Shown here: positions 1-32,000 of the stretch, piece after piece
Layout of the letters: each line of letters opens with the position of its first letter
Position numbering within the stretch: position 1 is the stretch's first letter
Origin: Acinetobacter parvus DSM 16617 = CIP 108168
GTDB taxonomy: Bacteria; Pseudomonadota; Gammaproteobacteria; Pseudomonadales; Moraxellaceae
Assembly (NCBI RefSeq): GCF_000368025.1
Contig: NZ_KB849212.1
Location: 1 to 32,000, forward strand
Reading direction: 5' to 3'
DNA length: 32,000 nt
Made by a program: the position numbers and the translations under genes
Notes under the pieces: model-generated
Seen by the model: only the letters and a program-made list of their open reading frames with translations
Database searches by the model: none
What the model was told of the DNA's origin: nothing

Positions 1-29
1 ATTTAACATAATTTTAAGTTATGCGACAT
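1..29 (-). other. dif-like XerC/XerD site (left prophage junction)
   Basis: Reverse complement reads ATGTCGCATAA-CTTAAAA-TTATGTTAAAT. XerD arm matches 11/11 and XerC arm 10/11 versus the dif at 7826..7853. The spacer is 7 nt and unrelated to TGTATA. Orientation is the same as the right-hand dif. Confidence 0.6.
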
Positions 30-42
30 TCTGTACGCCTAC

Positions 43-95
43 GCGCTTTGCAATGGGGCGGAGCGAGGGCTCGCAGCTCGACCATTGCAAAGCGC
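43..95. repeat. GC-rich hairpin with a perfect 14-bp stem (candidate ssDNA structural element of the phage)
   Basis: GCGCTTTGCAATGG (43..56) pairs with CCATTGCAAAGCGC (82..95) around a 25-nt GC-rich loop. The surrounding DNA is AT-rich, and the hairpin lies next to the attachment site. Confidence 0.75.
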
Positions 96-107
96 AAATC
101 TTGCAAA

Positions 108-133
108 AAGTCCACGTTCTCTGGAGTGGACTT
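108..133 (-). terminator. Putative rho-independent terminator for the 158..580 gene
   Basis: 8-bp stem AAGTCCAC/GTGGACTT with a 10-nt loop. On the minus strand it is followed by a TTTTT-containing tail. It lies 25 nt downstream of the stop at 158. Confidence 0.5.
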
Positions 134-157
134 AAGTCTCATATTCGAGACATCTAT

Positions 158-580
158 TTATAATTTTAATGATATTTTATCTTCTTTAATGGATTGACTA
201 GATAGTAAAGCTTTATACAAAAATAATGGCAATCCATCTTCCATGTCTTTGCTTTTAATTGATTTTGTTCCATCTCTGTATTCAAATATCGCAATAGGGT
301 AGTTGTCTTGATCTGCTATGTAGAATCTTTTATCTTTTACGATAACTTTTTCGTTGGTGAATTCATGTTGTAGCATTCTCATAAACTTACTTTCATTGGG
401 TGATAGTAAGTTGAGTTGCCTTATTCGATCTGCATCTGTTTCATAGCGGATTTTTGCTTTTTGCCTTTCTGTATAATTTATTATTTTTCTTTTTTTGGCT
501 TCTGGCATTTCTTTCTTTTTATTGATACCAATGAAATAGCCAATGGCTATTCCAATGATTAAAAATATGATTTGGCTCAT
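158..580 (-). CDS. Membrane-anchored small protein with a DUF2726-like (restriction-endonuclease-fold-like) C-terminal region; prophage accessory gene
   Basis: ATG start preceded by AAGGAAG. N-terminal TM helix IIFLIIGIAIGYFIGI followed by a basic stretch. LLSPNESKFMRMLQ...FYIADQDNYPIAIFEYRDG...DGLPLFLY resembles the DUF2726 pattern as I recall it (LTxxExxFyxxL...DFvlcD...pvlaIELDD...GlPllr). Confidence 0.6.
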   Translation of the reverse strand: MSQIIFLIIGIAIGYFIGINKKKEMPEAKKRKIINYTERQKAKIRYETDADRIRQLNLLSPNESKFMRMLQHEFTNEKVIVKDKRFYIADQDNYPIAIFEYRDGTKSIKSKDMEDGLPLFLYKALLSSQSIKEDKISLKL

Positions 581-614
581 CTTCTTCCTTAATAGTCAGG
601 ATCAATATTTATTA

Positions 615-821
615 TTAGTCGGCTTTTTTTATTTCTTCGATATATTTTGTTACATCTTTTGCAGTTATTTCTTTTAAGTGTTTATAAATTAAAGCATTTA
701 TTACATCAGCTTCCTCAATTCTTTCCTTTTTTTCGATAATAAAGTCTAGTGATTTTTCTTTTATTGCTTCCACAAATTCCCCTCTAATTCTATAAGTTTT
801 TGATAAGTCTGATTTTTTCAT
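615..821 (-). CDS. Small phage repressor candidate (ribbon-helix-helix-like), divergent from the replication operon
   Basis: The ATG at 821 has an AGGAA RBS 5-6 nt upstream; the track start at 836 is TTG. The 68-aa product begins KKSDLSKTYRIRGEFVEAIKEK (beta-strand then helix, as in RHH folds). Its position and orientation match rstR of CTXphi. Confidence 0.55.
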   Translation of the reverse strand: MKKSDLSKTYRIRGEFVEAIKEKSLDFIIEKKERIEEADVINALIYKHLKEITAKDVTKYIEEIKKAD

Positions 822-952
822 GTGATTTCCTAACAATGTTTAATGCAACAGCATTATTGTGTCACACGTTGCTTTGTTACGTGCAATTCTGTTATCTTTC
901 TGTCAATTTGTTGCGTGTGATGTTGTTGCATGTAAATATTTGATATTTCAAG
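822..952. promoter_or_regulatory. Divergent promoter/operator region between the repressor and the replication operon
   Basis: 131-bp AT-rich intergenic region with repeated TGTTGC/GCAACA motifs. TGCAACA (844..850) is inverted at TGTTGCA (924..930). TCACACG (about 863..869) is inverted at CGTGTGA (about 914..920). TGTTGC is directly repeated at 909..914 and 924..929. Confidence 0.45.
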
Positions 953-1141
953 ATGGGGCATAACATGAATAAAGAACAAGCTTTAGCTCGGATTGAAAGT
1001 TATTTTGTGGCGCATGGTATTTCTACAATGCCAGATTACTACAAGGGGATTATTGCAGGCTTTCTATCTGCCTGTTCTCTTACTGATGTATTCAGTGATG
1101 ATGAATTGGTTGCTTTGCAAGATCGTCTTGATAGTCTCTAA
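953..1141 (+). CDS. Hypothetical small phage protein upstream of Rep
   Basis: 62-aa ORF (alternative ATG at 965). Its stop lies 2 nt before the Rep ATG at 1144, which suggests translational coupling. No recognisable motifs. Confidence 0.5.
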   Translation: MGHNMNKEQALARIESYFVAHGISTMPDYYKGIIAGFLSACSLTDVFSDDELVALQDRLDSL

Positions 1142-1143
1142 TC

Positions 1144-2622
1144 ATGCTAGACAAAATTGTAATGTGGATACCTGTCAAGACTGATCTTGTTGAATTAACA
1201 AGCGACGGTAGACACTGCATTATTTGTTTTGACCTGCTTGACCTGAATCTTAAAGTTGGCTCTTACGATGTATACAAGGATGAAGATGGGAATGTAAAAA
1301 CTCAAATCCTGCATCATGTCTGGTCAAAAATCCCCACCTCTCATACTGCCATGTCATTCAAGCTGTTCCATGATGTTCCTGGGCATCCGTATGTGGAACT
1401 GAAATGTTCACCTGCCAAGATCATGCAAGGGCATAACGTATACGGCACTGACTGGATAGAAGAGGGTGCTTTGGAAATGTTGGGCTTCTTGGCTCAATCA
1501 AACCCTGCGCTTTATGACATCCTCGATGTCGGCATGACTGAGGTTAAGCAACTCGACGCAACCTACTCATTCCGTTTTCGTGATGACCGAGAAGCTGAAA
1601 AGGTTCTGGCCTTGATGCGGAATGTCTCAACACAGCACATCCGCAAATCCACCAAAGATGCCATGTTCAAGAATACGCTGTATTTCGGTTCTGAACGTTG
1701 CAAGCGTTTTGCCCGTAAAGTGTATGTGAAGTCCAATGAGTTCCACGAACAATTACAGGAACAAATCAAGCTTGCCAAGGCAAATGACAAATGTGCCCAG
1801 CGTGTCGTTAAGGTCATGTCCGATCCTGAACTACAGGCCTTTGCACGTGGTCTATTAAGATTTGAAACAGGCATCAAAGCCTACGTTATGAAAGAACTCG
1901 ATATCCCAACTAATTTATTCCAGCTTATCCGTTACCAAAAATCCAATCCCAATTTTTTACAAGACATCTGGCTTAAAGCAAATCGTCAATTATTCCAAGC
2001 ATTTGAGGGTACAAACATGAAAGTATCTGACCATGAAACTGTATTTAAAAATATTCTTGCCGTTCACCAAACCGTATCCACTGAAAAGAAAATCTGTACA
2101 AGAAAGGTCGATGAACTCATGGAGTTTTACCTCCTACTGGAGAGCATTGGCCACAATGAAACCAAAAAGAAATATACCCACAAGCGTTTCCTCAACCTTG
2201 CAGCGGACCTGATTGATGCGGGCTTTAGTGGCACATACCTCCAGCGCCTACATGAGAAGCCGTCACAGAACTTTTCCCGTTTTGACGTCTATATCCAGAT
2301 ATTCAAGGCTTTCAGGAAAGAAATCCCTGCGGGCACGGTGTCAGACCGTAAGGCTCGGAATATCGAGCGTTTCTACTATGACATTGAAAAATTTGGCTTT
2401 GATGAAATGCGAACTAAATATAGCAAAGCTCAATTCTGTAAATTGGTAGCAGCTTTAGAAAAGTGTGGTTATTCAAAAGTTTATATCCAAAACCTACATG
2501 TCCAGTCAAGCAACAACGTTATCCCATTTATCAAAATGTTCGAAATGAAATTTGAAGATCAGCTACCGCCAAACTTTATCGAACCCGTTTCAACGTTCAG
2601 TTATCAACTACGTACCGCATAA
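1144..2622 (+). CDS. Filamentous-phage rolling-circle replication initiator (gene II/X, Phage_CRI/RstA-like family)
   Basis: 492 aa. The N-terminus MLDKIVMWIPV and the motif ELKCSPAKIMQGHNVYG match my recollection of the gene II/X family signature (sPaKxxqGHNvfG). Position immediately upstream of the ssDNA-binding protein and coat genes. Confidence 0.8.
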   Translation: MLDKIVMWIPVKTDLVELTSDGRHCIICFDLLDLNLKVGSYDVYKDEDGNVKTQILHHVWSKIPTSHTAMSFKLFHDVPGHPYVELKCSPAKIMQGHNVYGTDWIEEGALEMLGFLAQSNPALYDILDVGMTEVKQLDATYSFRFRDDREAEKVLALMRNVSTQHIRKSTKDAMFKNTLYFGSERCKRFARKVYVKSNEFHEQLQEQIKLAKANDKCAQRVVKVMSDPELQAFARGLLRFETGIKAYVMKELDIPTNLFQLIRYQKSNPNFLQDIWLKANRQLFQAFEGTNMKVSDHETVFKNILAVHQTVSTEKKICTRKVDELMEFYLLLESIGHNETKKKYTHKRFLNLAADLIDAGFSGTYLQRLHEKPSQNFSRFDVYIQIFKAFRKEIPAGTVSDRKARNIERFYYDIEKFGFDEMRTKYSKAQFCKLVAALEKCGYSKVYIQNLHVQSSNNVIPFIKMFEMKFEDQLPPNFIEPVSTFSYQLRTA

Positions 2623-2632
2623 GGTGAATACC

Positions 2633-2950
2633 ATGTCTCAATTAATCTTTAAAGCAAAACTACTCGATATCCTAACCTCAGTGGGTGACAAGGGCGAACT
2701 CAAGATGCGTCTTGTTTTCAAGTCCCAAAAATATGATAAGGGTTTGGATGAAATTGTCCCTTGTTCTCAAAATGTCTCTGTTATTTCAGATCATCATCAT
2801 ATGAAAGACTTTTACATGTCATTCAAAGGTCGTGAAATCTATCTGCCAGTTGAGTTATCAACCCAAATGAATGGCATGAACATATTTTATAAAACCACTG
2901 GAGATGGCAAGCCTCTCCAGTTGGAAGAAAAAGCGGTTAAAGCTGCATAA
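2633..2950 (+). CDS. ssDNA-binding protein (gene V / RstB analogue)
   Basis: In-frame ATG at 2633 with an AAGGTG RBS 6 nt upstream. About 105 aa with beta-rich composition. Canonical position between Rep and the coat genes. The longer track ORF (2552) overlaps Rep and is less likely. Confidence 0.65.
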   Translation: MSQLIFKAKLLDILTSVGDKGELKMRLVFKSQKYDKGLDEIVPCSQNVSVISDHHHMKDFYMSFKGREIYLPVELSTQMNGMNIFYKTTGDGKPLQLEEKAVKAA

Positions 2951-2962
2951 GGAATCTAAGAA

Positions 2963-3139
2963 ATGGCACTGGTTTGCAATCAACTCGACTCGACAACTAA
3001 CCAGTGCCTTGAATGGGTAGAAATGCCCACTGTGCTGCCGAAGCTCACACTAGTAGAGGGTAATACCATTGGTTTTGCTTGTCTAATGGTGTTTGCAACG
3101 GTCTTTGTAATCAAGAAGTGCATCAAAGCACTACATTAA
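2963..3139 (+). CDS. Small hydrophobic protein, candidate minor coat protein (pVII/pIX-like); absent from the ORF track (58 aa)
   Basis: My translation is MALVCNQLDSTTNQCLEWVEMPTVLPKLTLVEGNTIGFACLMVFATVFVIKKCIKALH. It has a C-terminal TM segment followed by basic residues. AAGGA lies upstream. The ORF fills the gap between the ssDNA-binding protein and major coat genes. Confidence 0.5.
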   Translation: MALVCNQLDSTTNQCLEWVEMPTVLPKLTLVEGNTIGFACLMVFATVFVIKKCIKALH

Positions 3140-3151
3140 AAGGAGTCCATC

Positions 3152-3421
3152 ATGGACAAATTAACCCAAGATCAAGTAAATGAAGCAATGAACAAAACCT
3201 ATGGCAACCCTGCTGCTTTTGCTGCTGCTGTGAAGAAATATGGCTTTGGTATTGCTGTATCTGCTGCGCTTATGAGCAACGCTAATGCTGCACCAATTGA
3301 CGTTACATCAGTGGTTGGAACCATCACAGATGGCGTGACAACTGTAAGCTCTATTGGGCTTGCTGTGCTGTCTTTAGTTGTAGTTATCAAAGTGTTCAAG
3401 TGGGCACGATCAGCAATGTAA
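3152..3421 (+). CDS. Major coat protein (pVIII/Cep-like)
   Basis: AGGAG RBS 6 nt upstream. Signal-peptide-like ...AVSAALMSNANA then APIDVTS. Acidic N-terminus, hydrophobic IGLAVLSLVVVI and basic C-terminus KVFKWARSAM, which is the classic inovirus coat layout. Followed by a strong terminator. Confidence 0.85.
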   Translation: MDKLTQDQVNEAMNKTYGNPAAFAAAVKKYGFGIAVSAALMSNANAAPIDVTSVVGTITDGVTTVSSIGLAVLSLVVVIKVFKWARSAM

Positions 3422-3426
3422 TAACG

Positions 3427-3455
3427 ATGCCCTCGTTTGAGGGCATTTCTTTTTA
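3427..3455 (+). terminator. Rho-independent terminator after the major coat gene
   Basis: ATGCCCTC-GTTT-GAGGGCAT followed by TTCTTTTT. Attenuation after gene VIII is typical of inoviruses. Confidence 0.85.
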
Positions 3456-3496
3456 ACTGGGTGAAATATGGACATAGAAAGTTTAGGGGCATATAT

Positions 3497-4774
3497 ATGC
3501 ATAATCATGTGGCTAATCGTGGGCGCAAGGCTCTTTTAAAACAAATCTTCTCTGTATTTCTTATATTTACGCTTTACTTCAATTGTTTTAATTCTGCTTA
3601 TGCTGCTGGTGGTTTTGCTCCTTGGTCTATTACAAATACAGTTGTTCAAGGTGCTTCTACAGTGCTGACAGGTACGAAAGAAGTCATTTTGAATGGTGCA
3701 AAAAAAATAGCTACTGGTACAGCAAAGATTACACCTACGGCTGCTCAGGTCTCGAAAGTACTAGCGCGTGGCGCTGCTGGTTATGCTTTATCAGTAGCAG
3801 TGCAACAATTGCTTGGCGCTGTTGATTGGGTTCTTGATCCTGCGAATAATCGAATTACTTACGTTGATCCTAACGTAAAAAGTCCTGCTGATAAATATTG
3901 TCAAGAACAAGCTGCAATTAAGTACGGTGCTGGTAGTGAATGGGCGAAAAAAGCTGTTTATGCTAAAGTTGGTCTTTATGCTGGTTATTGTATTTTATCT
4001 GATAATCCAAATTTTCCTTTATTCCCAGCTGGGACTCAAAATACTACTATTCCTGAAGAAGATAGAAAATCAATTCCTTTAGATACTGTTGCTCAACAGG
4101 TTATTTCTAATGCTGAAAATGGAGATACTAACGCACAAGTAGCAACAACTGCTGCTGCTGCTGACATTATCAATGATGCTCAAACAGACAATACAAAAGC
4201 CCGTCCTATTATCAATCAACTTGAAAATACGCAATCTATTCCTACAGATCAGACAGCAAAAGGTGATGCTGTACCTAAAGAAAATGCGAATACTGAAAAT
4301 CCCAGCTCGTCGGTAGCTGCCCCTGCAACAGATTTAACTTTAGATTTTCCGATTTTCTGTGACTGGGCGCCAAGTATTTGTCAAGCTGCTAAATGGGTCA
4401 TTACACAGCCACAAGTATGGGCTGATGCTGTTACAGATTCTTGGGACTGGACTAAAACAAAATATGAAGCTGCTGTGACATCAATTACAGACTTCTTTAA
4501 AAATGAACCTAATCCTGATTCTGATAATAGTCTGCCAGTCCAAGACATACCTTTGCCAGAACTAAATACGGGCACATTTAAAGCAACTGCAGGCTGTCCT
4601 GCACCTATTCCCATAAATATCACAATTGGCACAAAAGGTACTGGATCAATTAGTTATGAACCTATTTGTCAGTTTGCTTCGAAATGGTCTTTTGTTGCTC
4701 CGCTAATAGGCTTTCTATCAGGTGCAATGATTCTTGTTGGGGTTGGCCGTAAAGGTGAGGATTCAGAGATATGA
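3497..4774 (+). CDS. Minor coat / receptor-binding adsorption protein (pIII/OrfU-like)
   Basis: The ATG at 3497 gives an N-terminal signal peptide (FSVFLIFTLYFNCFNSAYA then AGG). About 425 aa, Ala/Thr-rich with low-complexity linkers. C-terminal membrane anchor FVAPLIGFLSGAMILVGVG. Position after the major coat gene. Confidence 0.7.
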   Translation: MHNHVANRGRKALLKQIFSVFLIFTLYFNCFNSAYAAGGFAPWSITNTVVQGASTVLTGTKEVILNGAKKIATGTAKITPTAAQVSKVLARGAAGYALSVAVQQLLGAVDWVLDPANNRITYVDPNVKSPADKYCQEQAAIKYGAGSEWAKKAVYAKVGLYAGYCILSDNPNFPLFPAGTQNTTIPEEDRKSIPLDTVAQQVISNAENGDTNAQVATTAAAADIINDAQTDNTKARPIINQLENTQSIPTDQTAKGDAVPKENANTENPSSSVAAPATDLTLDFPIFCDWAPSICQAAKWVITQPQVWADAVTDSWDWTKTKYEAAVTSITDFFKNEPNPDSDNSLPVQDIPLPELNTGTFKATAGCPAPIPINITIGTKGTGSISYEPICQFASKWSFVAPLIGFLSGAMILVGVGRKGEDSEI

Positions 4775-5061
4775 GCTTGAAATCAATACTTGTATCTGTC
4801 GCAGATGCAACATTATCAAAAACAGGAAAATCACTTTTAAAGGGTTTGGGTTTAGGGGTGTTTTCTAGTGCTGTTGTACTCACTTTGTTTAATCAATTGA
4901 TTTCTTACGCTCAAACTGAGTGGGGCAAAATGTCTGCTGACGTATTGCAGATACTTGCCCTGGGCAATATTGACTACGGGCTGTCAATCATTGTTGGGGC
5001 ATGTGTTCTCAAGGTTACATTGATGATTAACAAGGTCTCTTTAGGAAAGGCATCAAGCTAA
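4771..5061 (+). CDS. Minor coat protein (pVI/Ace-like)
   Basis: ATGA overlap with the upstream stop. 96 aa with two or three hydrophobic helices. TAATG overlap with the zot start. Confidence 0.7.
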   Translation: MSLKSILVSVADATLSKTGKSLLKGLGLGVFSSAVVLTLFNQLISYAQTEWGKMSADVLQILALGNIDYGLSIIVGACVLKVTLMINKVSLGKASS

Positions 5062-6269
5062 TGGCTATTTATTTAATTGTTGGGCAGCCACGACACGGAA
5101 AAAGCCAATTTGCTGCTAAAATGGCTTATGAATATCACGAAAAAAACATTGAGATTCAAAAACGTATAGATTCTGGAAAGTTTAATCCTGAAACGGACAT
5201 TGTGCGACAAATTTACTCAGATATTGAGGGTCATGCAGAAAAGTGTGACTTTATAAAACTTGCACCAAAAGATTGGCGTGATGTTCCTGATAATTCCATT
5301 ATTTTTATGGATGAAATACATAAAAGGCCTGAATATACTGATAATGATGGCAAAATGTCTCAAAATCCCATGATTGTTGATTTAACAACGCATGGGCATC
5401 AAAATAAAGACATTATCTTGATGACTCAAGACCCACAAAGACTAAACAAGGGTATTAGAGCATTAGTTGAAAAAATGTACTTGGTTAAACGACCAGTTCA
5501 AAAACCTAATTTTGCTACTATCTATGAATTTGAAAGATGGCTTCGTGATCCGTGGCAAGCTGCTGCATCAACACGTACTGTTAATTATCAGGACAGCTAT
5601 AAATTCTTCTATAAGAAAAAATGGCAAGACATGTACACCAGTGCATCTGCTCATACTTCAGTACAGTTCAAAATACAAAGTAAGTTCATTTACGCAATCA
5701 TTGCCATTGTGGTTTTAATGTCTGCGTCATGGTTTCTGTTTACAAAGTCGGGCGGTGACAAGCTCGCACGTAATGCCATAGGTGGCATGACAGGGCAAAA
5801 ACCTACTGAAGAAAATAAAAGTCAATCGACTCAGAGTACGCAATCTGTCCCCAGTGGTACCCAGAATTTAGATACAGAATGCAGAAAAGGCGCAAATGTT
5901 GAAAAACCTGAATGTGTAAAATGGTTTGATCAGATTACCAAAAATGGTTCTTCGGTTTCCCCTGGGGAGAATGGCCATACAACTGTTGCATATAATCCAG
6001 CTCAACCGTTTGATAATGACATACAAAACCATGTTTCTTATGAAGTTACGGCAAAACCATTATTTAGTGGTTGTATGAAAACAGGTAGTAAATATCAAGC
6101 ATATACACAACAAGGGACAAAACTTGATGTATCACAAGCCGACTGTCAGCGTCTCATTGAGAACAACGACAGACCTTTTAATTACTTTGTCAATAATCGG
6201 ACTGATATGTCGAGTACAGAGATGCAGCGAAGCGAAGTTTCTACACAGACAAACCAGCCGACCCTTTAA
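5061..6269 (+). CDS. Zot/pI-family phage assembly ATPase
   Basis: Walker A GQPRHGKS at the N-terminus, Walker B IIFMDEIH, central TM helix FIYAIIAIVVLMSASWFLF, periplasmic C-terminal domain. Canonical gene order. Confidence 0.85.
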   Translation: MAIYLIVGQPRHGKSQFAAKMAYEYHEKNIEIQKRIDSGKFNPETDIVRQIYSDIEGHAEKCDFIKLAPKDWRDVPDNSIIFMDEIHKRPEYTDNDGKMSQNPMIVDLTTHGHQNKDIILMTQDPQRLNKGIRALVEKMYLVKRPVQKPNFATIYEFERWLRDPWQAAASTRTVNYQDSYKFFYKKKWQDMYTSASAHTSVQFKIQSKFIYAIIAIVVLMSASWFLFTKSGGDKLARNAIGGMTGQKPTEENKSQSTQSTQSVPSGTQNLDTECRKGANVEKPECVKWFDQITKNGSSVSPGENGHTTVAYNPAQPFDNDIQNHVSYEVTAKPLFSGCMKTGSKYQAYTQQGTKLDVSQADCQRLIENNDRPFNYFVNNRTDMSSTEMQRSEVSTQTNQPTL

Positions 6270-6295
6270 GATTTCCCGCAACGATGTACAACCCG

Positions 6296-6316
6296 GGGCG
6301 ATCAACGCCCTTTTTT
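6296..6316 (+). terminator. Rho-independent terminator after zot
   Basis: GGGCG-ATCAA-CGCCC followed by TTTTTT. Confidence 0.6.
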
Positions 6317-6610
6317 ATTGCCATTGCAAAAATAGGGCAGAGATCATTAATTCAAAAACACGATAAAAAATAAATAATGATAGAAATAAAATGTTTGACA
6401 ATCTTATTACGACAAATAATGACGTTACAAGATCAAATATTCATCATAAGCAAAACATGTGCCAATAGTGTTTTGTCAATATATATTGTGTATTTTAAGA
6501 TGAAAGGTTATTTCACGCCTTGCCACAATTCATCAAAATCATGCTCTATGCCTCGTTGCGTATGATCTTGGCATGGCGTTATTGGTTCTTGCTGCGAGAA
6601 TTATATTTAT

Positions 6611-6632
6611 GGCTATTCGGAATAAGGTGTGG
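6611..6632. repeat. Left terminal inverted repeat of the cassette
   Basis: GGCTATTCGGAATAAGGTGTGG. Its reverse complement, CCACACCTTATTCCGAATAGCC, matches 7349..7370 except at one base. Confidence 0.85.
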
Positions 6633-6675
6633 AAACTGCCATTTGTTGGTAATTCAAAATAATTCCAATTAACTC

Positions 6676-6704
6676 TTGTTTTGTGAGCGGTCACACTTTA
6701 TAAT
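6676..6704 (+). promoter_or_regulatory. Sigma70-type promoter with an operator palindrome in the spacer
   Basis: -35 TTGTTT (6676..6681), a 17-nt spacer and a consensus -10 TATAAT (6699..6704). The spacer contains TGTGA-GCGG-TCACA (6683..6696). The promoter lies about 25 nt upstream of the GGAG RBS of the 6730 gene. Confidence 0.65.
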
Positions 6705-6729
6705 TAACACATAGACAAGGAGATTGATA

Positions 6730-7152
6730 ATGAAATTATTCCACACAAGCCCAAACAAAATTGAGAAAGTTTCTAAGTTTGGTAACTTTGATGATTGCTT
6801 ATTCTTCTCTACAAATGTTTATGAAATGTCAGCAGGTGAAACTATCACTTACTCAATTAATGCTGATGATATGCGCTTTATCGATGCTTCTGATTTGCAT
6901 GATAGTGAAGTCATAGCGGAAATTGCTGAACGATTTGAGATTGATTTAGATGATGCAGAAAGCTTATTAGATGGCTCAGATAGTGTTTGGAATCATGACT
7001 TTGCTGATGCTGAAAACGATTGGTTCATTCAAGCTAAACGTGGTGAATGTGCTAAAAGAATGGGCTTTGATGGTTGTAAAGATCATGATGAGCAAGGTGT
7101 GGTTTACATCATCCCAATGCTCAATCGTGAATCAATCTTAGTTGAGGAGTAA
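6730..7152 (+). CDS. AcrIF11-family-like small acidic protein (candidate ADP-ribosyltransferase anti-CRISPR)
   Basis: The ATG at 6730 has a CAAGGAG RBS 7 nt upstream. 140 aa. MKLFHTSPNKIEKV...GNFDDCLFFS...Y.M.AGETITYSI...WFIQAKRGECAKRMGFDGC.DHDEQGVVYIIPML matches my memory of AcrIF11 (MEIFHTSP...DEQG...). An H...Y...E arrangement typical of ART folds is present. This rests on recollection and was not searched. Confidence 0.6.
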   Translation: MKLFHTSPNKIEKVSKFGNFDDCLFFSTNVYEMSAGETITYSINADDMRFIDASDLHDSEVIAEIAERFEIDLDDAESLLDGSDSVWNHDFADAENDWFIQAKRGECAKRMGFDGCKDHDEQGVVYIIPMLNRESILVEE

Positions 7153-7157
7153 TTAAA

Positions 7158-7340
7158 ATGGCTCAGACAGCAGCAGAGCGCAAAGCTAAACAACGTCAAG
7201 AAATGTTAGACAAAGGCTTTGTTCGCAAAGACCTTTGGTTATCAAAAGAAAGTCTTGATTTGATCGAAAAATATAAAACAGAAAATAACTTAAAGTCGAA
7301 CGATGATGCGCTTAATCAATTATTAAAGGCTCTAAATTAA
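7158..7340 (+). CDS. Small RepB/RHH-like DNA-binding protein, candidate anti-CRISPR-associated (Aca) regulator
   Basis: GAGGAG RBS 8 nt upstream. 60 aa. AERKAKQRQEMLDKGFVRKDLWLSKESLDLIEK resembles the RepB-type regulatory pattern (AERqxryRxxxxxxGxxxxxvWvxxe). Located 5 nt downstream of the acr-like gene. Confidence 0.55.
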   Translation: MAQTAAERKAKQRQEMLDKGFVRKDLWLSKESLDLIEKYKTENNLKSNDDALNQLLKALN

Positions 7341-7348
7341 GAGCCTTT
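7325..7348 (+). terminator. Hairpin at the end of the cassette operon
   Basis: AAAGGCTC/GAGCCTTT 8-bp stem whose loop contains the stop codon at 7338..7340. It abuts the right IR. There is no clear T-tract, so terminator function is uncertain. Confidence 0.4.
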
Positions 7349-7370
7349 CCACACGTTATTCCGAATAGCC
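7349..7370. repeat. Right terminal inverted repeat of the cassette
   Basis: CCACACGTTATTCCGAATAGCC, followed directly by ATATTTAT. Confidence 0.85.
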
Positions 7371-7446
7371 ATATTTATGTGCTTAAATTTGACCATCCTT
7401 GCCCTGATTACAAAATCCTCCCTCATGTTCTATGAGGGATTAACCA

Positions 7447-7518
7447 TAAAAGCCTTTCAGGGGAATTGTCGTGCCCGAGCAGTGCGCAGGGTCGACAAGG
7501 CGTAGTCTAAGGCTTTTA
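7447..7518. repeat. Nested GC-rich hairpin (candidate ssDNA structural element)
   Basis: TAAAAGCCTT (7447..7456) pairs with AAGGCTTTTA (7509..7518). An inner stem pairs TTGTCG (7466..7471) with CGACAA (7493..7498). The interior is markedly more GC-rich than the flanks. Confidence 0.6.
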
Positions 7519-7530
7519 ATATGGTGGTCT

Positions 7531-7710
7531 ATGAACACGGATAAACTAATCACAATGCTTGACTCGTATCTCGAGTTGCTCCAGGAGCAAAATGCACCTG
7601 ACGAACAGATCACAGAGGTTAAGTTGATGGTATGGGCAATACAGCAGGATATGAAACTGCAACGGTTCATTAATAACCTGACGGTCAGCAACTCATATTA
7701 TAGGCGTTAG
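7531..7710 (+). CDS. Hypothetical small helical phage protein
   Basis: The internal ATG at 7531 gives 59 aa, MNTDKLITMLDSYLELLQEQNAPDEQITEVKLMVWAIQQDMKLQRF..., with protein-like composition. The opposing ORF 7440..7691 is Cys/Ser-rich and looks non-coding. The RBS is weak. Confidence 0.4.
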   Translation: MNTDKLITMLDSYLELLQEQNAPDEQITEVKLMVWAIQQDMKLQRFINNLTVSNSYYRR

Positions 7711-7712
7711 GA

Positions 7713-7740
7713 TTTCCGCATAACTTAGATTATGTTCATT
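7713..7740 (+). other. Inverted, degenerate dif-like site (attP-type partner site)
   Basis: TTTCCGCATAA-CTTAGA-TTATGTTCATT. XerC arm 9/11, XerD arm 9/11 and centre 3/6 versus dif. Orientation is opposite to the dif 85 bp away. Confidence 0.5.
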
Positions 7741-7825
7741 CGGATAGCGTTGACAGTCAAGCTGTCAATGCTCACCATTGCGATTGTAAGAGCGAGAGCG
7801 TTGCTGTAGTGGTGACTTGTATCTG

Positions 7826-7853
7826 ATTTAACATAATATACATTATGCGAAAT
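7826..7853 (-). other. dif: Chromosomal dif site (XerC/XerD, terminus resolution site)
   Basis: Reverse complement ATTTCGCATAA-TGTATA-TTATGTTAAAT is identical to E. coli dif GGTGCGCATAATGTATATTATGTTAAAT except for the first four bases. Confidence 0.85.
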
Positions 7854-8162
7854 ACAAACTAAATATTTTTCCATCTTAATTTTTAGGATAATTTGCATGA
7901 TGCTCTGGATCATTTAGGTATCCCTGTAAAAGATCAGACTTTTTCGCTTCAATAACTTCAGCCCTTAGTTTGTAGAAATCTCTCTATAAAATAATGCTTT
8001 GAAAAGATGTTTGCTCATTCGTGAGCTGGCGCTGCAAGGTCCTTTCTGATGTATGTGGTTTTTACGCTACCTGTTTTGATGAATTGCAACATTTAAAATG
8101 TCTTGTTCTAGAAAACTTTGATGAAAAAATGCAACTATTAAATTGATCAAAATATAAAAACC

Positions 8163-8196
8163 AGACAGCTATTTAGTATTAACTAAATAGCTGTCT
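8163..8196 (-). terminator. Rho-independent terminator of the TenA/PqqC-like gene
   Basis: Perfect 15-bp stem AGACAGCTATTTAGT/ACTAAATAGCTGTCT with a 4-nt loop. Followed on the minus strand by GGTTTTTATATTTT. Confidence 0.85.
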
Positions 8197-8204
8197 TATG
8201 GATT

Positions 8205-8951
8205 TTAATTTTTATGCTGCAACTTATAGCACTCATCAAGAGCAAGCTCATAATAGGCCAATCCTTCTTTGGCAGCTAAAAAAGCCTTTCTCTGCAAAAC
8301 TGGATCTTTGTCACACAGTCGCTTGATCAGTTCCATAGCCTCATAAGGATGTAGGTCATCATAATGTGCATGTGCTCTTAACCAGGCAAGTGATCGTTTA
8401 TTAATATTGACTTCTGGATGTTGGGTGTAGGTTTGAATTCCCTTATACACCTGTATAGTCCAGTCCCCTGTTGCCCACTCAATTGCCAGATTTGTTGCGG
8501 CAATGCTTTCGGCCAGACTCCCTCGATAATTGGTTGTCCAGAGAAAATGATTGACTGCATTCATGGCGGCAGGTGGTGTTACTTCATTCAGCATTTCCAG
8601 TGTAAGGCCAAAACCCATTGCCCAATCCTGATACCAGTTTAAATGGCGTTCTTCAACCTTAATATTTTGAATAAGCCAGTCCCTGGTTTCAGTTACACCA
8701 TCCAATGAGAAAGAAGTTGCCTTGGCCAATGCTCCTGCCATATAGGATGGAAAATGAGCAACTAAAGGGTAAAAGTTAAGTAATGCCGAACGAAAACATT
8801 CAAGGCTTAATGAACCACTCGCCATGTCTAAAAATAAAGGATGTTTACTCACTCTTTCTTTTGCAGGTAAAAGTCCATCCCAGAACCGTTGAGCCCATTC
8901 AGTATGAGGGGTAATTTCTAGTTTTGTTGCATATTGATTCATAGCAGTCAT
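8205..8951 (-). CDS. TenA/PqqC-family (heme-oxygenase-like fold) protein
   Basis: 248 aa, all-helical. HPLFLDMASGSLSLECFRSALLNFYPLV and the later E..H..W, WA.GD and AHAHYDD.H motifs fit the TenA/PqqC-like iron-containing redox enzyme family as I recall it. Confidence 0.6.
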   Translation of the reverse strand: MTAMNQYATKLEITPHTEWAQRFWDGLLPAKERVSKHPLFLDMASGSLSLECFRSALLNFYPLVAHFPSYMAGALAKATSFSLDGVTETRDWLIQNIKVEERHLNWYQDWAMGFGLTLEMLNEVTPPAAMNAVNHFLWTTNYRGSLAESIAATNLAIEWATGDWTIQVYKGIQTYTQHPEVNINKRSLAWLRAHAHYDDLHPYEAMELIKRLCDKDPVLQRKAFLAAKEGLAYYELALDECYKLQHKN

Positions 8952-9403
8952 TGCGATGCATCCTATTTCGTATGACTTGATTCAATCACATTCCATGATT
9001 GTTGTTTTTGTCTAAATTGCATTCTAATACAGTAAATATACAATCATTACTGTTTAATTTGTAACATTTTTTGTTTCTTTAAGATTTTAGTAAATTGAAA
9101 CATTAGATCTCTTTAGAAAGTATTATTTTTGACTATTTTAGAATTTAATATATATTTAAAAATCAACGCTTATCACTGATAAAATTTTGATTTTCGCAAG
9201 AGGTCTATCATACTAGTTCATAATTAGAACTTCTGATGAAAGTTAGACGTATGATAAATTCTGAATAATAAAACATGATTGAGTTAAAAAAATTAATAAT
9301 TTTTTATAATATGATACACATTTTTTTTAAAATCAGTGTAACGTAGTAAAAAATAATTCCTATTTGATATTTATAACAATATTTGGAAGTGGTGAGAGAT
9401 AAG

Positions 9404-10633
9404 ATGAAGTTGAAAGCTTCCAATATATTGAGACAAGAACAAATCGACTTACTAATTTCTCGCGGGCTAAATTTAGTTTGGTTTCCTAAAGAATTAGAAG
9501 TGATCTATCGAGATCAATACAGAAATGAGGCTGCCCATGAGTTTCGTTATCGTGCGCCTATCATTCTAGGTTTATATTTATTTCTTAGTTTCGGTACCTA
9601 TCAGGTATTACCCCCTGTTTTGCGTCTTGAATGGGGTGCGTATTACGGTTGGGTCGGTATTATCATTTTACTCGCCTGGCTACTAGCCTTTGTTCCCATC
9701 ATGAATAAATGGTTTGATCATTATGTTTGTCTGGGATCAATGGGCGCTGTTGCAATTATATTCACCTTGATCAACGTATTAGAACAAGGCCAACATAATG
9801 TGCTATTTCATGCTGCCATGATGTATGCAGTCGTGATTATTTATGGCTTTGTGGGAATGCGTTTCTACACAGCCATTCTTGCTGGATGGTGTGGTGGGCT
9901 TGTGGGTTTGATCGTTAGTACATGGCTAAGTGGCTATATTGATTGGACTTTTTTAAACCGCACCTATACTTTTAGCAGCTTTTTGGGTATGGCATTGGCA
10001 TATGCCACAGACAGGCAACATCGGGAAAACTATTTACAGAATTGTATGATCGAACTTAATCGGCTGGAGCTCATACGTCAGGCACAGCAGCTTTCGGTTC
10101 TATCGCGGCAGGATGCCTTAACTGGTTTGGCCAACCGCCGTTATCTAGATGAGGTTCTTGAAAATGAATGGAAACGAGCCATTCGCCATGAAATGCCTAT
10201 TACAATCATGATGATTGATATTGATTTCTTTAAACTATACAACGATACCCTGGGGCATATCCAAGGAGATCAGTGTTTAAGGCAGATTGCCATTTTATTG
10301 GGTTCAATTGCCTCTCGTAGTGGCGATCTCGCTGCCCGTTATGGTGGTGAGGAGTTTCTATTGTTATTCTCCATGACAGATAAGGATCAAGCTGTGATAC
10401 AGGTACAACGGTTAATGGAGCTGGTTCGCAATATAGGAATTATTCATCCAAGAAGTCATGTTTCCGAGCATGTTACGATTAGTGTGGGGGTGGCAACAGT
10501 CACACCGCGTTTAAATGACAGTCTTTCGGAATTTATTTCTCAAGCTGACCATGCATTATATGTGGCCAAGCGTAATGGTAGAAATCAATATTATATTTCC
10601 ACTTCAGATAATGTTATTTCTGAAGCACTATAA
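9404..10633 (+). CDS. Membrane-bound diguanylate cyclase (GGDEF domain)
   Basis: About five N-terminal TM helices, then DALTGLANRRY, IDIDFFKLYND and the active site RYGGEEFLLLF. The ATG at 9404 is preferred over the TTG at 9383. Confidence 0.9.
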   Translation: MKLKASNILRQEQIDLLISRGLNLVWFPKELEVIYRDQYRNEAAHEFRYRAPIILGLYLFLSFGTYQVLPPVLRLEWGAYYGWVGIIILLAWLLAFVPIMNKWFDHYVCLGSMGAVAIIFTLINVLEQGQHNVLFHAAMMYAVVIIYGFVGMRFYTAILAGWCGGLVGLIVSTWLSGYIDWTFLNRTYTFSSFLGMALAYATDRQHRENYLQNCMIELNRLELIRQAQQLSVLSRQDALTGLANRRYLDEVLENEWKRAIRHEMPITIMMIDIDFFKLYNDTLGHIQGDQCLRQIAILLGSIASRSGDLAARYGGEEFLLLFSMTDKDQAVIQVQRLMELVRNIGIIHPRSHVSEHVTISVGVATVTPRLNDSLSEFISQADHALYVAKRNGRNQYYISTSDNVISEAL

Positions 10634-10695
10634 TTTTGTTGTTGAATTTAATAATACTTAAAAAGTTTTAAAGATATATTTAAAATACTATTAAA

Positions 10696-10725
10696 GCCAC
10701 ACATAGAATGAATCATATGTGTGGC
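10696..10725 (-). terminator. Terminator downstream of aroC (possibly bidirectional)
   Basis: GCCACACATA/TATGTGTGGC 10-bp stem with a 10-nt loop. T-rich tail on the minus strand. Confidence 0.7.
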
Positions 10726-10742
10726 CTAATTATAAGCTTATA

Positions 10743-11834
10743 TTAAGGTTCAATTGGCTGAAATGGTGAAATCACATCTGCGTTCTGTGCGCGATGGCGT
10801 AGGAAATGATCCATTAACACAATCGCCAGCATGGCTTCGGCAATTGGCGTGGCACGCACACCCACACATGGGTCATGACGACCTTTGGTTAACACATCCG
10901 TATTTTCCCGCTCAATTGTAATGGTTTTACCAGACGTGGTAATACTTGCAGTCGGTTTTAAGGCAATTGCAACACGAATGGTTTGACCACTTGAAATCCC
11001 ACCTAAAATGCCGCCAGCATGATTGGCGAGGAAACCATCTGTAGTCAGTTCATCACGGGTTTCGTGACCAAACTGCCCTGCAACAGCAAAGCCATCACCG
11101 ATTTCGACACCTTTAACGGCATTAATGCTCATCATGGCATGGGCAATATCAGCATCCAGACGATCAAAAACAGGTTCACCCCAGCCCACTGGTACTTTTT
11201 CAGCAAGAATTTCCAGTTTTGCACCACAACTGGTTCCTTGTTCACGTAATGAGGTTACAAGCTGTTCAAAACGCGGCACTGCATCAACATCCCCACAGAA
11301 AAATGGGTTGTTCGGTACTTCCAACCAATCCAGCTTCTCAGCAACTTCATTACCAATTTGTGTGACATGGCCGCGAATATCAATACCAAATTTTTCAGCA
11401 AGATATTTCTTGGCAATTGCACCAGCGGCAACTCGCATTGCCGTTTCACGCGCACTTGAACGGCCACCACCACGATAGTCACGGAAGCCATATTTCTGTG
11501 TATAGGTATAATCAGCATGTCCAGGGCGGAATGTCTGCGCGATATTACCGTAGTCTTTAGATTTCTGATCTGTATTGCGAATCAACAGGCCAATCGGCGT
11601 ACCTGTGGTTTTACCCTCAAAAACACCTGAAATAATTTCAACCTGATCAGGTTCTTTACGCTGGGTCGCAAACTTTGAGGTTCCTGGTTTACGGCGATCC
11701 AGGTCCTTTTGTAAATCATCTTCGCATAGTTCCAAACCTGGTGGTACACCGTCAACAATCGCCATTAATCCAACACCGTGCGACTCGCCACAGGTGGTTA
11801 CCCGAAAAAGCTGACCAATACTGTTCCCTGCCAT
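10743..11834 (-). CDS. aroC: Chorismate synthase
   Basis: 363 aa. [20 protein letters not shown]..., [11 protein letters not shown] and GRHDPCV are hallmark AroC motifs. Confidence 0.97.
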
Positions 11835-11844
11835 TTTTAGCCCC

Positions 11845-12882
11845 TTAATTTTGAATGGATTGCTGGAATAGATCTTTATAACGACGGCATTGTTCAGCAG
11901 TTAATGCAAAAATACCAGAACCACCTTTCTGGAAAGTTAACCAGTGGAAATCAACCGTGTTGAAGTTTTGACGCATTGCCCATTCAGAGTTGCCCACTTC
12001 AATCACAATCAGGCCATCCTCTGTAAGATAGTCAGCCGCCTGAGCCAGCATTTTACGAACAAGGTCCAAACCATCCTGACCCGCAGCCAAGGCTAACTCA
12101 GGTTCATGCAGGAATTCATCAGGTAAGTCCGCCATATCTTCTGCATCGACATAAGGAGGATTGCTCACGATAAGATCATATTGATTTTCAGCAGGAATTT
12201 TTGCAAATAGATCAGATTCAAGCAATGCAATTTGATATTGCTTGTTATGATGCTCTACATTGATTGAAGCGACTTCGAGAGCTTCTTTGGAAATATCGGT
12301 TGCATCCACTTCCGAGTCTGGGAAAGCATAAGCCAAGGCCACAGCAATACATCCCGAACCTGTACACATATCCAGAATACGTTGCGGCGTTTTTGCTGCT
12401 GGATTCTCAGGTAAATTATTCAAGGCTTCACGCATCTGCCCATTTTCATCCAGACAATATGGCGCAAAACGTTGTTCAATCGCCTCTGCAATTGGTGAAC
12501 GTGGAATCAGTACACGCTCATCCACATAAAAAGGTTTATTAAAGAAATATGCAAGATTCAATAAATATGAGGTCGGAACACGCTCATTAATACGGCGTTC
12601 CAATAAACTTAAAAATTCAGCTTTTTCACTTGGTAAAAGTTTAGCATCTAGAATCTCTGCATCAGCAGACCATTCCAGTGACAATGTTTGCAAAACCAGA
12701 GCTGAACTTTCTGCAAAATAATCTTCTGTACCTTGCCCCAAATGTGCATCGTATTGGCGTAATGCGCTCACCCCAAAACGGATAAAATCCCGAATTGTTG
12801 ATAAATGCTCAGACGCTTCTTGTAAATGTTCAGGGGGAATGGTTGGTCGATCCACGTAGGTCTCCACAGGCAAGGATTGCAA
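11845..12882 (-). CDS. prmB: 50S ribosomal protein L3 glutamine N5-methyltransferase
   Basis: [12 protein letters not shown] (SAM-binding site), the NPPY motif in IVSNPPYVD, and overall collinearity with E. coli PrmB. Adjacent to aroC as in many gammaproteobacteria. The start is uncertain (TTG at 12882). Confidence 0.9.
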
Positions 12883-13005
12883 AACGGCTTATTCTATCGT
12901 GTTTTTCAACTATTTTTTAATGTTTCATCATTAATCCACTGAAAACAAAAAATAGATCAATTGGATTGATTAAATACTATTCAATATTTTGATTTAATGC
13001 TTTAA

Positions 13006-13024
13006 TGTACACACTATGTGTACA
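13006..13024. promoter_or_regulatory. Palindromic candidate VapB operator
   Basis: TGTACAC-ACTAT-GTGTACA, located 14 nt upstream of the vapB start region. Confidence 0.45.
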
Positions 13025-13037
13025 TACATTGGAGGCT

Positions 13038-13307
13038 ATGATGAGCACATCAATTACATCTCGTGTATTTATGAATGGCAATAGTCAAGCCGTTCGTATT
13101 CCACAAGAATTTCGTTTAAATACCAAGCGGGTAGAAATTTTTTTGAATCAGAATGGAGATTTGGTCATTCATCCTATTGCAGATTTAAATGAAAATCGAG
13201 GTGAAGCATTATGGCAAGCCTTAAATGAATTTGATGATGACTTTGTTGAGGCTCTAGAAAAAAATCGTTTAGAGGATAACCAAGTACAAGAGCGTGATGC
13301 TTTATGA
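13038..13307 (+). CDS. vapB: VapB-type antitoxin (AbrB/SpoVT fold)
   Basis: GGAGG RBS. VFMNGNSQAVRIPQEF is the typical AbrB-like swapped-hairpin motif. The stop overlaps the vapC start (ATGA). Confidence 0.9.
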   Translation: MMSTSITSRVFMNGNSQAVRIPQEFRLNTKRVEIFLNQNGDLVIHPIADLNENRGEALWQALNEFDDDFVEALEKNRLEDNQVQERDAL

Positions 13308-13717
13308 AATATATGCTGGATACCAATATTCTGATCTATTTCATGAAGAATAAACCCCTGAGTGTGATTGAACGAGTCAATCAACTCTCACAGGATGATG
13401 AATTGTGTATGTCATTTATCAGTTATGCGGAATTATTAAAAGGAGCCTACGGCAGTCAGCGAAAGACTGTTGTTTTAAAACAGCTTGAAAACCTGATTCT
13501 GCGAATCCCTGTCCTTTATAGTACTCAACAACAACTTTGTGAGTACTATGCTCATCATGCACTATTACTCAAACAAGCTGGAACACCGATTGGTAATAAT
13601 GATTTATGGATTGCAAGTCATGCACTTGCCGAAAAATGTATTTTGGTGAGCAACAATTGTAAGGAATTTAATCGCATTACAGATTTAACACTGGAAAACT
13701 GGGCTGATCCAACATGA
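13304..13717 (+). CDS. vapC: VapC-type PIN-domain ribonuclease toxin
   Basis: MLDTNILIY (first acidic residue of the PIN domain), ...AELL..., NNDLWIA. 137 aa. Confidence 0.92.
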   Translation: MKYMLDTNILIYFMKNKPLSVIERVNQLSQDDELCMSFISYAELLKGAYGSQRKTVVLKQLENLILRIPVLYSTQQQLCEYYAHHALLLKQAGTPIGNNDLWIASHALAEKCILVSNNCKEFNRITDLTLENWADPT

Positions 13718-13733
13718 ATCAGCCTTATGAAGT

Positions 13734-14921
13734 TTAACGAGATAAATATTTGGTCATATCTTCAATGCCTTTTAGTGTCATTGGATACATATGATTTTCA
13801 AAAATTTCTTTGATCCAGTTAATGGTCTGGGTGTAATGCCAGTAACCTTCCATTTCAGGATTTAACCAAGCGGTTTTGTCAAAATGCTGACGTAAACGTC
13901 TAAGCCATACTTCGCCCGACTCATCATTCATATATTCAACTGAACCACCTGCCGACTTGAGTTCGTATGGTGCCATACTGGCATCACCCACCACAATCAC
14001 ACGGTAATCACGTCCATAGGTATGGAATAGATCCCATGTATTCATGCGTGTTGAACTACGGCGATGGTTGTCTTTCCATACATAGTCATAAAGACAGTTA
14101 TGGAAGTAGAAATATTCCAGCGTTTTGAATTCTGATTTTGCGGCGCTAAACAACTTCTCACATTCAGCGATATAAGCATCCATTGAACCACCAACATCAA
14201 ACAGCATCAACACCTTGATACGGTTACGGCGCTCAGGCACGAGTTGTACATCCAAAATACCCTGTTTGGCCGTTTCACGGATGGTACCGTCAACATCGAG
14301 TTCTTCGGCTGCACCCTGACGGGCAAACTTACGCAAACGACGCAACGCAATTTGCATCTGGCGTGTTCCCAACACTTGATCGTCATCAAGATTCTGGTAT
14401 TTGCGCTGTTCCCACACCTTTACCGCTGAACGTTTACGCCCTGGCCCACCGATGCGGACACCTTCTGGATGATCACCAAAAGCACCAAAAGGTGAAGTTC
14501 CACCTGTACCAATCATACGATTGCCACCCTGATGTTTTTTATGCTGTTCCCGCAAGCGTTCTTCCAGCATTTTCATCAGTTCTTCAAGCGAACCTGCTTT
14601 GAGTAGTTCTGCACGTTGTTCAGGAGTGAGATGTTTCTCCAATAGCTCAAGATCAAACCAGTCTTTTGGTAATTTGTGAACTTGTTTAAGTAATTCATCA
14701 AGATCAAAAGTTTCAATACCATCAAAATAGTCTTTCATGGCACGGTCAAACTTGTCAAAGAAACGCTCATCCTTGACCAAAATGGTTTTAGCCAATTGAT
14801 AGAATTCTTCTTGATCTGCAAAAACCAGACCTGATGCCACCGCCTGATTGAGATCAATCAGCTCACGAGTTGTTACAGGTACACCATATTTGCGCAAGGT
14901 GTAAAACAATCGTACAAACAT
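13734..14921 (-). CDS. VWA-domain protein (CoxE-like), partner of the MoxR ATPase
   Basis: 395 aa. The N-terminus MFVRLFYTLRKYGVPVTTRELIDL is typical of the VWA_CoxE family. LMLFDVGGSMD is the MIDAS-like motif. Confidence 0.85.
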   Translation of the reverse strand: MFVRLFYTLRKYGVPVTTRELIDLNQAVASGLVFADQEEFYQLAKTILVKDERFFDKFDRAMKDYFDGIETFDLDELLKQVHKLPKDWFDLELLEKHLTPEQRAELLKAGSLEELMKMLEERLREQHKKHQGGNRMIGTGGTSPFGAFGDHPEGVRIGGPGRKRSAVKVWEQRKYQNLDDDQVLGTRQMQIALRRLRKFARQGAAEELDVDGTIRETAKQGILDVQLVPERRNRIKVLMLFDVGGSMDAYIAECEKLFSAAKSEFKTLEYFYFHNCLYDYVWKDNHRRSSTRMNTWDLFHTYGRDYRVIVVGDASMAPYELKSAGGSVEYMNDESGEVWLRRLRQHFDKTAWLNPEMEGYWHYTQTINWIKEIFENHMYPMTLKGIEDMTKYLSR

Positions 14922-14933
14922 TGGTAAACACTC

Positions 14934-15785
14934 TTAGCGGCGTGACATAAATGCTAAACGTTCAAGCAGTTGCACATCTTGTTCATTCTTGATTAACGCG
15001 CCATACAACGGCGGAATCGCTTTTGACTTATCGTGATTACGCAACACATCCTCAGGCATATCATCTGCCATGAGTAGGCTTAACCAGTCGATCAATTCAG
15101 AGGTTGATGGGGGTTTCTTCAAGTTTGGAATTTCACGTAACTTAAAGAACACCTGTAGGGCTTCACTGACCAAAATATTTGAGATATTCGGGAAATGAAC
15201 CGCGATGATGTCACGCATGGTGGCTTCATCTGGGAACTCAATATAGTGGAAGAAACAACGGCGTAAAAACGCGTCTGGAAGTTCTTTCTCATTATTTGAG
15301 GTGATGATCACAATTGGACGTTGGGTCGCAGTGATGGTTTCACCTGTTTCATAGACATAGAACGACATTTTATCGAGTTCATGTAGCAAGTCATTTGGAA
15401 ACTCAATATCAGCCTTGTCAATTTCATCAATCAGCAATACACAACGTTCTTCGCTGGTAAAGGCTTCCCATAATTTACCTGTTTTAATATAGTTCTTGAT
15501 GTCATAAACACGATCATCACCCAACTGACTGTCACGTAAACGTGAAACAGCGTCATATTCATACAGGCCTTGCTGGGCTTTGGTGGTTGACTTGATATGC
15601 CAGGTAATCAGCTTTAAACCCAGACTTTCAGCCACCTGTTCTGCAAGCAAGGTTTTACCTGTGCCTGGCTCACCTTTGACCAAAAGTGGTTTTTGCAAAG
15701 CACGCGCAGCTTTTACTGCAAGTTTAAGGCTTTCAGTTGCAATATATTGATCTGTACCAGTGAAGTGTTGAGTATCAGCAGACAT
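14934..15785 (-). CDS. MoxR-family AAA+ ATPase (CoxD-like)
   Basis: Walker A GEPGTGKT and Walker B LLIDEIDKA. 283 aa. Located 12 nt upstream of the VWA partner. Confidence 0.9.
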   Translation of the reverse strand: MSADTQHFTGTDQYIATESLKLAVKAARALQKPLLVKGEPGTGKTLLAEQVAESLGLKLITWHIKSTTKAQQGLYEYDAVSRLRDSQLGDDRVYDIKNYIKTGKLWEAFTSEERCVLLIDEIDKADIEFPNDLLHELDKMSFYVYETGETITATQRPIVIITSNNEKELPDAFLRRCFFHYIEFPDEATMRDIIAVHFPNISNILVSEALQVFFKLREIPNLKKPPSTSELIDWLSLLMADDMPEDVLRNHDKSKAIPPLYGALIKNEQDVQLLERLAFMSRR

Positions 15786-15827
15786 TTAAACAACCTTATT
15801 TTTCTATCTTTACTTTAGTGTGAATAT

Positions 15828-16241
15828 TTAAGCGGAACGTACAGTTTTATTTGCGGAATACTTTGACCAGCAAAATCCAACCAGTAGACCTACACCAATG
15901 ACAAACAGGATTAGTGACAGGTTTGACCAGATTAAAATATGCTCTTTGGTCAATATACCAAAAATCAGGCCAAAGACTGCTGGTGCTAATGCCGAGTTTG
16001 GACCCTCGGAAATCGTAGGTGTTGCCAGAATGGCAAATACAATAATCCATAGGATTCCACCGACTGGATTGGGTAAACGCGACATCAGGCGATACCAGCA
16101 CCATAATGCAATGAGTGTTCCTGTCACATAAACAATGATCGCAACATTCTCTTCAGGGAATTGATCCAGCACTGACAGGATGTTGGACCAGATCGCTGTT
16201 AAAGTTTCAAGCACCGCGCAAACCCTCTGGTTCCACCGCAT
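15828..16241 (-). CDS. Small integral membrane protein
   Basis: Four predicted hydrophobic helices. The annotated start overlaps the ycgL end by 35 nt, so the true start may be an internal GTG near 16214. Confidence 0.6.
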
Positions 16242-16512
16242 TTGGATTAATTAATCCCTCAGGCGGCATCTGGATAAAAAACCCCTTGCTGTGTAGTGAG
16301 TCCAAAACATGAAGAACGTTCACACGGGCAAGCTTGCGCTCATTGTGCAGCTCCAGATGCATGACAAAAGTCGCCTTGCCAAATGCTTGCAACACGGCTT
16401 CAGGAATACCATCAAACAGATTTTCTGGTTCCTTGTCATCAGGATAGTTTGGACGAGCAATATACATATACATTTCGTCTTTTTTGCTCGATCTATAAAT
16501 ATCGCAGTGCAT
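16207..16512 (-). CDS. ycgL: YcgL-domain protein
   Basis: [18 protein letters not shown]... matches the YcgL family N-terminus (C.IYrS.kkde.YLYv). 101 aa. Downstream of rnd, as in many gammaproteobacteria. Confidence 0.85.
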
Positions 16513-16603
16513 ATTTACTCACAACTCTTATCAATCAAAAACAGCATACATGAAAAAAATAACAGGTACATCAAGGAATGTTAACGCAGCAGTCGTGTTT
16601 TGT

Positions 16604-17746
16604 TTACTGGGAAATCTTCATCTGTGTGCCCAAATATTCAATATCCTGCCGCAACAGTTCAATCAATGGTCTGGTTAAGATTTCATAACGCCAGCCCAAT
16701 AAATAGTTGGGTAAATCCTGCTCATCCAGATGAAAAACCACATGCTCATAAATCGCGTTCAGCCATTTTTTCCGTAGCAAGACTTCTTTGGGAATGGCTG
16801 TTTCAAGAACCACACGCTCTATTAAAATCTCTATTTGTGGTACCACTTCCTTGGAATTACTTTTTACAGGCCGAGCCATTCTTAATGGCCACTCATTTTC
16901 AGGGGGCAAAAACTTCAATAAATCTAAAATGGTTTTACCATGTTCACGCACAATATTCGGACGTATGCCTTTCACCTGAGCAAGCTGGAAATGATTACGT
17001 GGATTTTTCTCCACCAAATCAATCATGGTGGCATTTTTAAGGATAAAACTGCGTGGTTGATTGAGTGCCTTGGTGATTTGTTCCCGCCAGATACTGAGTT
17101 GTTGTAACTGCATTAACTCTCTACGTGAGTGGCGGTAATTACCAATATCGGTATAAAGCGCTGCAAGTGGCGTTTCCAGTGCAATTTCTTTGGTGAGATT
17201 TTGGCAATCCTCCAATACATATTGATAGAGACCTTTCACTTTTAGGTCATTCTTCAATGCATCAGCAAGTTTGGTTAAATAAAGAACATCATTGGCTGCA
17301 TAGCTCATTTGCTCCTGAGTGAGCGGTCGAGCCAACCAGTCTGAACGTGTCTGGTCTTTCTCTATATCAATATTCAAACGAGTTTTTAAGGCATTCTGGT
17401 AGCTGACTTGTAGACCATGTCCCAAAAAAGCCATTGCCACTTGAGTATCAAAGACATTGCCAAGTGGTTTCTGGTCTGCATAGTGATAAATCAGGTCAAT
17501 ATCTTCACCACAGGCATGGAAAATGTTCTGTTGTGCGTCAAATATTTTTTGCCAGAAGTGTGCCAAATCCAGTGCAGTCCCATCCAACAGGGAAACCTGA
17601 CCATTCAGATTGATTTGGCACACCCCAAGTTTTGGATATAAGGTATCAACCTTAATAAACTCAGTATCAAGTGCATAGGTGGAACATTGTTCCATTTGAG
17701 TAAGGAGAACAGCTAAATCTTGTTGCTGCTGGATAAACTGAAACAT
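16604..17746 (-). CDS. rnd: Ribonuclease D
   Basis: DEDD exonuclease motifs (ALDTEF, HACGEDI, YAANDVLYL) followed by an HRDC-like region. 380 aa. Confidence 0.93.
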   Translation of the reverse strand: MFQFIQQQQDLAVLLTQMEQCSTYALDTEFIKVDTLYPKLGVCQINLNGQVSLLDGTALDLAHFWQKIFDAQQNIFHACGEDIDLIYHYADQKPLGNVFDTQVAMAFLGHGLQVSYQNALKTRLNIDIEKDQTRSDWLARPLTQEQMSYAANDVLYLTKLADALKNDLKVKGLYQYVLEDCQNLTKEIALETPLAALYTDIGNYRHSRRELMQLQQLSIWREQITKALNQPRSFILKNATMIDLVEKNPRNHFQLAQVKGIRPNIVREHGKTILDLLKFLPPENEWPLRMARPVKSNSKEVVPQIEILIERVVLETAIPKEVLLRKKWLNAIYEHVVFHLDEQDLPNYLLGWRYEILTRPLIELLRQDIEYLGTQMKISQ

Positions 17747-18039
17747 ATTTGCTCAAGTAAAATAATAAAGAACCATTAGCAATGGCACTGCCAAATTGCA
17801 GTCATTGCTCAAGCGAAATCAAATACAAAAATAAATTTAATCAGTATTCCACATGCAAAACATAAAATTACTCCTTTTTCTATATCATCAAAAAACGAAA
17901 ATCCTTTTCGCCTGTCCATAGTGCCACAAATTACAGCAAATATATCAACGATAATGTTAGACAAAATGTAAAAAATTAATTATTTGTTTAAATTAACATC
18001 ATAAATTTAAAGTAGATAAAATAATAATGGATAAACATC

Positions 18040-18636
18040 CTATTTCATCTTCATACGGTTATGTACAGCCTGACTTAGTGTATGGCTATCCACATACTCA
18101 AGTTCACCACCCTGAGGTACACCTTGAGCAATTCGGGTCATGTGAATTGGCAAATGTTTAGTTGCCTCAACCAGATAATGCGCCGTTGCCTGCCCCTCAA
18201 CTGTCGCATTGGTGGCAAGAATCACCTCTTCAATTTTCCCCTCACTTAGGCGTTGAACCAGATAGGGAATTCCAATTTCCTCAGGGCCTATCCCATCCAA
18301 CGGTGACAAATGCCCACCGAGTACATGGTACTTGCCACGAAAACTGCCGCTTTGTTCAATTGCCATTACATCCGCAGGTGATTCAACCACACAGAGAAGT
18401 TGTTCATCCCGTTCCACAGAGGCACAAATGCCACAAATTTCGTTTTCAGTTAAGGAATGACAAATGCGGCACTCATGGATATGGCTTGATGCCTCATGTA
18501 AGGCGTGCGATAAAGCAAATGCACCCTCACGGTTTTTCATCAGCAAATGCAATGCCATACGCTGTGCTGATTTTGGACCAACACTGGGTAAGATACGTAA
18601 TGCCTGAACCAATTGTTCAAATCGTTCACTAAACAC
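18040..18636 (-). CDS. recR: Recombination protein RecR
   Basis: LPSVGPKSAQRMALHLL (HhH), the zinc finger CRICHSLTENEICGIC and a Toprim domain. GTG start. Confidence 0.97.
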   Translation of the reverse strand: MFSERFEQLVQALRILPSVGPKSAQRMALHLLMKNREGAFALSHALHEASSHIHECRICHSLTENEICGICASVERDEQLLCVVESPADVMAIEQSGSFRGKYHVLGGHLSPLDGIGPEEIGIPYLVQRLSEGKIEEVILATNATVEGQATAHYLVEATKHLPIHMTRIAQGVPQGGELEYVDSHTLSQAVHNRMKMK

Positions 18637-18703
18637 AAATAGACTCGATTGTTTTACAAAAGCTTCTCCAGTCTTTTATAAAAAGGCTGGAGATTTTCTT
18701 GAA

Positions 18704-19033
18704 TTAGAATAAACCAGATAAACCTGGTGGCAAGCCCATACCTGAGTTGGCACCTTGAAGCTTTTCTTCAGAAATGACTTCGGCCTGACGTACCGCATCA
18801 TTGATTGCAGCAGCGATCAAGTCTTCGATCATGTCCGCTTCGTCCTGTAACAGCTCTGGACTAATTTCGATACGCTTTACAACATTGCGGCAGGTCATGG
18901 TCACTTTAACCAAACCACCGCCCGCCTCAGCGTGAACTTCGGTTTTTGCAAGCTCTTCTTTGGCTTTCTTAATATTGGATTCCATATCCTTTTGCATGCG
19001 CTGGGCTTGCTGCATGAGCATATTAATATTCAT
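18704..19033 (-). CDS. ybaB: Nucleoid-associated protein YbaB/EbfC
   Basis: [17 protein letters not shown]... 109 aa. Immediately upstream of recR (conserved ybaB-recR pair). Confidence 0.95.
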
Positions 19034-19044
19034 AAGTCTCTCTC

Positions 19045-20232
19045 TTAAATCAAATCTAAACCGCGTGATAAGTCACGAATAATATCATTAATATCTTCCA
19101 AGCCAACAGATACACGGATCAATCCTTCTTCAATCCCTGCGGCTTGTTTGGCTTCGGCAGACATTCTACCATGCGAGGTGGTTGCTGGATGGGTAATTGT
19201 TGATTTTACATCGCCCAGATTACTGGTAATCGATAGGAAACGCGTGTTGTCAATCACCGCCCATGCGCCTTGACGCTCACCTCTTACAACAAATGAAACC
19301 ACACCACCAAAACCTTTTTGCTGTTTTTTAGCAAGCTCGTGCCCAGGATGGTCAGGCAAACCTGCGTAATACACTTTTTCAACCTTGTCATGTTGATGCA
19401 ACCATTCAGCCAGTTTTTGTGCATTTTCACAGTGCGCTTTCATACGGATACTGAGCGTTTCCAAGCCTTTTAGGAAAATCCATGCATTGAATGGACTCAT
19501 TGAATTACCAAGGGTACGCACAACGCCGTTAATTTCTTCAACCAAATCGTTCTTACCAACAACTGCACCACCTAAAGCCCGTCCCTGACCATCAATATAT
19601 TTAGTTGCTGAATAAAGAACCAAATCGGCACCAAACTTAATCGGCTGCTGTAACACAGGTGTACAGAAACAGTTATCCACTGCAAATAAAGCACCATGCG
19701 CGTGGGCAATATTTGCAATTGCCTGCATATCGCCCACCTGTGCCAAAGGATTCGAGGGTGTTTCAATAAAGAGAATACGTGTATTTGGACGAATTGCCTG
19801 TTTCCAGCCTTCAAGATCATCTAAATCAACAAAAGTCACTTCAACAGCAAATTTTGCAACGTACTTTTCAAATAAGGCAATGATTGAACCAAAAACGGCG
19901 CGTGAACAAATCACATGATCGCCCGCTTTTAAATACGCCATACACATGGCATGTACTGCTGCCATCCCTGAACTGGTTGCTACCGCACGCTCTGCGCCAT
20001 CCAGAACAGCTAAACGTTTTTCAAAGGCTTGCACTGTTGGGTTGGTATAGCGTGAATAGGTATTACCTACGATTTGCCCAGAAAATTTTGCGGCAGCATC
20101 AGCTGCACTTTCGCAAACAAAAGAAGATGTTAAAAAGATAGGTTCACTATGTTCGCCCTCAAAGGTGCGATCATGCCCTGTGCGAATTGCCAGAGTGTCG
20201 AGTTGATATTCTAAATCATCGCTTGGATTCAT
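19045..20232 (-). CDS. metZ: O-succinylhomoserine sulfhydrylase (PLP-dependent Cys/Met metabolism family)
   Basis: [28 protein letters not shown]. The PLP lysine is in the [11 protein letters not shown] context. The ATG at 20232 is preferred over the upstream TTG at 20304. Confidence 0.88.
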
Positions 20233-20349
20233 GGTTTTGTATGCCTTATGATCATCATGCTTCAATATGCCAACATTTTGAGCGTCCAGGGTATTTAAGG
20301 TCAAGGCGTAAGATGAAATTATCGCTTAGACTTCGTGCAATCTTGACTC

Positions 20350-21453
20350 ATGATGAGACTTTCAAAGATGAAATCGCTTATGGATCAACAAAAAATAAAC
20401 TTTAAACATTTAGCCATGCGTGTATTTGACACAGATCGGCTGGTGCTGTCTCAATCAACCGCCTATCAAGTGATTGCCGAGTTTAAACAAACCCGTGTTC
20501 GTTTTTATGGCTCAGAAAACAAACGTTATAAAGAGCCACTGGTCTTTGTTGCGCCGCTTGCGATTAATATGGATATTTATGACCTATATCCCTATCGCTC
20601 TTTAGTCAAACATTTCCAGGACAGTGGTTTTGATGTGTACCTGATTGACTGGGGCAAACTCACTTATAAAAACTATCAGGTTAATTTCTTGTCATTTATT
20701 GATAAGTTTATTCCACGCTGTATTGAAGCCATCCAGAAACATTCTAAATCTGAAAAAATTTCTCTACATGGCTGGAGTATGGCTGGCATTTTTGTCACAC
20801 TTTACACAGCCCGCCATCCATCCAATCCAGTTAAAAATTTGGTCGTACTCGGTAGCCCAATTGACAGTTATGCTTCAGGCTATATTGGCAAACTATACAA
20901 AACACTGGCATATATTACGACGCGTAACCCAACCATTAAAGATTATGCCTATAACCGTTTGCCAAAGCTGATGATTCATTCACCAGGCTTCCTAAACTCT
21001 TTAGGGTTTAAACTACTTGATCCAAAAGGCTGGATTGATGGCAATATCCAGTTACTCAAAAATCTGGATAATCTCAAGCTGGTTCAGGAAAATGCCACAC
21101 TGAGCCATTTCCTGAATAACATGATTGACTATCCAGGTGGTATCAATCAGGACATGCTGTTTAATGTATGGCTACAAAATCCATTGAAGCATGGCGCAAT
21201 CAAACTCAAGAATGAGACGATTGAACTGAAGAACATCAATTGTTCTTTATTGGTAGGTGCTGGTAAAGGTGACCAACTGGTGACTTCCGATGCCGCTTTT
21301 CCACTGACCCAGTTGACAAGCAGTCAGGATGTCACCTTTACTTTAATCCCTGGCGGACATTTAGGTTTAATGTCCAGTCAAAACAGTTCTATTGAGTTCT
21401 GGCCAACACTGACCAACTGGTTGGCCGAACGATCAACTCCTATCAAAAGGTAA
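20350..21453 (+). CDS. Alpha/beta-fold hydrolase (PHA-synthase-like N-terminal architecture)
   Basis: Nucleophile elbow HGWSMAG (GxSxG). 367 aa. C-terminal IPGGHLG carries the catalytic His context. Confidence 0.75.
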   Translation: MMRLSKMKSLMDQQKINFKHLAMRVFDTDRLVLSQSTAYQVIAEFKQTRVRFYGSENKRYKEPLVFVAPLAINMDIYDLYPYRSLVKHFQDSGFDVYLIDWGKLTYKNYQVNFLSFIDKFIPRCIEAIQKHSKSEKISLHGWSMAGIFVTLYTARHPSNPVKNLVVLGSPIDSYASGYIGKLYKTLAYITTRNPTIKDYAYNRLPKLMIHSPGFLNSLGFKLLDPKGWIDGNIQLLKNLDNLKLVQENATLSHFLNNMIDYPGGINQDMLFNVWLQNPLKHGAIKLKNETIELKNINCSLLVGAGKGDQLVTSDAAFPLTQLTSSQDVTFTLIPGGHLGLMSSQNSSIEFWPTLTNWLAERSTPIKR

Positions 21454-21456
21454 ACT

Positions 21457-22329
21457 ATGAGTCAATCTGTTGCATTTATCGGTTTAGGCGCTATGGGCTA
21501 TCGTATGGCAGCCCATCTACCAAAGCATTTCGAGGAAGTTTATGTCTGGAATCGAAACTTTAGTAAAGCTCAACAACATGCAACAGAATATGGAACTATA
21601 GCGGTTGAACTGGCTCAGGCAGTACAGGCAGATATTATCTTTTCATGCCTGCCAACAAGTGCAGATGTTGAAGCCTTGATTGATGGTGTGAATATTAAAT
21701 CAGGTGCAATCTGGATTGACTGTACCAGTGGTGTGCCCGAGACAGCTCGCCGTCTGGCCGAAAAGCTAAAAGTACAGAACGTCGATTTTCTCGATGCACC
21801 TGTGAGTGGACAAACCATCGGTGCAGAAAATGCGACTTTAACCGTAATGGTAGGTGGCGATGTTAGTGCTTTTGAGCGTACTTATTCTGCGATGGCAGCC
21901 GTTGGAAAATTGATTCAGCATGTCGGTGATTCAGGTGCAGGCTTTGCAGTAAAAGCCATCAACAATATGTTGCTTGCCGTCAATTTATGGTCAGTTGCCG
22001 AGGGATTTACCACATTAAAGGCACATGGTGTCAATCTGGACGCGGCACTCAACTGTATTAATGCTTCCAGTGGCAAAAGTCTAGTCACTGAAAATATTTT
22101 TCCTCAACGCGTACTGAGTCGTGAGTTTCCCTGCACCTTTGCCTTGCCTTTATTGGCAAAAGATACAGGAATTGCGCTAGATTTAGTACATAACGCGAAA
22201 CTTCCAGCGCCTATACTTGCCCTGACCCAAAGCTTGATTCAGGCTGCAAGTTTAACTGCCGAAGCGAATAGTGATTTCTCCGCAGCAGTTAAACTGTATG
22301 AATCATGGAGTAAAATTACACTGGAATAG
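21457..22329 (+). CDS. NAD(P)-dependent 3-hydroxyisobutyrate dehydrogenase-family oxidoreductase
   Basis: Rossmann motif [22 protein letters not shown] and the catalytic-Lys context [11 protein letters not shown]. 290 aa. Confidence 0.88.
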
Positions 22330-22384
22330 AATTACCATTTAAAAACAATATTTTATATCTAATTAAGATACCAGTCTAAAAAAG

Positions 22385-22402
22385 CCCGCTTAATAAAGCG
22401 GG
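22385..22402. terminator. Bidirectional terminator between convergent genes
   Basis: CCCGCTT-AATA-AAGCGGG, flanked by an A-run on the left and TCTTGTTT on the right. Confidence 0.7.
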
Positions 22403-22408
22403 TCTTGT

Positions 22409-22609
22409 TTATTCCTCAATTTCTATTGGATCACCATCTTTTGGGCGAATATGCCGTTCACCATCATCGGCTGGGTCAACACTGGAACCATCTTTGGTAA
22501 TGCTGTTGTATAACTCATCCTCTTTCTTATCATCTATAAATTCCTCATCTTCAAAATCCAGAGGTTCATCATCATCTTGAAAATTTAAAGGCTTATTCTG
22601 ATCTATCAT
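22409..22609 (-). CDS. Highly acidic small protein of unknown function
   Basis: AAGGA RBS about 8 nt upstream of the ATG. 66 aa, of which about 25 are Asp/Glu. Followed by a terminator hairpin. Confidence 0.6.
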   Translation of the reverse strand: MIDQNKPLNFQDDDEPLDFEDEEFIDDKKEDELYNSITKDGSSVDPADDGERHIRPKDGDPIEIEE

Positions 22610-23000
22610 GTTGTTTTATTCCTTAATCAAGCTATGTCACTTCATGCTTAAATAATTGCCAGACAGATTCAACAGTGAACAGTCATCATTTTTGTAATTA
22701 TTTGAATGAGTCTATTAATAAATTAAGCAGTCTGGACGCTTCTTCCTCATTACTCTGGTTTACCACGTATGAACCATGACCGCTTGCTGCGGTAACTGTA
22801 TCAATCGTTATCTTTACATTGCCATCTGGTGAAGTAAAAGTAGAAACCGCCACAATGTAAAGCTTATTAGATATTCAAATACACTATTGAATTTTCATTA
22901 AAACGCCTTATATTAGTACTAACGTTGCGACCAAAGCATGTAGAATATTTCTATTCCACAAGACTTTTGGTTTATACCTTTTAAATTAGAGGATCACCTC

Positions 23001-23270
23001 ATGAAGAAGTTTACAGTTGCGGTTTTTGCTGGATTAATAACCCTTACAGGGTTTAGTGTTCAAGCCGCAGCCCCAGAACAAGACTGTAAAAAGTTGCAGG
23101 ATGACTATAACCTCATTTATGCGTCTAAGGGTTTCTGTTTCAAGGATGCAGATGCTAAAGCCAAGTACGGCAATGAAAACTGCCATACCACCAAACCAAA
23201 GTTTTCTGACAAAGAGCAACAACGTCTCGATGAGATTAAAGCTCGCCAAAAAGAGCTAGACTGTAAATAG
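23001..23270 (+). CDS. Secreted small protein, YARHG-like
   Basis: GAGGA RBS. Signal peptide MKKFTVAVFAGLITLTGFSVQA then AAP. LIYASKGFCFKD resembles the YARHG core (iYARhGy.Fkd). Four Cys residues. Confidence 0.6.
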   Translation: MKKFTVAVFAGLITLTGFSVQAAAPEQDCKKLQDDYNLIYASKGFCFKDADAKAKYGNENCHTTKPKFSDKEQQRLDEIKARQKELDCK

Positions 23271-23351
23271 AAACTGATTATTAGATTTTGTCCTCTCCTT
23301 TTTATTTTTTTAGGAGAGGAAACTTGAATTATTTATATTAAGGGACTCATC

Positions 23352-23765
23352 ATGGCTTACGATGACCAAAATATTTTTGCCCGAATTCTTCGTGGCGAAT
23401 TGCCTGCGATTAAAATTTATGAAGATGAACAGGTTCTTGCCTTTATGGATATCATGCCTCAGGCAGATGGTCATGCTTTGGTTATTCCCAAAACGCCAGC
23501 AGTGACATTGCTAGACCTGCCTGCCGATGCGGCTGCCTATACCATCCAGATCGTTCAAAAGATTGCCCGTGCGATTGAGTCTGCATTGGATGTTAAGGGT
23601 ATTGTACTGATGCAACTTTCTGGCGAAGCTGCGGGTCAAACTGTGCCGCATGTACACTTTCATTTGATTCCAGGCTCAATTCATCATCTAGGTCGTCATG
23701 CGGCTCAAATGGGTGATCAGGAGAAGATTAAGGCGCTTGCTGAAAAGATTAAGGCCGCCCTGTAA
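23352..23765 (+). CDS. HIT-family (histidine triad) nucleotide hydrolase
   Basis: IFARILRGELPA at the N-terminus and the histidine triad HVHFHLIP. Confidence 0.93.
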   Translation: MAYDDQNIFARILRGELPAIKIYEDEQVLAFMDIMPQADGHALVIPKTPAVTLLDLPADAAAYTIQIVQKIARAIESALDVKGIVLMQLSGEAAGQTVPHVHFHLIPGSIHHLGRHAAQMGDQEKIKALAEKIKAAL

Positions 23766-23782
23766 CTGATAATTTTTTCGTA

Positions 23783-23807
23783 AACGGAGTTGTTACTCCG
23801 TTTTTTT
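23783..23807 (+). terminator. Rho-independent terminator after the HIT gene
   Basis: AACGGAGT-TGTT-ACTCCGTT followed by TTTTT. Confidence 0.8.
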
Positions 23808-24018
23808 ATTTGATAACTATTTAATAATCAATAACAAATAGAATTATTACCAAATATAAACTGTCATCAAATTGTCATTTTCCTTTCACTTCTCTGTCAC
23901 AAAGTTTACCGATACTGCATACAAGTCAGTGAGCTGTGTAACTTTTTGTACATAAGCAAGCTTATAACCGTAACTAAGGCAACTGCCATTTACAAAAAAG
24001 TGTTTTGGAGAAATCTCA

Positions 24019-25185
24019 ATGAAAAAATTGCTTCTTGCTGCTACTGTAGCAACTTTAGCCATGAATGCAGCGCAAGCAGCACCAACATTGTATGGTAAGC
24101 TCAATGTGACTTTGGATCAAATTGATAAAAATGGCTTTAAAGACGAAAGCGTAACTAAAGTAAATTCTAACGCTTCGCGTATTGGTGTAAAGGGTGAAGA
24201 GAAACTTACTGATAGTCTTTCAGCAGTTTACTTGGCTGAATGGCAAGTCAATACTGATGGCGACGGTACAGACTTAGGTATGCGTAACCGTTTTGTCGGT
24301 ATTAAATCTAACGGCGTTGCAACATTAAAAGTTGGTCATTACGATTCTTACTTCAAAACTGCAGCTGGTAATAACCAAGATATTTTTAACGATCACAATG
24401 AACTTGATATGACAGCAGTTTTAGCTGGTGAAGATCGCCTAAAGAATGTTATTGGTTTTGAAACTGATAAAAAATTACTGGGTGGCTTAGCTTTCAACAT
24501 CATGTTCCAGCAAGGTGAAAATGCAGCAACATCTGCAACTGCAAAAACATCTACAACTTCAACAGCTGGCGTTACTAAAGAAACAACTGTAGTTACAAAC
24601 TATGGTTTAAAAGATGCACGTGATGGTTTTGGTGATGGTGTTTCAGCATCTTTAACGTATGAAAATAAAGATGTCGGTTTAGCTGCGGCAGTTGCTGCAA
24701 ACCGTGCTGTAGCAACTAAATTTAGTGCACATAACTTAACTGGCGTTTATGCTGATGCCGTTCGTGTTACAGGCTCTTTAGACTTTACCCCAATTGGTGT
24801 TGATGGTTTGGTATTTGGCGCATTATGGCAAACAGCTAAGCCTACAGATGATGTTGTGGCTGTCATCACAACGACTAAAGAAACTGGGAAACCAGACACA
24901 GTCACTAATAATTCATTTAAAGGCTTAAAAGAAAATGCTTTTGGTGTAACGGCTGCGTATGCAATTCCATCAACACCTGTGAAGTTAAAAGCACAGTACA
25001 TTTCTGCAACGACTGAATCAGACGGTCGTGATGATCGTAAACAAGATCTTTATGGTCTTGGTGCTGACTACCAAATCAACAAACAAGCTCGTTTCTACGG
25101 TATTGTTGCTCAGCAAAAACGTGACTGGTTAACTAAAGATGATAAGAAAACCAATATTGGTTTAGGTATGGAATATAACTTCTAA
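24019..25185 (+). CDS. Outer-membrane general porin (Gram-negative porin family)
   Basis: Signal peptide MKKLLLAATVATLAMNAAQA then AP, YGKLNVTLD and alternating beta-strand pattern. C-terminal GLGMEYNF with terminal Phe. Confidence 0.88.
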   Translation: MKKLLLAATVATLAMNAAQAAPTLYGKLNVTLDQIDKNGFKDESVTKVNSNASRIGVKGEEKLTDSLSAVYLAEWQVNTDGDGTDLGMRNRFVGIKSNGVATLKVGHYDSYFKTAAGNNQDIFNDHNELDMTAVLAGEDRLKNVIGFETDKKLLGGLAFNIMFQQGENAATSATAKTSTTSTAGVTKETTVVTNYGLKDARDGFGDGVSASLTYENKDVGLAAAVAANRAVATKFSAHNLTGVYADAVRVTGSLDFTPIGVDGLVFGALWQTAKPTDDVVAVITTTKETGKPDTVTNNSFKGLKENAFGVTAAYAIPSTPVKLKAQYISATTESDGRDDRKQDLYGLGADYQINKQARFYGIVAQQKRDWLTKDDKKTNIGLGMEYNF

Positions 25186-25209
25186 TTTGAAGTTCAGTTC
25201 TAAATAAAG

Positions 25210-25238
25210 AAACAAAAGGGCGATATGCCCTTTTGTTT
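25210..25238. terminator. Bidirectional terminator between the porin and DUF937 genes
   Basis: Perfect 12-bp stem AAACAAAAGGGC/GCCCTTTTGTTT with a 5-nt loop. Confidence 0.85.
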
Positions 25239-25246
25239 TATCCATT

Positions 25247-25867
25247 TTATTTCTTTAAGAAACCACTGAGCAAGTTTAAAACTTGTTGAATATCATTGTT
25301 GGCTTCCTGTGGATTAGTGTTTCCACCTTGTGGAGTTAAGGAATCAATCACTTGGGGCAAGACTGAAGCAATTGCGCCATAAATTGCTGACTTTGGTGTT
25401 TGGGTTTGCTGGGCAACCTGCTCCACATCCTGGTCATCGAATAGGCTTTGAATATTTTGTGCTGGAATATCCTGTGCATTTTGCTGGTGTGGATCGACCC
25501 AGCTTTGTACCTGATTTGCCAAACCTGCATTTTTCAGTTTATCCAATGCACCTTGCAAACCGCCCTGTTTTTGAATCCATGCAAGAATTAAAGGCAAAAC
25601 GGCGATTAACAATGTTTGTGCTGTGTTACCACCTGCTGCATTACTTTGTGTTGAAGTATTACCAGCACCTAATTGACCCAGTACAGAACCCAAAATTCCG
25701 CCTAGACCACCTTGTTGCTGGTTTTGGGTATTTTGTTGCTGTTGTCCACCAAGCTGTCCCAATACCGAACCTAAAATTCCGCCTAAACCACCACCCTGAC
25801 CTGATTGCTGCTGACCGCCTAAAGCCTGTTTTGCTAAAATTTCAACAATGTTGGTTAAATCTGTCAT
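25247..25867 (-). CDS. YidB/DUF937-family protein
   Basis: Gly/Gln-rich N-terminal half with GGLGGILGSVLGQLG repeated twice. The C-terminal ...VQSWV...LPQVIDSLTPQG is typical of DUF937. Confidence 0.8.
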   Translation of the reverse strand: MTDLTNIVEILAKQALGGQQQSGQGGGLGGILGSVLGQLGGQQQQNTQNQQQGGLGGILGSVLGQLGAGNTSTQSNAAGGNTAQTLLIAVLPLILAWIQKQGGLQGALDKLKNAGLANQVQSWVDPHQQNAQDIPAQNIQSLFDDQDVEQVAQQTQTPKSAIYGAIASVLPQVIDSLTPQGGNTNPQEANNDIQQVLNLLSGFLKK

Positions 25868-26032
25868 GACTTATATGTTCCTTTTGGAATTATTTATCCA
25901 AAAGAATACGCTGCTTTGAATACACAAAACAAAATTGAATTGTTAAATTTTGCAAGAGCTTGCGATAAATCTCTATCCAATCTTGCCTATTGAATGGTTG
26001 AAGTTCCACAGAAATTAAATCATTGCTGAGAT

Positions 26033-26494
26033 TTACCAGCGGAATTTATTCCAGTTTTCAGGATTGGCCCAGAACTTGGAGTTAAACCAGTCTGGTACAT
26101 GCTTATAGGTCAAGATATTAAACTGCCATAAAGCAAAATTACTATCATGTGTGGTCTTGTCAATGAGCTGGGTAAAACCCAGTGAACGCAATAACTTTTC
26201 ATCATCCAGTTTACTGACCACAACAATTCGTTTTGCCATGAGGTCACGCAACTTCACCAATAACTGTGCCTTTTGCGTTTGATTGATGTCCTGCATTTCT
26301 TCAGTATCAAATAATACAAAACCTAAATCATAACGCTGTGTAAATGGCAGATTTAAAAAGTCAGTTACGTTAAAATAATGCCATTGAATTGAAGCATGAT
26401 GGTCAATGTTTTGACCAATACACAGTGCGGTAGCAATGGGCTGTTCCTTAGATAAATCGTCTAGCATCGAAGTGATGACATTTTGTCCAGCCAT
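26033..26494 (-). CDS. Conserved hypothetical protein (Trp-rich C-terminus)
   Basis: 153-aa ORF with an ATG start. The C-terminal HVPDWFNSKFWANPENWNKFRW resembles a conserved gammaproteobacterial family whose name I cannot state with certainty. Confidence 0.6.
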   Translation of the reverse strand: MAGQNVITSMLDDLSKEQPIATALCIGQNIDHHASIQWHYFNVTDFLNLPFTQRYDLGFVLFDTEEMQDINQTQKAQLLVKLRDLMAKRIVVVSKLDDEKLLRSLGFTQLIDKTTHDSNFALWQFNILTYKHVPDWFNSKFWANPENWNKFRW

Positions 26495-26521
26495 AAGCCA
26501 CCTAAGTTGAAAAGAGAGAGG

Positions 26522-27394
26522 ATGATGGAACTACAAGGCATTTGCCATAAAATGCACGCAGCGCTCAAGACGCATAGTGTACCTGATCAGGCAATACACA
26601 AGGCAAATGTTGAATATAAATTTATACTGGATCGTTCAGAAATCGACCTACCCTTTGTCTTGGGGCAGGAGTTGGAGATTGAATGGACAGGTAATATTTT
26701 CTGTACCTCATGCGGTGCCAAAACCCCAAAGTCATATTCACAGGGTCATTGTTTTAAATGTTTTAAAACCAAGGCGGAATGTGATTTGTGTATTATGAAA
26801 CCCGAAACCTGCCATTACCATCTGGATACATGCCGTGAAGATGAGTTTGCACATAGTGTCTGTTTCCAGCCGCATATTGTTTATTTGGCCAATTCCAGTG
26901 CTTTAAAAATCGGGATTACCCGTATTATGAACATGCCAACCCGTTGGCTGGACCAAGGCGCAACGCAGGCGCTTCCCATCCTGAAAGTAGGTTCACGCCG
27001 CTTATCTGGTCATCTGGAAACATTAATTGGTACTCAGATTGCCGATAAAACAGATTGGCGTAAATTACTCAAAGGTGAAGCTGAACCTTTAAACCTGATT
27101 GAACAACGCGATCAGATTCTTGAGGAATTTGCTCCTAAAATTCAAACAATTCGTGATGAATTTAGCCAAAACCTTGAGTTTGATGAAAATCTGGAATTTT
27201 TGGAAAATGAATTGCCCAGAGAATTTATTTATCCAGTTGAGCAATATCCAGAAAAGATTAAATCGTTGAATCTGGACAAGACACCGAAAATTCGTGGTGT
27301 CTTGCAGGGCATTAAAGGTCAGTATTTATTACTGGATATTGGGGTGATCAATATCCGTAAATATACGGGTTATGAATTAATCCTACGTGCATAA
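26522..27394 (+). CDS. DUF2797-like zinc-ribbon protein
   Basis: AGAGAGAGG upstream of the ATGATG at 26522/26525. Cys clusters CTSCGAKTPKSYSQGHCFKCF and CDLC...C.YH. About 290 aa. Confidence 0.65.
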   Translation: MMELQGICHKMHAALKTHSVPDQAIHKANVEYKFILDRSEIDLPFVLGQELEIEWTGNIFCTSCGAKTPKSYSQGHCFKCFKTKAECDLCIMKPETCHYHLDTCREDEFAHSVCFQPHIVYLANSSALKIGITRIMNMPTRWLDQGATQALPILKVGSRRLSGHLETLIGTQIADKTDWRKLLKGEAEPLNLIEQRDQILEEFAPKIQTIRDEFSQNLEFDENLEFLENELPREFIYPVEQYPEKIKSLNLDKTPKIRGVLQGIKGQYLLLDIGVINIRKYTGYELILRA

Positions 27395-27398
27395 ATAA

Positions 27399-27422
27399 AA
27401 AGGTGGCATTTAAGCCACCTTT
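27399..27422. terminator. Bidirectional terminator between the DUF2797-like gene and lpxB
   Basis: AAAGGTGGC-ATTTAA-GCCACCTTT. Confidence 0.8.
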
Positions 27423-27423
27423 T

Positions 27424-28608
27424 CTATACTTCTTCTGTTTTTAAGCAACTCAAAATTGCCTGTACGGGGTCTTCGGTATTTCCTGAGATTAACTGTTTAT
27501 GCATACTCAGGTGTTGCATCATTTGAATATGTGCGGTTTCGTAATCCATCAATCTTTCAATTTCTGCTGCCAAATGCTGTGGTGTGGCATCTGCCTGAAT
27601 CAGTTCCTCAATCACTTTCTTGCCCGCAATAATATTCGGCAATGAGTAATAAGGAATTTTAACCAGAAACTTGGCAATAATATAAGTCAGCCAGTTCAGT
27701 TTATAGAACGTCACCATTGGACGATGCAACAACATGGCCTCAAGCGTCGCCGTACCAGAGGCAAGTGCCACAATATCGCTGGCATTCATCACCATACGAC
27801 CAATTTTGGATTCTGCATCAGTATTTTCCAGAATATGGATTTTTACCTTTAGTTCGGTATCCATATTCTGAATTCCTTGCTCAATCTGCTGCTTACGTGC
27901 GTCATTAATTGCAGGGATTAAAAACTCAAGATCGGGATATTTCTTATGCAAAATTTCGGCTGTACCGATTAATAAAGGCAGTAAACGCTCGATTTCACCC
28001 CGACGGCTACCAGGGAGTAAAGCAATATGGGTTTTATGGGCAGACAGTCCAAGCTGGTGTTTTGCTTCGGTAATTGGATTTTTTAAGGGCAATTGCTTTG
28101 CCAGTGGATGCCCGACAAATGCCGCAGGGACATCATAGTTTTGATAAAAGGTTTTTTCAAAGGGAAATAAGCACAGTACTAAATCAATACTTTGTTTAAT
28201 GCCATGTACCCGTCCTTGCCGCCATGCCCAGACCGATGGGCTGACATACTGAACGGTTTTAATGGGTAGACTGTTTTCCTTGATGCTTTTAGATAAACGT
28301 AAATTAAAATCAGGTGCATCAATCCCAATAAAAATATCGACTGGATGTTCAGTCCAGCGCTCAACCAGACCATCGCGGACTGCAAATAATTTTTTCAGGT
28401 CCTTTAATACTTCAACAATCCCCATGACGGATAGAATTTCCATTGGGTAATAACTATGGAAACCCTCAGCAATCATTTGTGGACCACCAATCCCCTCAAA
28501 TTCAGCATCAATTCCTTGTTCGCGAAAACTACGCATGAGCTTTGCCCCTAAAGTGTCTCCAGAGACTTCACCCACAACAATGCCAATTTTTAGTTTTTGC
28601 TTTAACAA
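27424..28608 (-). CDS. lpxB: Lipid-A-disaccharide synthase
   Basis: LKIGIVVGEVSGDTLGAKLM, IGIDAPDFN, LLPGSRRGEI and ASGTATLE are LpxB hallmarks. The apparent start is TTG. Confidence 0.93.
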   Translation of the reverse strand: MLKQKLKIGIVVGEVSGDTLGAKLMRSFREQGIDAEFEGIGGPQMIAEGFHSYYPMEILSVMGIVEVLKDLKKLFAVRDGLVERWTEHPVDIFIGIDAPDFNLRLSKSIKENSLPIKTVQYVSPSVWAWRQGRVHGIKQSIDLVLCLFPFEKTFYQNYDVPAAFVGHPLAKQLPLKNPITEAKHQLGLSAHKTHIALLPGSRRGEIERLLPLLIGTAEILHKKYPDLEFLIPAINDARKQQIEQGIQNMDTELKVKIHILENTDAESKIGRMVMNASDIVALASGTATLEAMLLHRPMVTFYKLNWLTYIIAKFLVKIPYYSLPNIIAGKKVIEELIQADATPQHLAAEIERLMDYETAHIQMMQHLSMHKQLISGNTEDPVQAILSCLKTEEV

Positions 28609-28985
28609 GACCTAAGCCCCTTGCCAGTATTTAAAAGTATTCTAACAAAATGATTTTACACCGAATCATAAAAAATCATCTAATTTGTTGATGTGCAGTA
28701 AAAATTGCGTCTCATCTAAGATAGCATTAAATAATCCTTATACCATCTGGATTTGCGATAAAGGAATAATTGCTTGAACTTTACTTAAATAATATTATTA
28801 ACAATAATCATTTTCATCTTTTATTTCTTCTCGGCTTAGTGTTTTATGACTGTTTATGGCTAAATCCACCACCCCAACTTTTGTCTATCGACTCAGTATT
28901 TTTTATCTTTTTGCTTTCACATTCATACTGGGTGAACCGTACCGGGTTTGTCGGAGACTTTTTTATTTAAGTTAGGCCACCTGAC

Positions 28986-29672
28986 CTAACGGATTAATCT
29001 TATCATAGTAGATTGCTTCAAACTCAAAATCGGTGAATTACTTAGCTGATGATCCTGTAATTCAATAATTTCTGCATCCAGCTGTTCCAGCTCTTCATGA
29101 TGATGGGTCACATAAATCATCGGCACCTGTATTTCATCACGGATGCGAGTAAAAAATGGCAGGATCTGCTGTTTCAGTTTGGTATCTAGGCCAGTCAATG
29201 GCTCATCCAAGAGCAGTAATTTAGGACTGGACAACAGCGCCCGCCCGATCGAAATACGCTGTGCTTCCCCACCCGATAATTGCTGAACCCGACGCTGCAA
29301 TAGATGATCAATTTCCAGTAATTCGGCAATCTCTTTTAATTGGAATTTCTCCTGTTCCAATTTGCCCCATTTTTTGGCATAAAGCAGGTTCTGTTCAACA
29401 TTCATATGTGGAAACAGCATCGCCTGCTGAAATATCAAAGCGATTTTACGCTGATGGACTGGAATATGAATTTTCTGATTTGTATCAGTCAGGATCTGTT
29501 TATTTAAATGAATATAGCCAGATCGTGGTTGATAGAGTCCAAGGAGTAATTTAAGAAAAGTAGTTTTGCCTACTCCCGAAGGTCCAACAATTCCCAGGAC
29601 AGAATTCTGCATCTGGACTGCTGCATCTAAACTAAAGGCATCCTTTTGATAATGAAACTCACATTGCAGCAT
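28986..29672 (-). CDS. modC: Molybdate ABC transporter ATP-binding protein (short form, no C-terminal TOBE domain)
   Basis: Walker A GPSGVGKT, signature LSGGEAQR and Walker B LLLLDEP. Overlaps the modB stop. 228 aa. Confidence 0.8.
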   Translation of the reverse strand: MLQCEFHYQKDAFSLDAAVQMQNSVLGIVGPSGVGKTTFLKLLLGLYQPRSGYIHLNKQILTDTNQKIHIPVHQRKIALIFQQAMLFPHMNVEQNLLYAKKWGKLEQEKFQLKEIAELLEIDHLLQRRVQQLSGGEAQRISIGRALLSSPKLLLLDEPLTGLDTKLKQQILPFFTRIRDEIQVPMIYVTHHHEELEQLDAEIIELQDHQLSNSPILSLKQSTMIRLIR

Positions 29673-30358
29673 TAGCGCTCCTGAATTTTCTGCTGATATT
29701 TTTGCATAATCCAGTAATTCGCCAATAATGCTGCAAAAGCCAGACCTAAAGATAAAAGCATTAGTCGTAAAGCCATCTGTTCGCCATCAGGTTGCTGTAA
29801 TAGGGAATAGATCGCAATCGGAATAGTGCGGGTTTCGTCAGGAATATTGCCAACAAAGGTGATGGTGGCACCAAACTCGCCAAGACTGCGGCTAAAACAG
29901 AGAATACCGCCAATCAGAATACCAGGCAACGCCAGCGGTAAGCTGATACTGCAAAAAACTTTATAGGGCTGAACACTCAAAGAATTTGCTACCTGTTCCA
30001 GCTGCGGATTAATCATCTGAAATGACACCCGGATCGGTTGCACCATTAAGGGGAAAGCCACAATCATGGCAGCCAGCACTGCACCTTTCCAGTTAAAAGC
30101 CAGCTGAATGCCCCACTGCTGCAACCATTGTCCAATCCAACCATTGCCACCAAAGACGATCAATAATAAATAGCCCAATACCACAGGTGGTAAAACCATC
30201 GGCAGGTGTAAGAGGGCTTCCACCACATATTTCAGGCGAAACTCATAACGTGCCAGAATCCATGCCAATAAAATGGCAAACGGTAAACTGATCGCTGTGG
30301 CAAAACCTGCAACTTTTGCTGACAGATACAATGCACTGAGTTCCTCTGGTGTCAGCAT
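29672..30358 (-). CDS. modB: Molybdate ABC transporter permease
   Basis: 228 aa with about five TM helices and the EAA-like loop SRSLGEFGATITFVGNIP. Located between modA and modC. Confidence 0.88.
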   Translation of the reverse strand: MLTPEELSALYLSAKVAGFATAISLPFAILLAWILARYEFRLKYVVEALLHLPMVLPPVVLGYLLLIVFGGNGWIGQWLQQWGIQLAFNWKGAVLAAMIVAFPLMVQPIRVSFQMINPQLEQVANSLSVQPYKVFCSISLPLALPGILIGGILCFSRSLGEFGATITFVGNIPDETRTIPIAIYSLLQQPDGEQMALRLMLLSLGLAFAALLANYWIMQKYQQKIQER

Positions 30359-30370
30359 ACTGGAACCATC

Positions 30371-31126
30371 CTAGAGTTTAAAACCATAGTGCTGATAAAT
30401 CTTTTTCGCCTCGGTATGCTGACTCATAAAATGCATGAAATTGACTGCATCGGCATTTTTACTGCCCTGCTCAGTCAAGGCAATTGGATAGACAATCGGG
30501 CTATGCGTATGAGCTGGAAAGACCCCAGCAATTTTCACTTTTTTACTCTGTAACGCATCGGTCTTATACACCATCCCAGCCTGACATTCACCACGTTCCA
30601 CAAAAGCCAAGGCCGAACGAACACTATCTGTTTCGACAATGCGGCCTTGCAGACCCTTTAACCATTTCAGATTGGTTAGACTCTGTTTGGCATATTTACC
30701 GACAGGCACAGATTCCATTTGTCCGGTACATACATACCCCTGAAAGGACTGGGCAAAATTAAATTGAGAACTGGCCTGAAAGCTTTGCTGACGCTGTAGA
30801 GGAATGATTAATACCAGTTCATTGGTTAATAAGGGCTTTACTTGAGATCTAGCTATTTTTTGTTTTTTTACCAGATAGTTCATCCAGTCCTGATCGGCAG
30901 AGAAAAAAATATCAGCCGGTGCGCCAGTTTCAATTTGTCGGGCGAGCGATGAAGATGCTGCAAAGACCAGCACTACTTTGATTGAGGGATACTGTTTTTC
31001 ATAACGTCTGGCAATCTCCGTCACCGCATTGCTCAGACTGGCGGCCGCATAAACTCGGACGGTACTTCCGGCCTGGACTGAACAGGACAGTAAAACTGCA
31101 CTGAATAAGATCAATCCCTTTTTCAT
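30371..31126 (-). CDS. modA: Molybdate-binding periplasmic protein
   Basis: An internal ATG (31126) gives the signal peptide MKKGLILFSAVLLSCSVQA, with AAGGA about 10 nt upstream. VYAAASL and FSADQDWM fit ModA. The longer track ORF overlaps moeA. Confidence 0.85.
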   Translation of the reverse strand: MKKGLILFSAVLLSCSVQAGSTVRVYAAASLSNAVTEIARRYEKQYPSIKVVLVFAASSSLARQIETGAPADIFFSADQDWMNYLVKKQKIARSQVKPLLTNELVLIIPLQRQQSFQASSQFNFAQSFQGYVCTGQMESVPVGKYAKQSLTNLKWLKGLQGRIVETDSVRSALAFVERGECQAGMVYKTDALQSKKVKIAGVFPAHTHSPIVYPIALTEQGSKNADAVNFMHFMSQHTEAKKIYQHYGFKL

Positions 31127-31140
31127 CGGTGACATATTCC

Positions 31141-32000
31141 TTAAATAAACAGACCTTGCAGGATCTGACCAGCCTGGATGCTTTGCGCTGCCGGAATACG
31201 GACAATACAATTGGCCTGCATCAGGTTACTCAGCATATGTGACTGTTGCTTCGGCAAGCTGGAAAGCTTTAGCATTCCCGAGTCAAAACTTAATGCCATA
31301 CGCAAAAAACGTTCCCGGCTATCAACTTTCAAGTCATGACTTATTACTGCACTAAACCATTGCGGTAATTGCTTTTGACCTTGTACCGTACTGATTAAGG
31401 TTGATACATAGATCTGCATGGCTATATAGACTGCAGCCGGATTACCCGGCAGGCCGAGTAAATAACATGGATTTTGATCGGGTCGCTCAGATTTGGCGAA
31501 GAACATTGGCTTGCCAGGTTTCTGTTTGACTTTCCAGAATAACTGTTCAAAACCAATTTTCAGTGCTACCGGGCGGACAAAATCATAATCTCCTACCGAT
31601 ACACCACCAGTGGTCAAAATCAGATCATACTGGGTTCTCAACCTTTGAAATAGCGCGCTGACCGCCTGTTCGGTATCGGCAACATGCATGATCTCAACCT
31701 GCTGGTTTCTGGACTGGAACCAGGCTTGAATTAAAGGAGCATTGGCATCAAAAATTTTGCCGGAATTCAGGTCTTCCACAGTGTCAGCCACTTCATCCCC
31801 AGTAATCACCACTGCAATTTTAGGATAGCGATAAACTGAAACCTCCTGGATCCCTGCCATACTTAAGGCTGCAATTGTCCCAATACTGAGTTGCTGCCCC
31901 TGAACAGCCAGACATTGGTCCATACGAATTTCTTCACCCGCTTGACGAATATCAGCATCCAGTCGCAAGGCTTCAGTCAAGATAATGGTCGAGTCCCTGA
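31141..32000 (-). CDS. moeA: Molybdopterin molybdotransferase MoeA (partial; the 5' end lies beyond the window)
   Basis: LILTTGGVSVGDYDF and LGLPGNPAAVY are MoeA motifs. The reading frame stays open to the window edge. Confidence 0.88.
   Translation of the reverse strand, partial: RDSTIILTEALRLDADIRQAGEEIRMDQCLAVQGQQLSIGTIAALSMAGIQEVSVYRYPKIAVVITGDEVADTVEDLNSGKIFDANAPLIQAWFQSRNQQVEIMHVADTEQAVSALFQRLRTQYDLILTTGGVSVGDYDFVRPVALKIGFEQLFWKVKQKPGKPMFFAKSERPDQNPCYLLGLPGNPAAVYIAMQIYVSTLISTVQGQKQLPQWFSAVISHDLKVDSRERFLRMALSFDSGMLKLSSLPKQQSHMLSNLMQANCIVRIPAAQSIQAGQILQGLFI

Follow-up and report, generated by a model that had tools for sequence, protein, structure and literature searches.

Positions 6611-7370 of the analysed window (the whole stretch of 32,000 nucleotides) very probably represent a mobile insertion cassette, which as a non-autonomous transposable element was derived from an ISL3-family insertion sequence and inserted in an inovirus prophage. 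The cassette carries a small operon with a homologue of the anti-CRISPR protein AcrIF11. Evidence for this came from the structure of the cassette, from copies of it at other sites and from full-length elements that share its ends.

Structure of the cassette

The left core repeat GGCTATTCGGAATAAGGTGTGG (6611-6632, plus strand) was complementary to the right core repeat (7349-7370, GGCTATTCGGAATAACGTGTGG when read on the minus strand) in 21 of 22 positions, with one mismatch. The pairing grew inward to 24/25 (…GTGTGGAAA), and repeat comparison placed the terminal inverted repeats at 6611-6635 (GGCTATTCGGAATAAGGTGTGGAAA, plus strand) and 7346-7370 (minus strand). A repeat finder reported longer arms of 33 nt (91%) at 6603-6635 and 7346-7378, because the flanking ATATTTAT is itself nearly palindromic. 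When the window was shuffled, 0/100 shuffles contained any match to the 22-mer repeat, with up to 3 mismatches allowed. Directly outside both repeat tips the same 8-mer ATATTTAT was found, at 6603-6610 and at 7371-7378, and the two were read as the left and right copies of an 8-bp target-site duplication. The 8-mer occurred 11 times in the window, compared to 2.9 expected, and by itself it is weak evidence for a target-site duplication. Its weight comes from its position directly at both tips and from the recurrence of such duplications elsewhere.

The interior contained a promoter-like region, two ORFs and a hairpin, all on the plus strand. By reading of the sequence, a putative promoter (TTGTTT, 17-nt spacer, TATAAT) was placed at 6676-6704; it was missing from the list of a consensus scan because its -35 hexamer matches in only 3/6 positions. 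Its spacer holds the palindrome TGTGA-GCGG-TCACA (6682-6695), the putative operator of ORF2. An AAGGAG ribosome-binding site (6717-6722) precedes ORF1 (6730-7152, 140 aa), which is followed by ORF2 (7158-7340, 60 aa). An inverted repeat search gave the hairpin AAAGGCTCTAAA/TTAAGAGCCTTT at 7325-7348, which overlaps the ORF2 stop codon and is a possible terminator. It was absent from the calls of a terminator scan because no run of T follows it. No transposase was found inside the 760 bp, which encode only the two ORFs, and a tblastn search of the whole 32-kb window with the transposase of a full-length relative (L016, see below) gave no match to an ISL3 transposase. The original prediction had described this interior, including the lack of a transposase, as well as the 21/22 repeats with the flanking 8-mer, and these were confirmed in the sequence. 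In the predicted single-strand fold of the phage DNA the arms pair; such predicted pairing would be trivial for any 25-nt inverted repeat and gives no hint of function.

The host prophage

The cassette lies in a filamentous prophage, recognised by a G2P replication protein (1144-2622) and a Zot-like protein (5061-6269), just downstream of the zot-like gene. The phage unit comprises 7.8 kb and is bordered by genuine dif-like sites. The exact Zot protein was found solely in cassette-bearing prophages, all with the cassette at the same site, and the predicted empty site GCGAGAATTATATTTATGTGCTTAAATTTGACC of this inovirus had no exact match in the viral contigs. In the closest inovirus relatives (Zot 86% identical) the entire segment corresponding to 6270-7404 was missing, so these relatives are uninformative on the exact target. 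The terminal repeats were absent from related inoviruses.

The arrangement resembles that of Vibrio phage CTXphi with its ctxAB cargo. In both of these dif-integrating filamentous phages, zot is followed directly by accessory cargo, and the attachment region comes after this cargo. The cargo in the window is of an anti-defence type, whereas that of CTXphi is a toxin, and it came as a discrete transposable unit.

Copies of the cassette at other sites

Full-length copies with both ends were found at five sites, namely the inovirus (the window, L001, L003 and L005), L004/L006, L007, L010 and L014. The first four were identical to each other in 760/760 positions and the L014 copy was 97.6% identical. 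The phage in L004/L006 has genes for NinB, a terminase and a portal protein of the P22 type. Three partial copies (L008, L009 and L083) possibly represent up to three further sites, and the left flank of L073 was the same as that of L010. No similarity was found between the flanks of copies at different sites, and all copies terminated exactly at the repeat tips, GGC…GCC. Wherever both flanks could be read, site-specific 8-mers were present: ATATTTAT, GAAGTTTA/GAAATTTA, TATAATTT and AAAAAAAT.

For the L004 insertion the empty target was located through relatives of its NinB-like gene. Four related phages (L092, L093, L094 and L112) carried …tgaaaGAAGTTTAagaccc… uninterrupted and with a single 8-mer, in L094 in the GAAATTTA version. 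When composite empty-site sequences of L004 and L007 were compared with the phage collection, nothing useful was found. The original prediction had proposed to look for the empty site of the window's own inovirus; this was not found as an exact match in the viral contigs, but one other insertion of the same cassette, L004/L006, had an empty site. A second copy of the cassette was not found in the phage and plasmid collections, where only the ORF2 gene together with the operator matched (78%), in large Acinetobacter plasmids and one phage record.

ISL3-family elements with the same ends

Full-length ISL3 elements of Acinetobacter (L016, L027, L071 and L087) have a transposase-proximal end (IRR) that agreed with the left repeat core in 22/22 positions. 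The right repeat core was likewise 22/22 identical to an end of a second ISL3 group (L013, L018, L075 and others). The conserved ends of this ISL3 clade read GGCTATTCGGA…. ISL3 elements have terminal repeats that start with GG and generate 8-bp duplications, and 8-bp duplications were also made by the full-length Acinetobacter members of the clade. L016 is 1917 bp long and is flanked by the target duplication AAAAAAAT. Its 463-aa protein matched DDE_Tnp_ISL3 (2e-59) and the ISL3 zinc ribbon, with a sub-threshold match to the ISL3 HTH. L027 (from Acinetobacter sp. P8-3-8), L081 and L087 resemble L016. A full-length IS with matching repeats and 8-bp duplications, which the original prediction had suggested looking for, was found in L016, L027 and L087. 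The closest transposase cluster, P0001, yielded one metagenomic contig and no link to the samples of the cassette.

As example families for the 8-bp duplication, IS6/IS26 and IS66 had been suggested. A derivative of these was rejected, as every transposase-encoding full-length element found with these repeats carried an ISL3 transposase. The cassette ends are also not known to match the terminal repeats of IS26 and IS66.

In the full-length relatives, the transposase gene is preceded by a passenger slot. In L017 an internal deletion has left N- and C-terminal remnants of the transposase, and this element can illustrate a possible origin of transposase-less forms. Both ends of the cassette were similar to the transposase-proximal (IRR) end type, and therefore a simple deletion within one known element does not account for the cassette. 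A transposase was also lacking in twelve further elements bounded by these ends (L015, L020, L026, L060, which is also in L089, L062, L066, L176, L180, L181, L183, L185 and L188). Perfect 8-bp duplications flanked 8 of them, while none was perfect in L060, L176, L181 and L185. The cargo of other elements with these ends comprised DNA methyltransferases (Dam, N6/N4 and C5 types in the ISL3 clade), Mom-like genes, small-ORF-plus-regulator pairs, hipBA and a TnpB-like gene. The search for other repeat copies that had been suggested earlier thus yielded the same cargo at other sites as well as different cargo.

A first census gave 21 candidate repeat pairs, or approx. 18 once alternative pairings within one locus were removed. 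The flanks were identical in 8/8 positions for 12 pairs and in 7/8 for 2 pairs; control flanks shifted by 8-24 bp agreed in a mean of 2.3-2.5 of 8 positions, with a maximum of 6. Five candidate pairs (L025, L060, L077, L080 and L081) had no duplication, and the same was seen for several pairs in a later viral scan. L011, a plasmid of Acinetobacter sp. TGL-Y2, contained one repeat-like 22-mer (2 mismatches) with no partner and was treated as chance.

The cargo operon

The operon had been called anti-defence-like in the original prediction, and ORF1 bears this out, since by homology it is an AcrIF11-type ADP-ribosyltransferase. A precomputed Pfam match assigned it to PF26151 (AcrIF11_ADP_ribosyl), and phmmer against the PDB matched 8DWQ (AcrIF11_Pae2, 2.2e-18) and 6KYF (AcrF11, 2e-3). 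The D146/E147 pair highlighted in AcrIF11_Pae2 aligned with the DE of the HDEQG motif of ORF1. A local Pfam scan gave no family for ORF1, so the assignment rests on the precomputed match and the PDB matches. ORF1 also corresponded to phrog_11282 (2.8e-60). From this homology, ORF1 would have anti-CRISPR activity against type I-F systems. AcrIF11 homologues of Acinetobacter, some of them active and others inactive, have been reported together with a new associated aca gene, aca10 (10.1101/2024.01.05.574328). The sequences of ORF1 and ORF2 were absent from the supplement of that study.

ORF2 corresponded to phrog_27670 (3.5e-42), with a weak match to phrog_536, a transcriptional regulator. Its AlphaFold2 model showed a helix-strand-helix-helix order (pLDDT 81.6). 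By our reading, 7 of the 10 Foldseek matches listed for this model were ribbon-helix-helix proteins, none of them significant. A homologue with 75% identity ends a plasmid operon that follows the same operator and has different upstream genes. The 14-mer palindrome TGTGAGCGGTCACA was identical upstream of that operon, and the promoter region (6676-6704) also precedes a homologous regulator operon in A. baumannii plasmids. Judging from the model and these matches, ORF2 is probably an Aca-like ribbon-helix-helix repressor that would act on the promoter palindrome. The order of a small anti-CRISPR gene and then a gene for a small DNA-binding protein, with a palindrome in the promoter, is shared with acr-aca operons. 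It differs from these in that transposon ends enclose the operon as a whole, and ORF2 looks like a ribbon-helix-helix protein, unlike the usual helix-turn-helix Aca.

Mechanism and alternative explanations

In the mechanism that we propose, the cassette would have entered the variable region that extends from the zot-like gene to the attachment region, with the AT-rich 8-bp sequence ATATTTAT as its target. An ISL3 DDE transposase from a full-length relative elsewhere in the cell would bind the 22-25-bp terminal repeats and mobilise the cassette in trans; the new target would be cut in a staggered fashion, at an offset of 8 bp, and the 8-bp duplication would result from the repair. The cargo forms one self-contained operon, which consists of a putative promoter, the acrIF11 homologue and the gene of the probable small repressor. 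Its AcrIF11 homologue would ADP-ribosylate Cas8f/Csy1 of the type I-F complex and block recognition of target DNA, which would protect whichever phage or plasmid bears the cassette. ORF2 would shut the promoter via the palindrome between -35 and -10.

It is improbable that the cassette is a relic, which once transposed or was assembled between two IS ends and is now immobile, passed on only along with the phages that host it or through homologous recombination between phages. A relic would be in line with the lack of a transposase in the 32-kb window and with the one same site at which all inovirus copies with the exact Zot carry the cassette. It does not fit the 760/760 identical copies at no fewer than four unrelated sites, each with unrelated flanks and site-specific 8-bp duplications, nor the clean empty site of the L004/L006 insertion, and recombination would create no duplications at the repeat tips. 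Considerably less credible still is movement by site-specific recombination, with the ends as XerC/XerD recombination sites like the pdif modules of Acinetobacter plasmids. The phage itself uses dif, with genuine dif-like sites on both sides of the prophage, and by reading, the right junction ATTCCGAATAG-CCATAT-TTATGTGCTTA is loosely dif-like. However, the sequence that would serve as XerD arm is outside the element and different at each insertion site, the flanks are direct 8-bp duplications, and ISL3 transposases are encoded by elements with the same ends. As 28-bp sites with both arms were not present and the outer arm varied by site, a XerCD/pdif module was rejected.

The least probable explanation, to which we give almost no weight, is that the inverted repeat and the 8-mer arose by chance in AT-rich DNA or belong to the inovirus itself as a conserved structural element, for instance a hairpin for packaging or at the origin. 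The over-representation of ATATTTAT and the pairing of the arms in the predicted fold speak for it; the shuffled windows without any 22-mer match and the related inoviruses without the repeats speak against it. The original prediction had raised these two possibilities against itself, and they are contradicted by the occurrence of the repeats in unrelated phages and insertion sequences of several genera. The transposed, repeat-bounded cargo cassette without transposase in the inovirus cargo slot, as originally proposed, is supported by the copies elsewhere and their site-specific duplications.

Relation to known systems and significance

MIC231 of Bacillus cereus is a mobile insertion cassette bounded by IS231 ends. 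Such cassettes and MITEs share with the element described here the IS terminal repeats, the target-site duplication, the lack of a transposase and the presumed mobilisation in trans, and mobile insertion cassettes also carry passenger genes. It differs from MIC231 in its origin from ISL3 and not from IS231/IS4, in its anti-CRISPR cargo and in its phage hosts, which include an inovirus; for a strict MITE it is too long and too coding-rich. With the passenger-bearing ISL3 elements (transporter IS such as ISPpu12), the full-length relatives have in common that their repeats start with GG, that they duplicate 8 bp of the target, that they encode an ISL3 DDE transposase including the zinc ribbon, and that they offer a passenger slot. 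Compared to the transporter IS, the element in the window lacks any transposase, and the passengers of its clade include several DNA-modification and anti-CRISPR-type genes. In the portions of the literature available to us, no such cassette was apparent in connection with anti-CRISPR and ISL3, MITE, target-site duplication or passenger gene, and no paper containing the repeat sequence was found. ISL3 elements and passenger genes are mentioned together in the same portions.

Anti-CRISPR loci in unrelated mobile elements are usually credited to recombination, and the cassette offers a concrete route by transposition. A complete, probably self-regulated operon with a predicted anti-CRISPR gene is found as a minimal transposon, unchanged in sequence, at no fewer than four sites in phage-like DNA that are unrelated to each other. 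As several phages of Acinetobacter that are not related share the identical cassette, transposition can probably carry anti-CRISPR genes from one virus to another.

More tentatively, and with the balance tipped slightly against it, the ISL3 clade could be a dedicated shuttle of anti-defence genes, in which the exchangeable slot and the transposase-less derivatives move anti-CRISPR, DNA-modification and related cargo among phages, prophages and plasmids from several genera of proteobacteria. A search for their conserved ends (GGCTATTCGGA…) would in that case be a new, sequence-independent route to anti-defence genes among small uncharacterised passengers. The recognisable passengers are often anti-restriction or anti-CRISPR, which makes the unrecognised small ORFs of the sister cassettes promising places to look for new anti-defence functions. 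[quoted passage not shown]

A terminal-repeat cassette in the cargo slot of a filamentous prophage

A filamentous prophage opens the window and comprises coat and minor-coat genes, a G2P-type replication protein (1144-2622) and a Zot-like assembly ATPase (5061-6269). The prophage unit was 7825 bp long and was found in tandem in assembly GCA_042656365.1. One border is a dif-like site with a 7-nt centre, ATTTAACATAA-TTTTAAG-TTATGCGACAT (1-29), the other a dif-type XerC/XerD site, ATTTAACATAA-TATACA-TTATGCGAAAT (7826-7853). A second, inverted dif-like site (approx. 7713-7741) is located about 85 bp ahead of the latter, a layout that brings the folded CTXphi attachment site to mind. In CTXphi, zot and the attachment region flank ctxAB. 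The cassette likewise has zot on one side and the attachment region on the other and occupies the position corresponding to ctxAB, where the original prediction had placed it. Relatives with an 86%-identical Zot had a zot-to-attachment interval of just 15-280 bp and lacked a homologue of window 6270-7404; judged by sequence comparison, this interval is a variable slot. The 330 bp separating zot from the cassette (6270-6602), including a 62-aa ORF (6377-6565), gave no family matches and no homologues in related inoviruses, and may represent cargo that entered this slot earlier.

The left terminal repeat of the cassette reads GGCTATTCGGAATAAGGTGTGG (6611-6632) and the right one is its reverse complement with one mismatch (7349-7370); no match to the repeat 22-mer was obtained in shuffled windows. 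The 8-mer ATATTTAT abuts both repeat tips from outside (6603-6610 and 7371-7378). By itself this 8-mer is not rare, the window containing 11 copies where 2.9 would be expected, and the weight of the evidence comes from its exact placement at both tips. Because ATATTTAT is a near-palindrome, the repeat finder stretched the arms to 33 nt. The interior contains a promoter-like region, ORF1 (6730-7152), ORF2 (7158-7340) and a hairpin (7325-7348) and is without a transposase, all as originally described.

A putative anti-CRISPR operon

ORF1 had a precomputed match to PF26151 (AcrIF11_ADP_ribosyl), and matched the structures 8DWQ (AcrIF11_Pae2) at 2.2e-18 and 6KYF (AcrF11) at 2e-3. The DE of HDEQG in ORF1 aligned with the highlighted acidic pair D146/E147 of AcrIF11_Pae2. 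On these matches we assigned ORF1 as an AcrIF11 homologue. AcrIF11 is established to block DNA recognition by the type I-F complex through ADP-ribosylation of its Cas8f subunit. The ORF2 model was helix-strand-helix-helix (pLDDT 81.6) and its nearest PDB folds were mostly ribbon-helix-helix proteins, none of them a significant match. The putative promoter is TTGTTT-17-TATAAT, with the spacer filled by a 14-bp palindrome, TGTGAGCGGTCACA. On large A. baumannii plasmids an identical palindrome is followed by an operon with other first genes and a 75%-identical ORF2 homologue last. Anti-CRISPR loci that include an associated regulator are marked by just this layout, in which the regulator and its operator stay constant and the genes upstream are exchanged. 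In one plasmid locus (NZ_CP027531.1 29500-35000, locus positions 2300-3422) the palindrome and the 75%-identical ORF2 homologue enclose two unrelated ORFs of 105 and 118 aa, which are anti-defence gene candidates; a tyrosine recombinase gene lies on one side of this operon and Tn7-like tnsA/tnsB on the other.

Copies of the cassette at other sites

An exact look-up of the ORF1 protein returned several gene contexts besides the inovirus. ORF1 adjoins NinB, terminase and P22-type portal genes in loci L004 and L006, a cI-like repressor in L009, and lies in three further contexts in L007, L008 and L010. The repeats accompany the genes in every ORF1 locus, and the element boundary is always exactly GGC…GCC. 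Identity to the window cassette was 760/760 in L004, L006, L007 and L010 and 97.6% in a further copy, L014; the DNA flanking these copies had no common sequence. Where both flanks were readable, the flanking 8-mers differed site by site: ATATTTAT on both sides in the inovirus, GAAGTTTA (left) and GAAATTTA (right) in L004 and L006, TATAATTT on both sides in L007 and AAAAAAAT on both sides in L014. The original prediction that the repeats would recur elsewhere was thereby borne out, with the same cassette in unrelated phages beside site-specific 8-mers.

An empty site was searched for L004 among relatives gathered via the neighbouring NinB-like gene. In four of these (L092, L093, L094 and L112) the target was uninterrupted, …tgaaaGAAGTTTAagaccc…, and the 8-mer occurred once (GAAATTTA in L094), a textbook occupied-versus-empty comparison. 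A metagenomic copy (L073, 352-1017) matched only cassette positions 1-666 and continued into sequence resembling part of a DNA polymerase III alpha subunit gene; it reflects either truncation or chimeric assembly.

Full-length ISL3 elements with matching ends

Scans for the repeat pattern yielded 6 loci (strict pattern) and 26 loci (looser pattern) in viral contigs, 9 in species-representative genomes and 32 in metagenomes. Full-length insertion sequences with the same repeats and 8-bp duplications, which the original prediction had envisaged, were among them. L016 contains an element of 1917 bp, duplicated target AAAAAAAT, and the right end of this element agrees with the window's left repeat at 22/22 positions. 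Its 463-aa protein matched DDE_Tnp_ISL3 (2e-59) and the ISL3 zinc ribbon, and the ISL3 HTH below threshold. L027 (Acinetobacter sp. P8-3-8), L081 and L087 are full-length elements resembling it. A second group (L013, L018, L075), with a transposase about 40% identical, has one end that agrees with the window's right repeat at 22/22 positions; in L018 the element measures 2540 bp and is flanked by the duplication AATATTAT. Among 21 candidate repeat pairs (census 1), 12 had a perfect 8-bp duplication and two a 7/8 match; shifted-flank controls gave a mean of 2.3-2.5 of 8 matching. ISL3 elements have GG-initiated repeats and an 8-bp duplication. These features fit ISL3, not IS6 or IS66, the families first offered as examples, and the full-length elements with these ends encode an ISL3 transposase.

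The two ends of the cassette are both transposase-proximal in type and come one from each of the two transposase groups, so simple deletion does not account for the cassette. L017, an internal-deletion derivative retaining both termini of the transposase gene, shows one route by which non-autonomous forms arise. In the full-length elements (L016, L027, L018 and others) the transposase frame stops inside the terminal repeat (TAT TCC GAA TAG, …YSE-stop), so part of the repeat is also under coding constraint.

Proposed mechanism

We propose that an ISL3 transposase from a full-length relative would recognise the 22-25-bp ends of the cassette and insert it at AT-rich 8-bp targets, the cassette thus being mobilised in trans. 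In the phage, the cassette promoter would drive the AcrIF11 homologue, the product of which would act as an anti-CRISPR by ADP-ribosylating Cas8f and so keeping the type I-F complex from recognising DNA; the promoter would then be repressed by ORF2.

This account was the best supported of those considered. That the repeats and the 8-mer are a chance feature or a structural element of the inovirus, the reading set against transposition at the outset, was excluded, because cassette copies sit in unrelated phages and related inoviruses are without the repeats. The dif-type sites at the prophage borders might bring to mind a XerCD/pdif-type module, which was also excluded since the sequence outside the tips varies between sites and forms direct duplications. 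An immobile relic is unlikely, given that identical copies occupy four or more sites.

Mobile insertion cassettes have been described before, ISL3 elements are mentioned together with passenger genes in the literature, and AcrIF11 and regulator-associated anti-CRISPR operons are already known. A preprint (10.1101/2024.01.05.574328) describes Acinetobacter AcrIF11 homologues with a new associated aca gene and does not mention transposition. The parts of the literature searched yielded no description of a transposase-less transposon that carries an anti-CRISPR operon; the repeat sequence was found in no paper searched. The full-length ISL3 element may already have been named.

Cargo of sister elements

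In full-length members a passenger slot separates the left end from the transposase gene and contains a Dam methyltransferase (L016), an N6/N4 methyltransferase (L061), a Mom-family protein (L090) or small ORFs of unknown kind (L023, L027, L077, L080, L018). Transposase-less sisters with perfect duplications carried an Aca2/YdiL-type regulator behind an uncharacterised 101-aa ORF (L015), an HTH regulator behind a 111-aa DUF2525 ORF (L062, 839-1549) or behind a 71-aa acidic ORF (L188, 5967-6557), a C5 DNA methylase (L180), a Mom-like protein just under the Pfam cut-off (L183, 564 bp), a hipBA-like pair (L026, Acidovorax) and one 78-aa ORF (L066, 303 bp). The duplication was not perfect in L176, whose 564-bp cassette is the same as that of L183, nor in the transposase-less elements with ORFs of unknown kind of 183 aa (acidic; L181), 209 aa (L185) and 159 aa (L060, also in L089). 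The recognisable cargo leans to anti-restriction and anti-CRISPR functions, in a sampling partly biased toward viral contigs.

L062 and L188 have both ends and the 91-94-aa HTH regulator in common and differ in the small upstream ORFs, so the first gene appears to have been swapped within the transposon. In L020 (2533-4280, Achromobacter anxifer; perfect duplication, ACTTTACT) the sole cargo is a 575-aa TnpB-like protein with a Cas12f1-like TNB domain (7e-21); here the ISL3-type ends of one transposon enclose the nuclease gene of another. Within L016, a 60-bp unit (724-783) with no duplication at its flanks is made solely of a pair of related inverted repeats, GGCTCTACGGAATAAATGGTGG … CCACTGGTTAATCCGTATAGCC, and could represent a sister element's minimal MITE.

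Follow-up and report, generated by a model that had tools for sequence, protein, structure and literature searches.

Analysis of a 32,000-nucleotide stretch of Acinetobacter parvus DNA (hereafter the window) showed a compact two-gene operon on the forward strand, between positions 6603 and 7378. On either side of it lies one arm of a 33-nt inverted repeat, which consists of 25-bp terminal inverted repeats (TIRs) and an 8-bp direct repeat, ATATTTAT, identical copies of which lie at 6603–6610 and 7371–7378. TIR-L, GGCTATTCGGAATAAGGTGTGGAAA, occupies 6611–6635 on the forward strand, and TIR-R, recognised by inverted-repeat and element comparison, occupies 7346–7370 on the reverse strand. Between the two repeats lie a −35 hexamer, TTGTTT (6676–6681), and a −10 hexamer, TATAAT (6699–6704), separated by a 17-nt spacer (6682–6698) that is nearly all taken up by a putative operator palindrome, TGTGAGCGGTCACA (6682–6695). 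A previous reading of this DNA from the sequence alone had called the promoter near-consensus. This holds for the −10 hexamer, which matches at all six positions, but not for the −35 hexamer, which matches TTGACA at three of six, in the TTG only; for that reason the promoter was absent from the output of a generic consensus scan. The palindrome TGTGA-GCGG-TCACA does lie inside the promoter spacer as that reading had it, at 6682–6695 rather than 6683–6696.

The first gene (6730–7152, forward strand) encodes a 140-residue protein; its ATG at 6730 is preceded by a Shine–Dalgarno sequence, AAGGAG, at 6717–6722, and its stop codon is at 7150–7152. After a gap of only 5 nt, the second gene follows on the same strand (7158–7340), with a GAGGAG Shine–Dalgarno sequence at 7144–7149. 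It encodes a 60-aa protein and is the candidate aca gene. An inverted repeat scan also detected a stem-loop, AAAGGCTCT-N6-AGAGCCTTT, on the forward strand across its stop codon (7325–7348), without a U-tract. These two small ORFs are the only ones within 6611–7370, and neither encodes a transposase.

The product of the upstream gene scored 150.7 bits (E=5e-44) against the NCBIfam equivalog NF052490, for which the cut-off is 50, and the Pfam family PF26151 was precomputed for it. Against the PDB it matched 8dwq (E=2e-18) and the AcrF11 entry 6kyf (E=2e-3), aligning over residues 1–127. Lying above the curated cut-off, the protein is by homology a bona fide member of the AcrIF11 family of ADP-ribosyltransferase anti-CRISPRs.

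The 60-aa protein had no sequence match in Pfam, NCBIfam or the PDB, and searches of PHROG and other family collections returned only phrog_27670, annotated 'unknown', and a weak match to DUF6084. A word-indexed homology search found 109 clusters, all the named ones from Acinetobacter, and when 1.84 billion representatives were searched exhaustively with a profile, just 49 clusters were recovered. Repeating the word-indexed search with a wider alignment recovered the close family again and nothing beyond it. Cluster look-ups traced the remote members to Acinetobacter or metagenomes only, and a scan of species-representative genomes contained a single locus with a gene of this family. As far as these searches reach, the regulator family is small and restricted to Acinetobacter. 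Within it the ORF is kept at 49–98% identity across more than 100 protein clusters.

The fold of the protein was predicted with AF2 from the family alignment, a check that the sequence-only reading had proposed. The monomer was modelled with a pLDDT of 89.4 and consists of helices at residues 5–18, 30–42 and 48–59 with an extended segment at 19–29, the layout expected of a ribbon-helix-helix (RHH) monomer plus an extra N-terminal helix. In a Foldseek search of the PDB the best matches were all RHH proteins (NikR, MazE, VapB, Arc and CopG), superposing about 38 residues with an rmsd of 0.7–1.5 Å; the E-values were all above 1 because the RHH domain is so short. The family profile gave weak PDB matches to the designed RHH protein 2mdv (E=0.015) and to NikR (E=0.55). 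The best-conserved positions of the family, K11, R13, G20, K24 and W27, fall in the strand and the N-terminal helix; the basic helix is AERKAKQRQEML and the β-strand FVRKDLWL. These results, together with the profile alignment to Aca14 described below, point to a predicted monomer made of a basic N-terminal helix followed by an RHH fold, and agree with the earlier view that the downstream protein is not a helix-turn-helix (HTH) protein. The label 'RepB-type' given to it at the same time did not hold up: neither the protein nor four relatives matched the Pfam families RepB-RCR_reg (PF10723) or RHH_1 even at E≤10, and among 37 relatives a single one gave a weak RHH_1 match (E=0.096).

To judge the palindrome, we first considered its frequency. 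Against an expectation of 0.05, the 32-kb window has a single TGTGA-N4-TCACA, and five of 100 shuffled windows contained at least one, so that rarity in the window, taken alone, is modest evidence for an operator. Loci with homologues were then gathered from viral contigs, genomes and metagenomes. Wherever the DNA upstream was long enough, a locus contained exactly one TGTGA-N4-TCACA-like site, located at the start of the operon whose last gene is the homologue, between a TTG-containing −35 element and an A/T-rich −10 element. TGTGA-N3/4-TCACA was found in this same spacer in 18 independent promoter contexts. When 16 distinct promoters were aligned, no columns were invariant except the TTG of the −35 element and the GTGA and TCAC of the palindrome. 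The site was present in both orientations relative to the promoter, reading GCGG or CCGC at the centre, which argues for a symmetric protein-binding site rather than inherited promoter sequence. That the palindrome arose by chance and that the 60-aa ORF has no function is hardly credible: shuffled windows do sometimes contain such a palindrome somewhere, but the position and arms of the site are kept in 18 contexts while flanks and cargo diverge, and the ORF is conserved, so this explanation is already refuted by the comparative data.

The centre of the palindrome varies with the regulator. It is GCGG/CCGC in the main clade, GAAC in the P0114-like clade (L052 and L054), CATG in the P0109 clade (L011), CTAG with P0116 (L065), and CAG with P0117 (L064), where the spacing is one base shorter (N3). 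The strand sequence of the regulator changes together with the operator centre, reading VRKDL, KRKSF or VLKQI. In one further locus (L051), an element with the same TIR family and AcrIF11 cargo carries a different small RHH-like ORF instead of the 60-aa gene, and the palindrome in its promoter spacer is TGTCG-N6-CGACA. Of the computational evidence for binding of the palindrome by the 60-aa protein, this co-variation of regulator and operator is the strongest. For the operator proposed in the sequence-only reading, the comparison with related loci is the decisive evidence.

An alternative is that the palindrome is a site for a host regulator of the LacI/GalR or CRP/Vfr type, the 60-aa protein being otherwise employed. 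The TGTGA and TCACA arms are CRP half-sites, and the operator consensus, TTGTGAGCGGTCACAA, is one base off the symmetric lac operator core (that of lacO1 and lacOsym). The spacing of the arms is however N4, or N3 in one clade, rather than the N6 of CRP sites, and a CRP-type site was rejected on this ground. A host regulator would also not predict a centre that tracks the clade of the 60-aa protein or a palindrome that is swapped when the gene is replaced, and gene and site stay together in many phages and Acinetobacter species. We therefore regard recognition by a host regulator as very unlikely, and binding by the 60-aa protein as the reading to be preferred.

If the 60-aa protein is an anti-CRISPR-associated regulator, its homologues should be found beside other anti-CRISPR genes, and a guilt-by-association search bore this out. 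AcrIF11 lies upstream of the regulator in the window and in L013–L018, L042, L052 and L065. A 78-aa AcrIF5 homologue occupies the same place in L038–L041 and L047 (PDB 7eqg, E=3e-4 with a concatenated query). In other related loci the upstream gene encodes one of more than 12 unrelated proteins, all small, most of them acidic and none with a family match; the cargo sizes upstream of homologues include 82, 94, 103, 108, 125, 169 and 266 aa. The use of the regulator as a marker for acr loci, suggested from the sequence alone, is likewise borne out by its having led to AcrIF11, the AcrIF5 homologue and more than 12 candidates.

Between cargo and regulator, many related loci also contain one to four units resembling type I-F CRISPR repeats. 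Two of these passed the gathering threshold of 35 bits for Rfam RF01317 (37.8 bits in L019 and 37.7 bits in L029), and units in L011, L038 and L025 scored less. The stems of the units co-vary, and their strand is always opposite to that of the regulator. They resemble the solitary repeat units that serve Pseudomonas phages as RNA anti-CRISPRs. An Rfam search of the window found nothing, and hence no I-F repeat mimic there. A terminator-like hairpin lies between cargo and aca homologue in many related loci, so that there the regulator may owe part of its transcription to a start of its own; the case for strict 'auto'-repression is best for compact operons of the AcrIF11 type, such as that in the window.

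The variety of the cargo bears on a second alternative, in which the two genes form a toxin–antitoxin-like pair and an autoregulating RHH antitoxin neutralises the ADP-ribosyltransferase. Many antitoxins are RHH proteins, the Foldseek matches include MazE and VapB, weak Pfam MazE-like matches were obtained for three of 37 relatives, and AcrIF11 is itself an ADP-ribosyltransferase. The same regulator nevertheless stands behind many unrelated cargo proteins, so that its partner is not fixed. In the AF2 model the helix and the RHH domain use all 60 residues, leaving no toxin-binding tail, and the regulator gene is the last of the operon rather than the first. A toxin–antitoxin pair is for these reasons highly improbable, and an Aca-type regulator of variable acr-like cargo accounts better for the same loci.

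To investigate the repeats that flank the operon, we compared the unit bounded by them with other contigs. The 760-bp unit was found, at least 97% identical, in unrelated tailed-phage contigs, with homology stopping exactly at the repeats. Target duplications were examined for 13 paired elements at different sites; the two copies agreed at 8/8 positions in ten elements and at 7/8 in three. In three metagenome contigs (L061–L063) the filamentous-phage flanks are joined through a single copy of ATATTTAT, as expected of an empty site. ISL3 transposases are encoded inside elements with near-identical repeats (DDE_Tnp_ISL3, E=2e-59 in L058 and 1e-64 in another), and TIR-L is identical at 24 of 25 positions to the TIR of the transposase-encoding element L058. 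The shared TIRs, the element's own target-site duplications and the transposase-bearing relatives together indicate that the window carries a non-autonomous ISL3-family element, and 6611–7370 is, on this comparative evidence, a 760-bp element of that kind with an acr-aca passenger. The idea that the 33-nt repeat represents XerCD/pdif-type sites or folded attP arms of a filamentous phage was dropped, because each copy elsewhere has an 8-bp duplication of its own and because empty sites and ISL3 transposase-bearing relatives were found. The transposon nature of the operon was absent from the sequence-only reading.

TIRs are absent from about half of the regulator loci; the operon therefore occurs in two forms, fixed at a phage locus or carried by a transposon. 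Conversely, one TIR element (L059) is without the regulator gene. These observations bear on a third alternative, that the main role of the RHH protein is to control the mobile element, by binding the TIRs or acting on transposition, or else to regulate operons nearby. The operon does sit within an ISL3-derived element, and Aca proteins, Aca14 included, can regulate neighbouring operons. However, no operator-like site was present in the TIRs or in the rest of the window, where the sole site with one mismatch, at 19418, lies in unrelated DNA. The pairing of gene and operator persists in the loci without TIRs, and a TIR element can do without the gene. Control of the element or its neighbours as the main function is thus less probable still than a toxin–antitoxin pair, and repression of the operon's own promoter remains the favoured function.

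The host of the element in the window is a filamentous prophage, with Zot/pI at 5061–6269. The prophage lies in tandem and ends at a dif site (7826–7853), and a copy in L003/L004 contains coat and replication genes. One of the empty-site contigs starts with a type I-F repeat and then continues with the sequence of the window from 6059 onward, within zot; the protospacer in zot at that junction is preceded by CC. The simplest account of the repeat–zot junction is that a CRISPR spacer targeting the filamentous phage gave rise to a chimeric assembly. Such a spacer would explain the benefit of carrying AcrIF11.

Together these data suggest the following scheme. The σ70 promoter at 6676–6704 would transcribe acrIF11 and the 60-aa gene upon entry or induction. 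The RHH protein would dimerise through the β-strand FVRKDLWL, and the dimer would occupy TGTGAGCGGTCACA, at about −30 to −17 if transcription starts near 6711. An occupied operator would exclude RNA polymerase, and the operon would shut itself down, following the logic of Aca proteins. A single palindrome of 14–16 bp, with invariant arms and a centre that changes with the strand, suggests one dimer per operator. The ribbon would lie in the central major groove and read the variable bases there, with the two N-terminal helices placed on the invariant GTGA/TCAC arms. The conserved GCGG centre is itself asymmetric, an asymmetry that a perfectly symmetric dimer would leave unexplained. The 760-bp element has transposed into a dif-integrated filamentous prophage here, and elsewhere into tailed Acinetobacter phages.

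Aca-type autorepression by the 60-aa protein is well supported by the comparative evidence, although it is a prediction: the gene lies downstream of, and in the same orientation as, a validated Acr family, its homologues follow variable acr-like cargo, and the promoter contains an inverted repeat. We consider it probable that 6611–7370 is a self-contained acr module, carried as ISL3 cargo, in which the RHH protein represses its own promoter through TGTGAGCGGTCACA.

The HTH Aca proteins are dimeric repressors that are encoded at the end of acr operons and bind inverted repeats in the promoter (PMC12658196, PMC9410906). The same logic is proposed here as for the HTH families (Aca1, Aca2, Aca7, Aca10, Aca11 and others), but with a predicted fold that is RHH, not HTH. 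A comparison of the 60-aa protein with PDB chains, the Aca structures of these studies included (PMC12658196, PMC9410906), gave no sequence match. With the classical RHH repressors (Arc, Mnt, CopG, the N-terminal domain of NikR, and MetJ) the family shares the β-α-α core, as predicted, and an operator that overlaps the promoter. It differs from them in having an extra conserved basic N-terminal helix. Classical RHH repressors bind tandem sub-sites as a dimer of dimers, whereas the size of the operator here suggests a single short palindrome.

The sequence-only reading had raised the possibility of a new Aca class, the described families being taken as HTH proteins. An RHH Aca has, however, already been described: Aca14 of Pasteurella multocida (WP_005725436.1; Feussner et al., NAR 2026, PMC13551039) combines an RHH fold with a helical extension, and EMSA and a reporter assay demonstrated that it represses through an inverted repeat in the promoter (PMC13551039). 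The fold class is for this reason no longer new. Aca14, whose sequence and operator we recovered from the preprint supplement, resembles the present protein in being small (66–67 aa) and in having an N-terminal helical or basic segment followed by the RHH domain. It too is encoded by the last gene of anti-defence operons without an HTH aca, and an inverted repeat lies in the operon promoter. The dimer–operator geometry that we propose would resemble the AlphaFold3 model reported for Aca14.

The two families nevertheless differ in several respects. BLASTP of the 60-aa protein against Aca14 gave no alignment. Comparison of the family profile with Aca14 by hhalign gave a probability of 90.9% at 20% identity, confined to the 41-residue RHH core, and only four near-identical proteins were found for Aca14, too few for a deeper profile on that side. 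Aca14 passes the Pfam RHH_1 threshold (23.3 bits, gathering cut-off 20.5, E=6e-5) and matches RepB-RCR_reg at 0.015, while the 60-aa protein does neither; the label 'RepB-type' would fit Aca14 better than it fits the 60-aa protein. For Aca14 the operator is 20 bp long and AT-rich, TGTATATGTAAGCATATACA, and overlaps the −10 element, in contrast to the 14-mer TGTGA-N4-TCACA in the −35/−10 spacer here. The partners also differ, being AcrIF23, AcrIF6, AcrVA3 and csx20 for Aca14, and AcrIF11 and the AcrIF5-like protein for the 60-aa family, and so do the hosts. Since no BLASTP or Pfam match is shared and the operators are different, we treat the 60-aa family as a distinct one that would work like Aca14, rather than as an established part of the Aca14 family. 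It would then be a second, sequence-distinct RHH Aca family, a new family within a known fold class.

A gene called 'aca10' was used as a marker by Shu et al. 2024 (bioRxiv 10.1101/2024.01.05.574328); it lies downstream of AcrIF6.2, AcrIF11.3 and AcrIF11.5 in Acinetobacter. Aca genes are spoken of there as HTH-encoding (bioRxiv 10.1101/2024.01.05.574328), and the name collides with that of the HTH Aca10 of Pseudomonas citronellolis (PMC9410881). This 'aca10' resembles the 60-aa regulator in its genus, in its place just after AcrIF11 homologues and in its role as an anchor for guilt by association. It may be the same gene, a comparison made by description, as the paper gives no sequence.

The packaging likewise has known counterparts. 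Like the non-autonomous IS derivatives with passenger genes known as mobile insertion cassettes or transporter IS, the present element, of the ISL3 family, has paired TIRs, of 25 bp and in common with transposase-bearing ISL3 copies, an 8-bp AT-rich target-site duplication and no internal transposase. Here, unlike in known MITE-like passenger IS, the cargo is an acr-aca operon, with predicted self-regulation, and the targets are phage genomes. In the literature searched, we found no description of an acr-aca operon as the cargo of such a transposon. Since a module of this kind must behave in any phage that it enters, transposon packaging explains why a self-contained circuit of promoter, operator and repressor is useful.

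We put forward only tentatively, and with somewhat less than even confidence, the combined claim that the 60-aa proteins form an undescribed Aca family (not Aca1–14), with a basic helix, an RHH domain and a spacer-filling operator, carried in a 0.76–1.4-kb ISL3-derived mini-transposon that hops among unrelated Acinetobacter phages, tailed and filamentous. If this is true, the element would be a portable, self-limiting anti-CRISPR 'plug-in', whose regulation is independent of the recipient phage. A second RHH Aca family would support the idea that the HTH fold is no prerequisite of acr regulation; Aca finders based on HTH proteins would miss these loci. Gene and 14-bp operator make a sharp search handle: here they led to the I-F repeat mimics as well as to the AcrIF5 homologue and more than 12 candidates for an anti-defence function. 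Acinetobacter is a genus of clinical interest for phage therapy, and the transposon packaging shows one way in which anti-CRISPRs pass from one type of phage to another, filamentous phages included.

The operon of the window, an acrIF11-family gene followed by the candidate aca gene, is carried as cargo by an ISL3-derived non-autonomous transposon of 760 bp, which with its target-site duplications occupies positions 6603–7378. The terminal inverted repeats of this element are 25 bp long, and the duplications are 8 bp and AT-rich. Related elements are present in several of the compared loci (L006, L009, L010, L011, L019, L021–L023, L042, L051 and L054). The element sits at many separate positions in tailed phages, besides its insertion in the filamentous prophage of the window, and contigs L061–L063 have empty sites. 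L058 (5627–7543) holds an autonomous ISL3 element whose terminal inverted repeats are the same; there, the passenger beside the transposase gene is a Dam-family DNA methyltransferase of 150 aa (PF05869, 1e-30), possibly another anti-restriction cargo.

The source contig (L003/L004) holds two copies of the filamentous phage in tandem. The sequence atttaacataatatacattatgcgaaat at 7826–7853 corresponds to the Acinetobacter dif site in reverse complement, and a second dif-like sequence, ttccgcataacttagattatgttcatt, lies approximately 100 bp upstream (7711–7739). When the window was compared with the tandem prophage copy, homology ended exactly at the first of these sites, at 7853. The dif-like sites, together with the end of homology at 7853, therefore suggest that the filamentous phage was integrated via XerCD. 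Between the transposon insertion and the dif site is a 59-aa ORF (7531–7707) matching phrog_29274, a family of unknown function (E=5e-46). Because the same ORF occurs in the empty-site contigs, it belongs to the filamentous phage backbone. For one of these, the metagenome contig L063, the first 64 nt of the reverse strand were compared with window 6057–6090. A spacer and the type I-F repeat GTTCATGGCGACATACGCCATTTAGAAA stand at the start and pass directly into the zot gene at window position 6059, a position that in the window follows a CC PAM. L063 is probably an assembly chimera, formed via a natural CRISPR spacer targeting the filamentous phage of the window.

The operator consensus, drawn from window 6681–6696 and an alignment of related promoters (A3), is TTGTGAGCGGTCACAA. 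It has TTGTGAGCGG in common with lacO1 and is one base away from the symmetric lac operator core. Reporter assays of the operator could be confounded by LacI of common E. coli hosts. A leader, TCATCAAGACGAGATGG..AGATCGAA, is conserved 3′ of the −10 element (A3 columns 72–100) in L011, L019, L029, L030, L038 and L054, loci with unrelated cargo genes, and is missing from the window's own operon, which is of the AcrIF11 type. The aca homologue is itself preceded by a conserved motif, aaacattacttagcaag. Leader and motif may represent a 5′UTR regulatory element, or recombination arms for cargo exchange.

Type I-F CRISPR-repeat-like units were found between cargo and aca homologue, always on the strand opposite the latter, in L019 (2926–2953), L029 (2870–2897), L011 (3344–3371), L038 (2870–2897) and L025 (2750–2976, four units in tandem); none was found in the window. 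They score at most 37.8 bits against Rfam CRISPR-DR4 (GA 35), and their stems co-vary. These units are candidate RNA anti-CRISPRs or a candidate mini-array.

In L051 and L053, the AcrIF11 homologues (74–78% identical) are followed by a different small ORF, encoding 52–59 aa (L051 1925–2083; L053 1892–2071). Its products have a basic N-terminus and a ribbon-helix-helix-like pattern, and gave no match to Pfam. The palindromes in the two promoter spacers differ from that of the window, the one in L051 being TGTCG-N6-CGACA. These proteins may constitute a further non-HTH Aca family.

Near aca-homologue loci we also found a Tad2-like gene, an Acb2/Tad1-hairpin gene and a Tn7-like tnsA/tniA pair (listed coordinates L064 147–671; L022 4450–4836; L001 6468–9089), and in L044 an IS3-type insertion (572–1791) interrupts a 94-aa cargo gene. 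These neighbours and the L044 insertion fit the view that anti-defence islands are hot spots for mobile DNA.

Follow-up and report, generated by a model that had tools for sequence, protein, structure and literature searches.

An AcrIF11-family anti-CRISPR gene in a putative ISL3-derived cassette of a dif-integrated Acinetobacter inovirus

The prophage and its attachment sites

The window, i.e. the stretch of 32,000 nucleotides of Acinetobacter parvus DNA that was analyzed, begins with a filamentous prophage (Table 1). Its repeating unit measures 7825 bp (window 1-7825) and holds a rolling-circle Rep (Phage_CRI/G2P_X_C), the Coat_B, DUF2523 and Zot genes, while the ORF list of the window contained no integrase in the prophage. 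Comparison of the junctions identified a dif-like site on the left and the chromosomal dif on the right. The reverse complement of the latter, 28 bp in length, matches the dif of E. coli at 25 of 28 positions.

In the A. parvus chromosome GCA_042656365.1 the unit is present in two tandem copies, which show 100% identity between themselves and with window 1-7825, and the junction between the copies is the same dif-like site as attL. The 100% identity of the copies suggests recent activity. Furthermore, the same phage was found on contigs of independent samples. A megablast search with window 1-8200 against GenBank phage records gave no match; the closest deposited inovirus was Acinetobacter phage M02 with a Zot identity of 33%.

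The filamentous phage CTXphi of Vibrio cholerae lacks an integrase and resides at the chromosomal dif, often in tandem, and prophages of this type produce their replicative form from tandem arrays. The A. parvus prophage was presumably placed at the chromosomal dif by XerC/XerD of the host, as is the case for CTXphi. The cargo genes ctxAB of CTXphi are located downstream of zot, adjoining the attachment region. The acr gene of the window is found 3' of zot as well, inside the 7825-bp unit of a tandem, dif-integrated prophage. Thus the initial annotation was right in regarding the Acr as inovirus cargo and in placing it in the slot where CTXphi carries its toxin genes.

Table 1. Features of the prophage and of the cassette within it, in window positions
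Feature	Position	Strand	Evidence
Inovirus prophage including both junctions	1-7853	+	inovirus genes; tandem copies
dif-like site, phage type, left junction (attL), ATTTAACATAATTTTAAGTTATGCGACAT	1-29	.	junction comparison
Rolling-circle replication initiator G2P/Phage_CRI, 492 aa	1144-2622	+	PF05144 5e-44, PF05155 5e-13
Major coat protein, 89 aa	3152-3421	+	Pfam Phage_Coat_B 5e-17
425-aa protein, pIII-like (minor coat/adsorption) by position only	3497-4774	+	phrog_7568 7.5e-156, function unknown
DUF2523 small membrane protein, pVI-like position	4771-5061	+	PF10734 1.6e-14
Zot/pI morphogenesis ATPase, 402 aa	5061-6269	+	PF05707 7e-13
Target-site duplication, left copy, ATATTTAT, 8 bp	6603-6610	.	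8/8 vs 7371-7378
Apparent non-autonomous ISL3-derived cassette, acrIF11 and RHH gene, 760 bp	6611-7370	+	TIRs, other copies
Left terminal inverted repeat, 25 bp, GGCTATTCGGAATAAGGTGTGGAAA	6611-6635	+	repeat scan
Candidate sigma-70 promoter, -35 TTGTTT, 17-nt spacer, -10 TATAAT	6676-6704	+	sequence reading
Candidate operator palindrome, TGTGAGCGGTCACA, in promoter spacer	6682-6695	.	conservation
acrIF11-family ADP-ribosyltransferase gene, 140 aa	6730-7152	+	sequence, profile and fold matches
60-aa basic protein, RHH-like fold, candidate Aca repressor	7158-7340	+	AF2, Foldseek, context
Right terminal inverted repeat	7346-7370	-	24/25 identical to left
Target-site duplication, right copy, ATATTTAT	7371-7378	.	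8/8 vs left
Chromosomal dif, right junction (attR), ATTTAACATAA-TATACA-TTATGCGAAAT	7826-7853	.	junction comparison

The AcrIF11-family protein

The acr ORF starts with ATG and is preceded by an AAGGAG ribosome-binding site at 6717-6722. Its product opens with MKLFHTSPNKIEK and closes with ...KRMGFDGCKDHDEQGVVYIIPMLNRESILVEE, and it is acidic with a pI of 4.26 and 32 D+E versus 12 K+R residues. The ORF that had been proposed is real in position, strand, length and acidity of the product. Of the protein ends quoted initially the start was correct, while the C-terminal quotation missed two residues before the true end.

The protein scored 150.7 bits (E = 5e-44) over the entire profile of the NCBIfam equivalog NF052490, named 'AcrIF11 family anti-CRISPR ADP-ribosyltransferase', which has a curated cutoff of 50 bits. 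Its Pfam family PF26151 (AcrIF11_ADP_ribosyl) is taken from precomputed annotations only; a Pfam profile search of the window genes gave no match for the Acr. With phmmer, residues 1-138 were aligned with 8dwq_A of the PDB at E = 2.2e-18, and 6kyf was matched at 0.002. The former is AcrIF11Pae2, in an entry titled 'H3 protein', the latter AcrIF11Pae1; identities were 33% to AcrIF11Pae2 and 23% to AcrIF11Pae1. The alignment with 8dwq_A contains the common blocks MEIFHTSP/MKLFHTSP, G.F..L.F, Y.M.AG and DEQG..Y.I.ML, so that the AcrIF11 blocks named in the initial annotation are indeed present.

An AF2 model of the protein (pLDDT 92.7, pTM 0.87) was compared with the PDB by Foldseek. The top two matches were 8dwq (E = 4e-7, TM 0.62, probability 1.00) and 6kyf (E = 1e-5, TM 0.58, probability 1.00), as expected for the ART fold that had been postulated, and the next known ART fold was the MbcT toxin at rank 4. 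With the profile score and with two solved AcrIF11 structures as the best matches in sequence and in fold, the product of ORF 6730-7152 clearly belongs to the known AcrIF11 family.

The phmmer alignment equates H5, Y31, D120 and E121 with H20, Y46, D146 and E147 of AcrIF11Pae2. Among 37 homologs no exchange occurs at H5 or Y31, and the conservation of D120 and E121 is at least 90%. The ART core suggested from the start, i.e. H5, the aromatic stretch FFSTNVY (Y31) and E121, thus consists of the equivalents of H20, Y46 and E147. Family, fold and conserved catalytic residues are direct observations, as are the location of the gene in the phage unit and the dif junctions. The double mutants H20A/Y46A and D146A/E147A of AcrIF11Pae2 have lost ADP-ribosylation and anti-CRISPR activity, and in cells AcrIF11 displays a high specificity for Csy1 (PMC12421852).

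The enzyme is expected to transfer ADP-ribose from NAD+ to Cas8f (Csy1) in the type I-F surveillance complex; in P. aeruginosa the modified residue is Asn250. This modification blocks target-DNA binding, for which sub-stoichiometric amounts of the enzyme suffice. The Acr may in this way guard the phage, both as a double-stranded replicative form and as an integrated prophage, against interference and self-targeting, and co-resident elements would be protected likewise. An enzymatic activity of the Acr and this target in Acinetobacter are inferred.

Among CRISPR types, I-F dominates in the genus Acinetobacter, and A. parvus frequently has type I-Fb CRISPR-Cas (PMC4224351, PMC4338279), which agrees with the premise that type I-F is frequent in these hosts. 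The Acinetobacter proteins AcrIF11.3 and AcrIF11.5 inhibit the I-F system of A. baylyi ADP1, an assay in which only some of the Acinetobacter AcrIF11 homologs were active (bioRxiv 10.1101/2024.01.05.574328).

A two-gene cassette with ISL3-type ends

The acr gene is followed after a gap of 5 nt by the gene of the 60-aa protein, and these two are the only non-overlapping ORFs in 6611-7370; a transposase is absent. A scan of the window for the terminal inverted repeat (TIR) yielded two matches, where chance predicts 0. Over its first 36 nt the segment shares 89% identity with the IRR end of the autonomous IS at locus L015. An inverted repeat of 33 nt at the cassette ends was rejected, as it extends into the flanks only by virtue of ATATTTAT itself being nearly palindromic. 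The flank was read as a direct repeat and not as a part of the inverted repeat because other insertions show a direct repeat. The predicted pre-insertion sequence at the site is GAGAATTATATTTATGTGCTTAAATT.

The 760-bp element was found with 97.6-99.7% identity and with other flanks at L003/L006, L007, L008 and L013, and the contexts of these near-identical copies are tailed-phage and other contigs. In at least five different genomic contexts the borders of the element are exactly the TIRs. Perfect 8-bp direct repeats surround the window element and the elements in L007, L013, L014, L015 and L024; in L003/L006 and L016 the flanking direct repeats agree in 7 of 8 positions. The sequence of the 8-bp duplication differs between distinct insertion sites.

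The same TIRs enclose a 1917-bp element (L015, 5627-7543) that encodes an ISL3 transposase (NF033550, 298.8 bits versus a cutoff of 180; Pfam DDE_Tnp_ISL3, 2e-59) and a Dam methylase as a passenger. A canonical IS of 1797 bp with the same TIR is located on an Acinetobacter chromosome (L023, 1-1797), and its transposase is 89% identical. The TIR length common to the window cassette and these two elements is 22-25 nt. Further ISL3 copies would be expected to have GGCTATTCGGAATAA... ends; members of the ISL3 family typically have GG... ends and duplicate 8 bp of their target. AcrIF10 (169 bits versus a cutoff of 28) and Aca2 are the passengers of another same-TIR element, and further ones have cargos of unknown function, i.e. 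a 132-aa protein in L016 and proteins of 64 and 168 aa in L024. One deletion derivative of the ISL3 element has kept the C-terminus of the transposase alone.

Because the TIRs are common to the ISL3 transposase/Dam element, the AcrIF10-Aca2 element and elements with other cargos, segment 6611-7370 looks like a non-autonomous ISL3-derived cassette. It is inserted in the filamentous prophage and, almost unaltered, in unrelated tailed phages. The cassette borders, the target-site duplications, several independent insertion sites and the repeats shared with an ISL3 transposase were observed directly. The initial interpretation, which held in its computationally testable parts, had missed this apparently transposable two-gene cassette shared with tailed phages.

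Mobile insertion cassettes (MICs) such as MIC231 of Bacillus cereus have no transposase and are mobilized in trans by the parent IS. The 760-bp insertion may be such a cassette, derived from an ISL3-family insertion sequence and seated between zot and the dif-proximal end of the prophage. As it has no transposase, its movement would be in trans by the cognate ISL3 transposase, and we consider such a trans-mobilization probable. The prophage may produce virions that carry the cassette.

The searches for relatives without the cassette and for a source of the transposase had the following outcome. Neither the TIR nor the acr gene was present in any of 28 related inovirus loci (Zot relatives), and no inovirus with AcrIF11 was found among these 28 or among four inovirus-sized contigs bearing AcrIF11 homologs. 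By BLAST and local alignment the 28 related inoviruses are missing the entire region 6270-7404, i.e. more than the cassette alone; in the closest inoviruses without the cassette, some 340 bp on the left of the insertion and some 27 bp on its right are absent too. No exact empty site was detected when IMG/VR was scanned for exact matches. The repeat scan detected no autonomous ISL3 copy in the window, and a search of plasmids revealed a homolog of the 60-aa gene but neither the autonomous IS nor the acr element. When species-representative genomes and metagenomes were scanned for the TIR, matches were few and mostly single-ended. Operons of acr and RHH gene with 83% identity in tailed prophages have no TIRs, so that the operon must have other routes of transfer as well.

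The candidate promoter was missing from a consensus scan because its -35 element is weak. Diverged operons keep it as TTGAAT-17-TATAAT. The half-sites of the candidate operator are invariant among the 83%-identical operons, and at L024, with a regulator of 51% identity, the palindrome is perfect, TGTGACATGTCACA. The AF2 model of the 60-aa protein (pLDDT 87.9) consists of a helix, an extended segment at residues 19-29 and two helices. All top Foldseek matches are RHH repressors at E values of at least 1.7, which is not significant. UniRef names the protein RHH/CopG, and searches yielded no PDB sequence match and no Pfam or NCBIfam family. In 5 of 5 tailed-prophage contexts recovered for one homolog (P0202), the 60-aa gene is located 3' of AcrIF11 homologs, and a distant homolog is encoded after a different gene of 168 aa. 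The family of the 60-aa protein appears to be limited to Acinetobacter.

As a dimer the 60-aa protein might bind the operator and stop acr transcription after an initial burst, i.e. take the role of an Aca. Repression by this protein is suggested by its predicted fold, its position and the conserved palindrome in the promoter spacer. As an expression unit the cassette is self-contained and comprises a candidate promoter with an embedded palindromic operator, a ribosome-binding site, acrIF11, the RHH gene and a terminal hairpin.

Interpretation and comparison with known systems

Taken together we favor the view, with a probability of roughly three in four, that the locus is an inovirus prophage at dif with a trans-mobilized ISL3-derived cassette, which carries an AcrIF11 anti-Cas8f enzyme and its RHH repressor. 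It is unlikely that the Acr is an active ADP-ribosyltransferase with an Acinetobacter target other than Cas8f, e.g. another defense protein or a host factor that aids chronic infection, and hence no type I-F anti-CRISPR here. Such a target would fit the identities of merely 33% and 23% to AcrIF11Pae2 and AcrIF11Pae1, the failure of certain Acinetobacter homologs against the ADP1 system and the proximity of one AcrIF11 homolog to type IV CRISPR genes. In addition, variability within the family is greatest in the helical region, which is thought to help in target recognition (PMC12421852). On the other hand, the NF052490 score is three times the curated equivalog cutoff, AcrIF11 is highly specific for Csy1 in cells (PMC12421852), and two Acinetobacter homologs do block an Acinetobacter I-F system. 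Moreover, I-F predominates among the CRISPR types of Acinetobacter, and the sister cassette with the same TIRs bears AcrIF10, which is also an inhibitor of type I-F.

Quite unlikely is a prophage that is a defective, domesticated remnant and whose cassette benefits the host or further resident elements, e.g. through tolerance of self-targeting spacers or help in plasmid uptake. An integrated copy expressing the Acr would indeed disarm the CRISPR of the cell toward all incoming elements; yet the inovirus gene set is complete and intact, the two tandem copies are 100% identical and offer the CTXphi-type route to a replicative form, and the same phage occurs on contigs of independent samples. We regard it as very improbable that acr and RHH gene are an ordinary phage 'moron' swapped by recombination, with the repeats being regulatory or recombination (Xer/pdif-like) sites. 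Acinetobacter has pdif modules bounded by inverted Xer sites of 28 bp, the repeat contains ...ATTCGGAATAAGGTGTG... with a loose likeness to a XerC arm plus spacer, copies of the operon without TIRs exist, and no exact empty site was found in IMG/VR or in the 28 related inoviruses. However, perfect 8-bp duplications that are specific to each site are a signature of transposition and not of site-specific recombination, the repeats are unlike the true dif and dif-like sites at the prophage ends, and they bound a complete ISL3 transposase gene, of which the deletion derivative retains the C-terminus. A reading of the repeats of about 28 bp as Xer/pdif sites was rejected for these reasons.

In the one systematic search for inovirus anti-CRISPRs, Roux et al. 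(2019) tested ten hypothetical proteins encoded by self-targeted inoviruses. None proved to be an Acr, and the authors suggested that inoviruses depend on Acrs supplied by dsDNA phages in the same cell (PMC6813254). An Acr on a filamentous phage is thus as unusual as had been supposed. We found no earlier report in the literature of an inovirus-encoded Acr, nor of a naturally transposable acr cassette. We tentatively propose, at slightly less than even odds, that this is the first inovirus with a functional Acr of its own, gained via an undescribed route in which ISL3-family insertion sequences and their transposase-less derivatives move self-regulated acr operons and anti-defense genes between phages. 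The passengers, acrIF11-RHH, acrIF10-aca2 and Dam, would transpose between unrelated Acinetobacter phage genomes.

If this is true, anti-defense genes would be independently mobile 'hitch-hikers' of phages. An operon with its own transposon ends could enter AT-rich sites of any phage, given an ISL3 transposase in the cell, which would explain by a concrete mechanism why acr loci are so patchily distributed, the well-known 'guilt-by-association' pattern. Inoviruses are pervasive chronic phages, for which a catalytic Acr of their own would demonstrate that self-sufficiency is possible. A chronically expressed enzyme against type I-F would also let plasmids and other phages into the host. This is relevant in Acinetobacter, whose main CRISPR type is I-F, a system presumed to restrain conjugative elements. 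In practice, the TIRs provide a handle to search for new cargo genes, and the unknown same-TIR cargos, i.e. the 132-aa protein of L016 and the 64-aa and 168-aa proteins of L024, are candidates for new anti-defense functions.

The prophage resembles CTXphi as an integrase-less filamentous prophage at dif with tandem copies and a cargo 3' of zot. Yet the cargo is an anti-defense operon rather than a toxin, and it appears to have arrived in an IS-derived cassette that brought along a promoter and a regulator. The cassette shares with MICs and ISL3 'transporter IS' the IS-type TIRs and the target-site duplication around passenger genes; here, however, the passengers are anti-CRISPR or anti-restriction genes and the targets are phage genomes, one of them of a type that is packaged as single-stranded DNA.

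The partner gene was compared by description with Aca14, an RHH Aca that has been demonstrated experimentally. Like Aca14, the 60-aa protein is small, apparently of RHH type with an adjoining helical extension, and encoded at the end of an acr operon whose promoter contains an inverted repeat, but the operator of Aca14 is AT-rich and extends over the -10 element, whereas the window palindrome contains GC and is located in the spacer (PMC13551039). AcrIF11.3 and AcrIF11.5 of Shu et al., also compared by description, are AcrIF11 homologs from Acinetobacter too, and a partner gene is likewise conserved downstream of them. Their partner, named 'aca10', is described as HTH, and a transposable cassette or an inovirus context is absent from that paper (bioRxiv 10.1101/2024.01.05.574328).

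Finally, the Acr has the family (NF052490/PF26151), the size class and the fold in common with AcrIF11Pae2 and AcrIF11Pae1, i.e. a beta-sheet NAD-binding core with a variable helical insert. The essential H/Y and D-E residues of AcrIF11Pae2 are conserved, and a small gene for a DNA-binding protein, a predicted one in the window, is located 3' of acr in both systems. Unlike the Pae proteins, the window Acr has a shorter helical insert and an Acinetobacter host, its partner is RHH-like where theirs is an HTH Aca, and its gene rides an inovirus within an apparently transposable cassette.

The Acr protein and its putative active site

The acr gene encodes an acidic protein (computed pI 4.26), whose translation begins with MKLFHTSP and ends with DHDEQGVVYIIPMLNRESILVEE as read in the initial annotation. 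Its assignment there to the AcrIF11 family was borne out. The protein matched the curated NCBIfam equivalog NF052490 ('AcrIF11 family anti-CRISPR ADP-ribosyltransferase') over its full length with 150.7 bits at a cutoff of 50. The best PDB sequence matches were AcrIF11Pae2 (8dwq, deposited as 'H3 protein'; E = 2.2e-18) and AcrIF11Pae1 (6kyf; E = 0.002). A homolog search yielded 151 clusters, with Acinetobacter proteins as the nearest; the precomputed Pfam label of almost every cluster is PF26151 AcrIF11_ADP_ribosyl. An AlphaFold2 model based on an alignment of 37 homologs (pLDDT 92.7, pTM 0.87) was compared with the PDB by Foldseek, a check proposed at the outset. Both AcrIF11 structures ranked on top with a probability of 1.00, followed by far weaker matches, e.g. 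MbcT, a toxin with an ART fold, in fourth place.

The AcrIF11Pae2 double mutants H20A/Y46A and D146A/E147A showed neither Csy1 ADP-ribosylation nor phage protection (Chen et al., PMC12421852). The 8dwq alignment places them at H5, Y31, D120 and E121 of our protein. Across the 37 homologs the first two never vary and the other two are conserved to at least 90%, in agreement with the initial proposal of H5 and E121 as ART core. The NF052490 score, the PDB matches, the PF26151 labels, the fold and the conserved residues therefore place the protein in the AcrIF11 family by every computational criterion, as a fresh member of an already known family. We infer that it is active, with indirect support from two Acinetobacter AcrIF11 homologs that inhibit the type I-F system of A. 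baylyi ADP1 (bioRxiv 10.1101/2024.01.05.574328) and from type I-Fb systems being common in A. parvus (PMC4224351, PMC4338279).

A cassette with the ends of an ISL3 element

The same Acr protein is encoded on L003 and L006, two contigs that also have NinB, terminase and P22-type portal genes, and it occurs in two further non-inovirus settings (L007, L008). The DNA common to the window and these contigs is just ~770 bp long, 99.6-99.7% identical and ends abruptly on both sides. A 25-bp terminal inverted repeat (TIR) forms its borders; a scan of the window for this repeat gave two matches, where none is expected by chance. Immediately outside both TIRs lies the 8-bp direct repeat ATATTTAT; the L007 copy has TATAATTT at both sides, and the 8-bp flanks of the L003/L006 copies are GAAGTTTA/GAAATTTA. 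Direct repeats of 8 bp just outside TIRs are a signature of transposition.

Scanning IMG/VR with the TIR uncovered the 760-bp cassette at one more site (L013) and other cargos enclosed by these repeats (L014-L016; Table). The element of L014 likewise carries an anti-CRISPR operon, the second in this type of cassette. The transposase of L015, a viral contig, scored 298.8 bits against NF033550 (cutoff 180) and 2e-59 against DDE_Tnp_ISL3; the passenger there, a Dam-type N6-adenine methyltransferase, lies between the left end and the transposase gene. Judged by sequence, the L015 element and the chromosomal L023 element appear to be autonomous ISL3-family insertion sequences with the same ends as the cassette. 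Duplications of 8 bp and repeats beginning with GG are typical of the ISL3 family. The shared TIRs, the duplications and the ISL3 transposase make a non-autonomous ISL3 derivative with passengers, i.e. a mobile insertion cassette, the best description of the acr unit. The function-unknown cargos of L016, a 132-aa protein matching phrog_1245 (no assigned function), and of L024 are candidates for new anti-defence genes. Mini-elements of 54-60 bp, made up almost entirely of two TIR-family copies that face inward, also recur; they may be minimal MITEs of the same insertion sequence, and a pair of them could flank a gene and so capture it.

Features of the cassette, the prophage and related elements
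Feature	Position	Strand	Remarks
Left TIR arm	6611-6635		25 bp, GGCTATTCGGAATAAGGTGTGGAAA
Candidate -35	6676-6681		TTGTTT, within cassette
Candidate operator	6682-6695		palindrome TGTGAGCGGTCACA, within 17-nt spacer
Candidate -10	6699-6704		TATAAT, within cassette, 17 nt from -35
Ribosome-binding site	6717-6722		AAGGAG, ahead of acr
acr	6730-7152	+	ATG start, 140 aa
60-aa RHH-like gene	7158-7340	+	basic product, pI 9.05
Right TIR arm	7346-7370		mirrors left arm, 24/25
Right prophage junction	7826-7853		ATTTAACATAA-TATACA-TTATGCGAAAT
Cassette at another site	L013		760 bp, 97.6% identical; acrIF11 + 60-aa gene; duplication AAAAAAAT, 8/8
AcrIF10 element	L014:1042-1936		895 bp; AcrIF10-family gene (NF033953, 169 bits vs 28) + Aca2 (PF08965, Aca2/YdiL-family); duplication TATTAATC, 8/8
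Methyltransferase element	L015:5627-7543		1917 bp; complete ISL3 transposase + Dam-type methyltransferase; duplication AAAAAAAT, 8/8
Element with transposase stump	L016:986-1775		790 bp; function-unknown gene + C-terminal transposase stump; duplication 7/8
Element with RHH homolog	L024:1900-3287		1388 bp; 64-aa + 168-aa proteins, then 51%-identical homolog of 60-aa gene; perfect duplication ATAATCGT
Passenger-free element	L023:1-1797		1797 bp; Acinetobacter sp. P8-3-8 chromosome; transposase 89% identical to that of L015
TIR mini-elements	L012:~882-935, L017:8080-8133, L015:724-783		also L020, L059, L061, L062, L068, L069
acrIF11-RHH operon without TIRs	L026-L030, e.g. L026:2509-3190		83% identical to window copy; tailed Acinetobacter prophages

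Neither the cassette TIR nor the acr gene was found in any of 28 related inovirus loci gathered through Zot (36-93% identity). In the closest full-length relatives (86% identity) the homolog of window 7405-7853 follows within ~20 bp 3' of zot. The relatives are also missing the 340 bp that adjoin the insertion on its left, so that the IMG/VR scan and the 28 inoviruses contained no exact empty site.

The 83%-identical operons of tailed prophages carry no TIRs; the operon thus occurs as an ordinary accessory locus too, and the cassette operon may have been captured from such a locus. The prophage operon is placed between integrase and lysis/tail genes, and a sequence resembling a decayed TIR stands at the expected left-TIR position. 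None of four AcrIF11 homologs on inovirus-sized contigs was inoviral, their contexts being tailed-phage, integrase-adjacent and type IV CRISPR. In the last case, a 7-kb contig (L078), a homolog of 58% identity (181-648) lies a few genes from the type IV CRISPR-Cas genes Csf1, Csf3 and CRISPR_assoc (2429-5070); the contig may be a plasmid with a type IV system plus a type I-F inhibitor.

The partner gene and its predicted role as repressor

Homologs of the 60-aa protein were found in Acinetobacter only, and its UniRef label is RHH/CopG. The model (pLDDT 87.9) starts with a helix, which is followed by an extended segment and two more helices; the top Foldseek matches were all RHH repressors (NikR, MazE, CopG, Arc, VapB, ParD) at non-significant E-values. 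The gene follows AcrIF11 homologs in 5/5 tailed-prophage contexts recovered for the homolog P0202, and in L024 its distant homolog stands behind a different gene, which encodes the 168-aa protein. Homologs are also carried by 82 A. baumannii plasmids. In these (L076, NZ_CP027531.1 31879-32921, and 81 others) an 89-aa homolog (nucleotide identity 78%) is preceded by genes for two hypothetical proteins of 105 aa and 118 aa that match no family, and the locus adjoins a tyrosine recombinase and Tn7-like tnsA/tnsB; it may be another anti-defence locus with a regulator of the same type.

The half-sites of the palindrome in the promoter spacer are kept in diverged acr-RHH operons, and a perfect palindrome, TGTGACATGTCACA, is found beside the 51%-identical regulator. 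Promoter, candidate operator, acr and RHH gene thus have the apparent architecture of an acr-aca operon, and the cassette operon would be self-regulated, with predicted repression by the 60-aa protein. An RHH Aca, Aca14, was experimentally shown in September 2026 (PMC13551039).

A filamentous prophage at dif

The genes 5' of acr are those of an inovirus: a rolling-circle Rep (Phage_CRI/G2P), the Coat_B major coat protein, a DUF2523 protein and the Zot/pI ATPase. The A. parvus chromosome GCA_042656365.1 encodes an identical Acr protein and holds the entire phage module, acr and 60-aa gene included, as two tandem copies. Both are 7825 bp long, and they match one another as well as window 1-7825 at 100% identity. 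Thus acr is cargo of the inovirus, as had been claimed. The reverse complement of the right junction is identical at 25 of 28 positions to the E. coli dif sequence; the left and the copy-to-copy junction are the dif-like site ATTTAACATAATTTTAAGTTATGCGACAT. There is no integrase in the prophage.

The window starts exactly at the left dif-like junction. By itself it does not distinguish an upstream phage copy from the cobS flank; the complete genome shows both situations. At the dif-proximal left end two leftward ORFs, 158-580 (-; 140 aa) and 615-836 (-; about 68-73 aa), diverge from the rep operon and match phrog_23897 and phrog_5219, PHROGs without assigned function. By position they could be a phage repressor/regulatory module like rstR of CTXphi. 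Beyond the prophage the chromosomal stretch 13005-13717 (+) holds a toxin-antitoxin pair, in which an AbrB/MazE-like antitoxin gene (100 aa) overlaps that of a PIN-domain toxin (137 aa).

Ten inovirus proteins tested by Roux et al. 2019 included no Acr, and inoviruses were proposed to rely on Acrs that co-infecting dsDNA phages supply (PMC6813254). Our full-text literature search, of incomplete coverage, turned up neither an Acr carried by an inovirus nor a naturally transposable acr cassette, which is absence of evidence only.

Taken together, the initial observation is confirmed and its interpretation supported. The vehicle is more interesting than the Acr itself: an acr operon in an ISL3-derived cassette has entered a dif-integrating filamentous phage. 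CTXphi has the same dif lifestyle and carries ctxAB 3' of zot. Similarly, the present prophage resides at dif without an integrase, and its acr gene lies 3' of zot, i.e. in the toxin-gene slot of CTXphi to which it had been assigned.
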